Shown: in pieces, positions 1 through 32,000 of the stretch
Numbering within the stretch: the stretch's first letter is position 1
How the letters are laid out: each line of letters begins with the position of its first letter
NCBI RefSeq assembly: GCF_000007185.1
Contig: NC_003551.1
Coordinates: forward strand, 540,001 to 572,000
From: Methanopyrus kandleri AV19
GTDB lineage: Archaea > JAADCQ01 > Methanopyri > Methanopyrales > Methanopyraceae
DNA: 32,000 nucleotides
Direction: 5' to 3'
The notes under the pieces: generated by a model
The model's database searches: none
What the model saw: only the letters and a program-made list of their open reading frames with translations
Told to the model about the DNA's origin: nothing
Made by a program: the position numbers and the translations under genes

Positions 1-1
1 A

Positions 2-490
2 GACATCGAGGCCCCGCTCTACGCCGCCGCGGTGCGAACGCGTCCCATGCTCAGGCCGGTGACGCTGGGGAAGGTCTCGCACCTCGAGCTCGACGATGAG
101 GAGGGTACTCTCAAGGTATCGGTCGCCGTGGAGCGCTACTTCCCCGATGTGATCCGAACGTTACAGAGTGTATTCGGAGAGGATCGCGTCCGGCACGAAG
201 AGCGCCTCGAGATTACGATCGAGCCACCCGAGGGGATGAGTCCCGAACATCTCGAGAAACTCGAAGAGCTCGTCGTCCACGATCCTCGGAAGAAGCTCGC
301 CCACAGGGTGTACGATTTCATCGAGCGGGTACGGCCAGAGGGGTTCCGAGTGGCCCGATACGCGCGCTTCGATCAGGACTTCCTATACCTGGCCAGCGAA
401 GGCACGCTCGAGGACGAGTGGACCGACTTACTCTTCGAGCTGCCGGGAGAGCTAGATCGTGTCGGAGAGCGCCGGGGGCCGAGTGAGTGA
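2..490 (+). CDS. hypothetical acidic protein, 5' end probably outside the window
   Basis: The frame is open from nt 2, so the ORF-track GTG at 32 may be internal. The stop overlaps the GTG start of the next gene (487-490), suggesting translational coupling. No motif recognised. Confidence 0.5.
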   Translation, partial: DIEAPLYAAAVRTRPMLRPVTLGKVSHLELDDEEGTLKVSVAVERYFPDVIRTLQSVFGEDRVRHEERLEITIEPPEGMSPEHLEKLEELVVHDPRKKLAHRVYDFIERVRPEGFRVARYARFDQDFLYLASEGTLEDEWTDLLFELPGELDRVGERRGPSE

Positions 491-1335
491 GAGGACCGTG
501 TCCGAACGATCACCCGTGTTACGTCGGGGAGCACGGGAAATTCGTGAAGGTGCACCTACCCGTGGGCGGACGGTGTAACATCCACTGCCGTTTCTGCGAA
601 TCCGGACTCGAGCACGAGGGAGTACGGGTGGATTATCCCGGACGTGCCGTCCGCACGATCACCGGAGACGAGGCTAGGACGGCCCTCAAAAGGGTAAAAG
701 AGCACTGCGGACGCGTCGACGTCGTCGGAATCGCCGGACCCGGCGACCCACTGGCGAACTGGGAGGACGTGAAGGAGACCTTCGACGTCGTCGCCGAAAC
801 GGTACCGGAGGCGAAACGCTGCCTGTCCACCAACGGCGTGTGGTTACCCGATTTGATCGACGAGGTGACGGAGCTCGTGCACTCGGTGACGATCACCGTC
901 AACGCGCTGGACCCCGAGATCGCGGCCGATATCTACGATCGAGCACTGACACCCGAAGGCGAGGTGTTGACCGGGAAGGAGGCCGCCCGATGGATCGTCG
1001 AGAGGCAGGAAGGGGCCATGGACGCGCTGAAGAAGGAGCGCTACATACTCAAGAAGGTCAACTTCGTGCTCGTCCCCGGTGTGAACGAAGACGAGGTCGA
1101 ACGCGTCGCGGAGCGCGCCGCCGACGCAGGGTTTCACGCCATGAACGTGATCCCCCTCATCCCGGGCGGCGACATGAAGGACCACCGACCGCCGACGTGC
1201 CGGGAGCTCTCGAGGGCGCGGGACCGGGCTGAGAAGTACATCACCGTGATGCGCCGATGCATGCAGTGTCGCGCCGACGTGATCCACTGCCGCGGCAGAC
1301 CCCGGCTGATCTGGGAGCTGCTAGAAGAGGACTGA
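487..1335 (+). CDS. NifB-like radical SAM protein (radical-SAM core only)
   Basis: CNIHCRFC (CX3CX2C) is preceded by HPC and VHLPV. It is followed by GIAGPGDPLAN, C-LSTNG, TITVNALDPEI, VNFVLVPGVNE and a C-terminal CMQC. These match the NifB signature blocks as I remember them. Confidence 0.8.
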   Translation: MRGPCPNDHPCYVGEHGKFVKVHLPVGGRCNIHCRFCESGLEHEGVRVDYPGRAVRTITGDEARTALKRVKEHCGRVDVVGIAGPGDPLANWEDVKETFDVVAETVPEAKRCLSTNGVWLPDLIDEVTELVHSVTITVNALDPEIAADIYDRALTPEGEVLTGKEAARWIVERQEGAMDALKKERYILKKVNFVLVPGVNEDEVERVAERAADAGFHAMNVIPLIPGGDMKDHRPPTCRELSRARDRAEKYITVMRRCMQCRADVIHCRGRPRLIWELLEED

Positions 1336-1354
1336 CCCCCTGGGGGTCGCGAGC

Positions 1355-2266
1355 GTGTTCGAAACCGTGATCTACGAAGGGGGCGTGTACAAGGCCGACG
1401 AGATGCGCGACCTGGTCGAGGACCTCGGCGGGTTCGTCCTGTCCGAGCACCAGATGCAGCTGGAGGTCCACATGGTTCTAGCCGTACCCGTCGACGACCT
1501 GGACGTCATAGAGCGGAAAGCGGAGGAGCTCCTCGGAGAGATAAGGAGGATGCCGCTGGCCGGTACCGAGATCGCGGTCGTGGGGATGAGCCTGGCCCGT
1601 CATCACATGCCACATCCCGTGTGTGACATCGCCGAGTACCTCAGGCGTCACGGCGCCAAGTCCAACGTGATCGGCTTGGCCAGAGGTTACGGACGCGAGC
1701 TGGCCCAGCTGCGCACCCGGGAGAAACGTCTCCTTGAAGAACACGACCTGGTGATCTTCGTCGTAGGGAACTTCAAAGATTGCATCGAGAAGTACAAGCT
1801 GCCGCTGGTCCGACGGATAGAACGCGTGCCGGTCGTCGTGGTGGGAGGTCCGGAGGAGATCGACGCCGACGACGTGGTGTACGTGGGAGGAATAGGTAGA
1901 AAGCCGTACCGGTTCAGGAAGGGTCGCGAGATCACGAAGCTCGACGAGATCGTCGACGTCGTCTCGAAGATCATCGAGGAGCGACGACAGGAGCTGGCTG
2001 AGGACCCGCCCGTCGTCCCACCGATGGTAGTGAAAGATCGAATCAACCGGGAGTTGAAGATCGAGGAGAGGTTCACCTCCCCCATGCCGATCACACTCCA
2101 GCTCGACGGTCTTCGGGTGAAGGCACCGTACGACGAGTGGGCGGATCGAGTGGCGGAGGTCGAGGTCTTCGGTTGGAAGCTCCGGGAGATCGCGGACATC
2201 AGGCGATCGGAGATGGACGATCACATCTTGGTGAAGATCAGACCTAAGAGCGCGGTGACGGGATGA
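1355..2266 (+). CDS. conserved methanogen protein resembling methanogenesis marker protein 7 (Mmp7)
   Basis: GTG start 19 nt after the NifB-like stop, with a GGGGGT SD-like run upstream. N-terminal YEGGVYK and the block ARHHMPHPVCDIAEYLRRHGAKSNVIGLARG match my memory of Mmp7-type proteins. The family call is from memory only. Confidence 0.5.
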   Translation: MFETVIYEGGVYKADEMRDLVEDLGGFVLSEHQMQLEVHMVLAVPVDDLDVIERKAEELLGEIRRMPLAGTEIAVVGMSLARHHMPHPVCDIAEYLRRHGAKSNVIGLARGYGRELAQLRTREKRLLEEHDLVIFVVGNFKDCIEKYKLPLVRRIERVPVVVVGGPEEIDADDVVYVGGIGRKPYRFRKGREITKLDEIVDVVSKIIEERRQELAEDPPVVPPMVVKDRINRELKIEERFTSPMPITLQLDGLRVKAPYDEWADRVAEVEVFGWKLREIADIRRSEMDDHILVKIRPKSAVTG

Positions 2267-2478
2267 TCGTACACCGTAGGTGGTGATCGGAACGCCACGA
2301 CTACTTCCCTCCCACCCCACGTGGTCGACCGGGAGACGCCTCCGAACTTCGTTTCTCTCCAGGCAGTTTAGACGGTCGCACAACTAACAACCTCACGTCA
2401 CGATCGATCACCGGCCCGGTGATGTACCATGCCACCCGCCCTCGGGAGTATCCCCTCACTTCCTACGCGCTAAAACTG

Positions 2479-3207
2479 TCAGGCGGCCTCCCGCTGTTTC
2501 ACCCTGTCGTACAGTCCTACCCGCTCCCGCCAGTAGCGACGGGCTTCTCTCTCACCCCTCCATAAACGTACGATGCGAAGGCTGTACCAGGCCGGCCACG
2601 GGGCCAACACGTCCACTAAGATGTCCCGAACCGTTCCGGGTAACCCCCTGAGTACGCTGTCGATGATCTCTTTCCCACTGCCGGGCCATCCGAGCCGACG
2701 CAACGGGTTGAACTCGACGGACCTTAGGATCGAACAAGTCCGACTGACTCCCTCCTTCACTATCTCCTCGAGTTTTTGGAGCACTTCCGCACGATGTTCG
2801 GCAGACATCTGTGCAAGCTGCCTCAGCACCGGTACGAGGGCCCTACGGACCGCCCTCGCCACGAACCACTTCGCCTTCCTGTGCTCCGACAACCTCGGTG
2901 CCGCGAGTCGAATCGTTTCGAGCCATTCCCGTAAGAATTGGACGGACTCGTTGTCTTCTCTGCCCAGGTAGATGGTACGGCCGCGCTCGCCCTTCCGCGG
3001 CTTCCACCGAGCCTCGTAGTACGGCCCATACACCTTCCCGTTCACCGACCGATACGACGCACCCAGGAACGGTAGAGTCCCCCGTTCCAAAGTCTCCACC
3101 AAGACCCGAAACACCCGAACCAACTCCACGGGGTCTTCGGGTACTTCCATCGGAACGCCCAACCGGACCGGATCGAGTACCGGTGGCCCTCCAGGCCTGA
3201 CGTTCAT
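2479..3207 (-). CDS. uncharacterised protein, YGPYY-IYLG family (paralog of 25272-25817)
   Basis: Long ORF. I prefer ATG 3207 over the track's GTG 3222. A TATA-like ggattttaa lies upstream on the minus strand. It shares DPVE(L/R)(V/I)R, YR..(N/A)G..YGPYY, IYLG, SV.F.EWL and PW.AW blocks with 25272-25817. Confidence 0.6.
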   Translation of the reverse strand: MNVRPGGPPVLDPVRLGVPMEVPEDPVELVRVFRVLVETLERGTLPFLGASYRSVNGKVYGPYYEARWKPRKGERGRTIYLGREDNESVQFLREWLETIRLAAPRLSEHRKAKWFVARAVRRALVPVLRQLAQMSAEHRAEVLQKLEEIVKEGVSRTCSILRSVEFNPLRRLGWPGSGKEIIDSVLRGLPGTVRDILVDVLAPWPAWYSLRIVRLWRGEREARRYWRERVGLYDRVKQREAA

Positions 3208-3480
3208 TCGATTGACCCCCACTCCCAGTACCGAACGCGCTTAAAATCCTTTCGATTACGGACGCACAATCTTGGCGTTGGGCTTAAATTTGTGCGAACG
3301 TTCATTTTCCCGCCAGAACTGCTGGGACGGCCAGAACCATGGTGGTCGAGTATGGTAAGGGGGCAAATAATTTAACTGACCCGGTCGAGTTCATGGTCAG
3401 ATCAACGCTCGCACAAATGAGAATGATTGGAAAGAGAGGGGGCGGGAAGGGAGGCTCCCACCGGTCGGGGGTCAAGGCCC

Positions 3481-4767
3481 ATGAGCCGCGGCACCAAGGC
3501 CGGCATCTACCGAGATGTACTCGTTATTGAAGTTTTCCCCGGGGCGGTCCCCGACACGGGGACGCTCCGAGCCCTGAACGAGAGGGAGCGTAGGTTACTC
3601 CTAGCGGCAGCTGGATACGATGTCACTGAGTTCTGGGCTAGAAGTTTCATAGGACTGCTCTTCGACCATCCTACGCCCCTCGTTAGGGCATCCGAGAGAC
3701 ACGAGAAACTGTTACCGGAGGCGACGGTGGCGGCAGTCCGCGAGTTGTGCGATCGTATCGAACCCGAGAAGTTACGGAAGATCCGTAGCCGTGTGGCCTC
3801 CGGGGAGACCCCGAGGGAGGCCGTGCGTCGTGTCCTCGGATCCAAGATGGCCGGAGCCGTTTCCAGACTACTCGGTCGTGTTATGGGTTACGTACAGTCC
3901 GACCCGCTCTCCGTGGCCATCACCCTCCAGGTGTTAGGCACCATGATCGCAGCGGACAAACGCCTAGAGGACGTGTCGACGGTTTTGGTCGTCGTCCCGG
4001 GCCTAGAGCACGTGCACATCGACGTATATCGACTGGCACGAAGGGTTTACTCTAACCTCGTGAGGGCGATGAAGTCCCTCAGACGCTACCTCAACCCTCG
4101 AGTTAGGGTGCGGGTGTACGTAGCCACGGGAGGTAAACTGGAACATCCAGCGGGAGATTCCCCCGAGGAGGAGCTGATCGAGGCGTACGAGGAGCTCTCA
4201 AGGAGGCCCACCGTGAGACGCTTCTTCCCGGAGCGTGGCCACTTCACCGAGGTACCTTGGGACCGAGCACTCGCTGAGTTTTTTGTGCGAGTTATCCGAA
4301 GGGAGCTCCACCGTAGGTCTCTGAAGGTAGTTCGGGCTGCGAAGCGGGAGGGTGCTTCGGGTAGAGAGCTGTCTGAAGTGTACGGCAGGGAGTACGGTAA
4401 GTGGTTGAGCAGGTGGTTCAAACGCGGTCGTCGATGGCTGAACTTTCACAGACCTAGTCCGGCACTCTCCGATATCTCCTGCTGCTTCGTAGCGTCAGAG
4501 GCGGGAGTAGAAGGATACCATGAGGAGTTCTTGATAAAGGTACTCCAGAAGGTGTTGAGAGAAGTCGTCGAACGCAGGGTGACAGGACGACGGCTTGTGC
4601 GAAAAATAGTCAGGAAGATCGCCAGGGTCCTAAAGGAGGACTTCAGGGTCGAAGGGAAGATACGCGAAGGGATTCTCCACATGGCGAGGCTACTCGGTGG
4701 CAGACGCAAAGCCGCGTTAGGTGGCAAGACACTGCTCGAAGCGTTCGGGGCACCTCCACCGAGTTGA
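3481..4767 (+). CDS. large Arg-rich orphan protein, no recognisable domain
   Basis: 1.3 kb uninterrupted ORF. ATG 3481 follows a purine-rich ggaagggagg run, whereas the track start 3427 is TTG. No Walker, nuclease or recombinase motif seen. Confidence 0.55.
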   Translation: MSRGTKAGIYRDVLVIEVFPGAVPDTGTLRALNERERRLLLAAAGYDVTEFWARSFIGLLFDHPTPLVRASERHEKLLPEATVAAVRELCDRIEPEKLRKIRSRVASGETPREAVRRVLGSKMAGAVSRLLGRVMGYVQSDPLSVAITLQVLGTMIAADKRLEDVSTVLVVVPGLEHVHIDVYRLARRVYSNLVRAMKSLRRYLNPRVRVRVYVATGGKLEHPAGDSPEEELIEAYEELSRRPTVRRFFPERGHFTEVPWDRALAEFFVRVIRRELHRRSLKVVRAAKREGASGRELSEVYGREYGKWLSRWFKRGRRWLNFHRPSPALSDISCCFVASEAGVEGYHEEFLIKVLQKVLREVVERRVTGRRLVRKIVRKIARVLKEDFRVEGKIREGILHMARLLGGRRKAALGGKTLLEAFGAPPPS

Positions 4768-5063
4768 GGGTATCTTCGGACGGTAACCCCACGATCGTGA
4801 GCGGCGGAGGTGCCGACAATTGTTACGATTTCAATAACATTTGAATATCGCAACGAAAATTCTTTTACTTGCAGTTAATTCAGAGCCCGATATACAGTTA
4901 TTCATCGAGCTAATTCCTCTACTTTCATTGAGTGAACGAGGGTAATAGTAGACGGTTATGGCGCGCGATGGCAGATAAGTAACCAAATAACGTCCTTTTT
5001 TATTTGGACTTCTATTCGCCAACCTTCCACAGCCGAGAGTGTGAAACTGCGGGCGCGAGGAAG

Positions 5064-5954
5064 ATGGACGTGAAGACGTTAGTCGGAGAGTACTACGCCT
5101 CACTTCCCAGCGGCGTGTTACGAGAGTTCGTGGAAGACCCGAGCTCCCGCGAGTGGGCGTACACCTTCCTAAAGGGACGGGATATCGTATTCACCCGAAA
5201 GCGGAGGTTGGACGAGGTCTCAGGGTTCTTAGAGCTGTATCACTCGACTGGGAAGTTCAAGAACCCGAAATCGTGGGAGGGACTCCTCGGCTGGGATCTG
5301 GTGATCGACGTGGACGCGGAGCTTCCGGAGGAGCCCGAGGCGTTCCTCAAATCGCTGGGGAGGCTACTCAAGGATGTAGTGATAGCATGCGACGAGTTAC
5401 GTCGGGCGTTAGGGTTCCCACGACCGGACGTGGTTAATTTCTCTGGATCCAAGGGGTTTCACGTGAGGTACTTCGACAGCACCGTGCGACGGTGGCTGAG
5501 ATGGGACTTACACGAGCGTCGAGGTATAAAGCCGGGCGAGATCATCCAGCGGGTGGGTCGTGGAGTCGTATGGTTGGCACGTGAGGGTTTCGTGGCTGGG
5601 GACAGAGTGCGTGCACTCCGCGAGGGGCTCTTGGATGACTCGATGTACGATCTCAAGAGACTGATCCGATGCGTCGGATCGATGAACGTCAAGTCGCTAC
5701 TCCCCGCAGTGCCGGTGTGGTCGCGAGAGGGGGGTCGGTGGGTGGACTTTCGGGACGAGGTCCTAGGAATGAACGATTTGGAGCTGGGATGCCTGGTCGC
5801 CCACCGCACGTTGACCTGGCCCGGCCGTGGGGGATTGGGCGTAGTACTTTCCCGCGTACTCGACTTAGACACGGATGCAGATCCGGAGGATCCAAGCGAC
5901 TTCGTCGAGGTATGGGGGAACGTGATGTCGGTGCTGGGGGAGCTTAAGCCGTGA
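5064..5954 (+). CDS. priS: archaeo-eukaryotic primase catalytic (small) subunit-like protein
   Basis: AEP motif I is LVIDVDAE, motif II is FSGSKGFHV, and motif III region is YDLKRLIRCVGSMNVKS. N-terminal REWAYTF...R resembles the PriS REFAF block. ATG 5064 follows gcgaggaag. The stop overlaps the cofC start. Confidence 0.65.
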   Translation: MDVKTLVGEYYASLPSGVLREFVEDPSSREWAYTFLKGRDIVFTRKRRLDEVSGFLELYHSTGKFKNPKSWEGLLGWDLVIDVDAELPEEPEAFLKSLGRLLKDVVIACDELRRALGFPRPDVVNFSGSKGFHVRYFDSTVRRWLRWDLHERRGIKPGEIIQRVGRGVVWLAREGFVAGDRVRALREGLLDDSMYDLKRLIRCVGSMNVKSLLPAVPVWSREGGRWVDFRDEVLGMNDLELGCLVAHRTLTWPGRGGLGVVLSRVLDLDTDADPEDPSDFVEVWGNVMSVLGELKP

Positions 5955-6523
5955 GGTTCGTGGTGCCGTTCGCGGATAGGGGGGATCGTAAGACCCGGCT
6001 GTCCTCGTGCATGGACGAGGAGACGCGTGAGCGGTTCGCGTTGGCGATGCTAAGGCACGTGGTAAGGGTGCTCTCCAAGTTCGGCGAGGTAGAAGTGGTA
6101 ACTCCGGACTCCAGCCTGTCGGTGCCGGGGACGAAGGTACGACGGAGTGACGCGAGTCTCGACGAGCTGCCGCTTCCGGACGGTGAGTTCGGGCTGGTGA
6201 TGTCGGATCTACCGTTGCTGTCCGAAGAGGACGTCGAGCGGGCGTTGGAGGGGTTGAAAGACGCGGATGTCGTTCTCTGCCCGTCCCGACGAGGTGGAAC
6301 GAGTGGAGTGTTCGTGAGGAAGGGTGTACGGTTCAGGCCGACGTTCGGTGGTGTGAGCTTCCCTAGGAACTTGAGACGGGCGGAGAAGCAAGGGGTGGAA
6401 GTCGCCGTGGTGAAGTCGTTGGGGTTCTTCGCCGATGTGGACGAGCCGGAAGACCTGCTCGACGCGGCGTTGTTGGGGAGGAGGGAAGTGGCGAAGATTG
6501 CGCGTTCCGTCGTCGAAGTCTGA
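5951..6523 (+). CDS. cofC: 2-phospho-L-lactate guanylyltransferase (F420 biosynthesis)
   Basis: Contains VVPF...KTRLS, SDLPLLSEEDV, CPSRRGGTSG, FGGVSF and ADVDEPEDL in CofC order. About 190 aa. GTG start overlaps the upstream stop (GTGA). Confidence 0.7.
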   Translation: MRFVVPFADRGDRKTRLSSCMDEETRERFALAMLRHVVRVLSKFGEVEVVTPDSSLSVPGTKVRRSDASLDELPLPDGEFGLVMSDLPLLSEEDVERALEGLKDADVVLCPSRRGGTSGVFVRKGVRFRPTFGGVSFPRNLRRAEKQGVEVAVVKSLGFFADVDEPEDLLDAALLGRREVAKIARSVVEV

Positions 6524-6598
6524 CGGCACCTTTTGTGCGACTTTCATTAGAGAGTCCCGTGAGACGACACGCACCGGAGGGGGCCGGATTAAAGAAGC

Positions 6599-7708
6599 GT
6601 GGAGCGCGCCCGGGCAGGGGGGCCGCCGTTGTTATCTCGGGAGGAAATTCTCGAGATCCTCTCGGAGTACGATCTCGAGGACCTGTCCATAGCTACGCTC
6701 GGAAGCCATACTGCACTTCACATTCTAAAGGGCGCCAAAGAGGAAGGGCTTCGCTCTGTGGTAGTCTGTGAAGAAGGTCGCACAACACCCTACGAGCGAC
6801 TCGGGGTCGCCGATGAGATCATCGTGGTAGAGCGCTTCCAAGACATGCTCGACGAGGAAGTTCAGGAGCGTCTTCGAGAGTTGAACGCTATCGTCGTGCC
6901 GCACGGGTCCTTCGTCGCCTACGTGGGTCTGGACGGGATCGAAAACGAGTTCTGCGTGCCGATGTTCGGAAACAGGCGGCTACTGCGCTGGGAGAGCGAG
7001 CGCTCTCTAGAGCGTAAGCTTCTGAAGCGGGCGGGCGTGAAGGTGCCGAAGGTGTTCGACTCACCCGAGGACATCGACCGCCCGGTCATCGTCAAGTTCC
7101 CTGGGGCCAGAGGGGGTCGTGGGTACTTCATCTGCTCCGATCCGGAAGAGTTCGAGGAGAAGGCAGAGCGGCTGATCGAAGACGGCGTGATCGACGAGGA
7201 GGATCTCGAGCAGGCACACATAGAGGAGTACGTGGTCGGGACCAACTTCTGCGTCCACTACTTCCGGTCGGTCGTGGAGGATACCGTTGAGGTACTGGGG
7301 ATGGATCGCCGTTATGAGACCAACATCGATGGCCTCGTCCGGATGCCGGCAGGCGATCAACTGGAAGCGGGACTGGAGCCTTCCTACGTCATCTCGGGTA
7401 ACATCCCCGTGGTCGTGAGGGAGTCCCTGCTGGTGCAGCTGTACGAGATGGGCGATCGCGTGGTACGCGCATCCGAGGATATCGAGGAACCCGGCTTCAT
7501 CGGGCCGTTCTGTCTACAAACGCTGTGCACCGAGGACCTCGAGTTCTACGTCTTCGAGCTCTCCGCCAGGATCGACGGTGGTACCAACGTGACCTTCCTG
7601 CCGTACGCGTACTTGAAGTTCGGCGAGATCGTGACCATGGGTCGCAGGATAGCCAAGGAGGTGCGCGAGGCTCGGGACAAGGGGCTCCTCGAAGGCGTCG
7701 TTACCTGA
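6599..7708 (+). CDS. purP: FAICAR synthetase (5-formaminoimidazole-4-carboxamide ribotide synthetase), ATP-grasp
   Basis: N-terminus EEILEILSEYDLEDLSIATLGSHTALHILKGAKEEGL plus IVPHGSFVAYVG and VIVKFPGARGGRGYF are typical archaeal PurP. The exact start is uncertain. Confidence 0.85.
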   Translation: MERARAGGPPLLSREEILEILSEYDLEDLSIATLGSHTALHILKGAKEEGLRSVVVCEEGRTTPYERLGVADEIIVVERFQDMLDEEVQERLRELNAIVVPHGSFVAYVGLDGIENEFCVPMFGNRRLLRWESERSLERKLLKRAGVKVPKVFDSPEDIDRPVIVKFPGARGGRGYFICSDPEEFEEKAERLIEDGVIDEEDLEQAHIEEYVVGTNFCVHYFRSVVEDTVEVLGMDRRYETNIDGLVRMPAGDQLEAGLEPSYVISGNIPVVVRESLLVQLYEMGDRVVRASEDIEEPGFIGPFCLQTLCTEDLEFYVFELSARIDGGTNVTFLPYAYLKFGEIVTMGRRIAKEVREARDKGLLEGVVT

Positions 7709-7782
7709 CCTCTCCGGGCAAAAATACCGTTCCCCAAGTCGTCGGCCCCCCGGGCTGCTGCTCGGCGTTACCCTTCATCCTA

Positions 7783-7805
7783 AACGTTACGAGTATTGTG
7801 ACGTT
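7783..7805. promoter_or_regulatory. AT-rich hairpin element (AACGTTAC-N7-GTGACGTT) in the purP-thiDN spacer
   Basis: 8-bp stem (one G-U if RNA) with a 7-nt loop gagtatt, 13 nt upstream of the thiDN ATG. 18 of 24 positions are identical to the tRNA-Ser trailer element. Confidence 0.4.
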
Positions 7806-7817
7806 GGGGGCTCGGAT

Positions 7818-9116
7818 ATGCTCCTGATAGTCGCGGGACACGATCCCACGGGAGCCGGTCTCAGGGCAGACATAGCGACGGCCGAAGCCCTCGGAGTACC
7901 GGCGGTTTCGCTCCCGACGTTGCTATCGCTCCAGGATGAGGGCGTCGAGCTAGTCGAGCCCGTTGACTCACGGTTCTTATCGGACTGCTTGGCCCGATAC
8001 GTCCCAAGGTGCGAGGTGGTCAAAGTCGGGGCCGTTCCTACTCTGAAAACCTTCGAGATACTGGCGAAACGGCTCCGTGACCTGACGGTAGTGTGGGACC
8101 CCGTGTTCAGAGCCGAGGCCGGAGGGGAGTTATCCGAAGCGACTCCTGAAGAGGCGTTGGAAACGTTTGGGGAAACAGTCGATATCCTCACTCCCAATAC
8201 GGAAGAGCTGAGTCAGCTGGTCGGAAGGGAGGTACGCACCACGGTGGAGGCCGAGCTCGCAGCCCGTGAGCTGGTGGAGGAGTACGGCCTGACGGGTGTC
8301 CTCGTCACGGGGGGACACTCCGTCGACAGACGCGATGTGTGGGTGCCGGCTGAGGGGAACACCATCGCGTGGGAGGTGCCTCCGGGTGAAGGCGCTCACG
8401 GGTCCGGGTGCGTGCTCTCCACGGCTCTCGCGTGCTTCTTGGTCCGCGGGTTGGACCCTGAGACCGCCGTAGAACGAGCCGTTCGGTTCGCGAGAGCGGC
8501 GGTCCGAGAGGCCCGGAACACGCCCTTCGGCCGGGTGGCAGATCCCGTCGCACAAATTCGACGTGACGCGACATTGGGGAAGGCAACGCAGCACGTGATC
8601 CGGGCACTCGAGATCATCGAGTCGGACCCGGCCTTCGCGAGGGCGATCCCACAGGTCGGAATGAACGTGGCGGAGGTCTTCGACCCCTCCCGGGGTCTTG
8701 AAGGTGTTGTGGGACTCTCGGGTCGAATCGTCCTCGACGGTGATAGACCCACCGCGGTCGGTCGCCCGGTTCCGGGGGGCTCCAAGCACGTCGGCACCGT
8801 GGCTTTGACGGCACATCGGCTCGACCCCTCGGTCCGGGCCGCGGTGAACGCCAGGTACGACGAGGAGCTTATCGAGAGGGCCCGCGATCTCGGGTTCGTA
8901 GTGTCTTCGTTCGACCGGTCGGAAGAGCCGGAGGAAGTCGACTCCACGATGGAGTGGGGCACCGAGGTGGCGTTTCGGAGGGCGGACGACACTCCCGACG
9001 TCGTCTACGACGAGGGCGACGTGGGTAAGGAACCGATGATACGCGTGCTCGGAAAGAGTGCCGTGGAGGCCGTGACTAAGCTGAGAATGTTGTTGGGATG
9101 TGTTGTTGGGGTGTAA
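7818..9116 (+). CDS. thiDN: bifunctional HMP/HMP-P kinase and ThiN-type thiamine-phosphate synthase
   Basis: N-terminal ThiD part has VAGHDPTGAGLRADI, LTPNTEEL and GSGCVLSTALA. C-terminal ThiN-like part has IPQVGMNVAE, GLSGRIV and GGSKHVGT. Confidence 0.85.
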   Translation: MLLIVAGHDPTGAGLRADIATAEALGVPAVSLPTLLSLQDEGVELVEPVDSRFLSDCLARYVPRCEVVKVGAVPTLKTFEILAKRLRDLTVVWDPVFRAEAGGELSEATPEEALETFGETVDILTPNTEELSQLVGREVRTTVEAELAARELVEEYGLTGVLVTGGHSVDRRDVWVPAEGNTIAWEVPPGEGAHGSGCVLSTALACFLVRGLDPETAVERAVRFARAAVREARNTPFGRVADPVAQIRRDATLGKATQHVIRALEIIESDPAFARAIPQVGMNVAEVFDPSRGLEGVVGLSGRIVLDGDRPTAVGRPVPGGSKHVGTVALTAHRLDPSVRAAVNARYDEELIERARDLGFVVSSFDRSEEPEEVDSTMEWGTEVAFRRADDTPDVVYDEGDVGKEPMIRVLGKSAVEAVTKLRMLLGCVVGV

Positions 9117-9732
9117 GGGAGTGAGCTCGTTCAAACGACTGCTTTACCTGGACGTGATCTCCCGAAGTCACGCGGATTTCGCCAAGAGGGTGATCAGGAG
9201 GTTAGAGCCCAAGGTCAAGGTGAGGGTGGAGTGTCTCTCGAAGTACGAGCGGGAGGACGACGCGCTGACGTACGACGGTCGGCTCAAGGACGAGGAACCC
9301 TGGAAGGAGTTCTTACGGCGGCTGGGACGTGAGAGTTCCGACACCGTGGTAGCTACCGCGCTGAACGTACCCCCCGACGTGCCGGATATATCTCCGAACC
9401 CGACCGTGGTTATAGGAGTGAACACGGGCGATCATCCCAAGACGTTGGAAGTCGCGGGTCTTGCGGACGTGGTTGTTGTCGGTCGTCGCCTATACTCACC
9501 GAGCACCGGCCCTCGTGAGTTCGGCCGCGTACGCTCGGGGAGGCTCAGGAACGGTACGGTGATCGTGGACGTCGAGGACCTCGGCCTACGGTACGCCAGC
9601 AAGGCGGTACCCGTAATCGCGGTTCTAGTGGCGGAAAACGGTGTTGACGGGTTGATCCGGGATCTCAGGCGTAACCGCGTAAGGACCCTGACGGAGGAAG
9701 TCCTCCGGGATCTATCGCTCTCCCAGGTATAA
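9100..9732 (+). CDS. hypothetical protein
   Basis: ORF with host-like codon usage. GTG 9100 overlaps the thiDN end, and GTG 9121 is an alternative start. No motif recognised. Confidence 0.45.
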   Translation: MLLGCKGVSSFKRLLYLDVISRSHADFAKRVIRRLEPKVKVRVECLSKYEREDDALTYDGRLKDEEPWKEFLRRLGRESSDTVVATALNVPPDVPDISPNPTVVIGVNTGDHPKTLEVAGLADVVVVGRRLYSPSTGPREFGRVRSGRLRNGTVIVDVEDLGLRYASKAVPVIAVLVAENGVDGLIRDLRRNRVRTLTEEVLRDLSLSQV

Positions 9733-9884
9733 GGTGACGCCAATGAAAAACAACACTGACGACACTCATATTGTCCATCCTAAGCCACCCTACCTACCTC
9801 ACACTAACATGAGCTAGTTCAACTCGACATAAGTTCGGACCGACATGATGTGACAGGTTACTACCCATTATCTCACCCGAAAAC

Positions 9885-9893
9885 TATTTATAC
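9885..9893 (+). promoter_or_regulatory. TATA-box-like element upstream of the surface-protein locus
   Basis: tatttatac sits in an AT-rich spacer about 60 nt upstream of ATG 9954. Confidence 0.4.
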
Positions 9894-9953
9894 AAGCAAT
9901 TAGTGGTCCCACGTGAGACAAACACTGGGCCACAAGGTAAACAACATGTCCCC

Positions 9954-10763
9954 ATGGGAGAGACATGCGTGAGCAAAGCGCAAATACTAGTTGTCCTTGC
10001 GATGCTGTCCGTAGGACTACAATCGGTATCAGCGGCACCAATTGAAGGACAGTTCGTCGAGGAGAATGACTACCAGTGGTCGGTTCAGGTGACCCACTGC
10101 GAGCCCACCATCGACATGACCAAGTACCCGGTGATCGTGGGCGAAAAGGCCGTCTATCTGGTGCTGTTAGATGAGAGGGACGTTCAGAAAGGAGGGGGTC
10201 TCTGTGACTACCAGCCGGCCCTGATGCCGGTACCCAAAGATTACGTGGAGATTTCCGGGAACAAGCTGTCGTTCAAAGTCAACCTGGAGGGTCAGAAGCT
10301 CCCGTTCTACTGCATGTACTTGGGTGTAGATTTCCCCGACAAGCTGGTGATGGTGACCATCGAGGAGCTGGCTAAGCACAGCGTGAGGTACGATTGGGGC
10401 TACATTAGCGAGCCGAAACCGCTGACGCTGAGCTTCCTGAGGAAGATCGTCGAGGCGTTCGAGTCCCAAGTCGACAACCCATTCCCGCACAGTGCCTTCA
10501 AGAACGAGGCCGTTTGGAATGCCGTTAGGGACACGCCGTACATCATCAGCGGACCGGTGCACGTGTCGGCCGTCGACTACGGAACTGATTACGTGGAACT
10601 GGAGATCGAGATCCCGGTGAGAACTGATGTCACCGAGTTGACAGGAACGATCGAGGTGAAGTCCGGTGAGAGTACGCAGACTCTGAGCGTAACCGGCTCC
10701 GACGTGGTCAACGGCGTCATCAAGAAGCGCGAGTATCGCAGGCCTCGGATACCGTGGAAGTGA
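9954..10763 (+). CDS. surface-protein fragment 1: signal peptide, unique N-domain, first DYG module
   Basis: MGETCVSKAQILVVLAMLSVGLQSVSAAP is signal-peptide-like. The fragment ends ...RRPRIPWK*, whereas the paralogous module reads RSARIPIIVRV. Confidence 0.6.
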   Translation: MGETCVSKAQILVVLAMLSVGLQSVSAAPIEGQFVEENDYQWSVQVTHCEPTIDMTKYPVIVGEKAVYLVLLDERDVQKGGGLCDYQPALMPVPKDYVEISGNKLSFKVNLEGQKLPFYCMYLGVDFPDKLVMVTIEELAKHSVRYDWGYISEPKPLTLSFLRKIVEAFESQVDNPFPHSAFKNEAVWNAVRDTPYIISGPVHVSAVDYGTDYVELEIEIPVRTDVTELTGTIEVKSGESTQTLSVTGSDVVNGVIKKREYRRPRIPWK

Positions 10764-11515
10764 CCATCCAACTGAGCGGTGTCGTCGAGGGGCAGCAGGT
10801 TACCGACGTTTACCCCGTGACGATCACCGTCCAGCTGGTGAAACTCAACAGCTCGGTCAACATCACCGTGGAGAAGATCACGGAGTCGGAAGCCGTGCTC
10901 CGCGTGGATTACCAGATCAACACGGAGAACTGCAGCGTGAAGTCCGTGGAGGTGAAGCTGCTCAAGGACGGTAACGTCGTGGCGTCCGAAGAGAGGTCGC
11001 AAGCCGAGGGTACGGTGAGGTTCACGGTGAACGAGTCCGGCACGTACCGCGTGGTGATCGAGGCCACGGTGGAGTGGACGACACCGTCAGGTAGACACGA
11101 GGAGAAGCTCACCTTAGCGTCCGAGGACGTGGAGGTAACGCTATCGCGACTCGAGGTAGGTGCTCCCAGCGTGAAGGTATCCGACTACGGCGCCGATTGG
11201 GCGACCCTAGAGATCACGGTACCGGTAACGGCCGTCGGATGTGAGGTGACCGGTGGAAAGGTGGAGGTGATCGAAGCGGGAACCGGACACACGCTCGCCA
11301 CGACCGAAGCGACGGTCGATAACGGAGTCCTGAAGGCTACCGTCAAACTAACCGGTCTGCGGAGCGCCAGGATCCCGATCATCGTCCGTGTGACCGCCGA
11401 GGGTAAGACGCCGACCGGCGACAGCGTAACCGCCACGGCCGAAGCGTCGGTCGAGGTACGGCTGGCGAGCGCGGAGCTCGGAGGAAGTGTCCGAGTAGAG
11501 AGTCCGCGACCCTGA
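10754..11515 (+). CDS. surface-protein fragment 2 (modules B1 and A2)
   Basis: Lacks its own signal peptide. The frame is open from 10670. Its first residues VEVTIQL continue the module interrupted in fragment 1. Confidence 0.55.
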   Translation: MEVTIQLSGVVEGQQVTDVYPVTITVQLVKLNSSVNITVEKITESEAVLRVDYQINTENCSVKSVEVKLLKDGNVVASEERSQAEGTVRFTVNESGTYRVVIEATVEWTTPSGRHEEKLTLASEDVEVTLSRLEVGAPSVKVSDYGADWATLEITVPVTAVGCEVTGGKVEVIEAGTGHTLATTEATVDNGVLKATVKLTGLRSARIPIIVRVTAEGKTPTGDSVTATAEASVEVRLASAELGGSVRVESPRP

Positions 11516-11517
11516 GA

Positions 11518-11976
11518 GTGTGCTACGAGATCCACACGCAGAACTGTACGGTGGAGTCGGTGACGGTCGAGCTGCTCAAGCGTACGGATCAGGGTTGGGT
11601 AGTGGTCGATCGACGCACGCTGAGCGCGACCAGTGACGTCGTCACGTTCCGGGTGTCCGAGGAGGGTCAGTACAAGGTTAGGATCACGGCCCAGTGCACG
11701 CACGGTGTCACGATGACGGCCGAAACCGAACCGGTGACCGTGCAGTTCCTGCCGAAGGTCGAGATCAGTGGATTCAAGGTGGTCGAAACGGACTACGGTC
11801 CGGACTGGGTAGAGCTTCGGATAACAGCTGACGTCCACGTGGAGCGGGCTGAGAAGGTGAGTGGACTAGTGGTCGTCGAGGACGCTAAGGGCAACGTACT
11901 AGGTAAGTTCCCGGTCGAGATAAGCGACCACATGGATGTTAAAGTGCGTCTCGAAGGGCTAGAAAACGTATCATGA
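11518..11976 (+). CDS. surface-protein fragment 3 (modules B2 and A3)
   Basis: The frame is open from 11500. ESATLRVCYEIHTQNCTVESVTVELL aligns with ESEAVLRVDYQINTENCSVKSVEVKLL of fragment 2, so the annotated GTG start is inside a domain. Confidence 0.55.
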   Translation: MCYEIHTQNCTVESVTVELLKRTDQGWVVVDRRTLSATSDVVTFRVSEEGQYKVRITAQCTHGVTMTAETEPVTVQFLPKVEISGFKVVETDYGPDWVELRITADVHVERAEKVSGLVVVEDAKGNVLGKFPVEISDHMDVKVRLEGLENVS

Positions 11977-12042
11977 GAGCTTCCAGTAGTCGTCAAGCTT
12001 CGGATCGAAGCTAGTAACAACTCAGGTAAGAGCTGCGGTGAA

Positions 12043-12624
12043 GTGTCGGTTAAAACATCACTGAAACTCGAGCAAACAACCACTGAGTCTAGCACAGAAA
12101 CATCCTACGAACAGGAGACATCATCGACAACTGGAGGTACTACAACTGGAGGTGCTGAGACATCCTCAGGATCGTCGGTGGAGAGTCACACAGAAGCTAG
12201 TGAATCGAGTGGAGAGAACAACGGTGGAGAAGCTGAGACTGAGACGGGTACGGTGACGACGACCCCAGCCCAGATCAAGGACCTCAAAGCCGTTGTGGAG
12301 AAGGTGAAGCCTGGACAGGTAATAATTGATGTCAGCGGTCGGGTTGAAGTGAAGCACTGTCGGTCTGAGATAATACTAGTGGTGATCTACAACGGTAAGG
12401 TGATCAAACGAATCACCGTCAAACTATCGAATGGTACTTTCAAGGAGAAGATTGAAGTCACGGGGATTCCATTGGTTGATCCAGGGCAGCTAACCGTTAA
12501 ACTCGAGGTGAAGGTATCCACTAAAATCGTGGCTTCCAGGGACATTAAAGTGGACATTCCGAGACCAGTGGGAGTAACAGTGGTGCCTGCGAAGGGTAAG
12601 AAATACACGGTTATCGTATATTAG
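12043..12624 (+). CDS. surface-protein fragment 4: S/T/E/G-rich linker plus beta-rich domain
   Basis: Same frame as fragment 3, with only TGA 11974 between them. The low-complexity stretch TTTESSTETSYEQETSSTTGGTTTGGAETSSGSS is visibly lower in GC. Confidence 0.55.
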   Translation: MSVKTSLKLEQTTTESSTETSYEQETSSTTGGTTTGGAETSSGSSVESHTEASESSGENNGGEAETETGTVTTTPAQIKDLKAVVEKVKPGQVIIDVSGRVEVKHCRSEIILVVIYNGKVIKRITVKLSNGTFKEKIEVTGIPLVDPGQLTVKLEVKVSTKIVASRDIKVDIPRPVGVTVVPAKGKKYTVIVY

Positions 12625-12633
12625 GACGGATCA

Positions 12634-12933
12634 GTGTACGTAGTTGATGAGCAAAATAGAGTTGTGGACAGTGTCGTACTGTCGAAGAAGGTGAAGCGGA
12701 TCGTAGAGGTACGCGGTGACCAGCTGGTAATCGAGACTCAGACCGGAGAACGGTGCATCCTCAAGGTCGACGAGAGAGGTGAACTTAGGCCTGTCAAATT
12801 CTTGGTGATCAAGTCGGGGAGCTACGAAGTATCAGTGGCCGGTAGTGCTAAGGCTAAGGCCAAGGCCCGCGCCACGCCGCTGATCCTGATACTACCGATC
12901 CTGCTCAGGCTAGTCAGGAGGAGCACGGCCTGA
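12634..12933 (+). CDS. surface-protein fragment 5 with C-terminal membrane anchor
   Basis: Same frame as fragment 4, separated only by TAG 12622-12624 and three sense codons. It ends AKAKAKARATPLILILPILLRLVRRSTA (hydrophobic helix plus basic tail). Confidence 0.55.
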   Translation: MYVVDEQNRVVDSVVLSKKVKRIVEVRGDQLVIETQTGERCILKVDERGELRPVKFLVIKSGSYEVSVAGSAKAKAKARATPLILILPILLRLVRRSTA

Positions 12934-12937
12934 GGCG

Positions 12938-12963
12938 TTTTTCGACGCCCTCCGTCATTTTTT
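12938..12963 (+). terminator. oligo-T terminator candidates after the surface locus
   Basis: A T5 run (12938-12942) and a T6 run (12958-12963) lie directly after the stop at 12933, flanking an imperfect GAGGCGT/ACGCCCTC hairpin. Archaeal termination uses T-tracts. Confidence 0.45.
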
Positions 12964-13008
12964 GGATCGCTTATGTCCGGCGCACGCCCACAGGTTCTTC
13001 CACCTCCA

Positions 13009-13035
13009 GAAACGTTATTCGTACCGTAACGTTTC
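13009..13035. promoter_or_regulatory. AT-rich perfect hairpin element (GAAACGTTA-N9-TAACGTTTC)
   Basis: 9-bp perfect inverted repeat between the surface locus and the methyltransferase gene. Same AAnCGTTAT...TAACGTT core as the tRNA trailer hairpins. Confidence 0.45.
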
Positions 13036-13053
13036 ACGGCGCAGGGATGCCGC

Positions 13054-13923
13054 TTGCGCCGGTATAGGATCCGTCCCACGGATTTCGTTGCTGTTGTGTC
13101 TCATTTCGAAGCGAGAGAATTACTGCGCGCCGTGAGGAAGGGTGGAGAGATTGAGATCCAGCTAGATCTAGGCCTACACTCCGGGAAAGCCCGAATTAAC
13201 GGTGATACCGTCGTTATTGAGGGTGTGGAGCTAACACGGGACGAACTGGAATCTATGACGGGATGGAAAGGCGCTTACGGACTGACTACCGATAATGTCT
13301 ACAGGATCGAGATTCGGGCTGAGCACTACTACAAGCTCCTGCCGGTAAGACCCGGCGAAGCACCGACAATCGAGATTGACGGCATCAGGATGCACCGTAC
13401 GAAGTGGACGGATCCCTGGACTGATGCCGGCGTCAAGGTGGGTAAGGTCGGGGTGTCCGAGGGAGATCGTGTCCTCGACGTATGCACGGGCCTGGGCTAC
13501 ACCGCGCTGCGGGCAGTTGAGCGTGGTGCGGAGGTAATCTCCGTCGAGAAGGACCGGAACGTCCTCGAAATCGCCGGTGCGAACCCTTGGTCGCGAGGGT
13601 TGGAGGAAGTGGAGATCCTGTTGGGGCCCGCGGAGGAAGTGGTTCCATCCCTCGACGACGAATTCGACGCTATTGTCCATGATCCTCCCAGACTCGCGAG
13701 AGCCGGGGAATTGTACTCCGAGAATTTTTATCGGGAGTTACTGCGGCTCCTGCGGCCCGGCGGTCGGCTCGTCCATTACGTCGGAGCTCCGGGGAGCCGG
13801 TATCGAGGAAAGGATGTGCTCGCAGGGGTGTCCAGGCGTCTCACACGCGTAGGGTTCGAGGTGGTGGACGTGGACCGAAGGTGGGGGTTGGTTACAGCTG
13901 AGAAACCCAGCGCTCGAGTGTAG
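13054..13923 (+). CDS. SAM-dependent methyltransferase (archaeal COG2521-like)
   Basis: Motif I is VLDVCTGLGYTA, and a DPPR motif (VHDPPRLA) plus LRPGGRLVHYVG follow. The substrate is unknown. Confidence 0.7.
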   Translation: MRRYRIRPTDFVAVVSHFEARELLRAVRKGGEIEIQLDLGLHSGKARINGDTVVIEGVELTRDELESMTGWKGAYGLTTDNVYRIEIRAEHYYKLLPVRPGEAPTIEIDGIRMHRTKWTDPWTDAGVKVGKVGVSEGDRVLDVCTGLGYTALRAVERGAEVISVEKDRNVLEIAGANPWSRGLEEVEILLGPAEEVVPSLDDEFDAIVHDPPRLARAGELYSENFYRELLRLLRPGGRLVHYVGAPGSRYRGKDVLAGVSRRLTRVGFEVVDVDRRWGLVTAEKPSARV

Positions 13924-14356
13924 GGGTGGGTAAGAACGTCCCACCACCGACCCGTCTGACGGCTTCCGCCGTCTCGGCGATCCCTGCGCGGAATAGGTGG
14001 GTTTCACAGTGGCAATCTGAGCATCCGAATCCTCGAATCCCGGGTACCATATCCGCCAGTGCCGCCGCTAGCTCGCATTCACGGTCGCCTTCCATTATCC
14101 AAGCGCCCTCGACCTCAGGTCGTACCTGGGAAAGCAGGTGATCGATATGCCAGTGGGGTCGCTCCGTTCCCTCCCGAGCCGATTTTAAGTGACGCCCGAG
14201 GCGACCCCTGAGCCCGGAAGACCCTTGCCCCATGCCCGATCCGACGTAGGTCCAGCTCCCGGCCTCCACGATCACGTCTCCCAAGCTTCCTACGTTCACC
14301 TTGACACGTCTGTTCACGCGGAAGACGAGAGCGTACGAGCCATGATCCGGTAGCAC
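13892..14356 (-). CDS. GIY-YIG/Uri-superfamily endonuclease-like protein (DUF123-type)
   Basis: Contains GSYALVFRV, YVGSGMG, LRGRLGRHL, HWHIDHLL and FGCSDCHCETHLF. I prefer GTG 14356 because the track start 14437 would overlap the divergent membrane-protein gene. Confidence 0.65.
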   Translation of the reverse strand: MLPDHGSYALVFRVNRRVKVNVGSLGDVIVEAGSWTYVGSGMGQGSSGLRGRLGRHLKSAREGTERPHWHIDHLLSQVRPEVEGAWIMEGDRECELAAALADMVPGIRGFGCSDCHCETHLFRAGIAETAEAVRRVGGGTFLPTPTLERWVSQL

Positions 14357-14372
14357 GGGGGAGTACCCCCAG

Positions 14373-16742
14373 TTGTTCGGCGACAGTCGTTTGGTTCTGG
14401 CGTTGCTCGTGATCCTGGTGGGTGCGACGATAGCCAACGCGGGGAACCTGATGTACCCGCTCTTAAGCAGAGACTCGCGCGCTCACGTGCTCAAGATATG
14501 GTACACATACCACATGCTTGCCGACGGTCGATGGGACCCGTGGTGCCCGATGTGGTACTCGGGATTCCCGTACCTCACGTATTACGGTTCCTTGGGGTAC
14601 CTACTCGGCGCCGCCGTGGACGCGATAGTCAAGGATCCGGTACGGACGTTCGTCGTCTGCCTGATCGTCGCCTCCGCGTTGATCGGAGTGGGAGTCTACG
14701 CGCTCGTGCGGGCTCGAGGGTACGCCCGGAAGGTAGCCGTGATCTGCGCGCTTCTGGGCCTCACCTCCGGAGGGTTCATGAAAGCGCTGAACTGGGAGGG
14801 CGTGTACCCGACGATTCTATCCCTGGGGTTCGGGTTCCTGGCTCTTTCCTGCTACGAGCGGTGGTTGCGGGGTGAGAAGCGTCACCTGGCCTACGCGACG
14901 TTACTCCTGGTGCCCGCCTGCTACTCCCATCCGCTCGGCGGTCTACTTTCCGGAGGGTTGATTCTGACCCGTGGGATCGCCGAAGCCGTGCTTCGGGAGA
15001 AGCTTCGGACCCCCAGGTTCCTGTTGCAATCCACGGCACCCGTTGCCATCGGGATCGCGATCGCGTTCTCGCACTACGCGGCGGCGATCTACTACAAGAG
15101 GTTCCTATCGGAGCTGTGGTTATATCCACCAGGTTCCGTGGCGGGAGTTCTGAAAGACCTGACCGTGGGGGGTAAGTGGTCTACCGGACTGCTCGTAACG
15201 GTGACCGGCATCGTGGGCGTCGCTTACGAGATTCGACGTCGTACCGGGTTCGGTTTGTTCGTGTTGTTCTGGGGTATGGTCTCGATCGTGGTGACCTTCG
15301 CCTTCGTTCTCGGGTACTGGAAGTACCTCCCTCTCGGCAAGAACATGCTCGCGGAGCGTTACACGACTGTCCTCATGCCGATGCTGCTCGCAGTGACGGC
15401 GGCCCCCGTCGTTCGTCAGCTGCTCCGGTCGGTAAAAGCGGCTTGGGCGGCACCCCTCGGAGTGGCAGGGTTGCTTCTCTCCGGTAGCGTCGGAGCCCTG
15501 ACGTACGTTCCTCCCGAGCCCCCACACGTCACGTCATCGGCCATGAAGTTATGGAAGTGGATGGGGGACAGCTGGCCGGACGACTCGTATACTGCCCGTT
15601 GTGATGCCGACCCTTACACGCATCTTTTCGACGCGAGCGTTCCGATTTCACCGATATACTCCGGGCACCCGACGATCATGGGGTGGTTCTCCCAAGGAGA
15701 CCCGATGTTCTTCTCCCTGGCCGCCCGCTGGGAGTGGGAGCTCGGTTGGGTGTACGATCCCAACACCCTCAAAACCTCGCTCTGGGCGACCAACACCCGA
15801 TACCTGCTGACGAAATCCTCGCTGCTGTCGAAGAAGTTGTCCCAGGAGCCGGGTTTCGTGTTACGGAAGAAGGCCGGTGACTACCGTGTGTTCGAGTTCT
15901 TAGGCCATGGTGGCTCCGCGTGCGTCGTCCCACATCCTATCGCGGTAGTGGATCGTCGCTTGGGCCTCAGGACCGAGAACGCGTACTACACCACGCTCCT
16001 CAACTTCGTCGCGACTCCCGGCAACCGGTACGTGTTCGTCGACGCCACGTTCTGCGACGCGAGGAAGTTCGACAGAGTGATCGTGAGACCTCTGACGCCG
16101 GGTGACGTGGACCGGGCGGTGAAGCTGGCTCGGGAGGGTCGTAAGGTACTGCTCATCCTACCGGTCTCCGACACACGAGTTGCCCGTGCCGTTGAACGTC
16201 TCGGTGTCAGGGTGAGTCCGGCCAGTCCGCCTTCCTTCGTTCCCCTCCGGAAGTACCTACCGTCCGCGTACCGAGTGGACGGCAGATGGTGGAAGGACGT
16301 GCGCGTCGGTCACGGGCTCGTCCGTGTGTGCGGTGTGGACGTGGTATACTTCACCATGCGGTTCCACAGGCTCATCAAGGAGGTGCAAACCGAAGGATAC
16401 CGCATGCCCAGGCTACCGACGGATGAGGAGCGGAAGTTCGTCAACGGGGTCTTGCGAGGGTTCGATTCCGGGAAACCCACTCAAGTTCACCTGGAGTACC
16501 GCGGCGACCCTGCTGTGATGCGGGTATGTGGTAACGGGTGGGTGTACCTGAAGGTCAAGTACTTCCCCGCGTGGCGGTCCTCCGACGGTCCCGTCTACCC
16601 TGCTTCATGTGGACAGATGCTGGTGCGAGCCCACGGAGACACCGTACTGAGGTACGAGTTACCACAGTCCCTGTCCTACGGCTCTTACGCCGCGGCCGTA
16701 CTGGGTACCCTGGCGCTCGGGGCGATGCTACTATGGATGTAA
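14373..16742 (+). CDS. large polytopic membrane protein, possibly a GT-C-type glycosyltransferase
   Basis: The N-terminal half (~400 aa) is rich in hydrophobic, likely TM segments, followed by a ~350 aa soluble domain and a final TM. The first-loop region RDSRAHV...WDPWCPMWYSGFPYLTYYG is reminiscent of GT-C enzymes. The function is inferred only. Confidence 0.6.
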   Translation: MFGDSRLVLALLVILVGATIANAGNLMYPLLSRDSRAHVLKIWYTYHMLADGRWDPWCPMWYSGFPYLTYYGSLGYLLGAAVDAIVKDPVRTFVVCLIVASALIGVGVYALVRARGYARKVAVICALLGLTSGGFMKALNWEGVYPTILSLGFGFLALSCYERWLRGEKRHLAYATLLLVPACYSHPLGGLLSGGLILTRGIAEAVLREKLRTPRFLLQSTAPVAIGIAIAFSHYAAAIYYKRFLSELWLYPPGSVAGVLKDLTVGGKWSTGLLVTVTGIVGVAYEIRRRTGFGLFVLFWGMVSIVVTFAFVLGYWKYLPLGKNMLAERYTTVLMPMLLAVTAAPVVRQLLRSVKAAWAAPLGVAGLLLSGSVGALTYVPPEPPHVTSSAMKLWKWMGDSWPDDSYTARCDADPYTHLFDASVPISPIYSGHPTIMGWFSQGDPMFFSLAARWEWELGWVYDPNTLKTSLWATNTRYLLTKSSLLSKKLSQEPGFVLRKKAGDYRVFEFLGHGGSACVVPHPIAVVDRRLGLRTENAYYTTLLNFVATPGNRYVFVDATFCDARKFDRVIVRPLTPGDVDRAVKLAREGRKVLLILPVSDTRVARAVERLGVRVSPASPPSFVPLRKYLPSAYRVDGRWWKDVRVGHGLVRVCGVDVVYFTMRFHRLIKEVQTEGYRMPRLPTDEERKFVNGVLRGFDSGKPTQVHLEYRGDPAVMRVCGNGWVYLKVKYFPAWRSSDGPVYPASCGQMLVRAHGDTVLRYELPQSLSYGSYAAAVLGTLALGAMLLWM

Positions 16743-17212
16743 TCAGAGCCATACTGGTCACACTGGCGCTGCTGTACGGGGTTGGATGGACGTCGACCGT
16801 GGTGAACTGGACGATCCCGCACGAGATGGTCCGGATGAGTGCGGGGATCTACCAGTCGACGGGGGCCACCACACAGCTGACGTTGAACCCGTACCGGGGA
16901 AGGGCGACCCTGGCGGTGGCCTACGACCCCGCCGTTCTGGTGAAGTTAGGCGACCGTGGGAAACCGGTGCGCCTATCACCGAGCTCGCTGCGTGTCGGTA
17001 GGGTCAAGGTGAAGTCGTACGGCGACGCGGTCGTGATCCACGGTCCGTGTTCCGTCCGTCCCTACATATCCGCACACGGTGTCCGGTACTCCTTCGACAT
17101 CATCGATACACCCGGGTTCTCGGTCTACTTCAACAGATCCGGTTACTTGGTGCTCGTCAGCCACGGTAAGACGACGAAGATACGCGTCCTTCCGCTGATA
17201 CCACTGATCTGA
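16733..17212 (+). CDS. small membrane-anchored protein coupled to the upstream membrane protein
   Basis: ATG 16733 overlaps the upstream stop by 10 nt (ATGGATGTAA). It has an N-terminal TM (AILVTLALLYGVGW). The track start 16538 is shadow over the upstream gene. Confidence 0.55.
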   Translation: MDVIRAILVTLALLYGVGWTSTVVNWTIPHEMVRMSAGIYQSTGATTQLTLNPYRGRATLAVAYDPAVLVKLGDRGKPVRLSPSSLRVGRVKVKSYGDAVVIHGPCSVRPYISAHGVRYSFDIIDTPGFSVYFNRSGYLVLVSHGKTTKIRVLPLIPLI

Positions 17213-17224
17213 GGGGTCTCAATC

Positions 17225-18235
17225 GTGCCTGAGCTCCCCTACGTCGCCGTCCCCAAACATATGGCGGAACGCGCTAGGAGGGTACTGTCTCGAGAGGATC
17301 TTCTCGCCAAGGACGTCAAAGCGCGACGAGAAGAGGACATGGTGCTTTTTCCCGTACGCGATGCCGGACGTGCGGGCAGTGTGCTCGAAGAACTCGGGAT
17401 ACCCTACGAAGCGGGTGAAGCCGAGTTCGAACGGACAGTCGAACACCGGAGCGTAGAGGAGGTCCTCGAAGACAGCTTCGGATGGTCCGTGCCCGTACCT
17501 TACGACGTGATCGGCGACGTGGCCGTGGTTCAAATACCCGACGAGCTGCGTGGGCACGAACGCGAAGTCGGCCGGGCGATCATGAAAGTTCACCGACGGG
17601 TGAGGGCGGTCTTCGAGCGCGGTCCCGTCCGGGGAGTCTTCCGCGTTCGGGACCTCCGCCGCATAGCCGGGAAGGGCCCCGCGGTGACCGAACATCGAGA
17701 GCACAGGTGCAGGTTCCGGGTCGATCTGGCGCGGTGTTACTTCAACCCTAGGCTGGCCACCGAGCGCCGGTTGCTCGCCGAGGACGTCGTGGAGGAAGGA
17801 TCCACGGTACTCGACCTTTTCGCCGGCGTGGGTCCCATCACGGTGATCCTGAAGCGGTTCGTCCCGAGCGTAGAGGTGACCGCCTGCGAACTGAACCCAG
17901 TCGCGTACAGGTACCTCCTGGAGAACCTCCGGCTGAACAGGGTCGAGGCGAGGGCCTTCCTGGGCGATGCACGCGAGGTGTCGCGGCTGGTGGGGCGGTT
18001 CGACTACGTGATCATGAACGTACCCAAGATGGCGCACCGGTTCGTCGAAACCGCGGTACGGTGTGTACGGCCCGAGGGTAGGCTGATCTACTACCGGATA
18101 GCTCCGAACGCCGAGGAAGCGTTCGAGGAGCTCCGTAGGAAGGCCGATAGACCGGTGGAACTCGAGTCTCACCGGGAGGTGAAGCCGTACTCCCCGGAGG
18201 AGTCGCTTTACCGGCTCGTGGTCCGCGTTCACTGA
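17225..18235 (+). CDS. trm5: tRNA (guanine37-N1)-methyltransferase Trm5/Taw22 family
   Basis: Contains YDVIGDVAVVQIPDEL, CYFNPRLATER, VLDLFAGVGPITV, ACELNP and VIMNVP. This is the Met-10+/Trm5 pattern. Confidence 0.8.
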   Translation: MPELPYVAVPKHMAERARRVLSREDLLAKDVKARREEDMVLFPVRDAGRAGSVLEELGIPYEAGEAEFERTVEHRSVEEVLEDSFGWSVPVPYDVIGDVAVVQIPDELRGHEREVGRAIMKVHRRVRAVFERGPVRGVFRVRDLRRIAGKGPAVTEHREHRCRFRVDLARCYFNPRLATERRLLAEDVVEEGSTVLDLFAGVGPITVILKRFVPSVEVTACELNPVAYRYLLENLRLNRVEARAFLGDAREVSRLVGRFDYVIMNVPKMAHRFVETAVRCVRPEGRLIYYRIAPNAEEAFEELRRKADRPVELESHREVKPYSPEESLYRLVVRVH

Positions 18236-18702
18236 TTCAGACGCTTTCTCAGCTCGTGGAGTAGGATCGCTACGGCGCCTACCTCACCCACGTTACGCTC
18301 CGTACCCACGTACACGGCCTCGTCACCGAGCTCGAGCTCCTGTTTCGTCAATCCCGGTCTGGCGCTGCCGAAGACGAAGCAGACCTCCCTCTCCTGCTCG
18401 ATCTCTTCGACCACGGCGTCGAAGTCCAGCGGCTTCGCCCCACCGTGCTCGGCATCCTCGGCCATGTACGTCACGTCCGGGGAGAGCGCCTTCAGGGCCT
18501 CCTCCAGGTCCTGAAAGAACAGGAGCTCGACTCCGGCCTCCAGGCAGATCCTCTGCGCCTTGGGCACCCCTTCCTGGGCCGCGCTACCGAGTGCTCTGCT
18601 GATGACGAACCGCTTCGCCCCGAAACCGGCCACGGTCCTGGCCATCTCCTCCACCTTCCTGGGGCTGTGCACGTTGTGGTACACAACGGTCACGGGAATC
18701 AC
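18229..18702 (-). CDS. conserved archaeal hypothetical protein
   Basis: Clean 157-aa ORF convergent with trm5 (7-nt overlap). VVYHNVHSPRKVEEMARTVAGFGAKRFVISRALGSAAQEGVP looks like a conserved archaeal family that I cannot name with confidence. Confidence 0.5.
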   Translation of the reverse strand: MIPVTVVYHNVHSPRKVEEMARTVAGFGAKRFVISRALGSAAQEGVPKAQRICLEAGVELLFFQDLEEALKALSPDVTYMAEDAEHGGAKPLDFDAVVEEIEQEREVCFVFGSARPGLTKQELELGDEAVYVGTERNVGEVGAVAILLHELRKRLNQ

Positions 18703-18752
18703 ATGGAAACCCCCAAATAATAATACTCAAACGGGTCGTCGGGGGCGGTCCC

Positions 18753-19712
18753 GTGAAGAAGGTGGTAGCCCTGGGCATAGTCATCGTGGCGGTCCTCGGC
18801 GGTGCGCTCGGATATTACTATTACACGACGACGTCCAACGTGGTCCGGATCGGTTACCAACCCAGCGACCACTCCGCGGCCCTCTTCGTGGCCATGGCCA
18901 AGAAGATGTTCGAGAAGGAAGGGATCAAGGTGGAGACGTACGAGTTCAAGGCCGGACCGCCGGAGACGCAGGCGCTGGCGGCGGGTAAGATCGACGTCGC
19001 CTACATCGGGTGCGTCCCGGCGATCACGGCGTACTCCAAGGGTGTGCCGATCAAGATCGTCGCGGGAGTGAACCAGGAGGGTTCCGCGATCGTGGTGCGT
19101 AAGGACGAGGCCGGCAAGATCAAGGACATCAAGGACCTGAAGGGCAAGCGGGTCGCGGAGCTCATGAAGGGATCCATCCAGGATTGTATGCTGAGAACCG
19201 CGCTGAAGCGGGCGGGCCTGGACCCCGATAAGGACGTGGACATCGTCGAGATGAAGACGGCCGACGCCGTGAACGCGCTCGGGGCGAAGCAGATCGACGC
19301 GTTCATCGAGCCCGAGCCGGGTCCGACGATGGCCGTCAAGAAAGGGTTCGGCGTCCGGCTAATGGACACCGGTAAGATCTGGTCCCACCACCAGTGCTGC
19401 GTGCTCGTGATGCGGAAGGACTTCATCGAGCGCCACCCGAACCTCGCCAAGAAGGTGCTCAAGGTCCACGTGATGGCCACGAAGTACGTGCAGGAGCACC
19501 CCGACGAGGCCGCCAAGATCACGGCGAAGCAGCTAAAAGTACCCGAGGAGGTAGAGAAGGAGGCGATGCGACACGTTCGCTACTCCGTGGATCTGGACGT
19601 GGACAGCATCAAGATGTTCGCCAGGTTCCTCAAACAGCTCGGTTACATCAAGGAACTGCCGGACTGGTCCGACTTCATCGACCTGAAACTGCTCAAGGAG
19701 GTGGCCGGTTAG
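18753..19712 (+). CDS. ABC transporter substrate-binding protein, NMT1/SsuA/TauA-like
   Basis: N-terminal membrane anchor, then VRIGYQPSDHSAALFVA, AAGKIDVAYIG and IVAGVNQEGSAIVV. Confidence 0.8.
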   Translation: MKKVVALGIVIVAVLGGALGYYYYTTTSNVVRIGYQPSDHSAALFVAMAKKMFEKEGIKVETYEFKAGPPETQALAAGKIDVAYIGCVPAITAYSKGVPIKIVAGVNQEGSAIVVRKDEAGKIKDIKDLKGKRVAELMKGSIQDCMLRTALKRAGLDPDKDVDIVEMKTADAVNALGAKQIDAFIEPEPGPTMAVKKGFGVRLMDTGKIWSHHQCCVLVMRKDFIERHPNLAKKVLKVHVMATKYVQEHPDEAAKITAKQLKVPEEVEKEAMRHVRYSVDLDVDSIKMFARFLKQLGYIKELPDWSDFIDLKLLKEVAG

Positions 19713-20467
19713 TGATACGGAACGGCGACGAGCGACTCGAGACCCTGCTGAAGGTATCGGCGCCGGTCGCCGTGCTCGCGATCTGGCAGGCCGTGAGCGG
19801 ACTCGGCCTGATCAACCCGGTCCTCCTTCCCCCTCCCTCCCAGGTCTTCTCGGTGTTCGTCGAGATGCCCGGGGAGATACTGAAACACGCGCTGACCAGC
19901 CTCTACCGGGTGGCGGTCGGGTACTCGATCGCGGCGGTCGCGGGAGTCTCGCTGGGCGTCCTGATGGGAACGTACCGTACGGCCCACGCCGCGATGGACC
20001 TCCTGATCGAGATCATCCGTCCGATACCGCCGATAGCGTGGATACCGCTGGCCATCGTGTGGTTCGGGATCGGCGACCCGTCCGCGTTCTTCATCATCTT
20101 CGTGGGCTCGTTCTTCCCGATACTGATCAACACGATCTCCGGTATCAGGAGTGTCGACCGAATCTACGTCGAGGCGGCCCTCAACCTGGGCGCCGACGAC
20201 ACCGCGTTGATCCGGCACGTACTGGTGCCCGGGGCACTGCCCAACATCTTCACCGGTCTGCGGGTGGGACTGGGAGTCGGCTGGATGTGCGTCGTGGCGG
20301 CCGAGATGATCGCGGCGAAGTCCGGACTCGGATACATGATCATCGAGGCGCAGCGTATCCTGGCGACCGACCAGGTCATCGCGGGCATGATCACGATCGG
20401 GCTCCTGGGCCTCGTGATGGACCGTGGGTTCAGATACCTCGAGAGGAGGGCGCTCGTATGGCGGTGA
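19712..20467 (+). CDS. ABC transporter permease (SsuC/TauC-like)
   Basis: GTG 19712 overlaps the upstream TAG. Multiple TM segments and the EAA-type loop EAALNLGADDTALIRHVLVPGALP. The track start 19394 is shadow over the binding-protein gene. Confidence 0.8.
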   Translation: MIRNGDERLETLLKVSAPVAVLAIWQAVSGLGLINPVLLPPPSQVFSVFVEMPGEILKHALTSLYRVAVGYSIAAVAGVSLGVLMGTYRTAHAAMDLLIEIIRPIPPIAWIPLAIVWFGIGDPSAFFIIFVGSFFPILINTISGIRSVDRIYVEAALNLGADDTALIRHVLVPGALPNIFTGLRVGLGVGWMCVVAAEMIAAKSGLGYMIIEAQRILATDQVIAGMITIGLLGLVMDRGFRYLERRALVWR

Positions 20468-21198
20468 TCCTGAAGGTGGAGGACCTGCACAAGAGCTACG
20501 ACGACCTGAAGGTGCTGGACGGCATCACGTTCGAGGTCTCGGAAGGTGAGTTCTTCGCGATCGTAGGCCCCAGCGGGTGCGGTAAGACGACGCTCCTCAA
20601 GATAATCGCCGGACTGGAGGACTACGACGCGGGCAGGGTCCTGGTGGACGGCGAGGAGGTTCGGGAGCCCGGACCCGACCGCGCCCTGGTCTTCCAAGAG
20701 TATGCTATCTTCCCGTGGAAGACCGTGCTGGAGAACGTCATGTTCGCCCCGCTGATGCAGGGCAAGGACCCGGAGGAGGCCGAGCGCATCGCCCGGGAGT
20801 GCCTCAAGGTCGTCCCGGGACTCGAGGGGTTCGAGGACGCCTACCCCAAGCAACTCTCCGGCGGTATGAAGCAGCGCGTCGCCATCGCCAGGGCGCTGGC
20901 GGCCGAGCCCAGGATCCTGCTCATGGACGAGCCGTTCGCCGCCGTGGACGCCCAGACGCGCAACAAGATGCAGGAGGAGCTCCTGAAAATATGGGAGAGA
21001 ACGGGGCAGACCATCCTCCTGGTGACGCATAACGTCGAGGAGGCGGTGTTCCTGGCCGACCGCGTGATGGTACTCTCACCCAGGCCCGCCGAGATAGTCG
21101 ATATAGTCGAGATCGACCTACCACGACCAAGGGACAGGACCGACCCCGAGTTCGTCGAGCTGCGGGCCCGAATACTCGACATGATCGGAAGCCGATGA
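20458..21198 (+). CDS. ABC transporter ATP-binding protein (SsuB/TauB-like)
   Basis: Walker A is GPSGCGKTT, signature is LSGGMKQRVAIARAL, and Walker B is LLMDEPF. ATG 20458 overlaps the permease stop. Confidence 0.9.
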   Translation: MAVILKVEDLHKSYDDLKVLDGITFEVSEGEFFAIVGPSGCGKTTLLKIIAGLEDYDAGRVLVDGEEVREPGPDRALVFQEYAIFPWKTVLENVMFAPLMQGKDPEEAERIARECLKVVPGLEGFEDAYPKQLSGGMKQRVAIARALAAEPRILLMDEPFAAVDAQTRNKMQEELLKIWERTGQTILLVTHNVEEAVFLADRVMVLSPRPAEIVDIVEIDLPRPRDRTDPEFVELRARILDMIGSR

Positions 21199-21220
21199 TG
21201 ACAAGAGGGTTAGCCGAACC

Positions 21221-22033
21221 GTGACGAGCGTTTGCCGGTCCGAGGCCCTCAGGTTCTGGAAACGACTGGGCTGTACCTCGCTCACGTTCAACGCCCCGAT
21301 GTCGGGCCACACGGGACCCGAGCTGGCGCCCGAGCTGGAGCGCCACGGCGTAGGGATGGTGATACTCGGCGGTTACCCCGGCGACGACGCCACTTACCGG
21401 GCCTCGAAGCTGGTGGCACGCCGACGGGACGAGTTCGCGGTGCCGCCCGACCGCTTACCGGAGGAGCTGTCACGCGTCGACGTGGAGATACCGGTGGCCG
21501 TGAACGTGAGGTTCGCGGACCCCCGTGAGGCCGGGGAACTCTCCGGTGAACTGGCGGACCTCGTGGACGTCGTCGAGATCAACGCCCACTGTCGACAACC
21601 CGAGATCGTCCGAGCCGGCGCGGGCGAGGCGCTGCTCGAGGACCGGACACGGCTGATCGAGATCGTCGAAGCCGTGGCGGAGCACGACGTGTACGTCTCC
21701 GTGAAGCTCCGCGGACCGCACCCCGCGTTCGAAGACGCGCTGGAAGCCCTGCGGGACTCGTCGGTGGACGTCCTACACGTGGACGCCATGAAACCTGGCG
21801 AACCGACGTACGAGCTGGAGTACGTCCGGGCGGCGGCTCGGGTCGGGGTTCCGGTTATCGGGAACAACTCGGTCCGCACGCCCGAGGACGTCGACCGCAT
21901 GTTCGAGGCCGGTGCATCCGCGGTGTCCGTGGGTCGACCGATCCTCGAGGGAGACTGGGACGTCCTCGAACGGCTCGTCCGGTACACCGTACTGAGGAAA
22001 AGTAGCGAAGGGGCAGGACTTGCCCGCACGTGA
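21221..22033 (+). CDS. TIM-barrel flavoprotein-like enzyme, dihydrouridine synthase (NifR3/Dus)-like
   Basis: VVEINAHCRQPE, VSVKLRG, VLHVDAM, PVIGNNSVRTPEDV and AVSVGRP match the Dus-like barrel pattern. The start is uncertain (ATG 21299 is possible). Confidence 0.55.
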   Translation: MTSVCRSEALRFWKRLGCTSLTFNAPMSGHTGPELAPELERHGVGMVILGGYPGDDATYRASKLVARRRDEFAVPPDRLPEELSRVDVEIPVAVNVRFADPREAGELSGELADLVDVVEINAHCRQPEIVRAGAGEALLEDRTRLIEIVEAVAEHDVYVSVKLRGPHPAFEDALEALRDSSVDVLHVDAMKPGEPTYELEYVRAAARVGVPVIGNNSVRTPEDVDRMFEAGASAVSVGRPILEGDWDVLERLVRYTVLRKSSEGAGLART

Positions 22034-22039
22034 GGACCG

Positions 22040-22300
22040 GCCGTTGGCCCCGGCTCATAAGAGCCACCGATTCAGGGCACTGTCCGACCGGTCTCAGGGT
22101 GGCGGTGCACCCGATTACCCCCTACCTCTCCCGAGCTCCCCATGGGAGCTGCGGTTCATCGGTTCGGGGTTATGGGTGGCTTGTGATTCGAGGGCAAGAC
22201 AGTGGTACAGTTCGAACCCGTTAAGTACTCCAGCTCCGGTTCGGGAGGGTCATCGGTGGCCCTCGTTAGCAGGTTATAGGCCCTCACGATGTCAGCATTC
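22040..22300 (-). ncRNA. candidate omega-RNA (TnpB guide RNA scaffold) overlapping the tnpB 3' end
   Basis: GC content jumps at the tnpB 3' end. Stacked GC-rich stems are AGCTCCC/GGGAGCT, GCCACC/GGTGGC, CGAACC/GGTTCG, GAGGG/CCCTC and GGCTC/GAGCC. The position matches where omega-RNAs map. Boundaries are guessed. Confidence 0.3.
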
Positions 22301-23580
22301 ATAGTTTTTCCACACTTTGAGCAGATCACTAGCCCTCCGTTCCGTTTGCATTTACTTCTGCACATCGGACATGTTACCGAAGTGTACGCAGGACTAGCCT
22401 CAATGACCTCTATACCGTACTCTTCACATTTCCGTTTGATCTCCCTTATAATTCGCTTGTAGGCCCAGTATGCTAGCTCCCCATGCAGCTTTTGGCGTAA
22501 GCCTTTAAGATCCTCAATAACTAATAGCGTTACCTCACGACTGAGCAAGATCTGAACTAGTTTGCTCACCAAATGCCGGATCGCGTCCATGATCGCCCGG
22601 TGAGCTTTAACGTAATACTGTTTCAGACGGTGAGAGAAATTAGCCCCATTTTTGTTGAGTCGCCGCTGTTCTTTCGGGGCCTTGATTTTTCTCCAGTATG
22701 ACCACCGAGACCATGCGTCACCCCATCGTACCAGAACCGGTTTCTTCCCATCTGAGAAATAAACAGCGGCGAATATGCGGCGGCCGATGTCAACAGCTGC
22801 GGCGTTCTCACAGTTATTTCCAGTCCGAGGTATAGGTCGAACCCGACCATTTGGAGTTAGCCGAGAGACGAGCCAGCTTTCGCCCTTATTCACCTTCATA
22901 TTCAAAGTAAGGTAATGAGCGTTATCTGCCCAACTATAGACGATCTCGCTACGCCCGAAGAACTCCTTGCCGTCGTCTCCGTTTAGGATAATCTTATCCG
23001 CTCTTTTGGGTTCTTTCACTCGGTTCGGGTGCCAGGGAAACCATCCCACGAACTCGAGCCTGACACCACGGCCGCGACCACGCTTAAATCCGACGTTGGG
23101 GAGGTTGTCGACGACATCGCCAAGTCCTAAGATTTCAATAACGCCACGATGTTCCAATGGATCGTACTCGAACCGTCGGATCTGGGAAGCTAGGAATACG
23201 AATCGCGGTTCCCTACCGAGCGGACCTTTCCAGTATCGTGGAGGTTGACAGATCGTTCTACGTTTGTTCGACTTTACCTCTTTGATTTGTTTGAAATAAG
23301 ATCGCCAAGCTTCAGTGTTCTTTTCCCCAATTGCGACTACTGTTTGAGTACCTAAAATTGGCCCATATTCTCTATAAATTCTCCTGAATGTAAGTTCTGA
23401 CCTAGAAACGGCGACAGCATCCAACTTGCCTTTGAAGAAAAATCGACGGCGAAGGTAGTTTAACTCGTTATACACGGCGGTACATCTGTCACTGAGGAAA
23501 ATCAGGTCTCTGCGGTACCCCTCAGGGCCGACAATTTTGAGGGTGATCGAGCGGTATCTATAGTCGGACCTAAGTGGCAC
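22156..23580 (-). CDS. tnpB: TnpB (IS605 OrfB-type RNA-guided RuvC endonuclease)
   Basis: RuvC-I is AAVDIGRRIFAAV, RuvC-II is LLVIEDLKGL, the zinc ribbon is CPMCRSKC...CSKCG, and RuvC-III is NADIVRAYN. The start is either GTG 23580 or, per the ORF track, 23634. Confidence 0.85.
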   Translation of the reverse strand: MPLRSDYRYRSITLKIVGPEGYRRDLIFLSDRCTAVYNELNYLRRRFFFKGKLDAVAVSRSELTFRRIYREYGPILGTQTVVAIGEKNTEAWRSYFKQIKEVKSNKRRTICQPPRYWKGPLGREPRFVFLASQIRRFEYDPLEHRGVIEILGLGDVVDNLPNVGFKRGRGRGVRLEFVGWFPWHPNRVKEPKRADKIILNGDDGKEFFGRSEIVYSWADNAHYLTLNMKVNKGESWLVSRLTPNGRVRPIPRTGNNCENAAAVDIGRRIFAAVYFSDGKKPVLVRWGDAWSRWSYWRKIKAPKEQRRLNKNGANFSHRLKQYYVKAHRAIMDAIRHLVSKLVQILLSREVTLLVIEDLKGLRQKLHGELAYWAYKRIIREIKRKCEEYGIEVIEASPAYTSVTCPMCRSKCKRNGGLVICSKCGKTMNADIVRAYNLLTRATDDPPEPELEYLTGSNCTTVLPSNHKPPITPNR

Positions 23581-23636
23581 GGATAGTACCCCTTGACGTG
23601 AGCAGGTTCTTGGTCGCAGCGTCTGAACCAACAATC

Positions 23637-23645
23637 AATATAAAT
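23637..23645 (+). promoter_or_regulatory. TATA box for tRNA-Leu
   Basis: aatataaat is centred about 30 nt upstream of tRNA position 1. Confidence 0.55.
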
Positions 23646-23670
23646 CTCCCTATGATGGCCTGAAATGGGC

Positions 23671-23760
23671 GCGGGGGCGCCCGAGCCTGGTCGAAGGGGG
23701 CGGACTTAAGATCCGCTGGCCGTAGGGCCGTCCCGGGTTCAAATCCCGGCCCCCGCACCA
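23671..23760 (+). tRNA. tRNA-Leu (anticodon UAA), class II, genomically encoded CCA, C at position 8
   Basis: Acceptor GCGGGGG/CCCCCGC, discriminator A plus CCA. Anticodon arm GCGGA-CUUAAGA-UCCGC. Long variable arm, T-loop GTTCAAATC, A14 and GG in the D-loop. Confidence 0.95.
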
Positions 23761-23766
23761 AGCGAG

Positions 23767-23791
23767 AATCGTTATGAGAATAATAACGATT
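23767..23791. promoter_or_regulatory. tRNA-Leu 3' trailer hairpin (AATCGTTAT-N7-ATAACGATT)
   Basis: 9-bp perfect AT-rich stem starting 7 nt after CCA. It shares the 12-mer GAATCGTTATGA with the tRNA-Ser trailer. Confidence 0.55.
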
Positions 23792-23844
23792 ACTCGGACT
23801 GAAGCGACGCTCCCCGCGGCGACAGTTCACGTACGTCGGAGGTG

Positions 23845-25068
23845 ATGTCGAGCTCGCGGGCGGTTTCCCAGGGCCCCTCTGGGGGGGGCACCCGAGGAGC
23901 GTCGGGGGAACGCGGTACCGTGGTGGGACGCGGTCGTTCCTTGGTATCCGTCCTGCGCACCCTGCTGAGGATCCCCGCGGTGCGACGATCTCTGGTCGTA
24001 CTGTCGTCAATCCTCCTGACGTCCACGGTCATCTTTCACTTCCTGGAGGGATGGCCGCTGCTGACCTGCCTGTACTTCACCGCGGCCACGATAACGACCG
24101 TGGGGTACGGCGACGTCGTCCCCACCACGGAGGCGGGTCGCCTGCTTTCCGTCATCGTCATGTTCTCCGGGATCGGCGTGGCCTCGTACGCCTTGGGAGA
24201 CATCATCCAGCTCGTCTTCCGAGGGGAGCTCTCCTTGGCGATCAAGGAGGACGTCCTCCGGAAGAGGATAAAGGAGGTCGAGAACCACATCATCGTGTGC
24301 GGGTTCGGCAGGACGGGTAGCCGCGTCGCCAGGTTACTCTCGGAACGGTACAAGTTCGACGTCGTGGTGGTGGATAAAGACGAGGAGGCCTACGAGCGGG
24401 CCGTATACCAAGGGTTTCCCGCGGTTCTGGGCGACGCGACGAGAGAAGACACGCTGCAGGAGGCCAACGTCGAGAGCGCCCGCGGTATGGTGGTGGCGAC
24501 GGGTGACGACCGCACCAACGTCTTCGTGACGCTGCTCGCGAAGAACTTCAGGCGGGACCTCCACGTCGTCGCGGTAGCCAACAGCCGGGAAGGTGCCAAG
24601 ATGATGGAGCGTGCCGGGGCCGACGAGGTGCTCTTCCTGTACGACTGCGCGTCCCGGCACATAGTACGGGCTGCCCTCTCCCCTACGATGTTCCGGGTGA
24701 CGGTGCGGCACTCCGTGGACGAGATCTCGGACGTCATGTGGATCATAATCGGCAACGGCGGTGTGGTGCAGTGCGTGGAGTACTACACCCCGCCCTTGAA
24801 ATCCCCGATCCGTAGGGACGTCGTGATAAGCTCCATGGACGAGGTGATGAGGTTCGTCAAGAGCCTGGAGAAGTACCCCGAAAGGAAGCGAACTCTGGAG
24901 GACCTCTACAGGGTCTCCGAGAACGTCCACACTTACTACGTGATCGTCCACAACGAGGAGGAGCGCGAGCGCATCCTCCGTGAGCTCGACCGACGCGGCT
25001 ACCTCGTCGGCGTCGACCTCACCATCGACGAGATCCTCCAAGAGATCGAGCGGCTCCGAGGCGAGTGA
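23845..25068 (+). CDS. MthK-like potassium channel (2-TM pore plus RCK/TrkA-N domain)
   Basis: The selectivity filter TTVGYGDV lies between two TM helices. The Rossmann motif IIVCGFGRTGSRVARLL follows. ATG 23845 is preceded by ggaggtg. Confidence 0.85.
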   Translation: MSSSRAVSQGPSGGGTRGASGERGTVVGRGRSLVSVLRTLLRIPAVRRSLVVLSSILLTSTVIFHFLEGWPLLTCLYFTAATITTVGYGDVVPTTEAGRLLSVIVMFSGIGVASYALGDIIQLVFRGELSLAIKEDVLRKRIKEVENHIIVCGFGRTGSRVARLLSERYKFDVVVVDKDEEAYERAVYQGFPAVLGDATREDTLQEANVESARGMVVATGDDRTNVFVTLLAKNFRRDLHVVAVANSREGAKMMERAGADEVLFLYDCASRHIVRAALSPTMFRVTVRHSVDEISDVMWIIIGNGGVVQCVEYYTPPLKSPIRRDVVISSMDEVMRFVKSLEKYPERKRTLEDLYRVSENVHTYYVIVHNEEERERILRELDRRGYLVGVDLTIDEILQEIERLRGE

Positions 25069-25271
25069 CTCCCGCGTCCACTACCAGGCGGCCGGCACCC
25101 CGTTACCACCGGAGTTCGCCGGTCAGGCACTCATCGTCACGGTACCACCCTCCTCGGACCCCTTTTCCTTGTAATCGCCTCCGATCGACGCTCAAGCCAC
25201 CAATCCTCTCCTGCTTCTGGAATGTACTGAAAGTCCGGAATACTTTTATTGTCTCGCACGATTACAAAAGA

Positions 25272-25817
25272 ATGGTCGCGAACCCGTCCGGGGTGGCGAG
25301 AGTGTCCTGGCAGGGCGCCCCGTTACCGGCCGATCCGGTGGAACGCATTCGGTGCTTGCGTATCCTTCGAGAAACGTACCGGCGTAGGGCCAAGCCGAAG
25401 CCGCGGAAGACGTACCGGAAGATCGCGGGGAGGACGTACGGCCCGTACTACGTCGCGTACTTCGGGCGGACGAGGCGGCACCGCAGGGTCCGGCTGATCT
25501 ACCTGGGGAAGTCGAACCCGAGCGTGGATTTCGTCGAGTGGCTGGCCGGACAGTCGAGGGAGCGCGTGCTCGAGCTCGCCCGGCTCGCCGTCCGGCACCT
25601 CCGTACAGCGCTCGAGACGTTGTCCCACGAGGCTCGCGATGCCGGGGATGTACGTCGACTGGTCGCCCGAATCCTGGCACTCGCCTTCGACCTCGAGCCC
25701 GCGCGCTCGACCGGGCTCCGGGGTCCGCTCGAGCGCGCCCCGAGGTTCGTGAGGACCGTACTCGGACCCTGGGAGGCCTGGTTCGCGGAGAACGTCCTAC
25801 GTAAACTCCTCTCCTAG
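25272..25817 (+). CDS. uncharacterised protein, YGPYY-IYLG family (paralog of 2479-3207)
   Basis: ATG 25272 lies behind a TATA-like aatacttttatt. The track start 25065 is an unlikely Pro/Ser/Arg-rich extension. Contains TYRKIAGRTYGPYYVAYF...RLIYLGKSNPSVDFVEWL. Confidence 0.6.
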   Translation: MVANPSGVARVSWQGAPLPADPVERIRCLRILRETYRRRAKPKPRKTYRKIAGRTYGPYYVAYFGRTRRHRRVRLIYLGKSNPSVDFVEWLAGQSRERVLELARLAVRHLRTALETLSHEARDAGDVRRLVARILALAFDLEPARSTGLRGPLERAPRFVRTVLGPWEAWFAENVLRKLLS

Positions 25818-26034
25818 CGATAGTACGGGGTGGTGGGCGCCGAGCGACGTCCAGCCCGAGCTCGGGCGCTGAAGGACTGAGATTGAGTACGGGCGGTAGC
25901 GCGGTTCCCCCGATTCGACGACCACGGAGGTGCGCACCTCGCCCTGCGTCGTGTTCGGCCCGTTGGGCCTCGCGCCGCCCGCTCGAGCACGGAAAAGTTA
26001 TTAGTGGCTAGCCTCGCGATTAATTGTTGGAGAA

Positions 26035-26125
26035 GCCGGGGCGGCCGAGCCCGGTCCAAGGCGCGGGACTTGAGATCCCGTGGCCCGTATGGGCCGCCCG
26101 GGTTCAAATCCCGGCCCCGGCGCCA
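26035..26125 (+). tRNA. tRNA-Ser (anticodon UGA), class II, encoded CCA, C at position 8
   Basis: Acceptor GCCGGGG/CCCCGGC, discriminator G plus CCA. Anticodon arm CGGGA-CUUGAGA-UCCCG. Variable arm GGCCC-GTAT-GGGCC. T-arm CCGGG-TTCAAAT-CCCGG. Confidence 0.95.
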
Positions 26126-26130
26126 AACCC

Positions 26131-26161
26131 GGAATCGTTATGAATACTGTAACGTTATTCC
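26131..26161. promoter_or_regulatory. tRNA-Ser 3' trailer hairpin, overlaps the convergent thiL stop
   Basis: GGAAT-CGTTA / TAACG-(TT bulge)-ATTCC with a 9-nt loop. It lies between two convergent transcription units, a position expected for a bidirectional terminator. Confidence 0.5.
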
Positions 26162-27186
26162 GACCGGGCCCGTGGGTTCCTGACTATCCTCACACCCTCA
26201 CCCTCCGTCACCCTTCCGATCGTCGTTAGACCGAACTCCTTAACCACGTCCTCCGGGCCGCAGATCAGGAACTCGTAGTCCTCTCCCCCTTCGAGCGCGA
26301 GGTCCACCGGGTCCACGTCGAACTCCTGCGCGACTTCCTCCACGCCTTCGTCCACCGGTACCTTCCACGTGTGGATCTCGATCGCCACCCCGGATCGTCT
26401 CGCGATCGCTTCCGCCTCCGCCAGCAGCCCATCGCTGATGTCCGTGACGGCGGCGCGATAGCCACCCCGCGCGAGCTCCACACCCACCTCCACCGGTGGT
26501 CTCGGTCGTGCGAACCGCTCGTACAACGTTTCCTCTGGTTCCATACCGTTGAGTATGGCCCGCACGAACGCGTTGGGACCGCCCAACGGTCCCGTGACGG
26601 CCACCACGTCACCAGGGCGGGCGTTCGACATCAACAGCGGTTCGCCCTTCAGCTTCCCCAGGCACGTACCCGAGAGGACGAGCTCCTCCCCTTCCACGAC
26701 ATCTCCGCCTATCAGGGACACTCCGAACTCCCGCAGTCCTTCGGATATCCCGAGGACGAGCTGCTCGACGTCCACCTCGTCGTCGAGGCACACGGAGAAC
26801 CCGAAAAAGCTCGGTTCTCCGCCCATAGCGCCGACGTCGCTCACCACCGAAGCCACGAACTTCCAGCCCAGGTCCCGGTCCCTGAGCTCCTTCGGTACGT
26901 GCCTGGATCGGGTCATAGCGTCGAAGTTGACGACGGTTCCGTCCGGGAGGACAGCAGCGTCGTCATCCCCTGCTTTGACTCGTGGTCCCTCGGTGGGACA
27001 CGCCTCCACGATGAGTTCGATCAGTTCTTCCTCCTCCTTCGGCCGCCACGTCCGGGGTGACGGTCTCTTGAAACCGGAGCTCAAGCGCGTCCCCCGCGAA
27101 GAGCTCGAGTCGATCGCGAACGAGATGGCTAGGAAGTTCAACTGCGAACGTGTAGCCTCCGTCGTGAGATCTTTCCACCTCATCAA
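26155..27186 (-). CDS. thiL: thiamine-monophosphate kinase
   Basis: Contains GDDDAAVL, SDVGAMGGEP, LIGGDVV and ARPGDVVAVTGPLGG (PurM/ThiL fold). The start is uncertain. The conserved N-terminus begins near EEELIELI, TTG 27084 is an alternative, and ATG 27186 adds ~50 poor-looking residues. Confidence 0.75.
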   Translation of the reverse strand: MMRWKDLTTEATRSQLNFLAISFAIDSSSSRGTRLSSGFKRPSPRTWRPKEEEELIELIVEACPTEGPRVKAGDDDAAVLPDGTVVNFDAMTRSRHVPKELRDRDLGWKFVASVVSDVGAMGGEPSFFGFSVCLDDEVDVEQLVLGISEGLREFGVSLIGGDVVEGEELVLSGTCLGKLKGEPLLMSNARPGDVVAVTGPLGGPNAFVRAILNGMEPEETLYERFARPRPPVEVGVELARGGYRAAVTDISDGLLAEAEAIARRSGVAIEIHTWKVPVDEGVEEVAQEFDVDPVDLALEGGEDYEFLICGPEDVVKEFGLTTIGRVTEGEGVRIVRNPRARSE

Positions 27187-27601
27187 GCTCGAGGGTAGGT
27201 GGACAGAGTACTTCGTCGTGAACCGGGTTGATTTCGACCCGGCCGATTTGCCCGAGCGCGCGGATCCGTTCTTAGTCGGTCGACCCTTCTGCGAGAGGTC
27301 GGCCCGGGGCGACCTCCGAATTCACGTCGAAGGTGCGCGCGAACTCGCGCGCCGCGTCGATGAAATAAAGACTTACGTGACGGAACGGGCGGCGGTGCTG
27401 TTCACCTACGGTCGAGACGTGCTCCCCGAGAGTATCGTCGAAATCCGGGGTCCGAAGGAGCCCAGACTGGTCGCGGTGGTGTATCGTGACGATCTGGGGG
27501 AGCATTGCGTCGGGGTGGGTCGCCTTCGGTTCTCCGAAGATGGTCGTCCCGTGGTGGATAACGTGATCGATCGTGGCTGGTATCTCCGGAGGGGAGGTTG
27601 A
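27068..27601 (+). CDS. NIP7-like pre-PUA/PUA domain protein (archaeal UPF0113)
   Basis: Contains [35 protein letters not shown] and a terminal [10 protein letters not shown]. Possible starts are TTG 27068 or ATG 27125. The track start 26549 is antisense shadow of thiL. Confidence 0.6.
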
Positions 27602-27602
27602 G

Positions 27603-28250
27603 ATGCTGGCCATCAGCATGGACGTGGAGAACGTTCCGGGTGCTCTTAAAGCGATCGCCGGCGTCATCGCGGACCACGGCGGCAACATAGTCCACATCCA
27701 GCAGGACTCCGAGGGTGAGCTGGCCCGTCTGTACATGGAGATCGAAGGCGTGGAGCGGCCCAAAGTACTCGTCTCCGAGCTGAGATCACTGGACGTCGTC
27801 CGAGAGGTCCGCGTGCTGAGGCCTTTAAAGGAGATATACGGTAAGCGCGTGATCGTGATGGGAGGGGGCGCCCAGGTCGCCGAAGTCGCCCGGGGCGCGA
27901 TCACCGAGGCGGACCGTCATAACATCCGCGGTGAACGCATCAGCGTGGATACTATTCCGCTAGTCGGTGAGGAGAACCTGGCGGAAGCCGTTCGGGCCGT
28001 AGCCCGCCTGCCCAGGGTAGGAATCCTAGTTCTCGCGGGGTCTTTGATGGGAGGGAAGATCGCGGAGGCCGTTCAAGAGCTCCGCGAGGAACACGGGATA
28101 CCTGTGATATCCCTGAACATGGCCGGGAGCGTTCCCGAGGTCGCGGACCTCGTGGTGACGGACCCCGTTCAGGCTGGCGTTATGGCCGTCATGGCTATCT
28201 CTGACGCCGGAGTCTTCGACCTTTCCAGGGTTCGAGGTAGGAAGTTCTGA
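27603..28250 (+). CDS. ACT-domain regulatory protein (COG2150-like)
   Basis: N-terminal ACT-like [30 protein letters not shown], followed by a conserved C-terminal domain. ATG 27603 abuts the upstream stop. Confidence 0.65.
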
Positions 28251-28263
28251 TGGGGGTGCTTCC

Positions 28264-28827
28264 ATGCTCCTCGAGAAGTCCTTGGAGGAGGCACCTGTGG
28301 TGAACCGTAACGGGTACTGGTACTTCATTCACCCTATTACGGACGGTGTCCCGGAGCTCCCGCCCGAGTTACTCCGTGAAGTCGCGTACAGGATCGTCCG
28401 CGCCTTAGACAGCACGGACTTCGATAAGATCGTGTGTGTAGAGGCCATGGGGATCCACCTGGGAGCCCTCCTATCAGACATGCTGGATCGTCCGTTGGTC
28501 ATAGTCAGGAAACGGGAGTACGGGTTGGACGGCGAGGTGGAGATTACCCAGGAGAAAGGGTACGGTGTGGAGAAGCTGTACCTGAACGGCGTGTCCGAAG
28601 GGGACAGAGTCGTGGTCGTGGACGACGTGATCAGCACGGGTGGGACCCTCGTCGGGTTGATCAACGCCCTCGACGACGTCGGGGCCGAGATCGAGGACGT
28701 GGTGGTCGTGGTGGCCAGGGGAGGCCTCGATAGGGTCAGGGAGGAAACCGGGGTCGACGTCAAGTACTTGGTCCGAGTGGAGGTGTCGGAGGATGGTGTG
28801 AGCGTCGTCGAGTCGCGCTATCGCTGA
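28264..28827 (+). CDS. hpt: archaeal hypoxanthine/guanine phosphoribosyltransferase
   Basis: Contains YWYFIHPITDGVP, VEAMGIHLGA, VIVRKREYGLDGEV and the PRPP loop VVVVDDVISTGGTL. Confidence 0.85.
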   Translation: MLLEKSLEEAPVVNRNGYWYFIHPITDGVPELPPELLREVAYRIVRALDSTDFDKIVCVEAMGIHLGALLSDMLDRPLVIVRKREYGLDGEVEITQEKGYGVEKLYLNGVSEGDRVVVVDDVISTGGTLVGLINALDDVGAEIEDVVVVVARGGLDRVREETGVDVKYLVRVEVSEDGVSVVESRYR

Positions 28828-29825
28828 TCTTTGAGAACGCGGATCCACTCCCCTTCCGCCTCCCTGGAGCTTCCGACGATCGCTATCAGTTCCCCCGAGT
28901 TCCTCTCCCGCTCGAGCTTTCCGGAGACCTCGATCACCTCACCCTCGAACGCCTGACCCACGTAGGTGTGCGTGTAACTCCTCACCTCGGTCACTTCGTA
29001 CCCTTCCTCGGTGTCCGATTCCACCGCTTCGACCCTCCATCGCGCGGGATAGTCGAACGCCAACGAATCGTCGAGGACCTCGCAGACCAGTCGGACGTTC
29101 TCTTCGACGGTCTCGAACTCTTCCCACCGGACGTCGGAGAGTTCCGATTCGTCGCGTACGAGCAGCACGTCACACACTCGATCACCGATGACCACCCTGT
29201 TCCCCTTACGCAGCTCGTGCCGTAGGAACTCCTCGAAGTCCAGCTCGGGGGATCTCCTCCGATAGACGCGCTCCCATTGATCGTAGTCCAGCGCCCTCAG
29301 AAGATCTCGACCCTCGCCGGTCTCCTGAATCCGTAGGATCGCATCACGTACCGCGAGGAACTCCTGAACACCGTAGACGACCAAATCCAGGTCCGATTCG
29401 GCCGGATCGTGGAGCTCGGGGAGTAGCGATCCCGTGACTCCGAACCGGGACTCCGGTACCCCGGAGTCCTCGGCGAGTTCCAGCACGGCCCTCGCGGCCA
29501 TCTCTTCCAGGTCGTCCCTGGGCTCCTCCAAGATCCTCTCCATACGATCCCTCGGGTGTAAGTGCTCCACTACGTCCTCCGGTGGCACCACCTGATCGTA
29601 GAAGTCCCCTCGGACCTTCCTGACATACTCCGGATGTCGCTCCCTGAGGATCTCGAACGATTCCTCGAAACTCACTTTACGGTACCTCTCACCAGTGGGT
29701 CGACGAATCCTGTCGCCTTCTGGATCCTTCACGTACCGCATCAGCGCCAGGAAACCGTCCTCCGGATGGACGTAGGATATCACCGAGAACACGGCATCCT
29801 CCGTCACGAGGAAGTCGCGCAGCAT
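28818..29825 (-). CDS. Pol-beta-superfamily nucleotidyltransferase-like protein with a C-terminal beta-rich (possibly OB-like) domain
   Basis: Contains GVTGSLLPELHDPAESDLDLVVYG (GS...D.D motif). I prefer ATG 29825, because the track start 30005 adds a Ser/Thr/Arg-rich shadow. Confidence 0.55.
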   Translation of the reverse strand: MLRDFLVTEDAVFSVISYVHPEDGFLALMRYVKDPEGDRIRRPTGERYRKVSFEESFEILRERHPEYVRKVRGDFYDQVVPPEDVVEHLHPRDRMERILEEPRDDLEEMAARAVLELAEDSGVPESRFGVTGSLLPELHDPAESDLDLVVYGVQEFLAVRDAILRIQETGEGRDLLRALDYDQWERVYRRRSPELDFEEFLRHELRKGNRVVIGDRVCDVLLVRDESELSDVRWEEFETVEENVRLVCEVLDDSLAFDYPARWRVEAVESDTEEGYEVTEVRSYTHTYVGQAFEGEVIEVSGKLERERNSGELIAIVGSSREAEGEWIRVLKDQR

Positions 29826-29883
29826 CGGGTACAAGGGGGCCACCCCGCTGATCGAGGAGCGTGTTGAAGGCGCGGAGCTGCGA

Positions 29884-30273
29884 GTGGTCAGGTTGGAACC
29901 CGGCGAACGGTTCCCGGAGAGCGTGGACACGAGCAGATGGCGGAACTCCGTCGTGGTTTCCGGTAAGGGGAGCGTCCGCGCGCTCCGGTGGAGGTTGGGG
30001 GACACTCCAGTCTTCGAGACCCGCGGGAAGTTCGAGCTGATCTCACTGGAAGGCCTGCTGTTCGACGACGGTTCCTATCACCTGCACGCGTCGGTATCGG
30101 ACGAGAACGGGCACACGCTATCGGGGCACGTCAAGGGGTTCGAGGTTTACACCACCGTGGAGTTGGTGCTGCTCCGGTTGAACGCACGCCTCGAGCGTGG
30201 ACGTGACCCTCACACCGGGTACAGGGAACTTACCCGCGTTATTCCGTCAGCACGCGACACCCGCGCTCGGTGA
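29884..30273 (+). CDS. PPC/DUF296 domain protein (PD1-like DNA-binding fold)
   Basis: FELISLEGLL...YHLHASVSDENGHTLSGHVKG...TVELVLL matches the PPC domain pattern. Its 3' end overlaps the convergent map gene. Confidence 0.6.
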   Translation: MVRLEPGERFPESVDTSRWRNSVVVSGKGSVRALRWRLGDTPVFETRGKFELISLEGLLFDDGSYHLHASVSDENGHTLSGHVKGFEVYTTVELVLLRLNARLERGRDPHTGYRELTRVIPSARDTRAR

Positions 30274-31111
30274 CCACTACCGTATGCTCCCACTGGGCCA
30301 CCGGTTCCCCGTTCACCTCGACGAGCTCGGGGTAAGCCTTCACGGCTCCCAGCTTACTAAGTCTCAGCAGTTCGAACTTCACCCTCGGAGCCTTCCCCAC
30401 CCAACGTCGGGCGAAAGGCAGTGACTTCCGGTCCTCGTAGATCCGGTGCAGGTTCAGGCGGGATCGTTGATTAGGGTTCCGCACTGAGAAAATCTCGACG
30501 GTCGAGCCGGGTTTCACGTCTCCCTCTCCGTCCTCAGTGGTTACGAACGGTTCGACTGCCAGTACCATTCCCTCCTCGAGCTTGTCTTCGTACCCTGGTA
30601 GGTCGTCGTTGGGGATCGAAACGCCGGCGTGTAGGTTCCACGGTTCGATCTGATGTCCTGTGAGTCCGATAACCGGCTTGAAACCGCGATCTCGACACAC
30701 CTCACCGATGGCCCTCCCGACCTCGCGACACTCGACGCCCGGTCGGATCGTCTCTATGGCCGCTTCGAGGGCCTCGCGGGCGGCCTCCGCCAATCGCTCC
30801 CCTAAGTCGTTGTCGAAGGACAGCGTGATCGCCGCGTCCCCGATGGCGCCGTTAACGTGAGCGCCTATGTCGACCTTCAGGATGTCCCCGGGCGATACCT
30901 CGACCTCGTCGTCCGGGCTCGGCGTGTAATGAGCAGCCACCTCGTTCAGCGATAGGTTTACCGGAAACGCCGGTTCTGCCCCTTGATCCCTCACGCACTC
31001 CTCGAGGTATTCGGCTATTTCCAGCAGTCGGTCTCCGATGTCGATCTCCCGGGCAGCCCTACGGAGGACCCTTTTGACCACCTTTCCGGCTTCCTGGAAC
31101 TCATCGTCCAC
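30239..31111 (-). CDS. map: methionine aminopeptidase, type 2 (archaeal)
   Basis: Contains FPVNLSLNEVAAHYTP, KVDIGAHVNG, GHQIEPWNLHAG and VLAVEPF (metal ligands in order). GTG start at 31111. Confidence 0.9.
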   Translation of the reverse strand: MDDEFQEAGKVVKRVLRRAAREIDIGDRLLEIAEYLEECVRDQGAEPAFPVNLSLNEVAAHYTPSPDDEVEVSPGDILKVDIGAHVNGAIGDAAITLSFDNDLGERLAEAAREALEAAIETIRPGVECREVGRAIGEVCRDRGFKPVIGLTGHQIEPWNLHAGVSIPNDDLPGYEDKLEEGMVLAVEPFVTTEDGEGDVKPGSTVEIFSVRNPNQRSRLNLHRIYEDRKSLPFARRWVGKAPRVKFELLRLSKLGAVKAYPELVEVNGEPVAQWEHTVVVTERGCRVLTE

Positions 31112-31137
31112 GTCCGGTCCCCCGGGGGAGACGCTCC

Positions 31138-31800
31138 GTGGAAACGGTTAGAATATCCGTGCTGGACGTAGTGCGACGCATCGCGGACGTCGCGGCCCTA
31201 AGCGTTTTCGAGGTGATCAGGGACGGCCCCCTCGACGTACTCGGATGCACGGTGTTCAACATCGAGCTCGCGCGACGACTAGTAAACAAAGGCTTGGACG
31301 TCCGGCTGGTCTCTTCAGAAGTGGGCGGTCCGAAGGGCTTGCCCGTGGTCGAGGAGCCCGCGTCCGATACGCTGCTGGTGACAGAACCGCTGACGTTTTA
31401 CTCCGAATACCACCTGCTTCGGTCTCACGCTCTCGTTCTCATGTTCAGGTACGGGAACCCTGGATTCAAAGAGTGCTTGCGGGGTCTGGATTGTACGATG
31501 TTGCTACCCGAGATCGAGGGGCGACCTCTACCGGATCTTCACACGGCGTTCGTGGCGGTGCTTCAGGAGGCTGTGACATCTGCCTCTGAGGGACATCACG
31601 TCGTAGGGCTCCGCGTCTCCGACACTTCGGATTACTTCATACCTAACTCAGATCCGGCGGAGGTGAAGCGACGCGATGACGCGATCGTGGTGAGGGCCAT
31701 ACCTCCCTACCGGCTGAGGGAAGGTAGGGTTTGGGAAGCCGTAGCTCGGGCGGTCGATCAGGTACGATTCAGGAGGGTGTCCCGGTGCTTCCAAAAGTAG
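31138..31800 (+). CDS. hypothetical protein
   Basis: ORF with host-like composition, divergent from map. No motif recognised. Confidence 0.45.
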   Translation: METVRISVLDVVRRIADVAALSVFEVIRDGPLDVLGCTVFNIELARRLVNKGLDVRLVSSEVGGPKGLPVVEEPASDTLLVTEPLTFYSEYHLLRSHALVLMFRYGNPGFKECLRGLDCTMLLPEIEGRPLPDLHTAFVAVLQEAVTSASEGHHVVGLRVSDTSDYFIPNSDPAEVKRRDDAIVVRAIPPYRLREGRVWEAVARAVDQVRFRRVSRCFQK

Positions 31801-32000
31801 GCACCCACCCCTCCGAGACAAACCGCGGGGACCAACAGATGGAAAAGATCGCCCAGCAGATCCCGCCCGGCGAGACATGCTAAGAATACCACGGCGAGTG
31901 CTAAACCATCCCCTTCCCCGGGACATATCACGTGAGTTGCGGCTAGGAACACGGCGGCTACGATGCACACCCACGCGGGGTAAGAGTACGCCGCGGGTGC
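31758..32000 (-). CDS. membrane protein, C-terminal part only (start outside window); possibly an A24-type GxGD aspartic peptidase
   Basis: The frame is open to the window edge. It is hydrophobic and contains PGEGDGLALAVVFLACLAG, reminiscent of the GxGD motif of prepilin/preflagellin peptidases. Weak evidence. Confidence 0.35.
   Translation of the reverse strand, partial: APAAYSYPAWVCIVAAVFLAATHVICPGEGDGLALAVVFLACLAGRDLLGDLFHLLVPAVCLGGVGAYFWKHRDTLLNRT

Follow-up and report, generated by a model that had tools for sequence, protein, structure and literature searches.

NifB encoded within the mmp operon of Methanopyrus kandleri, a probable source of L-type clusters for methyl-coenzyme M reductase activation

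Overview

[quoted passage not shown] The sequence studied is a 32-kb stretch of the genome, called the window, together with the 10 kb upstream of it, which gives 42 kb examined. The reading that we favour, with a probability of about 75%, is that this NifB builds L-type clusters for the McrC/Mmp7/Mmp17 module from within an mmp operon. It would most likely fuse two [4Fe-4S] units and insert a SAM-derived carbide, giving an [8Fe-9S-C] L-type cluster, and the clusters would be delivered to the McrC/Mmp7/Mmp17 electron-transfer module and not to a nitrogenase. The module would then reduce F430 to Ni(I), by which methyl-coenzyme M reductase becomes activated. The gene identities, the conservation of ligands and the synteny given below were observed directly.

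The central idea has been published. Ramirez-Amador et al. (Nature 2025; PMC12176620) described L-cluster-like clusters carried by McrC and Mmp7 at the interface with Mmp17, proposed NifB as their source, and noted an mmp cluster followed by nifB. Saini et al. 2023 (bioRxiv 10.1101/2023.10.20.563283) reported M. acetivorans to require NifB for viability, and the NifB of a nitrogenase-free methanogen (Methanothrix) to make NifB-co in vivo and to support diazotrophy. The mmp genes are apparently essential as well. According to a 2026 review no NifB homologue of a non-diazotrophic methanogen has been characterised so far, and no experimental link between NifB and the MCR activation clusters was found for any organism in the literature up to mid-2026, as had been supposed when the locus was first read. 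A module for cluster synthesis and delivery in MCR activation, which was the original prediction for this DNA, fits the genomic evidence, and since the idea was already in print in 2025 the M. kandleri data are a corroboration and an experimental handle, not a discovery. New here are the position of nifB in Methanopyrus and a clade-specific change of ligands.

Gene organization of the locus

The unit consists of five co-directional genes, and not three as originally described, in the order mmp5-mmp15-mmp17-nifB-mmp7 with gaps of 12, 12, -4 and 19 nt, and it is flanked by a divergent gene on the upstream side and a convergent gene on the downstream side. The four mmp genes form an MCR-activation cluster on one strand with no gap above 19 nt. 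The window opens within mmp17, and mmp5, mmp15 (profile matches of 249 and 773 bits) and the 5' end of mmp17 are located just upstream of it. A TATA-like TTTGATTAA is found upstream of mmp5.

The features of the window described here lie on the + strand. The 3' part of mmp17 (methanogenesis marker 17, DUF2113) occupies positions 1–490, the nifB gene of 282 codons 487–1335, and mmp7 (methanogenesis marker 7, with a McrC-like domain, 303 aa) 1355–2266. The GTG start of nifB overlaps the stop codon of mmp17 by 4 nt (GTGA at 487–490) and mmp7 begins 19 nt past the nifB stop, both in agreement with the original reading. Two GGGGG motifs resembling Shine-Dalgarno sequences can be read from the DNA, one at 474–478 inside the mmp17 coding sequence and one at 1342–1346 in the nifB-mmp7 spacer, located 9–13 nt upstream of the nifB start and of the mmp7 GTG respectively, and both might act as ribosomal binding sites. 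The 4-nt overlap and the 19-nt spacer suggest that the genes are co-transcribed and translationally coupled.

The 32-kb window contains 32 ORFs of 90 aa or more and, as was first noted, not one matches nifH, nifD, nifK, nifE or nifN, and no nif structural or maturase gene is present in the 10 kb upstream either. M. kandleri is not known to fix nitrogen, and therefore no competing client for its NifB is expected. Genes for mmp3, mmp6, atwA and mcrC are not found within the 42 kb examined.

Mmp17 and Mmp7

The upstream ORF, which had been left as unknown, is by its profile matches mmp17, and encodes a subunit of the activation complex itself. Against TIGR03291 (cutoff 67.1 bits) the part inside the window reaches 182.6 bits over profile positions 49–185 of 185, and the full-length gene (208 aa, 9378–10004 of locus L001), whose start lies 137 nt ahead of the window, reaches 246.3 bits. 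PDB 8S7V chain G (Mmp17) matches the M. kandleri protein with an E value of 2.6e-7. The GTG at position 32 that the ORF finder called as the start is not the real one, the gene beginning upstream of the window.

The ORF at 1355–2266 is likewise assigned to Mmp7, with 491 bits to TIGR03274 (cutoff 349.15) over profile positions 1–302 of 302, 388.7 bits to Pfam MCR_C, and an E value of 3e-87 to chain H of 8S7V, with which it shares identical residue numbering through 143. The protein has exactly two cysteines, C90 and C143; the assignment and the count both agree with the first reading. Together with H84 these two cysteines are invariant among 18 diverse Mmp7 sequences; H84 and C143 are the equivalents of the FeSIII ligands and C90 that of a possible bridging ligand of FeSII (assignment according to PMC12176620).

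Identity of the NifB protein

The product of 487–1335 (282 aa, GTG start, without a NifX domain) is, judged from sequence and predicted structure, a genuine member of the NifB family, of the stand-alone type found in archaea. It matches TIGR01290 (nifB) with 221.1 bits and an E value of 2e-65 over profile positions 11–278 of 441, and the MoaA profile with 43 bits (E 3e-11), and all motifs first quoted for it (HPC, VHLPV, CX3CX2C, GIAGPGDPLAN, RCLSTNG, TITVNALDPEI and CMQC) are present. The solved NifB structures PDB 7BI7/7JMB match at E 3e-59. The AF2 model has a pLDDT of 92.3 and a Foldseek TM score of 0.87 to 7BI7; its top five Foldseek matches are all NifB, and MoaA reaches a TM of 0.53. 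In a neighbour-joining tree NifB including the Methanopyri proteins separates from the three outgroups, MoaA and other radical-SAM proteins, in 96 of 100 replicates, placing the protein with NifB as foreseen.

The score stays below the curated TIGR01290 cutoff (343.65 bits), as do those of accepted Methanobacteriales NifBs, with 292 and 315 bits. As the model extends over the NifX domain, which is missing from archaeal NifBs, the cutoff is uninformative for stand-alone NifB and was dropped as a membership test. A sister grouping of the Methanopyri and Methanobacteriales NifBs, as the shared synteny might predict, appeared in 0 of 100 replicates, a result weakened by the distance-based method and by the long Methanopyri stem branch (0.39).

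Cluster ligands and clade-specific changes

The radical-SAM motif CX3CX2C (CNIHCRFC) provides C30, C34 and C37, which align with C38, C42 and C45 of MthNifB and are invariant in 122 sequences. The equivalents of the K1 ligands, C11 of HPC, H23 of VHLPV and C112 of RCLSTNG, align with Mth C18, H31 (Ma H43) and C115 in invariant columns, and those of the K2 ligands, C258 and C261 (Mth C260/C263), lie in CMQCRAD. The flexible-loop Cys and Glu (MthNifB C52/E53; Ma C63) are on the other hand absent from Methanopyri NifB. In M. kandleri the loop at residues 38–50 reads ESGLEHEGVRVDY and contains no Cys, and the position of Mth E53 is V or A in all seven Methanopyri sequences. The Methanopyri loop is 3 residues longer than in solved archaeal NifB and carries a conserved E-H-E/D, and a clade-specific extra pair, H267-C268, follows the K2 CxxC after CxxCRAD. 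Of 69 columns that are nearly invariant in the family, Methanopyri NifB deviates in 20; the clade-wide changes include R47S, R55Y, G188Y and G269H, and R47S, R55Y and others affect positions that are 92–100% conserved elsewhere. Replacement of Mth C52/E53 has been reported to abolish NifB-co formation, and Ma H43 to be essential.

These changes, together with the long stem branch and a TIGR01290 score below those of the Methanobacteriales proteins, raise the alternative that the Methanopyri protein has moved away from the chemistry of NifB, and makes another product, for instance a carbide-free fused 8Fe cluster, or serves mainly as a scaffold for Mmp7/Mmp17. We regard this as unlikely: the protein keeps its NifB fold, its SAM-binding core and all ligand equivalents of the radical-SAM, K1 and K2 clusters. 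Nor is loss of the loop Cys unique to Methanopyrus, as considered at one stage; an initial set of 122 sequences had 21 without it, and in the final count 23 of the 123 family members scored are without it, NFL/Mar-cluster homologs included, a class of system that carries an [Fe8S9C] cluster. An extra C-terminal Cys is found in 13 of these 23 sequences against 3 of the 100 others, and the new His-Cys near K2 together with the loop E-H-E/D could replace the missing Cys/Glu as ligands.

Possible clients of the enzyme

A second alternative, which we consider less probable still, is that the NifB-like enzyme supplies another client, a nitrogenase-like protein of the Nfl/CfbD type, and that its position among mmp genes reflects only shared regulation with methanogenesis. 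Before the 2025 structure appeared, a client of the nitrogenase-like kind was put forward by Saini et al., and NifB homologs do serve NFL/Mar systems. Clusters of the type rSAM-NifX-NifH-like-NifD/K-like occur in loci L095 and L096, MarB is assumed to build the [Fe8S9C] cluster of Mar, and the closest non-Methanopyri homolog of M. kandleri NifB (P0005, 44% identity) belongs to an NFL/Mar-type cluster. However, neither NifD/K-like nor NifH-like genes are present in the window or in the 10 kb before it, and CfbD is reported with a [4Fe-4S] cluster only. No L-cluster-type sites other than those of McrC and Mmp7 are known in nitrogenase-free methanogens, and mmp7 begins directly behind the nifB spacer.

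Conservation of gene order in methanogens

The order mmp17-nifB-mmp7 is found in 7 of 7 Methanopyri contigs representing three lineages, among which NifB is 67–74% identical. An earlier hint from the hit lists that nifB is the fastest-evolving gene of the operon was not upheld, Mmp17 being faster with 58–66% identity. The mmp17-nifB pair is kept in all four Methanobacteriales loci, M. tenebrarum among them, where NifB is about 40% identical to that of M. kandleri and has the canonical loop Cys-Glu. The conservation of the NifB/Mmp7 adjacency across methanogens, on the other hand, stood for the Methanopyri only, as NifB is encoded within 10 kb of mmp7 in 0 of 73 non-Methanopyri loci. Other orders retain mmp17-mmp7 without nifB, and in most of them, namely the Methanococcales, the Halobacteriota-type loci, Methanomassiliicoccales, Methanofastidiosia and Methanomethylicota, nifB is not found near mmp7 or mmp15. 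Two radical-SAM genes close to mmp genes were rejected as NifB. That of Methanocaldococcus (L087), two genes past mmp17, has no nifB match and only 20.6 bits on a profile built broadly for NifB, and what it matches best, though weakly, is MoaA-like; that beside the Methanomassiliicoccales mmp cluster is MoaA with 423 bits.

That the adjacency is a historical accident without functional meaning would agree with its absence from most of the sampled orders, but is very improbable given the overlap with mmp17, the short spacer to mmp7, the order kept over three Methanopyri lineages and the persistence of mmp17-nifB in Methanobacteriales, as divergence of this extent seldom leaves gene order intact unless it is selected. 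The M. kandleri operon is the tightest genomic link between NifB and its presumed acceptor found in this analysis.

Proposed role and significance

From the family membership of the protein, the published structure of the complex and the published essentiality of NifB in methanogens, we infer that NifB synthesizes L-clusters in M. kandleri and hands them off to Mmp7/McrC. A more far-reaching version, offered tentatively and rather doubtful as a whole, is that Methanopyri NifB has been rewired into an L-cluster synthase that is devoted to MCR activation. The protein would have lost the loop Cys/Glu "stopper" and gained the His-Cys by the K2 CxxC, and its gene would be translationally coupled between mmp17 and mmp7, whose products form the FeSIII site. 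Clusters should pass directly from NifB to Mmp17/Mmp7, with no carrier of the NifX or NifEN type. In general, exchange of the loop Cys for one at the C-terminus, which NFL/Mar-cluster homologs also show, may mark a NifB subclass with non-nitrogenase clients.

How methanogens assemble nitrogenase-type clusters and load them into the MCR activation complex bears on methane biology, on the production of active MCR in other hosts, and on the evolutionary origin of nitrogenase cofactors. Mmp17, NifB and Mmp7 of M. kandleri are a compact, thermostable candidate set for reconstitution, and the absence of the loop Cys/Glu puts the current "stopper loop" model of NifB to the test.

Comparison with known systems

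Methanothermobacter (M. marburgensis MTBMA_c04360-c04410 and nifB) likewise has mmp5-mmp15-mmp17 followed directly by a stand-alone nifB on the same strand, an order confirmed here in M. tenebrarum and the three further Methanobacteriales loci. The Methanobacteriales cluster additionally holds mmp2, mmp3, mmp6 and a DUF2111 gene, with nifB last, and mmp7 is located elsewhere, in many loci upstream of a McrC-like gene; in Methanopyrus nifB instead lies between mmp17 and mmp7, with neither mmp3 nor mmp6 within 10 kb. The MCR activation complex of M. maripaludis (PDB 8S7V/8S7X/9H1L) contains McrC, Mmp7, Mmp17, Mmp3, A2 and DUF2098, and M. kandleri shares with it the equally numbered H84, C90 and C143 of Mmp7 and a recognisable Mmp17. 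The genes of the M. maripaludis complex are reported to be widely dispersed around the genome, consistent with mmp15 standing alone in a related M. voltae locus, whereas M. kandleri has four mmp genes and nifB as one unit.

The solved archaeal NifB structures (M. thermautotrophicus 7BI7/7JMA/7JMB and Methanothrix thermoacetophila 6Y1X) have the same fold as the M. kandleri model (TM 0.81–0.87) and in common a length of about 280–300 aa without NifX, the CX3CX2C motif, a K1 Cys/His/Cys and a K2 CxxC. M. kandleri NifB is about 41% identical to them and differs by having no C52/E53 equivalents and by the additional H267-C268. MarB and the NifB homologs of NFL clusters also belong to the NifB family and serve a non-nitrogenase L-cluster enzyme (methylthio-alkane reductase systems). 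Many of them lack the loop Cys and have an extra C-terminal Cys, like Methanopyri NifB, though in the form CRADAC and not CRADV.HC, and they are located in bacterial-type clusters with NifX-like, NifH-like, NifD/K-like and sulfur-metabolism genes.

Organization of the locus

The NifB-family gene (487–1335, 282 aa) starts with a GTG that overlaps the stop codon of the upstream ORF as GTGA (487–490), and is followed after 19 nt by mmp7 (1355–2266, 303 aa), with a Shine-Dalgarno-like GGGGG ahead of both starts. These two ORFs, the overlap and the spacer are as described in the original prediction. The upstream ORF, there called unknown, is Mmp17, only part of which lies inside the window, and the supposed three-gene unit actually comprises five genes when the DNA upstream of the window is included, namely mmp5-mmp15-mmp17-nifB-mmp7. 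The intergenic gaps are in that order 12, 12, -4 and 19 nt, and the profile scores are 249 bits for mmp5, 773 bits for mmp15 and 246 bits for mmp17. The unit is flanked upstream by a divergent gene, and downstream, 212 nt past mmp7, by a convergent gene for a DUF1678 protein (2479–3222, minus strand; PF07913, 314.7 bits) that has no NCBIfam match. The NifB-like protein is encoded on Methanopyrus contig DUJS01000002.1 (assembly GCA_013329715.1), and the product of the neighbouring mmp15 shows 100% identity to Mmp15 of M. kandleri. The lack of nitrogenase genes noted before holds: the window has 32 ORFs that reach 90 aa, and neither these nor the genes in the 10 kb upstream include a nifH, D, K, E or N homolog.

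The 282-aa protein is a member of the NifB family. It matches TIGR01290 (nifB) with an E value of 2e-65 and 221 bits against 43 bits for MoaA, and its only significant PDB matches are four NifB entries (7BI7, 7JMB and 7JMA at E 3e-59, 6Y1X at E 3e-48). An alignment-based AlphaFold model (pLDDT 92.3, pTM 0.90) superposes on 7BI7 with a TM score of 0.87 and an rmsd of 1.9 Å, while the best non-NifB radical-SAM structure, PFL-AE, reaches 0.60, MoaA 0.53 and none exceeds 0.65. A neighbour-joining tree of 129 sequences, with MoaA and two other radical-SAM outgroups, unites the seven Methanopyri proteins in one clade (100/100) and places them with NifB rather than with the outgroups (96/100), on a long stem.

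[quoted passage not shown] In that of M. maripaludis, the cluster FeSIII, located where Mmp7 meets Mmp17, is ligated by C143 and H84 of Mmp7, while C90 adjoins FeSII. All three residues are found at identical positions in the Methanopyrus protein, whose only two cysteines, correctly noted before, are both at cluster-related positions, and they are invariant across 18 diverse Mmp7 sequences.

Gene order in related genomes

Loci were surveyed around Mmp7 in one genome per species (best 80 of 579 relatives), with the operon genes mapped by profiles. The order mmp5-mmp15-mmp17-nifB-mmp7 is present in all seven Methanopyri loci (L001–L007), which represent three lineages with 67–74% NifB identity between them. 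No NifB was found within 10 kb of mmp7 in the 73 other loci. In Halobacteriota-type loci (L027, L051, L057, L068) mmp17 adjoins mmp7 without nifB, preceded by mmp5 and mmp15 on contigs that extend far enough, and mmp17 adjoins mmp7 also in loci labelled Methanomethylicota or Nitrososphaerota (L077, L084). About 65 loci of Methanobacteriales and Methanocaldococcus have mmp7 alone, and in many of the Methanobacteriales a McrC-like gene is located about 5 kb downstream of it.

A second survey, anchored on Mmp15, showed mmp2-mmp3-mmp6-DUF2111-mmp5-mmp15-mmp17-nifB in four of four Methanobacteriales-type loci, mmp17-mmp7 without nifB in Methanomassiliicoccales and Methanofastidiosia, and dispersed mmp genes in Methanococcales. 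A radical-SAM gene two genes past mmp17 in Methanocaldococcus (L087, 13761–14618, plus strand, 285 aa) was considered as a nifB but has no nifB match, its best match being a weak MoaA-like one of 63 bits. Since mmp17-nifB and mmp17-mmp7 occur apart in other lineages, Methanopyrus unites two arrangements found separately elsewhere, and no other lineage sampled has nifB between mmp17 and mmp7. The DUF2111 gene, placed between mmp6 and mmp5 in the Methanobacteriales cluster, is in Methanopyrus outside the operon on the opposite strand, within a stretch 5–8 kb upstream of the window (L001, 1956–2306 and 2965–4473, both minus), near hdrC and hdrB for heterodisulfide reductase.

Some of the labels are odd: L027, with mmp17-mmp7, is a 'Candidatus Acidiferrales bacterium', L084, with an mmp cluster, is 'Nitrososphaerota', and a 'Methanomicrobiales' MAG (L089/L019) has a Methanobacteriales-type cluster (L089). 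This may reflect mis-binning or mislabelling.

Other features of the window

The G+C content of the window is about 61%. It falls to 0.525–0.548 at 22–24 kb, against about 0.62 around it, where a 492-aa TnpB-family RNA-guided endonuclease is encoded (22156–23634, minus strand; NF040570, 109.8 bits), and this stretch is probably an IS200/IS605-type insertion. Another dip, to 0.512, is located at 12–13 kb. A 316-aa ORF (5004–5954, plus strand) with a weak match to PriS (31 bits, cutoff 326) overlaps with its stop the start of a clear cofC (5951–6523; TIGR03552, 161.7 bits). Six co-directional ORFs of 210, 286, 253, 152, 193 and 99 aa (9100–12933, plus strand) and a 789-aa ORF (14373–16742, plus strand) have no NCBIfam match.

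Ligands of NifB and proposed relation to MCR activation

Ligand residues were mapped by the numbering of PMC8179604, PMC7145814 and PMC6053413. The window protein keeps the cysteines of the RS cluster (C30/C34/C37), C11, H23 and C112 as ligands of K1, the semi-conserved H16, and the K2 CxxC (C258/C261). It lacks the pair C52/E53 found in the flexible loop of MthNifB (C63 in MaNifB), replacement of which is reported to abolish NifB-co synthesis; this pair is present in canonical form in the Methanobacteriales-type loci. In 7/7 Methanopyri the loop is three residues longer, ESGLEH(E/D)G, and has no cysteine. Clade-wide changes are found at positions 92–100% conserved elsewhere (R29K, P36G, R47S, R55Y, V58R, G188Y, A218F, G269H), and there is a new His-Cys pair (H267-C268) four residues past CxxCRAD.

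In the NifB family alignment (P0001–P0120, L006, L007, L086 and L089) the loop cysteine is absent from 23 of the 123 sequences scored, and is thus missing not only in Methanopyri. An extra cysteine within 8 residues after CxxCRAD is found in 13 of these 23, compared with 3 among the 100 sequences that keep the loop cysteine (Fisher p = 4e-9, sequence relatedness ignored), and the paired change may be a ligand swap. In Methanopyri the extra cysteine takes the form 'V.HC'; the other form, 'AC', is seen in a group including an NFL/Mar-type-cluster homolog.

That NifB makes clusters for MCR activation had been assumed not to have been proposed yet, but it is already the leading published hypothesis: L-cluster-like clusters were reported by Ramirez-Amador et al. 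(Nature 2025, PMC12176620), who describe the M. marburgensis mmp genes as "followed by nifB". A NifB-like radical-SAM protein was listed among the methanogen-specific genes by Kaster et al. (2011), and a second function for nifB was suggested by Lie et al. (2022). Saini et al. (bioRxiv 2023) showed that all methanogens have NifB, that M. acetivorans cannot do without it, and that NifB of the nitrogenase-free Methanothrix supports diazotrophy. According to a 2026 preprint, deletion of the mmp genes and of A2 was not possible in M. acetivorans. The locus supports this hypothesis but does not prove it. No published description of the Methanopyrus gene order or loop variant was found in the literature. 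New are the placement of nifB, flanked by mmp17 and mmp7 throughout the Methanopyri, and the clade-specific change in the NifB ligand set.

Absence of the loop cysteine truly sets the Methanopyri protein apart from the textbook NifB ligand set, but it speaks only weakly against L-cluster synthesis, since other family members lack it as well, two of them in nitrogenase-like clusters beside sulfur-metabolism genes, and MarB is assumed to build the [Fe8S9C] cluster in systems of that kind. Outside the Methanopyri, the nearest relatives of this NifB lie in compact clusters (L095, 2668–9097; L096, 3713–6819) with the order NifB-like, NifX-like, NifH-like, NifD/K-like, flanked by cysteine/methionine-metabolism and methionine-transporter genes and with a small DUF2292 gene just upstream, adjacent in L095. 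The ligand-set change of the Methanopyri parallels that of the NFL/Mar-associated NifB homologs.

Follow-up and report, generated by a model that had tools for sequence, protein, structure and literature searches.

Methanopyrus kandleri AV19 carries on its 1,694,969-bp chromosome five consecutive ORFs on the plus strand, which correspond to MK0591-MK0594 (AAM01806-AAM01809) and one later RefSeq call. They carry the family label "MK-6 family", a name given to M. kandleri-specific repeat proteins, which for AAM01806-08 comes from the UniProt/GenBank names of the original genome annotation. We analysed a stretch of 32,000 nt around them, referred to here as the window. In the initial annotation of the window the ORFs had been joined into one surface protein of about 1000 aa, and the breaks were attributed to a recently decayed adhesin or S-layer-type gene, to uncorrected sequencing errors, or to expression gated by recoding or phase variation. 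The frames proposed at that time, running from 0 to 2 to 1 and then staying in frame 1 through the TGA at 11974 and the TAG at 12622, agree with the ORF coordinates (Table 1). The ATG at 9954 had been taken as the start; a GTG at 9969 is likelier, as the intact allele described below has ATG at 9969 and AAG at 9954. Codon 9969 is preceded by a Shine-Dalgarno-like motif (GGGAGAG/GGGGGAG).

Further upstream lies a BRE/TATA-like element, a putative promoter, and TTTATACAA was found upstream of the gene in the locus of a distant Methanopyrus sp. (L006) as well. That the promoter-like element and the Shine-Dalgarno-like motif remain intact is a point against reading the locus as a pseudogene. Downstream of the last ORF, a short inverted repeat with a T-run likely marks the transcript end, and this region differs from the intact allele by 1 nt, at 12960.

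Table 1. Features of the AV19 locus, in window coordinates.
Feature	Position	Strand	Basis or content
BRE/TATA-like archaeal promoter element (cgaaaac..tttataca)	9878..9894	+	read from sequence; ~75 nt upstream of start codon
ORF, frame 0	9903/9954/9969..10763 (alternative starts)	+	ORF list
Fragment 1, MK0591, AAM01806, 264 aa	9969..10763	+	signal peptide, N-terminal domain, first part of A1
Signal peptide	9969-10034	+	within fragment 1; hydropathy maximum at residues 4-20
Lesion 1, 4 nt (GTGT/TGTG) missing	10728..10729	+	DNA alignment with L001/L002
Fragment 2, MK0592, AAM01807, 253 aa	10754..11515, frame 2	+	rest of A1, B1, A2, start of B2; no signal peptide
Lesion 2, 13 nt (GGAGGTCAGCTCC) missing	11499..11500	+	DNA alignment with intact allele; GAG microhomology flanks
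Fragment 3, MK0593, AAM01808, 152 aa	11518..11976, frame 1	+	B2 and most of A3; stops at TGA 11974-11976
Lesion 3, TGA	11974-11976	+	GAA (Glu675) in intact allele; in A3
Fragment 4, WP_148679545.1, 193 aa	11977..12624; called ORF 12043-12624, frame 1	+	end of A3, linker, C-terminal beta domain; stops at TAG 12622-12624
Ser/Thr/Glu-rich linker	~12070-12264	+	in fragment 4; disordered in AlphaFold2 model
Lesion 4, TAG	12622-12624	+	GAG (Glu891) in intact allele; start of conserved C-terminal domain
Fragment 5, WP_148679546.1, 99 aa	12625..12933; called ORF 12634-12933, frame 1	+	conserved C-terminal domain and hydrophobic tail segment; original MK0594 start (12664) lies inside
Pro-rich hydrophobic segment with Arg tail, TPLILILPILLRLVRRSTA	12874-12930	+	fragment 5
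Short inverted repeat (GGCGT..ACGCC), then T-run	12934..12965	+	read from sequence

The intact allele and the four lesions

An intact syntenic allele, in the form of one uninterrupted ORF of 993 codons, was found in M. kandleri GCA_053992195.1 (L001; protein P0010, WP_456483194.1, 993 aa) and in the JGI metagenome 3300033146 (L002; protein P0013, 993 aa), which bears out the proposed reconstruction of a single protein. The allele is 96.6% identical to AV19 at the DNA level and is placed between the MK0590 homolog and a methyltransferase gene, in a neighbourhood of shared order (ThiD/ThiN fusion, MK0590, the gene, methyltransferase, DUF123, PTPS-related protein). Judged from this sequence comparison, the five ORFs are pieces of a single 993-codon gene for a predicted cell-surface protein. 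The intact alleles surfaced solely through an exact-sequence cluster look-up, and a word-indexed protein search returned P0001 alone, the product of locus L006 in the distant Methanopyrus sp., of which P0014 is a longer gene call. No further allele was found when genome contigs were scanned with the reconstructed protein and with the alignment, or when the intact protein and a 29-nt stretch shared unchanged by all four alleles were used to scan metagenome contigs. The comparison genomes include GCA_053992195.1 and GCA_054007815.1, whose lesions are reported as assembled.

Relative to the intact allele, AV19 carries four lesions. The first lies in module A1, where the intact allele reads AAGAAGC[GTGT]GCGAG, and changes frame 0 to frame 2. 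The second lies in the first strand of B2, where the EVSS codons are lost and frame 2 gives way to frame 1. The third consists of two adjacent base substitutions (GA to TG) and the fourth of a G-to-T change. With L006/P0001 as the outgroup, the sequence was found to be in frame at the first lesion (ITKRVRLSQ) and at the second (VEGITTESATLRV) and to have sense codons at all four sites, and the AV19 states are therefore derived. Comparison with the orthologous loci of related strains thus favours the view, first put forward in the initial annotation, of a recently decayed adhesin or S-layer-type gene.

We estimate the probability at about 0.87 that 9969-12933 is a strain-specific AV19 pseudogene of a 993-codon accessory Methanopyrus gene belonging to the genus-restricted MK-6 family. 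Since an intact allele exists in another M. kandleri population, the locus is best read as an ordinary strain-specific pseudogene and not as a case of recoding or sequencing error. In the AV19 lineage the gene would have been knocked out and would then have gathered further hits, these being a 4-nt deletion, a probable microhomology-mediated deletion of 13 nt, a tandem GA-to-TG change making the TGA, and a G-to-T change making the TAG. Fragment 1 ends in 9 out-of-frame codons followed by TGA, and an exportable product would comprise at most these and the first 254 codons of the gene. The later fragments would have neither an export signal nor an anchor context, so that function is not expected of them, and AV19 has presumably lost the function of the gene.

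Strain-specific pseudogenes of large surface or adhesin genes carrying several lesions are a well-known category in prokaryotes. The AV19 locus resembles them in having a close relative with an intact ortholog at the corresponding place, in its derived frameshifts and nonsense codons, in being an accessory gene that is wholly lost in other lineages, and in that annotation pipelines call the pieces separate hypothetical proteins. There is no essential difference; of note, few strains of this hyperthermophilic archaeon have been sequenced, and the AV19 pieces helped define a named family in the original annotation. No new mechanism is at work here.

Sequencing error, recoding, phase variation and fission

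The AV19 genome of 2002 is an old Sanger assembly, and an intact 993-codon version of the gene is present in other assemblies, as would be expected if the breaks were artefacts and the true gene were a single intact ORF. Nevertheless, all four lesions recur in assemblies of real AV19 genomic DNA sequenced on several platforms, so that the resequencing check suggested at the outset is in effect available. The Logan assemblies of ERR9765783 (PacBio) and ERR9765777 (Ion S5) matched the window with 0 mismatches over 8459 and 7937 nt, and that of a third run, ERR9765749, with one gap over 5430 nt; the runs (PRJEB52977) come from real mock communities in which AV19 genomic DNA was included (PMC9652401). 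The same set of fragments is encoded in a third-party assembly (HII70184-HII70188). Furthermore, the 4-nt and 13-nt deletions and the double substitution are not homopolymer miscalls, and deletions of 4 and 13 nt are not base-calling slips. Along their whole length the intact alleles diverge from AV19 by about 3.4% and hence represent another strain, not a corrected AV19. Sequencing error, as had been suggested for this locus, therefore has next to no chance of being the explanation.

Programmed recoding would require two -1 frameshifts together with read-through of the TGA (for example as selenocysteine) and of the TAG to give the full-length protein. Both frame changes are indeed in the -1 direction, the fragments are otherwise open, and M. 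kandleri has selenocysteine machinery and can insert selenocysteine. Like archaeal recoding genes (Sulfolobus fucA1; Sec/Pyl), the locus has adjacent ORFs in the -1 register and in-frame TGA and TAG codons that rebuild one protein, but unlike them it has no slippery site and no SECIS, its interruptions are not conserved and an uninterrupted allele exists. No X XXY YYZ heptamer was found in 10660-10765 (frame 0) or 11400-11516 (frame 2), and a search of 9600-13400 against Rfam, at E up to 1, gave neither a SECIS nor any other match. The shifts sit exactly where 4 and 13 nt are absent relative to the 96.6% identical in-frame allele, and the residue at both stop positions is Glu rather than Cys or Sec, in the outgroup as well as in the intact allele (GAA, GAG). 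No relative shows conservation of any of the four sites as a point of recoding, and the orthologs are in frame at both shifts. Recoding is thus very improbable.

A contingency locus that was off in the sequenced culture, that is, reversible phase variation, is improbable to the same degree. Surface proteins are a class that often varies in phase, and some 1-nt changes at paralogous MK-6 loci lie in short G/C runs; however, none of the four AV19 lesions lies in a repeat tract, and the sole run of at least five identical bases in the gene (GGGGG, 10194) is unaffected. At the assembly level, later runs show an AV19 state identical to that of the 2002 genome, and joint reversion of four separate lesions would be impossible. 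Without a slippery heptamer, repeat tract or Rfam match, and with Glu at both stop sites, the proposal that expression is gated by recoding or phase variation is not upheld.

A further reading considered was functional fission, by which the pieces, or if not all of them then the exported fragment 1, would now be expressed as proteins in their own right and serve a role either kept or newly gained. Fragment 1 has kept its promoter-like element, its start region and its signal peptide intact, the GTG starts of the fragments lie only a few bases from the preceding stops, and the nonsynonymous rate on the AV19 branch is low. Nonetheless, the breaks cut through beta-sandwich domains, which would leave a partial fold at both ends of each fragment, and fragments 2-5 have no export signals. 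GTG codons are common in this Val-rich, GC-rich sequence, so that nearby "starts" are to be expected, and the same split occurs in no lineage, others being intact, differently broken or gene-less. Fission is therefore considered unlikely.

Architecture of the predicted surface protein

The initial annotation placed a signal peptide in the first ORF only and a C-terminal hydrophobic anchor in the last only, and hydropathy agrees with this. Across the 993 residues of the intact protein, windows of 13 residues with top mean hydropathy (best eight, all 2.0 or above) are confined to residues 4-20, the signal peptide, and residues 975-989, the C-terminal TPLILILPILLRLVRRSTA. The A-B-A-B-A order of modules was likewise recovered, as local alignments compared with shuffles gave strong z-scores (A1/A2 9.6, A2/A3 11.1, A1/A3 5.7, B1/B2 16.8). 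AlphaFold2 predicted five consecutive beta-sandwich domains at residues 198-704 (pLDDT ~70-88), and the Foldseek matches are tandem beta-sandwich arrays, namely complement C5, alpha-2-macroglobulin and the adhesin repeat 6xi3. The N-terminal domain was modelled with a pLDDT of 86 and had no significant Foldseek match in the PDB (best E 0.02, TM ~0.2). Neither Pfam nor NCBIfam gave a match above threshold (in Pfam, against the curated cut-offs, SdrD_B 18.6 vs 29.7 bits, EMP24/GOLD 23.2 vs 25.9), no sorting-signal or S-layer model of NCBIfam matched at E up to 1, and a PDB sequence search gave no match. It is true that every ORF boundary falls inside a module, with lesions at codons 255-256, ~516-520, 675 and 891, yet this is uninformative, because the modules occupy nearly the whole protein and lesions inside them are the chance expectation.

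The intact product would be a secreted cell-surface protein with a Sec-type signal peptide, followed by an N-terminal domain of ~170 residues that has no recognisable relatives and is presumably the interacting end. Next would come a stalk in which five beta-sandwich domains alternate as A-B-A-B-A. It would be followed by a Ser/Thr/Glu-rich linker that is probably glycosylated, by two small beta domains and, at the C-terminus, by a hydrophobic segment, rich in proline and ending in a basic tail, which may hold the protein at the cell envelope. This layout points to a surface location and an adhesin-like role. Like MSCRAMM, SdrD-B, Cna-B and tandem Ig-like (macroglobulin/FN3-like) surface proteins, it combines a signal peptide, a distinct N-terminal domain, a repeated beta-sandwich stalk and a hydrophobic C-terminus with a basic tail, and NCBI names a paralog in Methanopyrus sp. 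"MSCRAMM family protein". In contrast to MSCRAMM, SdrD_B and Cna_B proteins, however, the Methanopyrus C-terminus has no LPXTG and the family models score below cut-off, and unlike the bacterial hosts of MSCRAMM-type proteins Methanopyrus is archaeal and has a pseudomurein wall. The Thr/Ser-rich linker upstream of the C-terminal hydrophobic stretch, followed by Arg/Lys, also recalls archaeosortase substrates (PGF-CTERM) and archaeal S-layer glycoproteins, and such a layout is that of processed, lipid-anchored archaeal envelope proteins. Unlike PGF-CTERM, TPLILILPILLRLVRRSTA has no PGF motif, but a short proline-rich P-[IL]-[IL]-(x)-P-[IV]-[IL]-P with an Arg tail.

Tempo of decay and the MK-6 family

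Four lesions with otherwise perfectly open fragments had been regarded as unusual for neutral decay. The fragments are open by construction, since it is the lesions that define them, and a simple neutral model indicates at most a mild excess. Nonsense changes make up 2.7-3.8% of the possible point changes in the gene, and under this model the probability of at least 2 nonsense codons is ~0.04-0.26 over plausible neutral periods. Among the indels over the 15 kb compared, only those of 4 nt and 13 nt lie in a gene body, the other five being intergenic or at gene ends, and two frameshifting indels fit the local density of ~5 per kb of intergenic DNA. On the AV19 branch we counted 21 synonymous and 10 nonsynonymous changes (omega ~0.16; small counts, polarised by a distant outgroup), against 15 synonymous and 24 nonsynonymous changes (omega ~0.53) on the branch of the intact allele (Fisher p = 0.018). 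The raised dN/dS of relaxed constraint was thus not seen on the AV19 branch, where there is little sign of relaxation. With so low an omega the inactivation must be recent, and four lesions in a short time amount to a mild excess.

The gene is dispensable in the genus. In L006 it was broken independently, having its own nonsense codon and deletions of 4 nt and 1 nt, as assembled, and it is absent from two other Methanopyrus sp. (L010 and L011), where its neighbours lie ~220 nt apart and tblastn detected no remnant. The notion that MK-6 consists of the present fragments only was rejected, as other loci belong to the family. Homology to AAM02186, AAM02327/8 and their relatives was established by phmmer (E from 2e-61 to 5e-7), and the conserved C-terminal domain and tail type of fragment 5 recur in the paralogs. 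The paralogous MK-6 loci are likewise disrupted at strain-specific sites, and for each of the four MK-6 loci examined at least one of two M. kandleri genomes carries a disrupted copy, the positions differing. No relevant literature on MK-6 or on Methanopyrus pseudogenes was found.

It is conceivable, though doubtful, that in Methanopyrus the MK-6 family of large genes for surface proteins is, as a whole, under recurrent, lineage-specific knock-out. The MK-6 disruptions, the L006 break, the two absences and the raised nonsynonymous rate of the intact allele were counted toward this idea. Such recurrent knock-out could represent selection for losing or varying those envelope proteins that are exposed, for instance in virus escape or changed attachment. 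Lesions might pile up from 3' to 5', silencing a harmful unanchored product, and recombination might maintain intact alleles in the population.

The main value of the finding lies in the correction of annotation, as five RefSeq/GenBank "hypothetical proteins" (WP_011018961-3, WP_148679545/6; MK0591-MK0594) would be pieces of one dead gene. Several members of the MK-6 family are fragments, MK0591-MK0593 coming from the AV19 gene and the other MK-6 entries that turned up likewise coming from disrupted loci, and the mutual similarity of MK-6 entries partly reflects internal repeats of larger proteins. The intact allele reveals the true architecture of a genus-specific surface protein whose N-terminal domain has an unrecognised fold. 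The type strain AV19, which serves as the Methanopyrus reference, would be without an envelope protein of ~105 kDa that remains within the coding capacity of other M. kandleri populations, and this loss is relevant to work on the cell envelope, attachment and virus-host interactions. If recurrent knock-out of the family were true, the outcome would be on/off variation at the level of the population, achieved without machinery dedicated to switching.

The fragmented gene and its intact counterpart

The ORFs under study were placed by exact-sequence look-up on the 1,694,969-bp contig, the chromosome of M. kandleri AV19, among housekeeping neighbours that comprise a ThiD/ThiN fusion, the small protein MK0590, a class I methyltransferase, a DUF123 protein and a PTPS-related membrane protein. 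The initial annotation had followed the reading from frame 0 to 2 to 1 and then through two stops in frame 1, which was confirmed by the ORF table and by three-frame translation; joined, the frames give 993 codons, in agreement with the single protein of about 1000 residues that had been reconstructed. The reconstruction had been taken to begin at 9954, but GTG 9969 is a likelier start codon of the AV19 gene than ATG 9954. The DNA alignment has ATG at 9969 in the intact allele, and a Shine-Dalgarno-like motif lies directly upstream of this codon. A putative promoter is placed at about 9887. At 0.49, the G+C content of the 3' part of the gene (12043-12624) is clearly below the 0.56-0.62 of the 5' part and the 0.61 of the window as a whole. 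Another patch of low G+C (0.53-0.55 vs 0.61 for the window) holds a 491-aa TnpB / IS605 OrfB-type protein with a Cas12f1-like TNB domain (22156-23634, minus strand, E 6e-16), which is probably a mobile element.

Two proteins of 993 aa share a cluster with the AV19 fragments, WP_456483194.1 of M. kandleri (GCA_053992195.1) and one from JGI metagenome 3300033146. The gene order around both intact alleles is that of the window, and their DNA identity to AV19 is 96.6% at the locus itself and 96.8-97.0% when 13-15 kb are compared. A more distant allele from Methanopyrus sp. GCA_054007815.1 (P0001/P0014; locus L006), with 66-69% amino-acid identity, served as outgroup. Since L006 is in frame and has sense codons at all four AV19 lesion sites, the AV19 states are derived. 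It had been suggested that the gene was recently decayed, and the finding of an intact, syntenic 993-codon allele together with derived lesions bears this out. Most probably (at a probability of about 0.87) the AV19 gene is a true pseudogene peculiar to this strain, the remnant of an accessory envelope-protein gene that was inactivated recently.

Gene fragments, reading frames, lesions, C-terminal motifs and damaged MK-6 paralogs
Feature	Size	Position	Strand	Observation
AAM01806	264 aa			source label "specific for M. kandleri with repeats, MK-6 family"
AAM01807	253 aa			same source label
AAM01808	152 aa			same source label
AAM01809/MK0594	89 aa			exact-sequence look-up
WP_148679545	193 aa			RefSeq addition
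WP_148679546	99 aa			RefSeq addition
Frame 0		to TGA 10761-10763	+	ORF table, three-frame translation
Frame 2		to TGA 11513-11515	+	ORF table, three-frame translation
Frame 1		through TGA 11974-11976 and TAG 12622-12624 to final TGA 12931-12933	+	ORF table, three-frame translation
Lesion 1	4 nt	after 10728		GTGT/TGTG missing vs intact allele; frame 0 to frame 2
Lesion 2	13 nt	after 11499		GGAGGTCAGCTCC missing vs intact allele, GAG microhomology at flanks; frame 2 to frame 1
Lesion 3		11974-11976		GAA to TGA vs intact allele through two neighbouring substitutions; Glu675 becomes a stop
Lesion 4		12622-12624		GAG to TAG vs intact allele; stop at Glu891
Family C-termini		window 12874-12930; P0027, P0026, L006 allele		short proline-rich hydrophobic motif and Arg run: TPLILILPILLRLVRRSTA, APILPVIPIVRRRRR, VPILPVIPISRRRR, TPLIPVVPIPRRSVKRV
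Paralog 2 (AAM02186), AV19-type		L008: gene 4001-5860, upstream 2581-4000		ATG start lost; 1-nt G insertion at L008 4050
Paralog 2, GCA_053992195.1	1020 codons	L007: gene 3001-6063		1-nt deletion near 3' end (as assembled)
Tandem locus, gene X1		L012 (AV19-type), L013 (GCA_053992195.1)		L012: 1-nt deletion; L013: in-frame stop (as assembled)
Tandem locus, gene X2		L012 (AV19-type), L013		broken in both; L013: 5-, 22- and 1-nt deletions (as assembled)

The four lesions were resolved by DNA alignment of AV19 with the intact allele. Only four G/T differences occur in the whole gene, the TGA of lesion 3 being one and the TAG of lesion 4 another; about 86% of the remaining differences are transitions. 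Upstream of the gene, an AAACAAC 7-nt unit (9741-9754, gap at 9747) is a single copy in AV19 but a tandem pair in the intact-allele strains; on the 3' side, a T-run differs by 1 nt at 12960. At window 9095-9116 a 1-nt deletion and a substitution abolish the ThiD/ThiN TAA stop in AV19, so that the protein is 5 residues longer (432 vs 427 aa); in the other strain this stop overlaps the ATG of the next gene. The AV19 start of MK0590 is GTG.

Sequencing error, recoding and decay

Uncorrected sequencing errors had been put forward as one explanation of the broken frames. Project PRJEB52977 consists of mock communities in which purified genomic DNAs were physically mixed and sequenced on several platforms, and the supplementary tables (PMC9652401) list M. 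kandleri AV19 and give its abundance in each of the three mocks. Logan assemblies of three of its runs, ERR9765783 (PacBio Sequel II), ERR9765777 (Ion S5) and ERR9765749, contain the same five ORFs. Their alignments to the window, of 8459, 7937 and 5430 nt, show zero mismatches in the two longer ones and a single gap in the shortest. A third-party assembly (HII70184-HII70188) codes for the same fragments. Because the mock-community and third-party assemblies agree in this, resequenced AV19 DNA keeps the broken ORFs and gives no single intact one, and a sequencing artefact was rejected.

It was also proposed that expression might be gated by recoding or phase variation. The frame changes coincide exactly with nucleotides missing relative to the in-frame allele, and both stop positions are Glu in relatives. 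No X XXY YYZ heptamer is present in either overlap zone, and an Rfam search of 9600-13400 gave no match at E up to 1; recoding was thus not supported. The gene contains only one run of at least five identical bases, GGGGG at 10194, and no lesion falls there; phase variation was likewise not supported.

Four lesions had been considered unusual for neutral decay. Nonsense changes make up 2.7-3.8% of the possible point changes in the gene, and the probability of at least two among 12 nonsynonymous events is 0.08-0.20, or 0.04-0.26 under Poisson means of 0.3-1.0. The 15 kb compared contains seven indels. Only two of these, of 4 and 13 nt, are in gene bodies; the other five fall in the intergenic DNA (about 0.95 kb) or at gene ends. 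At the intergenic density, two indels in 3 kb would be expected if the locus had been neutral for roughly one quarter to one third of the AV19 branch. The four lesions are at most a mild excess over neutral decay, in a locus that drew notice precisely through being conspicuously broken. Every ORF boundary does fall inside a module, as had been pointed out, but this is uninformative, since modules take up almost the whole protein and chance would place lesions there.

Between AV19 and the intact strain, dS is 0.065 and omega 0.31 for the gene, and 0.03-0.09 and 0.07-0.35 for flanking genes. Polarised with the outgroup, which left 13 changes unresolved, the AV19 branch carries 21 synonymous against 10 nonsynonymous changes, plus 2 nonsense ones, and the intact-allele branch 15 synonymous and 24 nonsynonymous (omega about 0.53). 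The synonymous/nonsynonymous split differs between the branches (Fisher p = 0.018), and therefore the AV19 copy was under constraint during most of the period after the split, its inactivation being recent. Fragment 4, the fourth AV19 gene piece, has an omega of 0.53, and the changes cluster in the linker and C-terminal part; the functional allele may be under diversifying or relaxed selection.

Architecture of the intact protein

The intact protein consists of a signal peptide, an N-terminal domain, five beta-sandwich modules, a Ser/Thr/Glu-rich linker, a C-terminal domain, and a hydrophobic tail with Arg. The terminal signals described in the initial annotation were recovered in a scan of mean hydropathy over the 993 residues, where the top eight 13-residue windows (all at least 2.0) lie at residues 4-20 and 975-989 only. 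Its A-B-A-B-A module order also proved real, with z-scores against shuffles of 9.6 (A1/A2), 11.1 (A2/A3), 5.7 (A1/A3) and 16.8 (B1/B2). AlphaFold2 modelled the intact sequence as five consecutive all-beta domains (residues 198-704, pLDDT about 70-88), a disordered linker (709-796) and more beta domains at about 800-950, the modules being similar to tandem macroglobulin/Ig/FN3-type arrays. The intact protein had no match above threshold in curated families. From its architecture we infer a surface, adhesin-like role.

For the N-terminal domain of about 170 residues the model is confident (pLDDT 86, pTM 0.80) and had no significant match in the PDB. The domain (window 9954-10560, residues about 25-195) was modelled as beta-barrel-plus-helices from an alignment of six sequences only, and is common to three other Methanopyrus proteins (P0042, P0034, P0032). 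At the other end, the proline-rich hydrophobic tail followed by Arg residues is also seen in paralogs. As read from these family sequences, the motif has too few residues and too much proline to form a normal membrane helix; it matched no known sorting-signal model and may serve as an envelope sorting signal peculiar to Methanopyrus.

Dispensability and the MK-6 family

Like AV19, the outgroup allele carries lesions of its own as assembled: an in-frame stop closely follows the signal peptide, and 4 nt are deleted at codon 810 and 1 nt at codon 933. In two further Methanopyrus sp. genomes (GCA_054039895.1 and GCA_054039215.1) only about 220 nt separate the MK0590 homolog from the methyltransferase, and tblastn found no gene remnant between them. 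Judging from these genomes, members of the genus Methanopyrus can do without the gene. In an exhaustive phmmer search strong E-values came from Methanopyrus relatives only, with weak generic Ig-like matches (titin, SdrD-B).

Other MK-6 loci were found to be likewise damaged at strain-specific sites, the lesions in non-AV19 genomes being those of the assembled sequences. Because of its 1-nt deletion, paralog 2 of L007 is without the C-terminal membrane anchor. The tandem locus L012/L013 includes AAM02327/AAM02328, and the breaks in its adjacent genes differ between the two strains. Within any one genome, almost no MK-6 gene looks intact.

Inactivation of the AV19 gene is an ordinary biological event. 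The finding allows the annotation to be corrected and draws attention to a family of surface-protein genes that are often broken.

Follow-up and report, generated by a model that had tools for sequence, protein, structure and literature searches.

The window analysed here is a stretch of 32,000 nt from Methanopyrus kandleri AV19 (positions 540,001 to 572,000), a provenance which bears out the original prediction that the locus belongs to a hyperthermophile. M. kandleri grows at about 98-110 °C. Between a Dus-like gene and the gene for tRNA-Leu(UAA) lies an island that has room for tnpB alone; the tnpB gene is convergent with the former and divergent from the latter (Table 1), and the neighbouring genes of the window encode, besides the Dus-like protein, an ABC transporter, a TrkA-type channel and a DUF1678 protein. 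The longest open reading frame over tnpB extends from 22156 to 23634 on the reverse strand and corresponds to 492 aa, with TTG as the longest possible start. Depending on the start codon, the distance to tRNA-Leu(UAA) is 90 nt (GTG) or 36 nt (TTG), which agrees with the gap of 40-90 nt originally described. The TATA-like box located in this gap may be active in both directions; as a tRNA promoter it is to be regarded as putative, because the published 5' leader of tRNA-Leu begins at 23652.

Table 1. Features of the tnpB island and its flanks (positions refer to the window)
Feature	Position	Strand	Remarks
Dus-like gene	21221..22033	+	270 aa; convergent with tnpB
Right-end terminal block	22004..22125	-	conserved in L178, where tnpB has decayed
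Island	22034..23670	.	from the stop of the Dus-like gene to the 5' end of tRNA-Leu; only 30-90 nt there in deeper Methanopyri
Candidate omega-RNA scaffold	22054..22273	-	118 nt at the 3' end of the ORF and the 102 nt that follow
tnpB	22156..23580	-	474 aa; GTG start at 23580, TGA stop at 22158-22156; deposited product (P0001)
RuvC-III aspartate D430 (MNADIV)	22291..22293	-	aligned to NAD of Cas12f and TnpB chains
Zinc ribbon, C404-x2-C407 ... C420-x2-C423	22312..22371	-	between RuvC-II and RuvC-III
RuvC-II glutamate E356 (VIEDLKG)	22513..22515	-	aligned to mEDLTG of Cas12f 9nzq
RuvC-I aspartate D264 (AAVDIG)	22789..22791	-	aligned to vDlG of TnpB 9nzp
Putative left end, about 51 nt	23581..23631	-	small terminal hairpin TTGGTTCAG..CTGCGACCAA; boundary inferred, uncertain
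AT-rich TATA-like box	23637..23645	.	AATATAAAT on +, ATTTATATT on -; between tnpB and tRNA
tRNA-Leu(UAA)	23671..23760	+	divergent from tnpB; AV19 genome 563671-563760; Rfam tRNA 48.2 bits

The product of the gene is a TnpB, and it is already annotated as such, its NCBI product name being RNA-guided endonuclease InsQ/TnpB. It matches the NCBIfam profile guided_TnpB (NF040570) with 109.8 bits against a cut-off of 100, spanning residues 41-458 of the protein and positions 12-389 of the 389-position profile, and the Pfam profile Cas12f1-like_TNB (PF07282) with 58.8 bits against 26.3, over residues 392-455 of the 492-aa frame; the score for Pfam OrfB_IS605, 28.6, is slightly below the cut-off of 30.5. 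The D-E-D triad and the CxxC...CxxC ribbon are both present, D264, E356, D430 and the four cysteines being all in place and no catalytic residue displaced. Hence the intact RuvC I/II/III motifs and ribbon that had been noticed at the outset stand, and the alignment to TnpB/Cas12 profiles proposed as their check gave two scores above threshold. D264 and D430 are invariant in an alignment of 19 sequences (A1), where the column of E356 reads GYP or GDL in the nearest homologues. The AlphaFold2 model (pLDDT 70.7) has the bilobed fold of TnpB and Cas12f, and the first structures retrieved with it by Foldseek are AsCas12f (E 1.7e-16), ISFba1 TnpB (7.7e-15) and ISDra2 TnpB (1.6e-12); all top matches are Cas12f or TnpB proteins, with E values from 1e-16 to 1e-12, yet their TM scores reach only 0.37-0.49.

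The ISDra2/IS605 TnpB-omega-RNA system was reportedly described in 2021 by Karvelis and by Altae-Tran. The M. kandleri protein shares with it the RuvC D-E-D residues, the zinc ribbon and the fold (Foldseek matches 8h1j and 8exa), and possibly also a guide RNA encoded at the right end, for which a candidate is present; it differs from ISDra2 TnpB in sequence (about 15% identity in the structural alignment) and in length (474 aa instead of 408 aa), and from the ISDra2/IS605 systems in having an insertion of about 40 aa in its N-terminal half and no partner TnpA. Similarities to Cas12f include the best structural match (8j3r, E 1.7e-16) and the PADLOC models for Cas12f and Cas12u, which match the C-terminal RuvC half of the protein. 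However, neither a CRISPR array nor cas1 or cas2 neighbours are found in the window, where the neighbours are housekeeping genes, and the NCBIfam Cas12f2 model, whose cut-off is 450, gives 53.9 bits.

The nearest full-length relative (P0002) is about 30-35% identical; its gene overlaps that of a Y1 TnpA, in a canonical IS605 element whose left-end and right-end hairpins match each other. The M. kandleri TnpB is an orphan lineage; no close relatives were found among 1.84 billion representative proteins, and the insertion in the N-terminal half is specific to the lineage. A viral source of the gene was considered and rejected, the best match in the viral collection being 28% identical.

The island is set apart by its base composition, G+C being 49.5% in tnpB and 50.6% between 22054 and 23631, as compared with 61.1% in the remaining window; it is the stretch of 1.58 kb with the lowest G+C in the 32 kb (mean 0.605, sd 0.032). 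GC3 is 0.53 in tnpB and 0.82-0.89 in six neighbouring genes. The low-GC island of the original prediction is thus confirmed for the body of tnpB and for the island as a whole, but not for its 3' 270 nt (22004-22273), which have 63% G+C and are not AT-rich. In three or four deeper Methanopyri (loci L006, L007, L008 and L087) the Dus-like gene is followed directly by the tRNA, and the spacer measures 30 nt in L006, 38 nt in L008 and about 80-90 nt in L007, L087 being similar; the island is therefore an insertion, and this finding, together with the foreign composition, upholds horizontal acquisition. Independent acquisitions were also argued from amelioration and G+C, with indecisive results.

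The boundaries of the insertion were first placed at 22054 and 23631, by aligning the vacant site of L006 and L087 (TTGATTG/CCG...) to both junctions; a metagenome scan for a closer vacant site returned an L006-like locus only. At the left, the motif caatcaatWtaa (23632-23643) is common to the vacant loci L006 and L087, at nearly equal distance from the tRNA. Contrary to the suggestion that little room was left for a left end, about 51 nt separate the TATA-like box from the start codon and they contain a small terminal hairpin; when compared with shuffled sequences, this hairpin is no better (z = +0.5). At the right, the boundary is ambiguous, because a block shared with the decayed copy of locus L178, and found in carriers only, extends to 22004: the right end would be 22054 by likeness to L006, and at or below 22004 by the block common to L178. 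The small hairpins at the two inferred ends are dissimilar, and the boundaries are uncertain.

The right-end block is identical between AV19 and L178 at 104 of 118 ungapped positions (88%), with an uninterrupted run of 36 nt at 22004-22039, and it is absent at the tnpB-less loci L180, L006, L007 and L008. The Dus-like frame of AV19 has its final 10 codons (22004-22033) inside this block: about 42 nt were deleted in AV19, which joined the 3' end of the Dus-like gene onto the block. In L178 and L180 the protein is 260 aa long.

The 3' end of tnpB and the sequence following it contain a candidate omega-RNA scaffold. A long-range helix pairing 22273-22252 with 22071-22050 would close it, and an inverted repeat (I1) was detected there. 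Its predicted fold has an energy of -88 kcal/mol (z = -2.7; none of 200 shuffles as good), and a 311-nt version reaches z = -3.8. G+C is 58-65% in this region and 49% in the other parts of the frame; likewise, GC3 is 0.69 in the last 39 codons of tnpB, against 0.52. A sense transcript overlapping the 3' end of the AV19 tnpB has been seen in RNA-seq (PMC4615843, 2015); Su et al. (2013) list no small RNA at the tnpB locus, and the Rfam search, which recovered the tRNA and, below threshold, a C/D box, matched no omega-RNA family. The arrangement resembles that of the archaeal IS1341-type elements of Halobacterium salinarum and their sotRNAs (PMC4615843): tnpB stands alone, a structured RNA starts within the 3' end of the frame and ends some tens of nucleotides past the stop (in M. 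kandleri, a candidate), and a tetraloop hairpin, GGCTC-TTAT-GAGCC in M. kandleri, lies near its end. In H. salinarum, however, the element occurs in 10 copies and TnpA accompanies half of these (PMC4615843), whereas in M. kandleri there is one copy, no TnpA in the window and about 30% identity to any full-length protein.

The same site has a different content in other Methanopyrus lineages. At locus L170, a tnpB that is 44-54% identical and carries one frameshift adjoins a tRNA-Leu differing by 1 nt, and its product shares with that of AV19 the lineage-specific insertion (GLGDVVD..GFKRG..GWFPW); a word-indexed search for more relatives of this type, with the frame-corrected fragment, returned only the fragment itself. 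At L178, tnpB is a pseudogene with stop codons and frameshifts, from which residues 194-402 are missing. The host of L178 is about 9% diverged, and the tnpB remnants, with 57-65% identity, at which level the alignments are noisy, are more diverged than the neutral sites of the hosts (1-pS 0.69-0.80); AT-rich DNA may evolve faster in a GC-rich genome. At L180 tnpB has been lost but 347 nt of AT-rich remnant are kept, and the locus is therefore derived by deletion, rather than being a clean vacant site. Both L178 and L180 retain the tRNA and the Dus-like gene despite decay or loss of tnpB.

No Y1 TnpA or serine resolvase homologous to those encoded at the locus of the nearest relative was found by phmmer among the window ORFs of at least 60 aa; in accordance with the original prediction, neither a TnpA nor a serine recombinase is present within the 32 kb. 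No second copy of tnpB or of either end occurs in the window, and in contigs assembled from short reads of the same strain the sequence continues without interruption from the tRNA across the element into 10 kb of unique flanking DNA. The element is present in a single copy, and not in the many identical copies with TnpA partners that an ordinary active IS would display. Lacking both an adjacent Y1 TnpA and several copies, it does not fit an autonomous IS605-type IS. Literature searches for insertion sequences of M. kandleri gave no results. As an ordinary IS, the element could still be transposed in trans, through a Y1 TnpA supplied from another place in the genome or from a virus or plasmid, the shared site then reflecting a target preference. 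The nearest relative does sit in a TnpA-tnpB element, and the foreign composition suggests an outside reservoir; but this explanation is very unlikely, given the single copy in AV19, the absence of close relatives from both the viral collection and the representative proteins, and the length of the target motif, since 4-5 nt cannot account for the repeated use of one intergenic site.

Between two M. kandleri strains, tnpB shows 5 nonsynonymous changes and 1 synonymous change (pN/pS 1.52), while in 21 neighbours pN/pS ranges from 0 to 0.45 and pS from 0.02 to 0.16. The ratio of 5:1 compares with about 120:322 for the pooled neighbours (P ~0.007, binomial), and no purifying selection on TnpB is shown. 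At the same time tnpB is hardly diverged, a result that refers to one pair of genomes: its pS is 0.003, against 0.077 for the pooled neighbours and 0.020 for the least diverged of them, and a single synonymous change is seen where 26 would be expected at the pooled pS. The tract of low divergence, 21953-23780, coincides with the element plus at most 150 nt on each side. Such a tract could also arise without the nuclease, from ordinary homologous recombination with a short imported piece of DNA or from a mosaic assembly.

These data bear directly on the view that the gene is a stranded relic, which lost its transposase long ago, has been vertically inherited in an inactive form and is at an earlier stage of neutral decay than its counterparts in sister lineages. 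The pN/pS of about 1.5, the progressive decay and loss in those lineages, the single copy and the lack of TnpA in the window are all in line with it. However, a frame of 474 codons with all catalytic residues and zinc ligands is unlikely to outlast a long neutral drift, the L178 copy is already wrecked in a host only about 9% diverged, and vertical neutral inheritance predicts something other than a tnpB pS at least 7 times below that of any neighbour; a relic of this kind is accordingly considered unlikely.

The same comparisons do not favour domestication, which the original prediction had left as an option. A host function for TnpB and its RNA, for example the control of tRNA-Leu or of the Dus-like gene, or a regulatory RNA, would be consistent with the occupation of the site in several Methanopyrus lineages, with the 88% identity of the block 22004-22125 in L178 despite the destroyed tnpB, and with the AT-rich box, which could serve both tnpB and the tRNA; functional roles for such RNAs were proposed by Gomes-Filho et al. 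(PMC4615843). Yet the protein is without purifying selection, as its pN/pS beside that of the 21 neighbours indicates, the gene is frameshifted in L170, decayed in L178 and deleted in L180, the last two keeping the tRNA and the Dus-like gene, and the deeper Methanopyri live without it. Known domesticated TnpBs, the TldRs, resemble the M. kandleri protein in being TnpB homologues that have become fixed at a single host locus lacking a transposase, but they have lost the catalytic residues and are conserved alongside host partner genes (PMC10705468), whereas here D-E-D is kept and the gene decays in sister lineages. Domestication of TnpB or of its RNA is, on balance, very unlikely.

The locus is instead probably occupied, although this is said with some reserve, by a single-copy, non-autonomous element of the IS200/IS605 group, containing tnpB only (IS1341-type) and about 1.6 kb long, which behaves as a selfish homing cassette and not as a domesticated gene. 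TnpB would bind an RNA made from 22273 to about 22034 on the reverse strand, whose 3' tail, copied from the DNA just past the right end, would guide the cleavage of chromosomes vacant at the same site; recombination with an occupied copy would then restore or spread the element. Cleavage and recombination could in this way explain its persistence without TnpA, always at one locus, while movement between strains at the single site would take place by homing or recombination, and invasion, decay and loss would follow in different Methanopyrus lineages. Against this reading weigh the ambiguous right end, the left-end hairpin that fares no better than shuffled sequences, the missing entry in Su et al. 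(2013) and the divergence of the L178 remnants in excess of neutral sites. The same role, vacant-site cleavage followed by recombination, has been proposed for ISDra2/IS605 TnpB, and homing is established for bacterial IS605 elements (10.1101/2023.03.14.532601; PMC10690162).

Several aspects are already known, namely the annotation of the gene, the AV19 transcript (2015) and the activity of an archaeal TnpB at 37-85 °C. The last is SisTnpB1 of Sulfolobus islandicus, with an optimum at 75 °C (PMC10640517; PMC11043419), which is likewise a TnpB of an archaeal thermophile and has its omega-RNA at the gene's 3' end, as the candidate would be in M. kandleri. The M. kandleri protein is longer and not closely related, and its host lives near 100 °C. 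If protein and RNA are active, they would constitute an RNA-guided DNA nuclease of an organism growing at about 98-110 °C, well above the 85 °C of SisTnpB1, and a useful, very stable tool.

The element is of an ordinary selfish kind, and it is its history at one locus that is unusually informative. Closely related genomes provide a natural series in which the site is intact, frameshifted, decayed, deleted or never occupied, and the divergence along this series does not follow that of the host; TnpB homing can therefore be tested in nature, in archaea, without a confounding transposase. A further proposal, more doubtful than the homing cassette itself, is that the Dus-like/tRNA-Leu(UAA) site is a natural homing site, into which a TnpA-less TnpB cassette has been repeatedly reintroduced, swept, decayed and lost, in the manner of homing-endonuclease genes, and that the right-end RNA block 22004-22125 has a use of its own. 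If the site is indeed of this type, it would offer field evidence that TnpB and omega-RNA alone can maintain and spread an element, in an archaeon whose habitat is near 100 °C. As regards the block, its preservation in L178, where the nuclease gene is destroyed, may reflect such an acquired use.

The deposited 474-aa product of the sole long ORF in the 1.64-kb interval between the Dus-like stop codon and tRNA-Leu(UAA) can be identified from its sequence and predicted structure as a TnpB. Profile searches gave 109.8 bits with guided_TnpB of NCBIfam (cut-off 100), nearly the full profile being covered, and 58.8 bits with Cas12f1-like_TNB of Pfam; the top PDB matches to an AlphaFold2 model (pLDDT 70.7) were Cas12f and TnpB only, with E-values of 1.7e-16 for AsCas12f, 7.7e-15 for ISFba1 TnpB and 1.6e-12 for ISDra2 TnpB. 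The catalytic triad, D264 (AAVDIG), E356 (VIEDL) and D430 (NADIV), is present, as are C404/C407...C420/C423; these data, together with the GC content, confirm the original prediction of an intact TnpB in a low-GC island, and the NCBI name of the protein is already InsQ/TnpB RNA-guided endonuclease. In a 19-sequence TnpB alignment the E356 column (22513-22515) reads GYP or GDL in the nearest homologues, P0002 and P0005, and in others, and the canonical RuvC-II IEDL in M. kandleri; in these relatives either the glutamate may be relocated, or else the proteins may be inactive. P0002, despite its non-canonical column, adjoins TnpA.

Features of the island and of the rest of the window (window positions)
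Feature	Position	Strand	Remark
Low-GC patches	4501-5000; 12001-12500		G+C 0.49
ORFs of the low-GC patches	3427-4767; 5004-5954; 12043-12624; 12634-12933		
C/D box sRNA 47	21189-21250	+	genome position 561189
Dus-like gene	21221-22033	+	stop borders island
Right-end block	22004-22125		
Folded 3' region	22054-22280	-	227 nt
Closing helix of 3' region	22273-22252 / 22071-22050		long-range
Sole long ORF	22156-23634	-	
tnpB as deposited	start 23580	-	GTG start; P0001
Low-divergence tract	21953-23780		element and <=150 nt either side
TATA-like box ATATAAAT	23638-23645		
tRNA-Leu(UAA)	23671-23760		anticodon TAA in gene; genome 563671-563760
DUF1678 protein gene	25065-25817	+	140.5 bits; family of unknown function; downstream of channel gene
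tRNA-Ser-TGA	26035-26125		genome 566035-566125

The tnpB gene has a G+C content of 49.5% and a GC3 of 0.53, and the six nearest genes have 61-68% and 0.82-0.89; no other 1.58-kb stretch of the window is as poor in GC as the island. At four unoccupied loci of deeper Methanopyri, tRNA-Leu follows the Dus-like gene after 30-90 nt (Dus-like protein identity to that of AV19: 74% in L006 and L087, 71% in L007, 62% in L008), and this comparison shows that the AV19 island is an insertion; together with the foreign composition, it supports the proposed horizontal acquisition.

No Y1 transposase or serine recombinase was found in the island or elsewhere in the 32-kb window, which likewise holds neither another tnpB nor a further copy of either element end. 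Short-read contigs that come from the same strain and match the window at 100% identity extend without interruption from within the tRNA through the element and a further 10 kb; since contigs would not span a 1.6-kb repeat in this way, the element is single-copy, in agreement with its description as solo. All these contigs break at one base, 23746, in the tRNA-Leu T-arm; this is an assembly repeat and no biological junction, because the three tRNA-Leu genes in the list of Su et al. share an identical 3' half.

AV19 TnpB itself and P0002, its nearest full-length relative (30-35% identity), were the sole hits at E <= 1e-30 in a search of 1.84 billion representative proteins; the AV19 protein is an orphan. 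P0002 belongs to a canonical IS605 in which its gene overlaps that of a Y1 TnpA and the end hairpins match; thus this TnpB lineage is carried by transposons, and in M. kandleri it is represented by a tnpB-only derivative. At the P0002 locus (L167 3552-6445) these genes are followed, 390 nt downstream, by a small ORF and the gene for a serine resolvase, one TnpB being adjoined by two recombinase kinds (Y1 tnpA and serine resolvase).

The element is a TnpB family member, working like that family, and is best called an IS1341-type derivative, IS1341-type elements being tnpB-only members of the IS200/IS605 family. An autonomous IS605 was ruled out by the single copy and by the lack of a TnpA in the window, and Cas12f by the lack of a CRISPR array there. 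For a thermophilic archaeal TnpB, activity at 37-85 °C has been published (PMC10640517); what is new here is that the protein is an orphan, that its host lives at an extreme temperature, and what the locus records of its natural history.

The left end lies probably near 23631, where a motif caatcaatWtaa begins that is common to the unoccupied L006 and L087, at equal distance from the tRNA. This leaves ~51 nt before the tnpB start codon, which is enough, contrary to the claim of little room for a left end. The right end would be at 22054, or else at or below 22004. The published 19-nt 5' leader of tRNA-Leu(UAA), ATGATGGCCTGAAATGGGC, which contains a C-box-like ATGATG and a D-box-like CTGA, starts at 23652, only 7 nt past the TATA-like box; the usual spacing is ~26 nt, thus the box and the published leader start do not fit, and the box predicts a start near 23667. 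On the opposite strand, the position of this box suits a tnpB transcription start near 23615.

The omega-RNA of TnpB elements is encoded at the 3' end of the gene. In the island this end is the compositional exception, with 63% G+C at 22004-22273 and a GC3 of 0.69 in the last 39 tnpB codons versus 0.52 in the remaining ones; in a hyperthermophile, this looks like a structured RNA and marks a candidate omega-RNA position. The 227 nt at 22054-22280 (-) have a predicted fold of -88 kcal/mol (z = -2.7, no shuffle equally good), in which a long-range helix closes the structure. In 2015 Gomes-Filho et al. (PMC4615843) had already noticed, in AV19 RNA-seq, a transcript that overlaps the tnpB 3' end in sense; Su et al. 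(PMC3695527) list no small RNA at the tnpB locus in their table.

In a second M. kandleri strain (GCA_053992195.1) the element occupies the same position, and its TnpB matches that of AV19 at 469 of 474 residues. Between the two strains tnpB shows 1 synonymous and 5 nonsynonymous changes (pS 0.003, pN/pS 1.52), compared with ~322 and ~120 pooled over 21 neighbouring genes (pS 0.020-0.162, pooled ~0.077; pN/pS 0-0.45). The pooled rate predicts ~26 synonymous changes in tnpB; even at the lowest neighbour rate the deficit has P ~0.009, and the 5:1 ratio differs from ~120:322 with P ~0.007, both by our own arithmetic on the codon counts. TnpB thus shows no sign of purifying selection between these strains, and the coalescence of the element is far more recent than that of the surrounding chromosome, so it moved or was converted between strains after their divergence. 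The stretch 23781-24010, from tRNA-Leu to the TrkA-type channel gene and including the annotated N-terminus of the channel, is hypervariable between the two strains, with dozens of substitutions and several indels in 230 nt.

The same site was found in three sister Methanopyrus lineages. A 965-nt metagenome contig (L170), whose tRNA-Leu(UAA) differs from that of AV19 by 1 nt, has a tnpB that likewise diverges from the tRNA and starts 181 nt away from it; this gene has one frameshift, 54% and 44% identity in its two frames, and shares with AV19 the lineage-specific insertion GLGDVVD..GFKRG..GWFPW. In L178 (Methanopyrus sp.; flanks 91% identical to AV19, dS 0.23-0.39) tnpB is a wrecked pseudogene at this site, interrupted by stops and frameshifts and lacking residues 194-402, its remnants being just 57-65% identical; in L180 (Methanopyrus sp.; flanks 88% identical) it is absent and a 347-nt AT-rich remnant is left. 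Thus, with AV19, the locus shows all stages from intact to lost, and element divergence is sometimes far below, sometimes above host divergence.

The right-end block is 88% identical in L178 (4822-4945), including a 36-base perfect run; its retention beside a destroyed tnpB may reflect an independent function of the RNA, use as a recombination arm, or a recent conversion event. A ~42-nt deletion beside the block joined it to the Dus-like ORF in AV19, hence a product of 270 aa versus 260 aa in relatives.

A TldR-type domesticated protein is ruled out, since AV19 TnpB, unlike TldR, keeps the triad, is unconstrained and is decayed or lost in relatives; the suggestion of domestication is not supported, and that of a stranded element was borne out in part.

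On the basis of an intact nuclease gene with a folding GC-rich 3' region, inserted as a single copy with no transposase at one site repeatedly occupied and decayed, and with no protein-level constraint between strains, it may be proposed that TnpB and its omega-RNA would cut chromosomes having the site without the element, and that an occupied copy would then recombine with the cut chromosome, restoring or spreading the element. Such a homing role has been shown for bacterial IS605 elements (10.1101/2023.03.14.532601; PMC10690162). However, similar patterns would arise if imported DNA simply recombined, and the part of the nuclease is therefore not proven.

Elsewhere in the window, no Pfam match was obtained for the four ORFs of the two other low-GC patches, which are probably M. 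kandleri orphan genes. Its two tRNA genes, Leu-TAA and Ser-TGA, are both tabulated by Su et al. 2013 (PMC3695527), at coordinates that agree with AV19 genome positions 540,001-572,000 for the window. The same study published sRNA 47 with a read coverage of 205,900; in Rfam it has sub-threshold matches only (sR3, 31.4 bits, gathering score 41), and, placed between the ABC ATPase gene and the Dus-like ORF, it overlaps the annotated start of the latter.
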